A DNA stretch of 35,240 nt from NCBI GenBank assembly GCA_963741205.1, contig CAVUHW010000038.1, positions 1 through 35,240 of the forward strand, given 5' to 3'. The DNA comes from Nitrospirota bacterium. GTDB taxonomy: Bacteria > Nitrospirota > UBA9217. Under the pieces are notes generated by a model. The model saw only the letters and a list, made by a program, of their open reading frames with translations, searched no databases and had not been told where the DNA came from. Positions 1 through 35,240 of the stretch are shown here, in pieces. Position 1 is the first letter of the stretch. Each line of letters opens with the position of its first letter. The position numbers and the translations under genes were made by a program.

Positions 1-500
1 CGAGATACTGCTGCAGCGCGTCCGGCGTGACATGTTGAGTTTCAGGAAAATATGGTAGTCCGAGCAGGACGTGAGAATGCCCGTCTCCTTGAGCCCCATG
101 TCCTTCACGAGCTTGAAGTCCTTTTTGTTCGCCCATATTCCAGCCGGTGACCTCGGGAAACCGGTAGCCCCGCTCCATGCAGAGCCGCACCGCCTCGCGG
201 TCCTTTTCAGAATAGAGGAAAAATTCGGTCTGGCGGATCACGCCATCGGGTCCGCTCATCCGGTGCAGAAAGTCGAAGATGTCGGCGATCTGTCCGGGCG
301 TATAAGGCGGACGGGACTGCTGCCCGTCGCGAAACGTCGTGTCCGTGATCCAGATATCCTCGGGATGTCGGTCTGAATCAGCCGGTCCTCCAGCACCAGC
401 CGGGGCACGCTGGTATAGGGGAACATGTCCCGGTAGAGTTCCGGCTCTTTCACGTTCTTGAGCTCAAAGGGGATTTTGAGGTTTGTTTTTTGATGGTCAT
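1..500 (-). CDS. DRE-TIM metallolyase (LeuA/homocitrate synthase family), most like Re-citrate synthase; 5' part only, runs off the window edge, frameshifted
   Basis: GGAGG RBS then ATG at 500. Reconstructed across frames it reads ELYRDMFPYTSVPR...DIWITDTTFRDGQQSRPPY...MSGPDGVIRQTEFFLYS, carrying the DTTFRDG motif in the context typical of the Re-citrate synthase subfamily. Confidence 0.75.
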
Positions 501-514
501 GGAAACCTCCGGAA

Positions 515-612
515 TAAATGAATTGCAAAGTGAAATTGCAAATTTTCAAATTGCAACTTAAAGTGCAGTTAACAGTATTTCAATCTCGAAATTTCCAATC
601 TTACAATTCCAA
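515..612. repeat. Heptamer-periodic palindromic intergenic repeat (AAATTGC-type arm plus complementary arm)
   Basis: gaattgcaaagtgaaattgcaaattttcaaattgc ... tttcaatctcgaaatttccaatcttacaattcc. Shares aaatttccaatcttRcaatt with the 1291-1396 element. Confidence 0.65.
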
Positions 613-628
613 TGAACGTATAATTTCG

Positions 629-1276
629 TTACTCCCCTGATTCCCCGTATCGCGGCCGCATAGTCCTTGGCGCCGAAGACCGCTGAGCCAGCCACGAGGA
701 TGTCGGCGCCCGCCTTGATGACCGGCCGCGTTCGCGGGCTTTACGCCTCCGTCGACCTCGATCTCGGTCTTGAGCCCAAGGTCGTCGATCCGTTTTCGGA
801 GCCTCGCTATCTTGTCCAGCGCCGAGGGGATAAAGTTCTGGCCGCCGAAACCGGGGTTCACCGACATGATGAGCACATGTCGACTCGGCCAGGACATAGT
901 CCAGGCGTGAGCGGCGTGGCCGGGTTCAGCGACACCGCCGCCTTCACGCCCTGTGTGCTCCTGATGGACTGCACGAGCGGTGCAGGTGGACGCGGCCTCG
1001 ACGTGCACCGTATAAGTCGGCGCCGGCCTTCGCGAAGTCGGCGATGTACAGCTCCGGGTTCGTGATCATGAGGTGCACGTCGAGCGGCAGCTTGGTGCAC
1101 CTGCGCGCCGCCTCCACGATCAGCGGACCGATGGTGATGTTCGGCACGAAGTGCCCGTCCATCACGTCGACGTGGATGCAGTCGGCGCCCGCGGCCTCGA
1201 CGGCCCTGATCTCCTCGCCCAGCCGGGAGAAATCGGCCGAGAGGATCGAGGGAGCGACTTTGATTTTTTTCGTCAT
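629..1276 (-). CDS. rpe: Ribulose-phosphate 3-epimerase (frameshifted; 3' end approximate)
   Basis: [53 protein letters not shown] and ILVAGSAVF motifs across ORFs 944-1357, 858-1100 and 601-1008. Confidence 0.95.
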
Positions 1277-1290
1277 AATTTTCCTCATAA

Positions 1291-1396
1291 AAATCAAAAT
1301 TGAAAATTGAAGATTAGAAATTGGAAATTGAAAATTGAAAGCCTTAGTCCATAGCACATTTGCAATTTAAATTTCCAATCTTGCAATTTTCAATTG
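1291..1396. repeat. Heptamer-periodic palindromic intergenic repeat
   Basis: Six consecutive 7-mers from 1297 (aaattga aaattga agattag aaattgg aaattga aaattga), a spacer, then a complementary arm ttgcaatttaaatttccaatcttgcaattttcaatt. Confidence 0.75.
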
Positions 1397-1410
1397 CGCG
1401 CATGCTTCCT

Positions 1411-2128
1411 TCACTTGCTCACCACGATATCCACCGTCGCATCGGCGGAAACCGGATATCCCGCTGCCGGGTTTCTGGCTGATGACGGTCCGTTCCGCGC
1501 CCGGGGGCCTGTCGCCGGCTGCCTGCGTAACCACCCGGTGCTGCAAGGCCCATGCGGTCGACGATCCTCAGGGCCTCCTCGGCCTTTTTCCCGGTGAGCT
1601 TCGGCATGACGAAAGTTCGGGCTTTCCTGCCGCTGCTCACGAGCATGCTGATCGTCCCGCCCTTTTCGAGCTGGCTGCCGGCCTGCGGATACTGGGCGAT
1701 CACGATATCGCGTTCGACCGTGTCCGAGGAGACCCGCGAAATGTCGCCGGGCACGAACCCTGCCTGCCGTATCATGAGATCGGCCTTGCGGAAATTTTCT
1801 CCCACGAGCTTCGGCGACAGCAGCTCGCTCGGGCCCTGGCTCACGATGACCCGGACCTGCCGGCCTTTTTTGATCCCGCTCCCGGCGCCGGCGTCTGGGA
1901 GATCACGGTGTCCCGCGGCAAGGTGGGATGGGGCTCCCGCCGGTCGACCTTGAGCTGCAGGCCCTGCTGGGTTACCAGCTCGATCACGGACACGATGTCC
2001 TGGCCGGTGAGGTCCGGCACGCGGACCTCCTCCTGGCGGAGGAGCAGCGCAATGACCGCGAAGGCGCTCGCGATGCCGACACCCACCAGCGCGATGAAGA
2101 TGCCGAGGCCTTTCAAAAACCGCTTCAT
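1411..2128 (-). CDS. Membrane-anchored protein with three PASTA domains (frameshifted)
   Basis: N-terminal TM (GLGIFIALVGVGIASAFAVIALL), then repeats VRVPDLTG..VISQTPAPG, PKLVG..VIAQYPQAG..ISMLVSSG, VMPKLTG..VDIVVSK*. No kinase domain. Confidence 0.85.
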
Positions 2129-3560
2129 GTCAGAGCCCGTATTTTACCATAGTTAAAGGCATATGCAAGATGATAAGAGCAGAAGTCAGGGTCAGGAGCC
2201 GGAATCCAGGAGATGTTCTTCTGGATCCTGACCACTGACTCCTGTCTCCTGATCTTTACCAGCCTCACCCCGAAGAACCCGTCCATCTCCGGCGCCTCCG
2301 GATAGGTGTGGAAAAAACCCTTTCGTCCACCAGCGCGGCAGCCCGCTGAGGCAGATACGGCCTGGATCATCGACGGCAAATCCGCTCCGGGGCCCGCAAG
2401 AAAAGCGTCGACGACCTCTTCGTTTTCTTCAGGCTCCGTGGTACACGTCGCGTAAACAAGCGCGCCGCCGGGTCAAGAAGTCTCGCGCAGTTCTCGAGTA
2501 TCCGCCGCTGCAACCGAGCCCGTTCCCGGATCGTCTCCTCGCTCTTGTTCCAACTGCCGTCGGGATGCCGCCTGAGCACGCCGAGGCCGGAGCAGGGCGC
2601 GTCGATCAGTACCTGGTCGAAGCCCTCCTCCGCGTAATCGCCGCGTCGCCCTGTTTCGGTACGATGATGGTTATGCCCAGCCGCCCGCTGTTCTCGCTGA
2701 TCCGGGCGATCCGCGCCGGATCGCGCTCGAGCGCAACGATCTTTCCCCTGTCTCCATGAGCTCGGCAAGGTGCGTTGCCTTGCCGCCGGGCGCCGCGCAG
2801 GCATCCAGCACGCGCTCTCCCGGCTCGGGGGCAAGCATCAGGCCGATGAGCTGGGCAGCCTGGTCCTGCACCATGAACCGGCCCTCCCCGTAGCCCGGAA
2901 GAGCGCGGATGCCCGGCGACGAAAGATTTTGAGCCCCGCGGGCGAATAGACCGTCTCGATTGCGCTGCGCCCGCGCGTTCAAGGTCGGCTTTGAGCTCGT
3001 CCCGCGTGGTCTTGAGCGTGTTGGCCCGAAGCACGAGCGGCGCGGGCGCGTTGTTTCTCGCGCAGAAGCGTTTCCGCCGTTTCCGTTCCGAAGCGCCCGA
3101 TCCAGCGCCTCACCAGCCATTCGGGATGGGAATAGAGGACGGAGAGCCGGCGCGCTCGGATCTTCCGCCCCCGGATAGGCGACTCTGTCCCGCTTCCGGT
3201 CAAGGTTCCTGAGCAGGCCGTTCACGTAACCTGCTTTCTTCCCGTAAGCCTTGGCGAGTTCGACCGAAGTGTTCACCGCGGCGCTGGGGGGACCTTGTCC
3301 AGAAACAGCATCTGGTATGCGCCGAGCCGCAGGATGTTCCTGGTCCAGGCGTCGGTTTTTTCAACAGGCTGGGCGGAAAACCGGTCCAGGGCCCAGTCGA
3401 GGCGCAGCCGGTTCCTGAGCACCCCGTACACCAGTTCCAGCAGAAAGGCGCTGTCACGCGCGTCGAAGGACTGCCGCGCCTCTTCGAGAAGCGCGTCCGC
3501 AAAGACGCCGTCCTCGACTTTCCGGAGGATTTCGAGCGCTTTGTCCCGCGGCCTATCCAT
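2125..3560 (-). CDS. rsmB: 16S rRNA m5C967 methyltransferase RsmB/Sun (several frameshifts; 3' end uncertain)
   Basis: NusB-like N-terminus (ELVYGVLR, NILRLGAYQ, YVNGLLRN), YSHPEWLV, FMVQDQAAQ, VLDACAAPGGK, LIDAPCSGLG and DGFF motifs. Confidence 0.93.
2178..2255. repeat. Heptamer-periodic palindromic repeat (AGTCAGG / CCTGACT type)
   Basis: agtcagg..gtcagg agccgga atccagg, a short spacer, then tctggat cctgacc actgact cctgtct cctgatc. Confidence 0.6.
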
Positions 3561-4331
3561 CGGCGCCGCTGGATTTACCGCGGCCGTTCGCGAGGAATTC
3601 GAGGGCTTCGGCGACCTTGCTGATATCGACGCTCGTATTGAAGCACGGTCCGAAGGGACGGTCGTTCAGGATCCCGATGACGGGAAGCGGATAGGCGTCC
3701 TGGATGCCGCTCGTCAGGTCCCGCTCGCAGCCACGGCGATGATGGCCTGGGGCTTTGCCTCCGCCACCCTCCTGCGCGCGAGCGTACCGCCGGTTGCGAC
3801 CGAGAGGTGCACGTCATGTTTCTGCGCGAGCATCACCAGGTCCTTGATCTTGCATTTGCCGCAGGCCTGGCACTTGTACGCATCGGTCGTGATCTTGATG
3901 GCGCAGTCGTTGAACTGAAGACAGTGCGGCATGAGGAGCAGGATGCGGCTGGGCTTGATGTCCCTCATCTTCGCCTTGACCAGAAGATTATTCACTTCGA
4001 CAAAGGACTGCTGGACCTTTTCCTTGGAAATGCCGAGGAGCTTGCCCAGGACGATCATGATGGGGAAGAGGACCTCGATCACGATGCCCCGCAGCCGGGC
4101 GGCAAAAAAAATCTCCCTGCCGCGGATAAGGGTCAGGATGAGCAGCCCCACGCCGAGGATCAGGACGCTGAGGATCCCGCCCATGGTCAAGCACACGATC
4201 CTCGGCGCCAGGGGATGAATGTTCTTGAGCCCGATGTAGGGGATCAGGTAGAGCCCCACGGTTATCGCGGTAATGAGAAGGACCGTAAAGACGATGAGGC
4301 CGATGAAGATTCTTTTTTTGGGTTCAGACAT
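3553..4331 (-). CDS. DUF116 family membrane protein (frameshift near 3725)
   Basis: Two N-terminal TMs, LLMPHCLQ..C..C..CGKCKI, VATGGTLAR, and IIAVACERDLTSGIQD..LPVIGILNDRPFGPCFNT on reconstruction. Confidence 0.85.
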
Positions 4332-4342
4332 AGTTAATTAAC

Positions 4343-4480
4343 GAATTCCAAATCACAAATCGCAAGATTCCCAAATAAGCACCAAAACGTTAAAAACTAA
4401 TGTCCGAAGCACCGTTCCTCTTTGTAATTTTCGTCTTTGGTGTCTATTTGGGATTTGATGCTTCAGGATTTGGCTTGTGC
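4343..4480. repeat. Heptamer-periodic palindromic intergenic repeat (CCAAAT / ATTTGG type)
   Basis: ttccaaatcacaaatcgcaagattcccaaataagcaccaaa ... tttggtgtctatttgggatttgatgcttcaggatttgg. The arms are imperfectly complementary. Confidence 0.65.
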
Positions 4481-5398
4481 TTCGAACTTTTTCCCGCAAC
4501 CCCCCGGTGACCCCGCAGGAACTCGGCTGCGGTCATGGGTTTTTTCCCCTCGGGCTGGATGCTCAGGATGCGGAGCCGGCCGCTGCCGGCGCCGACAGTC
4601 AATTTGTTATCGTTCTCCTGATACAATTTCCCGGGCTCCCCGCTCCCGGCGGAGACCTCGGACTCGATGATCTTGATGATCTTGCCGTCCAGATTGCCGA
4701 AGGCGCCGGGCCAGGGAGAAAGCCCCCGGACGCGGTTATGGATTTCCTCGGCGGTGAGCTTCCAGTCGATGAGGCCGTCTTCCTTTTTGAGCAGCGGCGC
4801 CAGGGTCGCCTGCGCGCTGTCCTGCGTACCGGGACGAGCTTGCCTCGGCGATCAGCGGCATCGCCCTGGTGATGAGCCTTGCGCCGAGCGCCGACAGTTT
4901 CTCGGTCAGCGTTCCCGCCGTGTCCTTCGGGTCGATCGGGATGCTCTCCTTCATCAGGATCGCGCCGGTGTCCATGCCCTCGTCCATCTGCATGATGGTG
5001 ACGCCGGTCTCCCTGTCGCCCCGGATGATCGCCCAGTTGACGGGCGCGGCGCCGCGGTACGACGGCAAAAGCGACGCATGAATATTGATACAGCCGAATC
5101 TCGGCATGGCCAGGATATCTTTCGGGAGGATCTGTCCGTAGGCGGCCACGACGATGACCTCGGGGTCAAGACCGCGCAGCGTCGCGATGAACTCGGGGTC
5201 CCGCACGCGCCGCGGCTGGAACACCGGTATCCCCAGTTCCTGCGCCGCGATCTTGGCCGGCGGCGCGGCAAGGACGCGGCCCCTGCCCGCCGGCTTGTCT
5301 ATCCGCGTAACGACGCCCGCGATCTCGTGTCCCGCCGCTGCCAGCGCGCGAAGCGGCTGCACGGCAAACTGCGGCGTGCCCATGAAGACGAGTCTCAT
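4444..5398 (-). CDS. fmt: Methionyl-tRNA formyltransferase (frameshifted; 3' end approximate)
   Basis: MRLVFMGTPQFA, VVAAYGQILP, INIHASLLPSYRGAAP, MDEGMDTG, C-terminal IQPEGKKPMTAAEFLRG. Adjacent to def. Confidence 0.96.
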
Positions 5399-5400
5399 AA

Positions 5401-5535
5401 GAAATTCCAAATCCCATGCACTAATTCTCAATAAGCTCCAATGACCGAAATCCGAATCGTCAAGCAGTTTCGCCCAGGATTGATTGGCAATTGGAGTTTG
5501 TTGAGAATTTGCTATTTGGAGATTGGAAATTGCCG
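5401..5535. repeat. Heptamer-periodic palindromic intergenic repeat
   Basis: gaaattccaaatccc..aattctcaataagctccaatgaccgaaatcc ... ggattgattggcaattggagtttgttgagaatttgctatttggagattggaaatt. aattctcaa pairs with ttgagaatt and ctccaat with attggag. Confidence 0.7.
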
Positions 5536-5542
5536 TTCTCTT

Positions 5543-6061
5543 CTAGGCTTTCTCGACCGCTATCTTCCTGTATCTTCGCTTGAAGATGCTTTTCTTGAGA
5601 GGGCTTAAGCGGTCCACGAACAACAGGCCGTTCAGATGATCGATTTCGTGCTGGAGCGCTTTTGCCAGGAGGCCTTCGGCCTCGAGCTCGAAGGTTTTGC
5701 CCGTCCGGTCCTGGGCCCGCACTTTGACCTTTGCGGCGCGCTTCACCTTCTCGGCAAAATCGGGAATGCTGAGGCAACCCTCTTCCTCGACGGCGGCCCC
5801 TTCCGGAGGAGATGATTTCCGGATTGATGATCACGAGAAGGGGATGACGGTCCTCGGCGTCCTCCCGCGCGCTCAGGTCGATCACCGCCAGCTGGAGCGA
5901 AACCCCCACCTGGTTCGCGGCAAGACCGACGCCGGGCGCGGCATGCATGGTTTCGACCATGTCCTGGATCAGGCCGTCCAGGGACTTGTCGATTTTTCCA
6001 CACGGGCCGTTTTGTTCCGGAGCACCGGGTCCGGGTAAACTCTTATCGTTCGAATTGCCAT
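5543..6061 (-). CDS. def: Peptide deformylase (frameshifted)
   Basis: [32 protein letters not shown] and QHEIDHLNG motifs. Confidence 0.96.
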
Positions 6062-6068
6062 AAGGGAC

Positions 6069-6097
6069 TTTTTAACATGATTGCCTTTTAAAATCAA
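6069..6097 (-). promoter_or_regulatory. Putative sigma70 promoter of def (probably leaderless)
   Basis: Minus strand TTGATT-17 bp-(TGT)TAAAAA, 7 nt before the ATG. No SD. Confidence 0.4.
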
Positions 6098-6114
6098 GGC
6101 GAATTCTGGAGATA

Positions 6115-6237
6115 CCTGTACGAACCTTCACTTCGCGTAAGCGAGCGAATACGATAGTGATTCTAAACCTTAAGAATCGAGCTCCCGATCCTCCGGGGGA
6201 GCTCAATTCGGGGGCCGGGCAACGGCTCCCACGCAGG
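6115..6237. other. Multi-hairpin structured intergenic element, unidentified
   Basis: Four adjacent stem-loops (6127-6149, 6159-6178, 6179-6204, 6210-6230) enclosed by cctgt/gcagg. Confidence 0.4.
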
Positions 6238-6258
6238 GGGAGGGTGGAGACGATGATG

Positions 6259-6288
6259 TTGACACCCCGGCGAGCTTTATGGTATTTT
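6259..6288 (+). promoter_or_regulatory. Putative sigma70 promoter of the TPR gene (probably leaderless)
   Basis: TTGACA-18 bp-TGnTATTTT, 6 nt before ATG 6295. No SD. Confidence 0.5.
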
Positions 6289-6294
6289 AAGCTC

Positions 6295-9200
6295 ATGGCA
6301 ATCGACAAAAATTCAGTAATGAACGAAGCCCGGAAATTTGCCGCCAAGGGCCAGTATGACAAGGCGATTGCCGAGTGGAAGAAACTTCTCAGTGAAACGC
6401 CGAACGACGCCAATCTCTACAATACCATCGGCGATCTGTGCATCAAAAAAAACTCCAGGGCGGAGGCGGTGGATGCCTACAAGCGCGCGGCCGACATCCT
6501 CGCTGAGGACGGCTTTACCTCCAAGGCCATAGCCCTCTACAAAAAAGTCCTCAACATCGACATCAAAAGGGTCGAAGTCCACCTCGCCCTCGGCGACATG
6601 CATGCCGAGAAGGGCCTCACCGGCAACGCCCTCGCAAACTACAAATACGTCGCCGATCTCTATAATAAGGAAAACAATATCGCCAAGGCCCTCGGCATCT
6701 ACCAGAAGATGGCGGATCTCAACCCCGACAATGTCGCCTTCAGGATCAAACTCGCCGACATGTACGCAAAGGAAGGCATGAAAGCCGAGGCCGCCAAGGC
6801 GTATCTCGCCGCCGCGGACGTGCACCTGTCGAAGGAAGAGCTCAAGGAAGCCCGCCAGCTGTTCGAAAAGGTCCTCGCGATCGATCCGGACAACAAGGCC
6901 GTTTATCACAAGGCCGGCATCGTTTATCTGAAAGAAGGAAAGTTCGGCGAGGCGTGCAAGGCCCTGAAGCCGGCCTTCGAAAACGACCCGGCCAACCGTG
7001 AGCTTTCCGATACCTATCTTGAAGCGCTCACGAGGGCCGGCAAGGACAGCGATGCGGAGCATGTGATCATGAAGATCCTGGCCGCTGACCCCGGCAGGAC
7101 CGATCTGCACGAAAAATTGTACCCTATCTACATCGCGAAGAGTGAATTCGAAAAGGCACTCGACACGGCCTCGGCCCTCGCCCGCGCCCGCATCGAATCG
7201 AACGACCATGGCGGCGCCGAGGAAATCCTCAAGAGATTCGTCGCCGACAGCCCGCGCTTTATCCCGGGCAGGCGGGCGCTGGCCGAACTGTACGTTTCGC
7301 TGAAGCGGGGCGGGGACGCCGCCGAAACGTTCCTGCAGGCGGCGAAAATCCTCGCGGAGGAAGGGAACGTCGAAAGGGCCAAGGCGTCGCTCAACAGCGC
7401 GCTCAGAGATCGTCCCCGATTTTCAGGAAGCAAGAGACCTGCTCGACCAGATCACGTCTCCTCCCCCTGCGCCTGCGCCGCCGGAACCGGAGAACTCAAT
7501 AGAGGAAACCGCCCCGCCGGACTTTTCGGCCGAGCCGGAGCCGGCAGTCGAAGAGCCCACTCCAACTGCTTTCGAAATGCCGGCCGAGAAATTACCTCCG
7601 GCCGCTCCCCGGGAAGAACCGGTTGCCGAAGTCCAGGCAGTCGGGATGAATATGATGATCCCGCCATAGCCGAAGCGATGACCGAAGCAGATGTCCTCGT
7701 GAAATACGGCCTGTCTACAAAAGCGATCGAACAGCTCGAGGGCTTGGCGTTAAGGTTCCCCGAAAGCATGCAGATCCGCGTCAAGCTGCGCGATCTTTAC
7801 GGTGATCAGGGGCAAATGCGCAAGGCAACGGCGCATATGCTCGTCATGGCGGACCTTTATCATAAGCGCGGCATGAAGGACCAGGCGGAAGAGGTCTTGC
7901 GTTACGCTCTTGAGATCGATCCCTCCAATAACGAGATCAGCTCCCGGCTCGGAATCGCCGGGCCTACCGTCGTGCCTCCTGAACCGGCCCCGACCCCGTT
8001 CGAAGACTTTTCTTCTCCGGAGGACGTGACTGAACAAATCGCCGCTGCGGCAGTAGAAACCGCGCCGACGTTGGAAGAGCCGCGACCCGTTATCGAGCCG
8101 GCCCCGACCGACGCAATCGTAATCGAAGGACTCGATGCCGGATTGCCTCACCGGGAAGAGGAATTTCCCTTCCCCGCCGCGTGCCCGCCTGCAGATGAAA
8201 TGCCTGCGACTTCTACGCACGAGCCCGACACCCTGTCTGACTCCGGCATCGATGCGACCGGCGGGAAACCGGAACCACGGGTCCCTCATGACGACATTCC
8301 TCCCTCGTTCGGATTAGACGCAACTCTGTTAGACGAAACATCGACCGATCTTGACTTTTCTTCCGTCGAGGAAGGAACGAACTCATCGCCCGAGGAGACG
8401 CCCGCTGATCGGACGTCCGACATGCGACCTGCCATGGCCGAGTCCGCGCCGGATGTCGAAGAAACGGCACAGCAAGTCGAGGAACGGCGTGATTCGCCGC
8501 CGATCGCCGAAGAACGGGTTGAACCAGAGGCCCCGGCGCCGGAATTGGCAGCCCCGAGCGACGTCGGTGAAATCTGGGCAGAGGCGGAGTTCTACTTCCA
8601 GCAGGGATTGTTCGATGAAGCCAAAAAGCACTATGCCAGGATCATCGGGCTGAACCCCGGCGAAAGCGAAGGCGATCGACCGGCTTGCGGAGATTTCCCG
8701 GGAAGAAGAGGACACCAGGGAATTTTCGAAGCTTGCCGAAGCCGTTGAAGGACTGGAGGACGCCCTCCCCCCGGAAAAGCTCTCTGAAGAGGAGATGCCG
8801 CTCAGCGCATCGGATGAGGAGGCCGTCCGCAGTCTCATGAAGGAGATCGCGCATGCTTAAGCAACCCCCGAAGAAACCGTCCCCCCGCAGCCGCGGAGAA
8901 GACATTCGAGCCCGCCCCCGCGAACGGCTGCTCCGCCGCCAGCAACCGGTCTCCCCTGCCTCTGCGCAGAAACTTTCCGACGACGCGGGGCCCGCACGAA
9001 GCCAGATGCAGAGGAAGACTATTTCGATCTGGGCGCGGAGCTGGCCGCGGAGAGCGACGCAAGCGCCCTCCGCAAAGCAGGGAAAAACAGTCAGATGACT
9101 TTTTCGATCTTGCCTCGGAGCTCAGGGACGAATTCAGCGTCGCGGCGCCAGCCCCTCGCGCAGCCCCTGCCGAGGAGCAGAGCCTCGATGAAATCTTTGA

Positions 9201-9738
9201 GGAATTCAAGCGCGGCGTCGAACAGCAGTCCGTCAAGGAGGACGCGGACACCCATTATAATCTCGGTGTTGCATACAGGGAAATGGGGCTCCTGGACGAT
9301 GCCATCGCGGAGTTCATCATGACGCCTGAGAACGAGCCGAAGTTCATTCAGAGCCGGTACATGCTCGGCCTCTGCTACATGGAAAAAGGAGAGTACCAGA
9401 ACGCGATCGGCGAGATTCAGAACGCCCTGGATTACTGCCGAGACGCTGGGAGAGGACGACCAGAACCTCATCGAGATGCACTACGATCTCGGGCTTGCCT
9501 ATCAGGGCGCGGGAAACATCTCCGGCGCCTGCAGAGAATTTCAAAAAGTCCAGAGCATGGACCCGCGGTACCGGGATATCGCGGATAAAGCTGAAGGAAC
9601 TGAAGCAGGGGGACTTATATCTCGCTCGACCAGCTCAAGGATGACATTGAAAAAGAGATCTCCGCAAAATTCCTTGAAGAGGGTGAACGGATCGAACGTG
9701 AGGAAAAAAACCGCAGAAATGAAAAAGTCAGAAACTAG
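6295..9738 (+). CDS. Large tetratricopeptide-repeat protein with acidic/Pro-rich linkers (SgmX/FimV-C-like architecture), several frameshifts
   Basis: N-terminal TPR array (GQYDKAIAEWKK, LYNTIGDL, HLALGDM), EADVLVKYGL..AIEQL, EAEFYFQQGLFDEA, and C-terminal SLDEIFEEFKRGV..DADTHYNLGVAYREMGLLDDAIAEF..HYDLGLAY. Stop at 9738. Confidence 0.85.
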
Positions 9739-9742
9739 ATTA

Positions 9743-9778
9743 TGCCTAAATTTTAGGCTTATGATTATTTATTAGGCA
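9743..9778. promoter_or_regulatory. Tandem 17-bp palindromic operator upstream of glnB-glnA (NtrC-like geometry)
   Basis: TGCCTAAATTTTAGGCT (9743-9759) and TGATTATTTATTAGGCA (9762-9778). Confidence 0.5.
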
Positions 9779-9831
9779 TTATCTCTCTCTTTTTCCGTTC
9801 ATAACCACCTGAAATTGCATGTCTTGCTACT

Positions 9832-9847
9832 TAGCATTAAAATTGCT
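9832..9847 (+). promoter_or_regulatory. Sigma54-like -24/-12 element with AG instead of GG
   Basis: TAGCATtaaaaTTGCT versus consensus TGGCAC-N5-TTGCW. Spacing is correct but one critical base mismatches. Confidence 0.35.
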
Positions 9848-9851
9848 TTAA

Positions 9852-10216
<365 letters not shown>

Positions 10217-10387
10217 AGAAAGGAACAAAACGCAAAGAGAAAGTGCCGAGAAACTGTCCAAGAACGAGGTACAAATGCGCTCAGAAAAAATCGGCAAATT
10301 AACGTCTCCGCAGGCTCGACAAGCGAAAGCTATGACATTCAGAAAGCCATGACGGCTATTATACGAATTCCAGAACAGGAGGATACA

Positions 10388-11801
<1,414 letters not shown>

Positions 11802-11820
11802 ACGAATACGACGCGAATCG

Positions 11821-11857
11821 ACCGGGACCTTTCATCAAAGGGTCCCGGTTTTTTTTC
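11821..11857 (+). terminator. Rho-independent terminator of glnA
   Basis: accgggacctt-loop-aagggtcccggt followed by a T-tract. Confidence 0.9.
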
Positions 11858-12260
11858 GCCCTCGATAGCGTAATATCTCATAAATCCCCTTTCCTCTCGG
11901 CGTCGTTCCGGATTGTTTGGTGCCCAGGAATGTCCGGTGGTGCAACGGCGCGTCTCCGAAAACCGTCGCGGCCTCGACTGCACAGTCGCTTGAGCCTGCG
12001 GGCACTGTCGACCGGGCGTACTTATCGACAGTAGAACGAGCATAATGAGGACTTCTATTGAAAAAAGACTCGAAAATAGGCAGAGACGAATAACGTCGAG
12101 ATAAGAAGTCGGCTGCGGTTGTCGTTCAATATGCCGATCAGACCATAAAATGCAGCAAGAAACAAAAGAGTGCTATAATAATTTTAATTCCTCTGAAAAA
12201 TTACAAGACCGCAAGATGGGGGACAGCAACTAGAACTGCTGAAGCATCCGGAGACCATCC

Positions 12261-13025
12261 ATGGTAACAAAAGGACCCGCGAAAAAACTGATTATTTATA
12301 TGGACGAGAGGGACATGCATAACGGAAAGCCCGTTTATGAAGTGTTGCTCGATATTTTTTTCGAAAAGAAGGTCATGGGCGCGAGCGTTTTCCGGGGCAT
12401 CACGGGATACGGCAGCGACGGCGTATTTCATCCAACCAGGGTACTTGAGCTGTCCGCTGGCATGCCGGTGAAGATCGAGGTCGTTGAGTCAACGGAGATG
12501 ATCAACAGGATTCTTCCCGATGTCTATCGGGTTGTTGAGAAGGGCATAGTGGAAGTGACAGACACGAGCGTCGTCAAGTGCTGCCCCGATGCGGACGATA
12601 AGCGAAAAGAAAAAGGAGGACATATGAAGCTCGAAGGCAAGGCCAAGATGCTCCGGATCATCATTAGTGAAGATGATAAATGGGGGGGTGAGCCTCTGTA
12701 CCAGGCCATCGTGAAACGGCTTATCACGACCGACATCGCGGGCGCAACCGTCTACAGGGCGATTGCGGGCTACGGCCCTCACCGCCGCTATCGCCAGAAG
12801 AAGACCCTTACCGTGCATGGAGATCTGCCCATCTTAATCACGATCATGGATACGGAAGAGCACATCAAGAAAGTAATCCCGATACTTGATGACATGGTCG
12901 GCGAAGGCATCGTCGTAGTTTCCGACGTGAATGTGATCAAGTATACCCACCGAGACGCTTCGGCAGGCCTGGAGTCGGCGCTGGAATCTTTCAGCGAGGT
13001 AAAAGGCAATGGGGTTTTCCGATAA
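12261..13025 (+). CDS. Tandem DUF190 (PII-like) domain protein
   Basis: Two homologous halves: KLIIYMDERD..GASVFRGITGYG..MPVKIEVVES and MLRIIISEDD..GATVYRAIAGYG..DLPILITIMD. Confidence 0.85.
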   Translation: MVTKGPAKKLIIYMDERDMHNGKPVYEVLLDIFFEKKVMGASVFRGITGYGSDGVFHPTRVLELSAGMPVKIEVVESTEMINRILPDVYRVVEKGIVEVTDTSVVKCCPDADDKRKEKGGHMKLEGKAKMLRIIISEDDKWGGEPLYQAIVKRLITTDIAGATVYRAIAGYGPHRRYRQKKTLTVHGDLPILITIMDTEEHIKKVIPILDDMVGEGIVVVSDVNVIKYTHRDASAGLESALESFSEVKGNGVFR

Positions 13026-13133
13026 CTCCGTTTGAACAGGCGTCGGACCGGCCGGCAGGTATCCGCGGATGCTGGCTACTGATGATGTGCTCGAATGGAT
13101 GAAGCCGCTTCTGATGAAGTGAATGACTCCTCC
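13005..13133 (+). ncRNA. Candidate fluoride (crcB) riboswitch with long P2 insertion
   Basis: 5' GGCAATGGGGTTTTCC (consensus GGCGATGGAGTTCGCC), a 73-nt hairpin at 13027-13099, then aagcc-GCTTC tgat GAAGT-gAATGACTCCT (consensus AACC-GC..GC-TAATGACTCCTAC). The 3' end overlaps a terminator. Confidence 0.55.
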
Positions 13134-13163
13134 TCTCGAAAACACGGGAGCAGGAGTTTTTTT
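13126..13163 (+). terminator. Rho-independent terminator overlapping the riboswitch 3' strand
   Basis: actcctcctctcg-aaaaca-cgggagcaggagt followed by a T-tract. Confidence 0.8.
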
Positions 13164-13304
13164 GTTTCTTCACAACGGAGGACGACAAAGCGAGCCGTGC
13201 AGCGAATCGGTGGTGTCGCTGGGACAGGAACTCAATTGATCGCTCAAATGCCGCCCCAATGCAGTTTTCCGTAATTCTCCTCCCTGACGCCCCGGGTATT
13301 TTTC

Positions 13305-13333
13305 TTGCCAAAAAAAACTATCTTTGCTAAAGT
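13305..13333 (+). promoter_or_regulatory. Putative sigma70 promoter of the TauE-RidA genes
   Basis: TTGCCA-17 bp-(TGC)TAAAGT. Confidence 0.45.
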
Positions 13334-13386
13334 ATGTTCCGTCTTTCGTAACTCAACCGATGACCTTGCCGGGGGACCAGAGCTCC

Positions 13387-14358
13387 ATGGACTTCCTGAA
13401 CATGACGTTTCCCATATCGGGAGTGACCGCCAACGTTCTTCTTCCGCCGTTCGTTGCAATGGCGATATCCTTCTTCTGTTCCATGGGCGGAATTTCCGGC
13501 GCATTCCTTCTTCTCCCGTTTCAGATGAGCGTTCTCAATTATACGGCCCCGTCCGTGAGCGGAACGAACCATGTGTTCAATATCGTCGCAATTCCGAGCG
13601 GCGTCTACCGCTACATAAAAGAAGGCAGGATGGCCTGGCCGCTCACCTGGGTCGTCATTGCCGGCACGCTGCCGGGCGTTTTCATCGGGTATTATCTTCG
13701 CGTCCTGTATCTTCCCGACCCGAAGGTTTTCAAACTGTTTGTGGGCTGTGTACTGTTGTACATCGGCATACGACTCTTCAAGGACCTGATCGGCGGGAAG
13801 AAGACGCAATCGGCGAGCGCGAAAGCTTTCGAAGAAAAATTCAAAGCAATGTCGGAGGAGCGCAAGAAACAGCAGGGTGGGCGCATTGCTGCGGGCCTTC
13901 CGTCTGAAGCAGTCGTGAAGACCATAAGCGTCTCGTTAAGGAAAGTGGAATACGAATTCTGGGGTGAACGGTTTGCCTTTCACACCATAGGCATGTTCAG
14001 TCTGGCTTTTGTCGTCGGCATCATCGGTGGCGCATACGGGATAGGCGGCGGCGCGATCATTGCCCCTTTCTGTGTTGCCTTTTTCCAGTTACCGATCTAT
14101 ACCATCGCGGGCGCCACCTTGATGGGAACGTTCATAACCTCGGTTGCGGGCGCCCTGTTTTTCAGCGTCATTCCCGCTACGAACGGAATATCCCCTATGC
14201 CTGATTGGCCGCTTGGCATTCTTTTCGGTTTGGGCGGGTTTATCGGCATGTATCTTGGCGCTAAGACCCAGAAATACGTGCCGCAGAAGTTCATCAAGAT
14301 CATCGTGGGCGCTGCCATCATGTTTCTCGCGGTAAAATATATCGTTCAATTCATGTAG
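13387..14358 (+). CDS. Sulfite exporter TauE/SafE (TSUP, DUF81) family membrane protein
   Basis: SMGGISGAFLLLPFQ..PSVSGTN, a second repeat VGIIGGAYGIGGGAIIAP, GMYLGAK, and many TM helices. Confidence 0.9.
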   Translation: MDFLNMTFPISGVTANVLLPPFVAMAISFFCSMGGISGAFLLLPFQMSVLNYTAPSVSGTNHVFNIVAIPSGVYRYIKEGRMAWPLTWVVIAGTLPGVFIGYYLRVLYLPDPKVFKLFVGCVLLYIGIRLFKDLIGGKKTQSASAKAFEEKFKAMSEERKKQQGGRIAAGLPSEAVVKTISVSLRKVEYEFWGERFAFHTIGMFSLAFVVGIIGGAYGIGGGAIIAPFCVAFFQLPIYTIAGATLMGTFITSVAGALFFSVIPATNGISPMPDWPLGILFGLGGFIGMYLGAKTQKYVPQKFIKIIVGAAIMFLAVKYIVQFM

Positions 14359-14430
14359 CAGTCCGCCATGGAAAGAAATCTTGTCAGAACGTTTTGTCGA
14401 CGGAAGCTCCGTCGGTAAAGATGAGGGCCT

Positions 14431-14838
14431 ATGATTACTCGCAGCAATCCAGACGTCGGATACATGGCCGACGATGTGTTCAGGACGTTCGCCTTTACCC
14501 AGACGATCAAGGCAGGCAATACCTTGTACCTGTCGGGCGTCGCGCCGCTCCGGGGAGACCTCAAGAAGCTTGAGGTGGTGGGAGAGGGAGACTTGAGGGC
14601 CCAGGTCGAGTGGACCCTGAAAATCATGAGGCGCTGTCTGGCGGTGGAAGGCGCGACTTTCCGGAACCTGGTTGCACAGACGGTCTACACGACGAATATT
14701 GCGGAGCTCGGCAACCTGGGCGACCTGTTTCGGAGCGTATACGGAGACTATGCGCCGACGAGCACGTGGGTGGAGGTCAAGGGACTCTTTCATCCCCTGC
14801 AGATGGTCGAGATCAACGGCATCGCAGTGCTGGAGTGA
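14431..14838 (+). CDS. RidA/YjgF/UK114 family protein
   Basis: AGNTLYLSG, QVEWTLKIM, PTSTWVEVKGLFHPLQMVEINGIA. The catalytic Arg position appears to be Ser/Thr (PTST rather than PAR). Confidence 0.85.
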   Translation: MITRSNPDVGYMADDVFRTFAFTQTIKAGNTLYLSGVAPLRGDLKKLEVVGEGDLRAQVEWTLKIMRRCLAVEGATFRNLVAQTVYTTNIAELGNLGDLFRSVYGDYAPTSTWVEVKGLFHPLQMVEINGIAVLE

Positions 14839-14880
14839 ACGGCGCAGACTCCGAGTCCTCGCTGAGAATTCCTGGTATCC

Positions 14881-16279
14881 TTAGCGATCTTGCGGACTTG
14901 ATCGTTCTTGATCCTGATCATCCGATGGACGAGGCAGATTCGACTTGATGAGAGGGGCCTTGCCCGTGGCGCTCCGGGGAATGGCCGGTACGTGCAACAC
15001 CTTGATGGGCGGTACGACCGCCCCTTCCGCCGCCAGGGCCTGGCGCAGTTCTCCCGCGAGCCCTTCGTCCGAGAAACCCTCTGGTGTTCCGCTTAACAGG
15101 ATGTTCAATCCGTCCGCTTCCTGCACCACCTGCCACTCGCCCGCAGGCAACCTGTCCATCACCTGATCGAAGACGACCGGATTGATCGGGACTTCACCGC
15201 CGGCAGCAGCGGGAAGATGGAGAATATCTTCCCGCCGCCCCTGGATTCCGTCGATGAGGGCGAAGGGCCGTCCGCAGGGACATTCCCTGCTTACACGGCG
15301 CACGCTGTCGGAGAGCTCATAGCGGATCAGGGGCTGCGTGCGGCCGAAGAGCACGGTAATGAGAAGCTTTTCACCGTAGACCCCGGGCGGCACGGGGCGG
15401 TTGTCCCGATCCACGACCTCGGGGATGACAAGGTCTTCCAAAAGATGATCCCCCGTGTGATGGTCGCACTCCGCGGCGAGCGTGCCGCACTCCGTGGCCC
15501 CGTAGATATCGAACAGCTTCCCTTCGCCCCATGCCTCCCCGATGCGTCGGCGAGTTTCTTCGGTGAGCACCTCGGCGCCGGTAAAAAGATAGCGCGGCTC
15601 GATCCGGAGACGGCCGGTGAGCTGTTCGTTTGCAAGGGACCGCAATACGGATGGATAGGCCCCGAGGATCTGGGGCTGCCAGGAATTAAGACGAAGGGCC
15701 ATGGTCTCAAGGGGGTCGCTTGCAGAGAGGCGAAGGGTCGGCTGCCACCATGCCTTGAGCGTTTCTCCTCCGCGCCTGGACATGTGCCACGGTGTCGGTG
15801 AAACGACAGTGGCTACTTTTATTCGGGAGGGCAGGCTCAGCGGACCTGCCAGCCAGTGGTACGAGCGGAGGAACGACGCAAGGATCGTGACCCACTCGGA
15901 CCTGTCAAAGAGAAAAAGTCCACGGCGGCCCGTGCTCCCGCTTGTGGCGTTAACCCAATACCGGCCGAGAAAACGCTCGTCCCCGCGTAGGGTCGTCCAG
16001 ATGCCGTTCCACGCCCCTGAGACGGATAGCGCGATCGGTCACCAGTTCGTCGAAGTTCTCCATCACCATCGCCTTTGTCAGTACCGGGAGTTCATGGAGC
16101 GGGCGGCCTTCGAGACCCCGGTGAAACCGTTGGTAAAAGGGGGAGCGTTCGTAGACGAAGCTGCGCAACCGCTGCAATGCTTCCGCCTGGTACGTTTCAA
16201 GCTGCTGACGCGTCCACCGGTCGCGCCGGCGCAGTTCCCGGAGTTTCGACAGCAGGGATATCAGGATGATGAGATTCAC
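14881..16279 (-). CDS. Phenylacetate-CoA ligase (PaaK)-like adenylate-forming enzyme (frameshifted)
   Basis: SPFYQR..LPVLTKAMVMENFD, ATSGSTGRRG on reconstruction, LGAYPS, FTGAEVL, FDIYGATECG, QPLIRYELSD, IQGRRED. GTG start with GGAAGGGG RBS. Confidence 0.85.
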
Positions 16280-16321
16280 GTTCCCCTTCCCTCGAACCCT
16301 TCACAAATATAATCTGACCTA

Positions 16322-16350
16322 AGTATAGTTCACGGTCTTCTCTTGGTCAA
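16322..16350 (-). promoter_or_regulatory. Sigma70 promoter of the PaaK-like gene
   Basis: Minus strand TTGACC-17 bp-TATACT. Confidence 0.65.
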
Positions 16351-16368
16351 TTTTCCCGCAAAATCTCC

Positions 16369-16434
16369 TTTATGAAATCTTAATGCTTTCCTCCTTCTTT
16401 TTAACGGCAATTTAATGATCGTTTGTGTTATAAG
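16369..16434 (+). promoter_or_regulatory. Putative KdpE-binding direct repeats and -10 box of the kdp operon
   Basis: TTTATG/TTAATG/TTAACG/TTAATG at 16369, 16380, 16401 and 16412 (11-bp phasing typical of OmpR-family sites), then tgtgtTATAAG. Confidence 0.65.
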
Positions 16435-16459
16435 TTTTTCAGAAAGAAGGAGGCGACCC

Positions 16460-16540
16460 ATGGACATCGTGTATATCGGCATCATTGCCGCATTGTTCGC
16501 GGTCAGCTGGCTTTTCGTGAAACTTGTTGAGCGAGTCTAG
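16460..16540 (+). CDS. Small single-TM peptide preceding kdpF (26 aa, accessory Kdp subunit-like)
   Basis: AGGAGG RBS; MDIVYIGIIAALFAVSWLFVKLVERV*. Confidence 0.75.
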   Translation: MDIVYIGIIAALFAVSWLFVKLVERV

Positions 16541-16554
16541 GAAGGAGAAAGGGA

Positions 16555-16647
16555 ATGGAACTGTTTTACTGGATTGGCGGCATTCTCGCCGCAGGGTTGT
16601 TGGTGTATCTCTTGATAGCACTTCTTAAACCGGAGGCATTGTCATGA
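16555..16647 (+). CDS. kdpF: K+-transporting ATPase subunit F
   Basis: [30 protein letters not shown] carries the YLxxAL(L/I)xPE signature. ATGA overlap with kdpA. Confidence 0.9.
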
Positions 16648-18519
16648 CTGGCAACGATATTCTGCAATTAGTTTTATATTTTGGCGTTTTGCTGCTCCTC
16701 GCAAAACCGCTCGGGGTCTACATGGCGCGGGTTTACGAAGGGCAGCCTTCGGGCCTGGACCGCGTGCTCGGGCCTGTTGAACGTCTTTTCTACCGGATTT
16801 GCGGCATCAAGCCTGACGAGGAAATGAGCTGGAAGAAGTATGCCGGCGCTGTGCTTCTCTTCAGCGCAGCGGGATTGTTCTTCCTCTATCTCCTGCAGCG
16901 CTTGCAGGGGTGGCTGCCCCTGAACCCGCAGAAGTTCCCGGCAGTCTCCCCTGATTCTTCCTTTAATACGGCTGTAAGCTTTATCACGAACACCAACTGG
17001 CAGGGGTACGGCGGCGAAACAACGATGAGCTACCTCACCCAGATGGTCGGGCTTGGGGTGCAGAATTTCGTGTCAGCCGCAGCAGGCATGGCCGTGCTCG
17101 TTGCCCTGATCCGCGGGTTCGCCAGGCACTCGGCGGAGACCATCGGCAACTTCTGGGTCGATCTCACCCGCTCCACGCTTTACATCCTGATGCCGCTTGC
17201 GCTGGTCTGTTCGCTGCTGCTCGTTTCCCAGGGAGTTGTGCAGACCTTCAGCGAATACAAGACCGTCTCGCTCACCCAGACCATCACCTACGATAACCCG
17301 AAGCTCGATGCCCAGGGCAACCCGATCAAGGATGAAAAGGGCAATCCCGTGACCGAGAAGGCGGAAATGAAGGAGCAGGTCATACCGCTCGGTCCGGCTG
17401 CTTCGCAGATCGCGATCAAGCAGCTCGGCACGAACGGCGGCGGGTTCTTCAACGTCAACTCAGCCCATCCCTTCGAGAACCCGACTGCGTTCTCCAATTT
17501 TCTGGAGGTGCTGGCGATCCTTCTGATACCGGCGGCGCTTTGTATCACCTTCGGCAAGATGGTCGGAGACATGCGCCAGGGATGGGCGCTGCTTTCCGCC
17601 ATGACGATCGTGCTCGTCACGCTGATGGCTTTATGTACCTGGAGCGAACAGGGCGGCAATCCGCGCTTCGCATCCATCGGCATTGATCAACAGGCAAGCG
17701 ATCTCCAGCCGGGCGGCAACATGGAAGGAAAGGAAGCGCGCTTCGGGATCGTGAATTCCGCGATCTGGGCCACGGCAACAACGGCGGCCTCGAACGGCTC
17801 GGTCAATTCCATGCACGACTCCTTCACGCCCATGGGCGGCCTCTACCCGCTGGTGCTGATACAGTTGGGAGAGGTGATCTTCGGAGGTGTGGGTTCCGGG
17901 CTCTACGGCATGCTGGTCATGGCCATTATTACGGTCTTCATAGCCGGCCTCATGGTCGGCCGCACGCCGGAGTATCTGGGCAAGAAGATCGAGATGTTCG
18001 AGATGAAGATGGCCTCGGTCGCGGTGCTGGTCGTGAATGCGCTGGTCAAGATCGGCACGGCAGTCGGCGTTGCGACTGCAGCGGGAGTCAGCGGGAGTCG
18101 CGAACCCCGGGCCGCACGGATTCTCCGAGATCCTCTACGCCTTTTCATCTGCAGCGAACAACAACGGCAGCGCCTTTGCGGGCCTCTCCGCCAACACGGT
18201 CTTCTATAACACGGCCCTCGGCATCGCCATGTTCATCGGCCGGTTCTGGGTGATCATCCCGGTGCTTGCCATTGCCGGTTCGCTCGCGAAGAAGAAGCAG
18301 GTCCCTGCCGGCTTGGGAACGCTGCCGACCCATACGCCCTTGTTCGTGGCGCTTTTGATCGGGGTCATCGTGATCGTCGGCGCGTTGACGTTCATGCCGG
18401 CCTGGGCCTTGGGGCCGATTGCGGAACAGTTGATGGCGCGAGATAATAGACACCCTCTCCGCCAGAGAGCAGGTTTGCAGGAAGGTGTGAGGATGTCATC
18501 ACGAACTCATCCCCACTAA
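16644..18519 (+). CDS. kdpA: K+-transporting ATPase subunit A (frameshift near 18090; true stop may be near 18450)
   Basis: [75 protein letters not shown]. Confidence 0.97.
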
Positions 18520-18558
18520 CTCCCTTGAAGGGGAGGAATGATTAATGCGGAGGAATAC

Positions 18559-20638
18559 ATGAGCAGTAAATCGAAAAAGCGGTCGCTCTTTGAACCGACG
18601 ATCGTAAAAAAAGCATTATGGGATTCGTTCAGAAAATTGAATCCCAGTACACCAGATCAAGAACCCGGTCATGTTCGTCGTGGAAGTCGGCAGTATCCTG
18701 ACGACGCTCCTGTTTTTCCACGCAATCCTGACGGGAAAAGGCGAAGCGTCCCCTTCCTTCATCCTGCAGATCTCCGTCTGGCTCTGGATAACCGTGCTCT
18801 TCGCCAATTTCGCGGAATCCATGGCAGAGGGCCGCGGCAAGGCCCAGGCCGAATCCCTTCGCCAGACACGGCGCGAGGTCATGGCCAAGCGGCTTGCGAA
18901 GCCGACGCCTGATGCGGAGGTCACGAAGATCGCCTCGTCACAGCTCAAAAAAGGCGATGTCGTTCTCGTGGAGGCGGGCGACATCATCCCCATGGACGGC
19001 GAGATCATCGAGGGCGTGGCCTCGGTCAATGAAAGCGCCGTGACCGGAGAAAGCGCGCCCGTGATCCGGGAAAGCGGCGGAGACCGGAGCGCGGTCACCG
19101 GCGGGACCACGGTCTTGTCCGACTGGCTCGTGGTCCGGATCACGACAAGTCCCGGCGAAACCTTCCTCGACCGCATGATCAGCCATGGTGGAAGGCGCGA
19201 AGCGCCAGAAGACGCCGAACGAGATCGCCCTCGATATTCTGCTCGCGGGCATGACGATCATCTTCCTGCTCGTGTGCGTGACCCTGCTTCCCTATTCCCT
19301 CTTCAGCGTCAAGGCAGCGGGCCAGGGCACGCCGGTCACCATCACCGTGCTCGTGGCGCTCCTGGTCTGCCTCATCCCGACCACGATCGGCGGCCTGCTC
19401 TCGGCCATCGGCATTGCGGGCATGGACCGGATGATCCAGGCGAATGTGATCGCCACGTCGGGACGGGCCGTGGAAGCGGCCGGAGACGTTGACGTGCTGC
19501 TGCTCGATAAAACCGGCACCATCACCCTCGGAAACCGGCAGGCCACGGAGTTTATTCCCGCGCCGGGAGTGCATGTAGGCGCGCTTGCCGACGCGGCGCA
19601 GCTCGCCTCATTAGCGGATGAAACGCCTGAAGGAAGAAGCATCGTCGTCCTTGCAAAGGAGAAATACGAGCCTCCGGGCGCGGGACATTCAAAGCATCGG
19701 CGCGGAGTTTGTCCCGTTCACTGCCCAGACCCGGATGAGCGGGGTAAACCTCGACAACCGGGAAATCCGCAAAGGCGCGGCAGATTCAGTTGAAAAGTAC
19801 GTCCAAAAAAAGGGCGGGACATTCCCTCCCGATGTTCGATCGATCGTGGACGATATTGCCAAACAGGGCGCAACGCCGCTCGTGGTTGCCGAGGGGAATA
19901 AAGTGCTCGGCGTCATCCGCTTGAACGACATCGTAAAGGGCGGGATCAAGGAACGGTTCGCCGAGATGCGTAAGATGGGCATCAAAACGATCATGATCAC
20001 CGGCGACAACCCGCTGACCGCCGCCGCGGTTGCCGCCGAGGCAGGGGTCGATGATTTTCTGGCAGAGGCAACGCCCGAGGCAAAACTCAAGCTGATCCGC
20101 GAATACCAGAAAGGCGGAAGGCTCGTGGCCATGACCGGCGACGGCACGAACGACGCGCCCGCGCTTGCCCAGGCGGACGTGGCCGTGGCCATGCACACCG
20201 GGACCCAGGCGGCAAAGGAAGCGGGCAACCTGGTGGACCTCGACTCGAACCCCACAAAGCTCATCCAGATCGTCGAGATCGGAAAGCAGCTCTTGATGAC
20301 CCGCGGCACGCTCACGACCTTCAGCATCGCGAACGACGTGGCGAAATATTTCGCCATTCTGCCGGCGGCGTTCCTTTCCATCTATCCGGCGCTCGGAGCG
20401 CTCAATATCATGGGCCTTGCAACACCGCAGAGCGCGGTGCTGTCCGCCGTGATCTTTAACGCGCTGATCATCATCTTCCTGGTCCCCCTGGCGCTTCGCG
20501 GCGTGAAATACCGTCCCCTCGGCGCGTCAGTGGTTTTACGAAACAACGCGCTGATTTACGGCGTCGGCGGGCTTGATCGTGCCGTTCATCGGCATCAAGC
20601 TGGTCGATATGCTCATAACGGCATTGCATATTGTGTAA
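18559..20638 (+). CDS. kdpB: K+-transporting ATPase subunit B (several frameshifts)
   Basis: [76 protein letters not shown]. Confidence 0.97.
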
Positions 20639-20652
20639 AAACGGAGGAATCA

Positions 20653-21225
20653 ATGTTCACCATGATTCGCAATTCGCTCATGTCCTTGTTGCTGTTCACA
20701 ATCCTCACAGGGATCATCTACCCCCTTGCAGTGACCGGGATCGCTCAAGTGGTATTTCCCACGACAGGCAAACGGCAGCATCATCACGAAGAACGGAAAG
20801 CCGTCGGGTCTGAGCTGCATCGGCCAGCAGTTCGATGATCCGAAATATTTCTGGGGCAGGCTCTCGGCAACGGGTCCCTATCCATACAATGGCGGCTTCG
20901 TCGACGGCTCCAATCTCGGCCCGAACAATCCTGACCTCATGAAGGCCGTGCAGGCGCGGATAGATGCTCTGCGTGCAGCCGATCCGGGGAATGATGCGAA
21001 GATACCCGTTGATCTGGTCACGGCCTCGGGCAGCGGTCTTGATCCCCATATCAGCCCGGCAGCGGCGGAATATCAGATACACCGGGTGGCAAAGGCCCGG
21101 GGACTCGATGATGCCAGGGTCCGCGACATCGTTGCCAGGAACACTGGGGACGCTGGCTCGGTGTGATCGGCGAGCCGGTGGTCAATGTTCTGAAGCTGAA
21201 CTTGGCACTTGATGAACAGAAGTAA
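20653..21225 (+). CDS. kdpC: K+-transporting ATPase subunit C (frameshifted)
   Basis: [65 protein letters not shown]. Confidence 0.95.
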
Positions 21226-21352
21226 CTGCGGAGAATGAACATGAAAAAGATTGGAAAGTTTCTTGCTGTTCTGCTTATCTCACATGATAACCTCCTGGTA
21301 TGAATCCAGTGCCCATTATCGTGACCAAGGCTTCGCAAAGACCGGAAAAAGC

Positions 21353-21381
21353 TTGACCTTCGTGGCTGAAAAGAGTATAAA
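21353..21381 (+). promoter_or_regulatory. Sigma70 promoter upstream of the mgtA leader
   Basis: TTGACC-17 bp-TATAAA. Confidence 0.6.
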
Positions 21382-21813
21382 ATTTAAGATTAACAGGCAG
21401 TGAAAGCTCCACAAAATGTGACCTTAAATGGAGGAATCTTGTATGTGTAGTAGCTCGGATGGCAGTCATAGTTGCCGTCGAATAATAAATCGCCGCAGTA
21501 GGGCTGCGATGACCCCGGCCCGATGCAGTATCGCAGGACGGCTCATGAAGTGACCGGTAGGTTGTCCACCCCGTTGTAACCCGCCAGTTCGCCTCTGATC
21601 AAGTTCGTCGTCCTGCTGCGACCAAGACAGAGGTGAACAATGAAAAGTCTTCTTTATGTATTTCAACTTCCTGAATTCCGCGAAGCCCGCAGTTCAGCAA
21701 AATTCAGAAATATTTCCAAAGCCGGCGGCCCTGCAACTACTCTCATCAGCGTCGAGAAACAGATTCTCTTCGTCGATGTCTCTTCATTTCAGCCAGGAGC
21801 GGACGGTCGCGCT

Positions 21814-24482
21814 ATGATCAAGGGCCTATTCTCGAAATTCATTCAGTAAATCCCCCGCTGAACGCCTCAATCCTAAGAATTCGCAGTCAGGGACCGAGAA
21901 TGAACGCCGCCTGATCGAGCTTTGCTCGATGCCTATCCAAGAAGCGCTCGCATCACTTTTTTCCGATCCTCGTGGCCTGACATCCGAAGCCGCTGAACGA
22001 AGGCTCCATAAGTTCGGACCGAATGAACTGTCACACACCAAAGAGCTGAGCTTCCTGGCCGACATCTTCGAGCGCTGTAAAAGCCCGCTGGTCATCCAGC
22101 TGTTCCTGATCGCCGCAATCTCAGCATTCATCGGAGAAATCAAGTCTACCGTCATCGTCGGCATGATGGTTCTTCTCAGTGTGGGGCTTTCCTACGTCCT
22201 GGACCGCCGTTCGAACAACGCGGTTGAGGCGCTCGGCAGGCGCGTACAGTCGCGGACCCTGGTCCTGCGCGACGGCAAGGAACAAGAGATCAACTTGTCG
22301 GACATCGTGCCGGGGGACATCGTCCTGCTGAACGCAGGCTCGATCATTCCGGCCGATCTGCGGCTGCTTGCCGCAAAGGACTTCTTCGTCAGCCAGTCGG
22401 CGCTTACCGGAGAGTCCATGGCAGTCGAAAAAACGGCCGATGTGCGGGAAACGCGCGGCCAGAGCGCCTGGGAATTGTCGAATGCCTGTTTTCTCGGAAG
22501 CAGCGTGACCAGCGGCACGGCCCGCGGCGTCGTGATCCATACCGGCACGCGCACGCTCTACGGGTCCATCGCGGAGCGCTTGGCCGAACGCCGCGAGGAA
22601 ACCAGTTTCGACAAGGGAGTGCGCTCCTTCACCTGGCTTATGATCCGGTTCATGGTGGTCATGGTCTGTGCCGTCTTCTTCATCGTGGGCATGACAAAGG
22701 GCGACTGGGTGGAAGCGCTCCTGTTCGGCCTTTCCATCGCCGTGGGTCTCACGCCGGAAATGCTGCCCATGATCGTGACCGTGAACCTCGCGAAGGGAGC
22801 CCTGACCATGGCCAGGAAAAAGGTCGTGGTCAAGCGGCTCCCATCCATCCAAAACCTCGGCGCGATAGACGTGCTGTGCACGGACAAAACGGGGACCCTG
22901 ACGCAGGACCGTGTGATGCTGGAGCAGCATGTGGACATCACCGGCAACCCGAGCGAAGACGTTCTCAATTACACCTATCTGAACAGCTATTACCAGACCG
23001 GCCTCCGGAACCTGATCGACCGGGCCGTTCTCGAACATGCCGATTTGGACGTGGAACAGAATTGCAGGTTGGTGGACGAACTGCCTTTCGATTTCGAACG
23101 CCGCCGTATGTCCGTTGTCGTTGACTATGAAGGCGATCATGTGCTGATCTGCAAGGGGGCGGTGGAGGAGATATACTCCCGATGCAGCCGCTATCAAGTC
23201 GGCGACGAAGTATACCCCCTGATCGACATGATCCGGGAGAACCTCTTCGAGGAGGTCGAACGGCTGAATAAAGACGGCTATCGCGTTCTCGGCATTGCCT
23301 ATCGTGAGTTTCCCCGCGAAAGGACCACGTACGCCGTGGCGGATGAGTCTGAGCTGATACTGCTGGGCTATACGGCATTCTTCGACCCGCCGAAGGATTC
23401 GGCTGCGGAGGCCGTCGAACTCCTGCGGAAGGCCGGCGTCCGGATCAAGGTCCTGACCGGCGACAACGGCCTGGTCACGAGCAAAGTCTGCCGGGATGTG
23501 GGCATCGAGCCGGAGCGGATTGTGAGCGGCGCGGACATCTCGGGTATGACCGCGGGATGAATTTTCCCGGGTCGTTCAGGAGGCGGATGTCTTCGTCAAG
23601 ATCTCGCCGTCCCAAAAAGAGCAGATAGTCCAGGAGCTCAGAAAACAATGTTATGTGGTGGGATTCATGGGCGACGGGATCAACGACGCGCCGGCGCTCA
23701 AGGCGGCCGATGTCGGCATTTCTGTTGACTCCGCCGTGGATGTTGCCAAGGAAGCGGCCGACATCGTGCTGCTGGAAAAAAGCCTTCTGGTCCTTGAAGA
23801 GGGGATCATGGAAGGACGGAAGGTCTTCGCGAACATCATCAAGTATATCCGCATGGGCGCAAGCTCGAACTTCGGGAATATGTTCAGCGTTGTCGGCGCG
23901 AGCTACCTGCTGCCGTTCCTGCCGATGCAGCCGATTCAGGTCTTGACGAACAATCTGCTGTATGACATTTCCCAGACGGGCATTCCCACCGACAACGTGG
24001 ATGAGGAGCAGACCGCCAAACCGCAAAAGTGGGACATCTCGAACATCAAGCGTTTTATGGTTTTTATCGGCCCTATGAGCTCCATTTTTGACTATGCGAC
24101 CTTTGCGCTCATGTGGTTCTTCTTTAAATGCAGCGTCTACGCCGATGCGGCCACGGGACCGGTCCAGAAGGAAACGCTGGCTCGCCTGTTCCAGACCGGG
24201 TGGTTCGTGGAGTCGCTTCTGACCCAGACCTTGATCGTTCACATCATCAGGACCCGGCGGATGCCCTTTTTCGGCAGCCGCGCTTCAACTCACTTGACGT
24301 TGACTACTCTCGTCGTCATGGCTATCGGCGCATGGTTGCCTTTTTCGCCGTTCGCGGGGGCTCTCGGCATGGTTCCCTTGCCGCCTGTTTATTGGGTCTG
24401 GATAGCGTTCTTTCTCGTTCTGTATGCCGTTATGACGCATGGCATGAAGACCTGGTTTTTCAAACGATACGGAGGTGATTGA
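21814..24482 (+). CDS. mgtA: Magnesium-translocating P-type ATPase (MgtA/MgtB); frameshifts near 21843 and 23555, start approximate
   Basis: SQSALTGES, AVGLTPEMLPMIVTVNLAKGA, DKTGTLT, ELPFDFERRRMS, CKGA, FFDPPK, LTGDN, MGDGINDAPAL, KYIRMGASSNFGN, NNLLYD, FQTGWFVESL (P3B signature). Confidence 0.96.
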
Positions 24483-24484
24483 TC

Positions 24485-25288
24485 ATGGACAGCCTTCTCG
24501 ATGCCCTGCAGGAAGGGAGACTCATCGAACTCCCCGAAAACAACAAGGAGCACGCGCTTCAGTTCCTGGCGCACATTCTTGAAGCGATCCCCACGATCCC
24601 GGCCGGCACCGACATCGTCGGTTTGGTTATGGCAAGGGAGCGCGCAACCGGTACGGCAATAGGAAGAGGATGGGCCTGTCCTCATGCGCGTACGTCCTAC
24701 GATGACGACCTTCTCTGCGTCGTGGGGTGGAGCCCGACAGGCATCGATTACGGCTCGCCGGACGGCGTTCCGGTTTCGATCGTCGCGATGTATCTCGTGC
24801 CGGACAACCAGCGGAACCATTATCTGAAGGAAGTCTCCATGCTGGCCAAGGCGCTTAAATCCTATGACGGGCTCGATAAGCTGCGGTCAGCCAAGGAACT
24901 GAATGAGATCCGCGAGCATCTGCTCGATATGATCAGTACAACAAAGGAAACGGTCGGCCCCGACGCGCGCGCCCGGATGATTCAACTCCAGGCCAGGCCG
25001 ATCATTGCCCCAATCACCGCTCCCGACCTGGCAAACCTTGTCGTAGAGCCGATGACCATTGTCACGGGCCCGGGCATCAGGCCTATTGTACTCGCACAAA
25101 ACCGCAATCTCATCGAAACCCTTGAATCCGCAGCCGGGCTGGTCGAAGGGATGGCTTCCACCGGTATGTTCCAAAACGGCGGTTGGCGCATCATGAAACG
25201 CGGCACCGTGACCTATCAGGGGGACCGCGTGGCATATGAATGCCTGGCTATAACAACAGCAAAAAGCAATGTAGCCCTGGGTAAATGA
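24485..25288 (+). CDS. PTS EIIA (Fru/Ntr-type) domain protein with a C-terminal extension
   Basis: VMARERATGTAIGRGWACPHAR (phospho-His motif), GIDYGSPDGVPV, HYLKEVSMLAK, plus about 110 extra C-terminal residues. GGAGG RBS lies at the end of mgtA. Confidence 0.85.
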   Translation: MDSLLDALQEGRLIELPENNKEHALQFLAHILEAIPTIPAGTDIVGLVMARERATGTAIGRGWACPHARTSYDDDLLCVVGWSPTGIDYGSPDGVPVSIVAMYLVPDNQRNHYLKEVSMLAKALKSYDGLDKLRSAKELNEIREHLLDMISTTKETVGPDARARMIQLQARPIIAPITAPDLANLVVEPMTIVTGPGIRPIVLAQNRNLIETLESAAGLVEGMASTGMFQNGGWRIMKRGTVTYQGDRVAYECLAITTAKSNVALGK

Positions 25289-25455
25289 CGGTTCGCGTAA
25301 GGTGAAGGGCTCTGTAGTATGCCTGTTCCAGAGCCGACCGCTGGATACGATCTCCATGATGTGAGCCGACGAAACCCTCCATACATGCTATACATGCTAT
25401 ACTTTCTCCCAGGGGTACAGGAATACATCTTAATATTGTCGTCTCGGAGATTGAA

Positions 25456-26622
25456 ATGACAAAGATCATGGGGTTTGTATGCTCGGCAGTGGTTGCGGGA
25501 ACGGCGGCGTTTGCATTACCGGTCTTCGCCGAAGATGCGAAGCCGGCCGGTCTCAAGCCTGATGAGGTGAAGAAGGCGCTCGGCATCAGCTTTTATCTCC
25601 AGGGCGGCTACACCTATAACGGGAGCGCCAGCAACATCAACGCGTCCCAAAACGCGGAAAACGACCTTCGGGTGTTCGACCACAAGGCGAACAGCTTCAC
25701 CCTGGACCTGGCTCAGGTCGTGATCTTCAAGGACACGACGGCGATAAACAGTACGGGTTTCAAGATCAAGCTTTCAACGGGCGAAACGGCGAAGTGGATC
25801 CATGCGCGGGGTTTGAGCGGCGCTCCCCTGGATACGGCGCAGACGGGACAGGCAACCGACACAATCGATGTCACCGAGGCCTACGTAAGTTACATAGCGC
25901 CCATTGGCAAGGGGCTGCGGTTCGACGCCGGCAAGATGGTGACCTTCTTCGGTTCGGAGGTGATCGAGGCAAAGGACAACCCGAACTATTCACGGTCCTT
26001 CCTCTTCAATTTTGCCACTCCCATCACGCATACGGGCTTAAAGACGAGCTACGCCATTACCGATGCCTTGAGCGCAAGCATCCACATCGTAAACGGGTGG
26101 GACAACGCGGACGACAATAACGCCGGCAAGAGCCTTGGCCTGAGCATCGGCTACGCCCCCACGGACGCGATTGCGGGGTATTTCAACTTCATGACGGGTC
26201 CCGAGCAGGACAACCACAGCGGCAACACGAGAACGCTGGTCGACATCGTCGCAACGATCAAGCCGGCAAAGAAGCTCTCGCTGATCCTGAACTATGACGA
26301 CGGGAAGGAAGAAAAAGCCGTTCCTTCGGGCGCGGCGGACTGGTCCGGCATGGCCGCCATTGCGAAGTACGATTTCAACGCAGCCTACAGCCTCTCGGTC
26401 AGGGCCGAATTCTTCGACGACAAGGACGGCGCAAGGACCGGCACTGCGCAGACGCTGACCGAGGTCACGGTGACGCCGGAGATCCGGCTGGCCAACGGCC
26501 TTATCGTGCGGCCTGAATACCGGCATGATTCGTCCAACAAGGAATCTTTTGATATGAAGAACGGCGCGTTCACGAAGAGATCACAGGATACGCTCGCGCT
26601 CGGCGTGATGTACACCTGGTAG
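25456..26622 (+). CDS. Outer-membrane beta-barrel porin (BBP2/DUF1597-like)
   Basis: Signal peptide, LRVFD..NSFTLDLAQ, EAYVSY, GKMVTFFGSEVIEAKDNPNYSRSFLF..PITHTG, NGWD, RPEYRHD, and a C-terminal aromatic residue (YTW). Confidence 0.85.
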   Translation: MTKIMGFVCSAVVAGTAAFALPVFAEDAKPAGLKPDEVKKALGISFYLQGGYTYNGSASNINASQNAENDLRVFDHKANSFTLDLAQVVIFKDTTAINSTGFKIKLSTGETAKWIHARGLSGAPLDTAQTGQATDTIDVTEAYVSYIAPIGKGLRFDAGKMVTFFGSEVIEAKDNPNYSRSFLFNFATPITHTGLKTSYAITDALSASIHIVNGWDNADDNNAGKSLGLSIGYAPTDAIAGYFNFMTGPEQDNHSGNTRTLVDIVATIKPAKKLSLILNYDDGKEEKAVPSGAADWSGMAAIAKYDFNAAYSLSVRAEFFDDKDGARTGTAQTLTEVTVTPEIRLANGLIVRPEYRHDSSNKESFDMKNGAFTKRSQDTLALGVMYTW

Positions 26623-26781
26623 GAATATCTTCTGCCCCTCAGCTTACGGCGGTGTTAACGATTTGGCACTGTGTAACAGCGCCGGCCCAAAAGCACTAAA
26701 TACTCGTTTACACGGCTTGCTAAAAATGCGAAAATAGCGCCTCAGTCATGCATGGTAAGGCGATATTCTCGCGGAGTTTTC

Positions 26782-29503
26782 ATGGAAGAACAACGAAGGC
26801 CTGATCCCGATCAACTGCTGCAGCGGGTCCGTGAGGAGGAAGAACGGAAACGCGAGGGGCAGCTCAAGATATTCTTCGGCGCGGCTCCCGGGGTCGGAAA
26901 GACCTATGCCATGCTCGAGGCCGCGCGGCAGAAGCGGGCTGAGGGCGTGGATGTCGTTGCCGGCATCGTCGAGACCCACGGCCGCAGGGAAACCGAAGCG
27001 CTCCTCGAAGGACTGGAAGTCCTGCCCCGCAGGAACATCGAATATCGCGGCGCCCTCTTAAAGGAATTCGACCTCGACGCGGCCCTGTCCCGCAAGCCTC
27101 CTCTCATCCTCGTCGACGAACTCGCCCACACGAACGCCCCCGGCTCCCGTCATAAAAAGCGCTGGCAGGACGTATACGAACTTCTCGGCGCCGGCATTTC
27201 CGTCTATACCACGATGAACGTTCAGCACCTCGAAAGCCTGAATGACGTGGTCTCCCAGATCACCGGAATCAACGTCCGCGAAACCGTCCCTGATTTTCTG
27301 CTTGACCGCGCCGATGAGATAGAGCTCATCGACCTGCCGCCTGACGACCTGCTCCAGCGCCTGAGAGAAGGAAAGGTGTATATGCCGGAGCAGGCAGCGG
27401 CGGCCATCGAGAACTTTTTCCGCAAGGGAAATCTGATCGCCTTGCGCGAGCTTGCCCTCAGGCGCACCGCCGACCGCGTCGACGAGCAGATGCAGGTCTA
27501 CCGGAAGGACAAGGGGATCAAGCAGCATCTGGCCCGCCGGGGAGCGTATCCTGGTCTGCATCGGGGCAAACCCCCGCTCGATCCGCCTGATCCATGCGGC
27601 AAGGAGGCTGGCTGCCGGGCTTCGCGTTGAATGGATCGCCGTTCACGTTGAGGCCCCTTCCCAGGTGCGGCCCTCGGAAAGCGATTTAAAGCAGCTGGCC
27701 GATCACATGCGGCTCGCGGAGAGCCTGGGCGCCGAGACCGTGACGCTCTCCGGTCAACGAATGAGCGAGGAGATCCTCACCTACGCGCGCAGCCGCAACG
27801 TGAGCAAGATCATCATCGGGAAACCGACCCATGCCCGATGGAAGGACAAGCTGTTCGGTTCGCCGCTGGATGAATCGTGCGGGGGAGCGGCGATATCGAC
27901 GTCTACGTCATAAGCGGCGACGTTGCGGAACCTCATCGGCATCCGGAACCGGGGACCCGCCGCCGCACCTCGCGCAAACGAGAGTGGCTGTTCAGCGTTC
28001 TCATGGTGGCCGCCTGCACTCGGCCGTGGCCGGGCTCATGTTCCCGTATTTCGACGCTCGTGACCTGGCCATGGTGTACCTGCTCGGGGTGGTCATCACC
28101 GCGAGCAGGACCAGCACGTGGCCGTCTCTGTTCGCGACGATCCTGAGCGTCGCGGCGTTCGATTTTTTCTTTGTTCCTCCCTACTATACCTTCGCCGTCA
28201 GCGACGTCAGGTATTTCGTCACCTTTATCGTCATGTTCATCGTTTCCTTCGTCATCAGCAGGCTGACGCTCCGGGTCCGTCAGCAGGCGGAAGCAGCACG
28301 ACTGCGGGAGCGCAGGACCGCCGCCCTGTATAATCTCAGCCGCGACCTGGTGCGCGAGCGGGGCACGGAGCGGCTTGAGCGAGATCGCCGTGAAGCATAT
28401 CAGCGAGGTCTTCGACAGCCAGGTTGCCGATCCTCATCCCGGACGAGCAGGGCCGTCTTGCGGCTTCTCCGAACGGCCCGGCATCTTTTACCCCCGATCA
28501 ACAGGAATTAAGCGTGGCGCAGTGGGTGTACGAGCACCGCCAGGCCGCCGGCGCTGGGCACGGATACGCTGCCCGGCGCGAAAGCCCTGTACCTGCCGCT
28601 GGTCGCCTCAGGGGGGACCGTGGGAGTAGTCGGGATCCAGCCGCGGGCTTCAGGCGGTCTTCGATCCGGAGCAGTTTCACTATCTCGAGGCCTTTGCGAA
28701 CCAGACCGCGATCGCCCTGGAACGCTCTTTTCTCGCCGAGGCCGCGCAACGCGCATTGCTGAAGGCGGAAACGGAAAGCCTGCGCAATACCCTGCTCAGC
28801 TCCATCTCGCACGATCTGCGCACGCCGCTCTCGGCGATCACCGGCGCCGCAACGACGCTGCTTCAGCGTGATGTCACGATTGATCAGCAAAGCCGCCTGG
28901 AGCTTCTGCAAACCATCCAGGAGGAGGCCGAACATCTCAACCGGATCATCAAGAACGTCCTCGATATGACGCGGCTCGAATCGGGAGCGATAACGGTCAA
29001 CAAGGAGTGGCAGCCCCTTGAGGAAATCGTGGGCGCAGTGCTCAATCGCCTGGGCGACCGCCTCAATGATCATCCCCTGACCGTGAAACTCCCGGGGAAT
29101 CTGCCGCTCATCCCCTTTGACGGCCTGCTGATCGAGCAGGTTTTCATGAACCTCTTCGACAATGCCATCAAATATACGCCGAAGGGAACGCCCCTCGAGT
29201 TGTCGGCATCCGAGTCTTTTTATACCGTGACCGTCGAACTGGCAGACCGCGGTCCCGGCATTCCTCCCGGCGAGGAGGAGCGAATTTTCGAAAAATTCGT
29301 GCGCGGCCGCGGCTGCGGGCGGCGGGGTCGGCCTGGGACTCGCCATTTGCCGCACCATCATAAACGCCCACGGGGGTAAAATATGGGCGGAGAACCGGGA
29401 GGGCGGCGGCGCGGTGTTCCGCTTTACGCTTCCGGCCGCGGGCCTGCCGCCGGCGGCGAGGGAAGAAGAAGAACGAGAATACGTGAATCGCGATTTTGCG
29501 TAA
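26782..29503 (+). CDS. kdpD: Osmosensitive K+ sensor histidine kinase KdpD (several frameshifts)
   Basis: RPDPDQLL, LKIFFGAAPGVGKTYAML, LVDELAHTN, Usp domain, four TMs (FDFFFVPPYYTF), GAF, SISHDLRTPL, NLFDNAIKY, DRGPGI, GLGLAIC. Confidence 0.96.
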
Positions 29504-29621
29504 TATGTTCGTCATCCGAATGCTTCTATCGGGAATCCAGGTATTCAACGCGATATAAAAGTAAGACACTGCATTCCGGCTAAAACCTTGCCGGATGACA
29601 GTTTAGAGTGTCCTTGCAACC

Positions 29622-30332
29622 ATGCCTGAAGAAAAAGAACTCATACTCCTGATCGAAGACGAGCCGCAGATGCGCCGTTTTTTGCGGATCACGCTTCAGA
29701 CCCAGGGCTACCGCCTGGTGGAGGCGGCCACTGCGCAGGAGGGCCTGATGCAGGCGACCACGCGGAATCCCGACGTGGTGCTCCTCGATCTCGGCCTGCC
29801 CGATCTCGACGGTCTGGAAGTGACCAAGACGGCTTCGCGAATGGACCCAGACGCCCATCATCGTCATCTCGGCGCGGGAGCAGGAACAGGACAAGGTCAA
29901 GGGCGCTCGATGCGGGCGCCGATGACTATCTTACGAAGCCCTTCAATGCCGGCGAACTCCTGGCAAGAATCCGCGTCGCGCTCAGGCATGCGGTCAGACG
30001 GAATCCGGCCAAGCAGGAGCCGGTCTTCACCCTGCGCAATCTGCGCGTGGACCTGGCGCAGCGGCAGGTGCTCCTCGACGACAAGGAAGTCCACCTCACG
30101 CCCATTGAATACAAACTGCTGATGGTGCTGATTCGCCATGCAGGCAAGGTCATTACCCACCGCCAGCTTTTACAGGAAGTATGGGGCCCCGCGCACATGA
30201 ACGAGGTCGGGTATCTGCGCGTTTATATGACGCAGCTGCAGACATAAACTTGAAGCCGATCCCGCGCGTCCGCGCTTTCTCATGAATGAGCCGGGGATCG
30301 GGTACCGGCTGAAATACGATCCTGAAGAGTGA
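29622..30332 (+). CDS. kdpE: Response regulator KdpE (OmpR family; frameshifted)
   Basis: LIEDEPQMRRFL, LLDLGLPDLDG, GADDYLTKPF, HLTPIEYKLL..GKVITHRQLLQEVWG..YLRVYM..EPGIGYR. Confidence 0.95.
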
Positions 30333-30492
30333 GGCCGCAGGCGGCATCCGGCGTGACGCTGCATCATGACGCAGGCATATGCTTAAAAAAGCGACAGGAT
30401 AATTCGGTCTCAAGGCCTCATATCTCCGGAATTGATGAATCACTTTTAAATAAAATCAACGTGATATGTTCGGGACATTCTTGTTCTTGCAA

Positions 30493-30508
30493 TGGCACAA
30501 GCCTTGCT
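30493..30508 (+). promoter_or_regulatory. Sigma54 -24/-12 promoter of the KimA-like transporter
   Basis: TGGCACaagccTTGCT is an exact consensus match. Confidence 0.8.
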
Positions 30509-30595
30509 TTATAATGCAGGTCGCTTCGCCATGCCGCATCGGCACATTACGCTGTCGCCTCGAGGCTCATGCAGGGACGGAGAACCGGTAAAATC

Positions 30596-32601
30596 ATGGA
30601 TCAACCACAAAAGCCCTCTTTTGCCCGGCGATTAAAGACCCTCATCCTCGGCGGAAAGCACGACATCGACGACACGTCGCTTTTCCACAAGCTCTCCCTC
30701 ATAGCGTTCTTTGCCTGGGTCGGGCTGGGCGCCGACGGCCTCTCGTCCTCCTGCTATGGCCCGGAAGAAGCCTTTCTCGCGTGCACGGCCATGTCTATCT
30801 GAGCGTCTTCGTCGCGATCATGTCCGGTATCACGGTCTTCATCATCGCCGCAAGCTACTCGCAGATCATCGAGCTCTTTCCCGACCGGCGGCGGCGGCTA
30901 TCTCGTCGCGAGCAAACTGCTCTCCCCGACGGCCGGGATGGTCTCGGGCTCGGCGCTCCTGATCGACTACGTGCTCACGATCACGATTTCCGTGGCGAGC
31001 GGCGCCGACGCCTTGTTCAGTTTTCTGCCGCCGGCCTGGCTGCCCTACAAGCTCATGTTCTCGCTTTTCGGTGTCCTTGTCCTTACCATCATGAACATGC
31101 GCGGGGTCAAGGAATCGGTCCTCCCCCTGGTGCCGATATTTCTCACGTTCGTCGTCACCCATGCGTTCATCATCGGCTATGCCGTGATCATGAATCTGGG
31201 AAACTTCGGTGATGTTGTCGCTGCCACCAGGGCGGATGTGGTCCAAACACAGGCCGAGCTCGGATTCGGCGGTATGCTCCTGCTCATCCTGCGCGCCTAC
31301 AGCATGGGCGCGGGCACCTACACGGGGATCGAGGCGGTCAGCAACGGCCTGCCCATTCTCCGGGAGCCGAAGGTAAAGACCGGCAAGCGCACGATGCGTT
31401 ACATGGCGGTCTCTCTTGCGCTGTACGTCATGGGCCTGATGATCGCCTACCTCCTGTACCGCGTCATGCCGCGCAACCCGGAAAAACATTGAATGCCGTG
31501 CTGTTCGAGACCATGACGCAGGACTGGGGCAAGGGCGGTGCCGTCTTCGTGCTCATTACGCTCCTGTCCGAGGCGGCGCTCCTGTTCATCGCGGCCCAGG
31601 CGGGTTTTCTCGACGGCCCGCGCGTTCTCTCGAACATGGCCCTGGACCGCTGGTTCCCCATCCAAGTTCGCCATGCTCTCCGACCGGCTCGTAACGCAAA
31701 AAGGCATCCTGATGATGGGCGGCGCGGCCCTCGTCACGATGGTCCTGACCAACGGCTCGGTGAAATACCTCGTCGTCCTGTACAGCATCAACGTGTTCAT
31801 CACCTTCTTCCTCTCCCAGCTCGGCATGGTGCAAGCCACTGGTGGCAGGAGCGGGGCAAGGAAGCCCATTGGGAGAAAAAACTTTTCATCAACGGCTTGG
31901 GCATGACGCTCACCCTGTTCATCCTTATAACGGTGACGGTGCTCAAGTTCGACGAAGGCGGCTGGATAACGCTGCTTCTCACCGGCACGCTGGTGGGCAT
32001 CGCATTCCTGACCCGGCGCCACTACCGGAACACGTACAAGCTCTTGCACCGCCTGGACGAACTCGTGACGGCGGCGGAGGCGTCATGCCCCATCAATCCG
32101 GAGACGACGAAGGCCGAGCAGGAGCTTAGAGTCAAGTACGACCCCCGGGACAAGACCGCGATCCTGCTCGTGAACGGCTTTAACGGCCTGGGACTCCACA
32201 CGCTTTTCAGCATCATCCGCCTCTTCGGCGGGACCTTCAAGAACTTCGTCTTCATCCAGGTCGGCGTCGTGGACGCCGGCAACTTCAAGGGCGCGGAAGA
32301 AGTATCTCACATGAAATCAGAAGTCAGGAAGGAGCTGGACCGCTATGTGAATTACATGCGCTGCCACGGCTATTATTCAGCGGCCTATTCCTCCTTCGGC
32401 ACCGACGTGGTGGATGAGATAGCCGGCCTGACGCCCCAGATCCTGGAACGCTTCCCGAACGCCATCCTCTTCGGCGGACAGCTCGTTTTCCCGAAGACCA
32501 ACGTCCTGTCCGGAATATTTCACAACTACACCATTTTCGCCGTCCAGCGAAGGTTCTACAACCAGGGAATCCCCGTCGTGATCCTCCCGATTCGCGTGTA
32601 A
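30596..32601 (+). CDS. APC-superfamily transporter, KimA-like putative K+ importer (frameshifted)
   Basis: GLGADGLSSSCYGPEE (KimA has SDALSSVAYG.E), GGGGYLVAS, LLIDYVLT, MRGVKES, TGIEAVSNG, LYSINVF, GGWITLL, and a cytoplasmic C-terminal domain ending IPVVILPIRV. Confidence 0.8.
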
Positions 32602-32655
32602 CACCCCCCTTTTTCCATTGACCGCGCTTTTCTCCTGGTATAGTATGAAATTCGT

Positions 32656-33216
32656 ATGGTCCGTATGAGACTGCGCGCCAAATTTCTGGTCCTCATCCTC
32701 GGAGGCCTCCTCCTATTCATCGGCGTCCTGTCTTTCCACCGCATCACCGGGGAACTTGCCGTATTCCTTATTGCCCTTATTGCGCTGATTCACCTGGAAC
32801 AATGCGACCTGGCGGCGATCTGGGAGGAAGTGATCGGCATGCACCAGGACGAACTGGATCGAAGGGGCTCCGGTTGGACAGCGACTGGCTCATCGCGGGT
32901 GACGGCCTATCTCGACGCGAACCAGATCCGCCAGGTGTTCCTGAACCTGCTCAGAAACGCCATTGACGCCACCGGCCGGGCGGCGAGATCACGCATCCGG
33001 ATGCTGCTCGAGGACAGCTTCATCGTTTTTCAGGATCGTCGATACCGGCATCGGGATCCCGCAGAGGCAACCTGGACAAGATCTTCGATCTCTTTTTCAC
33101 CACCAAGCCGAAAGGGCACGGGTCTGGGACTCGCCATCTGCAAGAAGATCGTCCAGGACCACGGGGGCGACATCACGGTCGCCAGCGAAGAAGGCAAGGG
33201 CACAGCCGTGACGTGA
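32656..33216 (+). pseudogene. Internally deleted sensor histidine kinase (two TM-like segments joined to a HATPase domain; no H-box), frameshifted
   Basis: MRLRAKFLVLILGG.. runs directly into [61 protein letters not shown]. No HAMP or HisKA segment is visible. Confidence 0.6.
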
Positions 33217-33305
33217 AACTCCCTACCGGGGGAGGACCGGGGTCAGTAAGAAACAGGCGCCGGCTTCCGACGAACACTCGGAAATGACGGGCTTTGTGAA
33301 ATCCT

Positions 33306-34671
33306 ATGCGAAGCATTCTGATTATTGACGACGACAACACCATAACGATGGCGCTCCAGCACTATTTTCAATCCAGCGGCTGGGACGCCGCCGTGGCGCA
33401 AACCGGTGAAAAGGGGGTCGAGCTTGCCGACCAGACCGCCCCCGACATCATCCTTCTGGACATGAAGCTCCAGGACATGGACGGGATGGAGGTCCTGAAG
33501 CGGCTCAAGGCCCGGCAATGCCCGTCATCCGTCATCGTCATGACGGGATGGGGAAGCATCGGGAACGCGGTCGAAGCGGTCAAACTCGGCGCCGAACAGT
33601 ATCTCACCAAGCCGGTCGATCTCGTCGAGCTTTCCACGCTCACGGACCGGATCGCCGAGACGAGAAAGCTCAGGATCGAGAACGTTTATTACCAGCAGCG
33701 CATGGACCACCCCATCGTCGGGACCTCAACAGAGATCCACCAGCTCCGCCACATGATCGACCTGATGGCCGAGAACGCCGACACAACGACGCTGCTCCTG
33801 GGCGAGAGCGGGACAGGCAAGGAGCTCGTGGCCCGCGAGATCCACCGGCGGAGCCCGCGCCGCGAAAGGCCCTTCCTCGACATCAACTGCGCGGTGCTGT
33901 CCGAGACGCTCCTGGAGAGCGAAATCTTCGGCCACGAACGCGGCGCGTTCACGGACGCCCGCGAGCGCAAGCCGGGGCTTTTGGAAGTCGCCGACGGCGG
34001 CACGGTCTTCCTCGACGAGATCGGCGAGATGCCTTTGACCGTCCAGCCCAAACTGCTGAGGGTCCTTGAAACGCGGGCCTTTACGCGCCTCGGAGGCACC
34101 CGCGAGATCCGGGTGAACGTTCGCGTCATCGCGGCCACCAACAGGGACCTCGCCCGGGCGGTCGACGAGAAGCGCTTCCGCGAGGACCTCTACTACCGCC
34201 TCAAGGTATTTCCGGTAGACGTCCCCCCGCTGCGTGATCGGATGAGCGACGTCCCGCTTCTCGTCGACCACTTCGTGAACCTCTACAACGGCAAGCTGAA
34301 GAAAAACATCAGCGGCTTCACCTCCACGGCCATGGACCTCCTCGGAAGGCTATGCGTGGCCCGGGAACGTGCGGGAACTGAAGAACATCGTCGAACGCGC
34401 AATGGTCCTTTCCCAGGACGCTTTCCTGGACGCCCACCTGCTGCCGCCGGAGATCGCCGGCAGACGGTCCGCGTTCAGCTCGGAAGACGGCGCTTTGAAA
34501 ACAGCCCGCAGGACCGTCCAGCGACTGGACGAAATGGAACGGGACTACATCCTGGACGTGCTGGACGCGCATGAGGGCAACCGGTCGGTCACGGCAAGGG
34601 TCCTCGGCATCGCCCGTTCGACACTGCAGGACAAACTGAAAAAGTACGGCCTGGAGGAAACGTCGTCATGA
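33306..34671 (+). CDS. Sigma54-dependent response regulator (REC-AAA+-Fis HTH; NtrC/AtoC/ZraR family), frameshift near 34350
   Basis: ILIIDDD, LLDMKLQDMDG, GESGTGKE, INCA, ESEIFGHERGAFTDA, FLDEIGEM, FREDLYYRL, WPGNVREL, ARVLGIARSTLQDKLKKY. Confidence 0.95.
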
Positions 34672-35240
34672 AACGGAGCGCAGCTTCCGCGCGCCATGCT
34701 CCTCTGTTTATTTTTCTCTTTCTCTGTACGCCCGCGCTTCTTCCCGCCGCAACGACCGACGGCCTTATCATCGATCACGGGCCAAGGACGACCCGCAGCA
34801 TCGCCCTCACCTTCGACGCGTGCCCCACGGACCTGTCCGACGAATATGACGAGAAGGTCATCGACGTCCTGCTTCACGAACAGGTGCCGGCCACACTTTT
34901 TTTGAGCGGACGATGGGTGGAGAAAAACCCCGATAAGGCGAAGTTCCTGGCCACCATTCCGCAGTTCGAGATCGGGGAGCATAGTATCTATCACCCCCAC
35001 CTGCTGGAAAAGGACGACAGCGCGTCCTCCGGGAGCTGAAAAGGACCCAGGCGATCATCAAAAAGGTCACCGGCAGGACGCCGCGAGTATTTCCGGCCGC
35101 CCTACGGCGAGGCGGACGAGCGGGTGGCGACACTGGCGAAATCTATGGGGCTCACGACCGTACAGTACGACATCGCTTCGGGCGATCCCGACCCCTTGCT
35201 CTCGCCGGAAAGAATCGTGCGCGTTGTTCTGCGCGACGCG
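34668..35240 (+). CDS. Secreted polysaccharide deacetylase (NodB/CE4 family), runs off the window end, frameshifted
   Basis: Signal peptide, IALTFDAC, VPATLFLSG, EIGEHSIYHPHL, FRPPYGE on reconstruction, SGDPDP. ATGA overlap with the regulator. Confidence 0.88.

Follow-up and report, generated by a model that had tools for sequence, protein, structure and literature searches.

The window analysed here, a 35,240-nt stretch of Nitrospirota DNA, carries a tandem-DUF190 gene (COG1993, PII-like) at 12261-13025, a gene for a TauE/SafE (TSUP) transporter at 13387-14358 and a gene of the RidA / L-PSP family at 14431-14838. These and all other window features described below lie on the forward strand. 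The assignments follow from Pfam matches to PF02641 (E 8.4e-59, in two stretches of the 254-aa DUF190 protein), PF01925 (E 6.2e-38) and PF01042 (E 1.5e-14), respectively. At 13005-13163 the sequence shows both halves of the crcB (fluoride riboswitch) motif, separated by a 73-nt hairpin, and a closing terminator. The genes downstream of this element are TauE and RidA, and the fluoride-associated gene, DUF190, lies upstream instead. The usual downstream targets of a fluoride response (crcB, eriC-F, a Na+/H+ exchanger and a mutS-like gene) are absent at this locus.

The flanking genes are accompanied by possible promoters. For DUF190, a TGcTATAAT string read by eye at 12171-12179, 82 nt upstream of the start codon, may represent an extended -10 element; the promoter scan, which requires a -35 match, is silent here. 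For TauE the same scan returns a sigma-70-like site at 13305-13333 (TTGCCA, 17 nt, TAAAGT, with TG before the -10). This site aligns with TTGCCA...TACAGT upstream of the TauE ortholog in genome G007, and TTGACT...TATAAT is found at the corresponding place in G006, G024 and G036. The ATG at 13387 is the start conserved among the TauE orthologs (MDFLNMTFPIS; 76-83% identity); the longest ORF starts at 13324. Between the element and the TauE promoter region lie 120 nt of unrelated sequence. From the T-run of the terminator to the first in-frame ATG (13360) there are 196 nt without a predicted terminator, and to the TauE start 223 nt.

The 5' half of the aptamer (13005-13026) aligns with the canonical 5' half of metagenome locus L081. 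It comprises P1, the AUGGGGUU loop with the 5' pseudoknot strand, and a GAUAAC linker that contains the DUF190 stop codon (TAA, 13023-13025). P1 closes the AUGGNGUU loop, for which four standard pairs are expected; in the window copy GGCA (13005-13008) and UUCC (13017-13020) form three of the four, with a C.U mismatch at pair 3. The pseudoknot of GGGGUU (13011-13016) with GACUCC (13125-13130) pairs at all six positions, two of them as wobbles. P1 and the 5' pseudoknot strand both fall within the DUF190 ORF, whose stop codon ends 20 nt after the start of P1. After VIKYTHRD the DUF190 protein has a non-conserved tail of 22 aa, longer than the 7-9 aa found in L081, G003 and G014. In canonical relatives the aptamer is also found close to the DUF190 stop codon, at 3-35 nt.

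The extra hairpin occupies 13027-13099 and is recognised by its fold energy, its shared site and its paired base. With -32.9 kcal/mol (z -2.81, equalled or exceeded by 2 of 200 shuffles) it is unusually stable and well paired. Its origin as a mobile repeat was considered and ruled out, as the rest of the same genome contains no second copy, only matches of 14-22 nt. The second linker, UGAAGCC (consensus UAAACC), and P3, GCUUC-UGAU-GAAGU, follow at 13100-13120. P3 pairs GCUUC (13107-13111) with GAAGU (13116-13120). Its stem and loop equal those of the riboswitch that we refer to as riboswitch 2 in genome G004; only the closing pair differs, being G.U in the window and G-C in G004.

The conserved 3' block GAAUGACUCCUCC (13121-13133) was located with a profile HMM and by comparison with 26 canonical copies. 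Using the numbering of the Thermotoga petrophila structure as it appears in passages of a preprint (10.1101/2022.05.19.492696), position 38 is G13121, A40 is 13123, U41-G42 are 13124-13125, U48 is 13131 and position 49 is C13132. Both the AUGG..GUU and the AUGACUCCU conserved blocks are present. The set of ligand-pocket nucleotides, with roles as described in published passages including those of the same preprint, is complete: AUG at 13009-13011 (A6, U7, G8), UG at 13124-13125 (U41, G42) and A40/U48 as A13123/U13131. An intrinsic terminator, supported by energy and homology, ends the element at 13126-13163. It consists of the stem ACUCCUCCUCUCG / CGGGAGCAGGAGU (13126-13157) followed by U7, the seven T residues lying at 13157-13163, and folds with -19 kcal/mol (z -3.65, 1 of 200 shuffles). 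The terminator is missing from the list of a simple terminator scan because its stem has an internal mismatch. ACUCC is common to the 3' pseudoknot strand and the 5' arm of the terminator, and the DUF190 message closes with three consecutive hairpins at its 3' end. The sequence-only reading had already described the motif halves with their intervening hairpin and pseudoknot, the one P1 mismatch, the overlap with the last DUF190 codons and the ACTCC shared with a terminator, and each of these stands after the present analysis.

Several comparisons address the question of whether this arrangement is a riboswitch by descent. An HMM built from 26 canonical riboswitches of the same taxonomic family was run on the whole window, and its two best matches are the two halves of the element, collinear and on one strand: 13104-13169 for the 3' half (29.1 bits, E 1.2e-8) and 13000-13033 for the 5' half (6.8 bits, E 0.1). 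In blastn comparisons, 13105-13163 (the 3' half plus terminator) is 81-83% identical to riboswitch 2 in G003 and G004 (81% in G003). The stretch 12250-12957 finds the tandem-DUF190 gene of G003 with 78% DNA identity, and in both genomes riboswitch 2 comes directly after the orthologous gene. Between the window and L081 the alignment is base for base across the 5' half and the hairpin base, and with G001 and G014 it takes in the hairpin base as well. Across six aligned sequences, and for a structure derived from the window sequence itself, 94.4% of the structure cells are paired, compared to no more than 52.4% in slid controls. The pseudoknot helix is paired in 100% of its cells and the hairpin base in 88.9%, with three pairs of the latter changed on both sides.

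It might be argued that the resemblance is due to chance, an ordinary terminator behind DUF190 having by accident a 16-nt string close by that resembles the crcB 5' half. The Rfam score is indeed just 11.9 bits, and nine isolated 5'-half-like strings of 10.6-12.2 bits occur elsewhere in the same genome (among 14 matches at E <=10). Chance would nonetheless have to account for the two collinear best HMM matches, for the synteny with bona fide riboswitches after an orthologous gene, for the base-for-base alignment with L081, G001 and G014 that extends into the hairpin base, and for the difference in pairing from the slid controls; we regard it as hardly credible. Judged by homology and position, the element is an ortholog of riboswitch 2 and a genuine descendant of a fluoride riboswitch. 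A stretch at 13078-13105 that MAFFT suggested as a real, decayed 5' half was ruled out, being the 3' arm of the hairpin that G001 and G014 also have.

In same-genus and metagenomic relatives riboswitch 2 is located between the tandem-DUF190 gene and a gene for a dynamin-like GTPase. The fluoride operon of these relatives runs in the order riboswitch 1, Na+/H+ exchanger, Usp, (MgtC), CrcB, tandem DUF190, riboswitch 2. The RF01734 model scores riboswitch 2 at 57.9 bits in G003 and 59.3 bits in G004, and a Dynamin_N protein of 602 and 598 aa follows, respectively. The L081 element is followed by a 602-aa ORF, whose dynamin-like identity is uncontradicted by tblastn with this ORF and the G003 protein both as queries. 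The same-genus copies (G001, L073:2795-2936; G003, L024:6791-6855; G004, L023:6853-6917) lie directly downstream of tandem DUF190, as in the window, and have the same P3 stem (GCUUC / GAAG) and the same terminator; the G001 copy additionally shares the long hairpin and the GGGG variant of the pseudoknot. They differ from the window in their intact core and in the dynamin-like gene that comes next.

Little of this operon is found in the genome under study. Searches of the assembly, which is 84% complete, returned no match for the dynamin-like protein, none for the Na+/H+ exchanger protein and no RF01734 match above the cut-off; its one crcB is without a riboswitch. After the terminator in the window, the search for a remnant of the dynamin-like gene gave nothing beyond noise. 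Upstream of DUF190 no remnant of crcB or riboswitch 1 was found: in blastn the similarity to G003 begins only at 12250, and the window has no further HMM match at E <1. The genome retains a piece of about 920 bp, tandem DUF190 plus riboswitch 2, between glnA and TauE. The closest metagenome relative has 76% protein identity, and the deviant bases of the window occur in none of the metagenome relatives found. Among the sequencing runs listed for the genome none is an RNA run and all shares are 0.15 or less; in four of these runs no contig spans 13017-13310, a result without bearing on the element.

The window element shares with the transcriptional ON type of fluoride riboswitch (RF01734) P1, the pseudoknot, P3, the conserved blocks and the 3' pseudoknot strand overlapping a terminator. 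It departs from this class by the P1 mismatch, the changed second linker, a 5' half inside an ORF and the lack of a fluoride-related gene downstream. The hairpin itself is not among these differences. According to the legend of Figure 1 in the R2R paper (PMC3023696), 31% of crcB RNAs have an optional extra hairpin, located between the P1 linker and P3 as in the window; it is a published optional feature and not new. The site had been correctly recognised from the sequence, and the relatives confirm it, as G001, G014, G078, L081 and L171 have a hairpin with a homologous base at the same place. To call the element a variant on account of its hairpin was an overstatement, the feature being common across phyla: a two-hairpin fold was obtained for 51 of 80 fetched long-spacer loci from several phyla, in a crude MFE count that probably includes some chance matches. 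What distinguishes the window hairpin is its length of 73 nt, compared to roughly 20-35 nt in L081 and in MAGs labelled Nitrospirae. Comparably long forms are seen only in the same-genus G001 and G014 (versions of about 140 nt at the same site), and the hairpin interior is not conserved with either of them.

Deviations from the canonical aptamer concentrate at positions that hardly vary elsewhere. All 26 canonical family copies form the four P1 pairs, against three in the window. At position 38, 25 of these copies have T and one has C; at position 49, A occurs 25 times and G once. The window has G and C, respectively. A set of 20 two-hairpin copies from several phyla gives the same picture (position 38: T in 19, C in one; position 49: a purine in all 20). 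The P1 mismatch, G38 and C49 together are found in 0 of the 26 canonical and 0 of the 20 two-hairpin copies, and G38 and C49 are each seen in none of the 46. In the preprint passages (10.1101/2022.05.19.492696), A6/U38, a reverse Watson-Crick pair, is one of two 'linchpin' tertiary pairs, A49 stacks on A40, and positions 38 and 49 are both near the binding pocket. The A-to-G change in the pseudoknot is also seen in intact copies (G001a and riboswitch 2 of G001), and since C occupies position 38 in two otherwise normal copies (G068 and L171), U is not strictly required there. P1 pair 4 is A-U in the window and G-C in all 26 canonical family copies, a change on both sides that looks compensatory.

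Taken together, the element is probably a relic that has been kept as the terminator of DUF190. This interpretation draws on the homology, the synteny, the list of deviations, the intact terminator hairpin and the TauE promoter-like site shared with G007, all of which are observed. Its ancestor was a transcriptional ON-type fluoride riboswitch of the subclass with an extra hairpin between P1 and P3, and in relatives riboswitch 2 would gate read-through at the end of the fluoride operon into the dynamin-like GTPase gene. Once this target gene was gone, the aptamer may have drifted, acquiring the P1 mismatch, losing A6/U38 (U38 to G), gaining a pyrimidine at position 49 and altering the second linker, while P1 and the 5' pseudoknot strand would have come to lie within the DUF190 reading frame. 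The terminator half was presumably kept because it ends the DUF190 transcript, and TauE-RidA would be transcribed from its own promoter. We infer that the fluoride response has been lost, that termination has become constitutive and that the TauE promoter is used. The sequence-only reading had offered orphaning by deletion as one of two options; with a dynamin-like gene following in relatives and not found in the 84%-complete genome, and with near-invariant positions changed, orphaning by deletion or rearrangement is the option we favour. Its remark that TauE seems to have a promoter of its own also gains support from the promoter-like site at 13305-13333.

The other option, a working switch in which the aptamer still binds fluoride, perhaps more weakly, appears unlikely but deserves serious weight. 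Fluoride would then hold ACUCC in the pseudoknot and suppress the terminator, and DUF190 transcripts would read on into TauE-RidA, giving the TSUP transporter a fluoride-dependent input beside its own promoter. The complete ligand pocket, A40/U48, the pseudoknot and the overlapping terminator would all allow this, and so would the 196 nt free of predicted terminators up to the ATG at 13360. A long hairpin does not preclude a normal riboswitch, since the G001 copy with its intact core (60.5 bits) precedes a real target gene. A stable 73-nt hairpin and two-sided changes in the hairpin base would, moreover, be unexpected after long neutral decay; P1 shows a two-sided change too (G-C to A-U), and five changes in about 26 near-invariant positions are statistically indistinguishable from partial constraint. 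Nor is closeness to a translated ORF disabling in itself, as canonical aptamers lie 3-35 nt from the DUF190 stop. Against function stand the combination of P1 mismatch, G38 and C49 that none of the 26 canonical and 20 two-hairpin copies shows, the DUF190 ORF covering P1 and the 5' pseudoknot strand, and the lack of a significant full-length score from either Rfam or a hairpin-tolerant model. The promoter-like site that TauE has in common with G007 and the failure to find the rest of the riboswitch-controlled regulon in this genome point in the same direction.

One inference of the sequence-only reading, a TSUP anion transporter regulated by fluoride, finds no support. If the switch responded to fluoride and fed TauE-RidA, a TSUP transporter would be linked to fluoride stress and would take part in the fluoride response of this lineage, which we consider quite improbable. 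TauE orthologs of 82-83% identity do adjoin fluoride genes in three of eight close orthologs, arranged as TauE-crcB-DUF190 in G007 and G008 and as TauE-riboswitch 1-Na+/H+ exchanger in G036. No relative nonetheless shows TauE under riboswitch control, because in G036 (L043) it lies upstream of the riboswitch, which comes after TauE and not before it, and none was detected in G007 and G008; the six TauE ortholog loci scanned gave no RF01734 match at E up to 5. Even more doubtful is a new role, whether as a structure stabilising the 3' end of the DUF190 mRNA, as a protein-binding site or as an aptamer with a changed ligand. The unusual stability of the 73-nt hairpin, the three consecutive hairpins at the end of the message and the position of bases 38 and 49 near the pocket (following the preprint passages) would suit such a role. 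Yet the element is a single example with no second genome showing the same deviant bases, its hairpin interior shows no conservation with that of G001 or G014, and nothing indicates a specific other ligand or partner.

Decay as the preferred explanation has a parallel in two further hairpin-bearing copies, G014 (L077:2678-2816) and G078 (L076:3114-3208), which like the window copy are altered at conserved positions and have no dynamin-like gene next to them. In G014, GAGGG replaces GAUGG and position 38 is C; the G078 copy lacks a terminator and carries C at position 48. The genes downstream of the G014 copy are tandem Usp and a P-type ATPase, and after the G078 copy come an unknown ORF and a nitroreductase. 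G001, in which the dynamin-like gene is kept, has an intact core. The window copy would offer a worked case of riboswitch decay, in which the regulated gene is lost, the aptamer drifts and the terminator survives for the upstream gene, and a pattern of decay with loss of the target gene is seen in G014 and G078 as well. A literature search produced no paper joining the fluoride riboswitch with a dynamin-like protein. When it was combined with DUF190, COG1993, dynamin or TauE, the matches listed were mostly unrelated, and a single review was the only one among them to pair the riboswitch with one of the other terms ('taue', matched once at the start of a word).

Finally, the scores bear on how such elements are detected. 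The element has no Rfam match at the gathering score (34 bits for RF01734). RF01734 gives it 11.9 bits (E 1.4; 11.9 bits also genome-wide) and mis-aligns it to UGAUGAUG inside the hairpin, compared to 46-66 bits for members that are homologous and syntenic with it. A hairpin-tolerant model (R1), built without the window copy, likewise yields a mis-aligned and insignificant 11.4 bits (E 0.18), against 60.5 bits for G001 (142 nt), 46.1 for G078 and 42.5 for G014 (139 nt). Because a model that tolerates the hairpin scores the window copy this far below G001, its low score must be ascribed mainly to base substitutions. R1 also ruled out a decayed 5' half in G001 and G014; it placed the true 5' halves of both about 75 nt upstream of that site, on the far side of the long hairpin. 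The earlier suggestion that the long insert could hide the element from standard searches is consequently only a partial explanation for the window copy, which fails with R1 too, but it does hold for the intact long-hairpin copy of G001, which reaches 31 bits with RF01734. Intact fluoride riboswitches with a long hairpin can fall below the Rfam threshold, as the model settles on a pseudo-5' half within the hairpin, and surveys of fluoride riboswitches will therefore under-count them.

The element at 13005-13163 is, judged from its sequence and that of its relatives, a true descendant of a long-hairpin fluoride riboswitch that now lacks its target gene and carries mutations at sites conserved in working copies. 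Reading window 12400-13900 gives its parts, all on the plus strand. P1 pairs GGCA (13005-13008) with UUCC (13017-13020), its loop AUGGGGUU holds the 5' pseudoknot strand, and the DUF190 stop codon (TAA, 13023-13025) lies within the linker GAUAAC. Then follow the extra hairpin of 73 nt (13027-13099), a second linker UGAAGCC (consensus UAAACC), P3 (GCUUC-UGAU-GAAGU, 13107-13120), the 3' block GAAUGACUCCUCC (13121-13133) and a terminator with its stem at 13126-13157 and a T-run of seven U at 13157-13163. Six pairs are possible in the pseudoknot (GGGGUU/GACUCC), whose 3' strand also serves as the start of the terminator stem. The sequence-only reading is borne out here: both crcB-motif halves, split by the hairpin, are present in 13005-13133, P1 has a single mismatch (C.U) and ACUCC is common to the pseudoknot and the 5' arm of the terminator. 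Folded alone, the hairpin reaches -32.9 kcal/mol (z -2.81; 2 of 200 shuffles equal or better) and the terminator -19 kcal/mol (z -3.65; 1 of 200 as good), and the output of a simple terminator scan did not include 13126-13163.

A DNA search with the element region in 61 genomes (60 relatives and the window's own) matched 10, the own genome among them. The matches mostly cover P3, the 3' half and the terminator (query bases ~146-204); two weak ones lie elsewhere. Scanned with Rfam, 11 of the matched loci yielded 10 canonical fluoride riboswitches, which score 46.2-65.7 bits. In G003 and G004, relatives from the same genus, the fluoride operon runs from riboswitch 1 through a Na+/H+ exchanger, Usp, (MgtC), CrcB and tandem DUF190 to riboswitch 2 and a Dynamin_N protein (602 and 598 aa). 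By blastn, window 12250-12957 resembles the tandem-DUF190 gene of G003 (78%) and 13105-13163 the 3' half and terminator of riboswitch 2 in both genomes (81-83%); P3 (GCUUC UGAU GAAG) equals that of G004 riboswitch 2 except for the closing pair. With an HMM built from 26 canonical copies of the same taxonomic family, the two best matches in the 35-kb window are 13104-13169 (29.1 bits, E 1.2e-8) and, collinear with it, 13000-13033 (6.8 bits, E 0.1). That the likeness is due to chance is barely credible, as the synteny with canonical riboswitch 2 and the collinear top two matches speak against it; on these comparisons the element is homologous to fluoride riboswitches and chance resemblance can be rejected.

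The aptamer also overlaps the last DUF190 codons, as had been noted, by 20 nt of P1. The window's reading frame ends in a non-conserved tail of 22 aa, against 7-9 aa in G003, G014 and the metagenome locus L081, and the L081 stop codon aligns with a window TAA (13000-13002) lying outside the DUF190 frame. P1 begins 3, 35 or 406 nt past the DUF190 stop codon in relatives. Canonical riboswitches (46.6-57.9 bits) start right at the end of the tandem-DUF190 match in three metagenome loci (L087:492-564, L090:233-305, L088:2467-2540), so that tight packing against the stop codon is normal in part of the lineage. Relative to L087 and L090, L088 has single-base insertions that could be errors of sequencing.

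Fluoride riboswitches, originally described as the crcB motif (PMC2864571), are already known to carry an extra hairpin as an optional element, present in 31% of crcB RNAs (PMC3023696). When one genome per species was scanned for both conserved blocks at a spacing of 45-75 nt, at least 119 loci matched. A crude MFE count over 80 of these, several of them probably chance pattern matches, puts a single hairpin in the middle part at 26 loci, two hairpins at 51 and three at 3. Five sequences (L171, L147/L167, L153 and L101, from MAGs labelled Nitrospirae, Nitrospiraceae or Nitrospira, and L081) carry a 20-35-nt hairpin at exactly the same site, and the hairpin base is homologous to that in the window ([U/C]CCNUUAGAG ... 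CUCUAANGGGA); dynamin-like or Na+/H+ exchanger genes follow. Long hairpins like the window's occur in G001 and G014, all in one genus. When the window, G001, G014, G078, L081 and L171 are aligned (six related sequences, structure taken from the window), 94.4% of cells in four helices are paired, against at most 52.4% with partners slid, and there are 8 two-sided pair changes, a number attained in 1 of 500 shuffles; the alignment thereby backs all four helices.

An Rfam search of the entire window gave no match at gathering score. In E-value mode RF01734 scores the element at 11.9 bits (E 1.4), taking UGAUGAUG within the hairpin for the 3' half. R1, a covariance model from seven hairpin-bearing sequences excluding the window, yields a mis-aligned 11.4 bits (E 0.18) and a separate 7.0-bit match on the 3' half. 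The same model found the long-hairpin riboswitches (~140 nt) of G001 (L073:2795-2936; 142 nt, 60.5 bits, core intact, dynamin-like gene next) and G014 (L077:2678-2816; 139 nt, 42.5 bits). RF01734 gives these 31 and 23.7 bits (Rfam threshold 34), aligning a pseudo-5' half within the hairpin, a hint that the long hairpin may have originated by partial duplication of the aptamer. The proposal that a long insert hides such elements from searches holds for the intact copy of G001 but is only part of the explanation for the window, which scores poorly even with R1. Since R1 needs similar skips in G001 and G014 (52 and 46 nt) and still scores both far higher, the window's low score is due mainly to substitutions rather than hairpin length.

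Compared with the 26 canonical copies, the window has three of four P1 pairs (four in 26/26), with A-U for G-C (26 copies) at pair 4. Its variable pseudoknot base is G (A in 25, G in 1), a harmless change shared with G001. In the numbering of the Thermotoga petrophila structure, the window has G at position 38, where 25 copies have T and one has C, and it has C at position 49, where 25 have A and one has G. Among 20 two-hairpin copies from several phyla, both conserved blocks being preset by the search pattern, T occupies position 38 in 19 copies and C in the remaining one; position 49 is a purine throughout. In the T. petrophila structure the two 'linchpin' pairs are described as including A6/U38, and A49 as stacking on A40 (10.1101/2022.05.19.492696). 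U41, whose U41A mutant is reported unresponsive in the B. cereus switch (PMC11077080), is unchanged. On this comparison, what sets the window copy apart is damage.

The sequence-only reading had also proposed an orphaned switch with no crcB or eriC downstream, and this fits the relatives, where riboswitch 2 precedes the dynamin-like gene. In the window's own genome, 84% complete in 50 contigs, so that absence is not proven, no RF01734 match over the cut-off and no match to dynamin-like or Na+/H+ exchanger proteins was found. By blastn, homology to the relatives' fluoride operon begins at 12250 and stops at ~13170, and a search for a dynamin-like remnant after the terminator found none. The hairpin-bearing copies of G014 and G078 likewise combine loss of the dynamin-like gene with core changes. 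In G014, GAGGG replaces GAUGG and position 38 is C (downstream tandem Usp, P-type ATPase); G078 has C at position 48 and no terminator (downstream an unknown ORF and nitroreductase). After the sole crcB detected in the own genome (contig C14:12913-13644; L009:1492-2253) come a single-domain DUF190 paralog and a 198-216-aa ORF; a small upstream ORF lies on the opposite strand, and no riboswitch was detected there.

We consider it probable that an inert aptamer now fronts a terminator that would be retained to end the DUF190 transcript. A residual fluoride response into TauE-RidA is less likely; in its favour are the intact pocket residues, A40/U48 pair and pseudoknot, the two-sided changes in P1 and the hairpin, and the occurrence of C at position 38 among copies that are normal in other respects. 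Re-purposing of the element is very improbable. None of the sequencing runs located covers the element. The suggested fluoride-regulated TSUP transporter finds no counterpart in the relatives examined: the six TauE loci scanned showed no fluoride riboswitch at E up to 5. The TauE ortholog adjoins fluoride genes in three of eight close orthologs (76-83% identity, window not counted), in the order TauE-crcB-DUF190 in G007 (L032:616-2490) and G008 (L035:1501-3581) and TauE-riboswitch 1-Na+/H+ exchanger in G036 (L043:444-2787). Since TauE (82-83% identity to the window's) lies upstream of the fluoride genes in all three, no riboswitch controls it there. The idea that TauE has its own promoter is supported: ahead of the start conserved among orthologs (ATG 13387), a promoter-like site (TTGCCA-17-TAAAGT, 13305-13333) aligns with TTGCCA...TACAGT in G007, and the corresponding site in G006, G024 and G036 reads TTGACT...TATAAT. 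In G008 a chromate-transporter gene precedes TauE.

Elsewhere in the window, glutamine synthetase (10349-11801) is divided between two ORFs that overlap in different frames, one at 10349-10903 with Gln-synt_N and the start of Gln-synt_C and the other at 10800-11801 with the remainder of Gln-synt_C. The split is due to a frameshift or else to an error in the assembly, and downstream of it lies a strong terminator-like hairpin (11820-11850). On the minus strand, a 300-aa ORF (14881-15783) covers only positions 251-371 of the 384-position AMP-binding profile and may be a gene fragment. Together they suggest local gene decay or error-prone assembly.

Many genomes of the family have a fluoride riboswitch directly before a ~600-aa bacterial dynamin-like GTPase gene by tblastn and Pfam (L024:6791-8693 in G003, L023:5010-6917 in G004, L081:3214-5149, L073:958-2936 in G001; also L058, L060, L068-L072, L101 and L171). 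A full-text search found no literature naming 'fluoride riboswitch' together with 'dynamin-like', and the GTPase may be an undescribed fluoride regulon member. Paired fluoride riboswitches on one strand, 1.3-4 kb apart, occur in G003 (L024:2784-8693), G002, G004, G011, G015, G016, G026 and G036. The first stands before Na+/H+ exchanger-Usp-(MgtC)-CrcB-tandem DUF190 and the second, after the operon, gates the next gene, an arrangement that looks like a two-stage read-through design.
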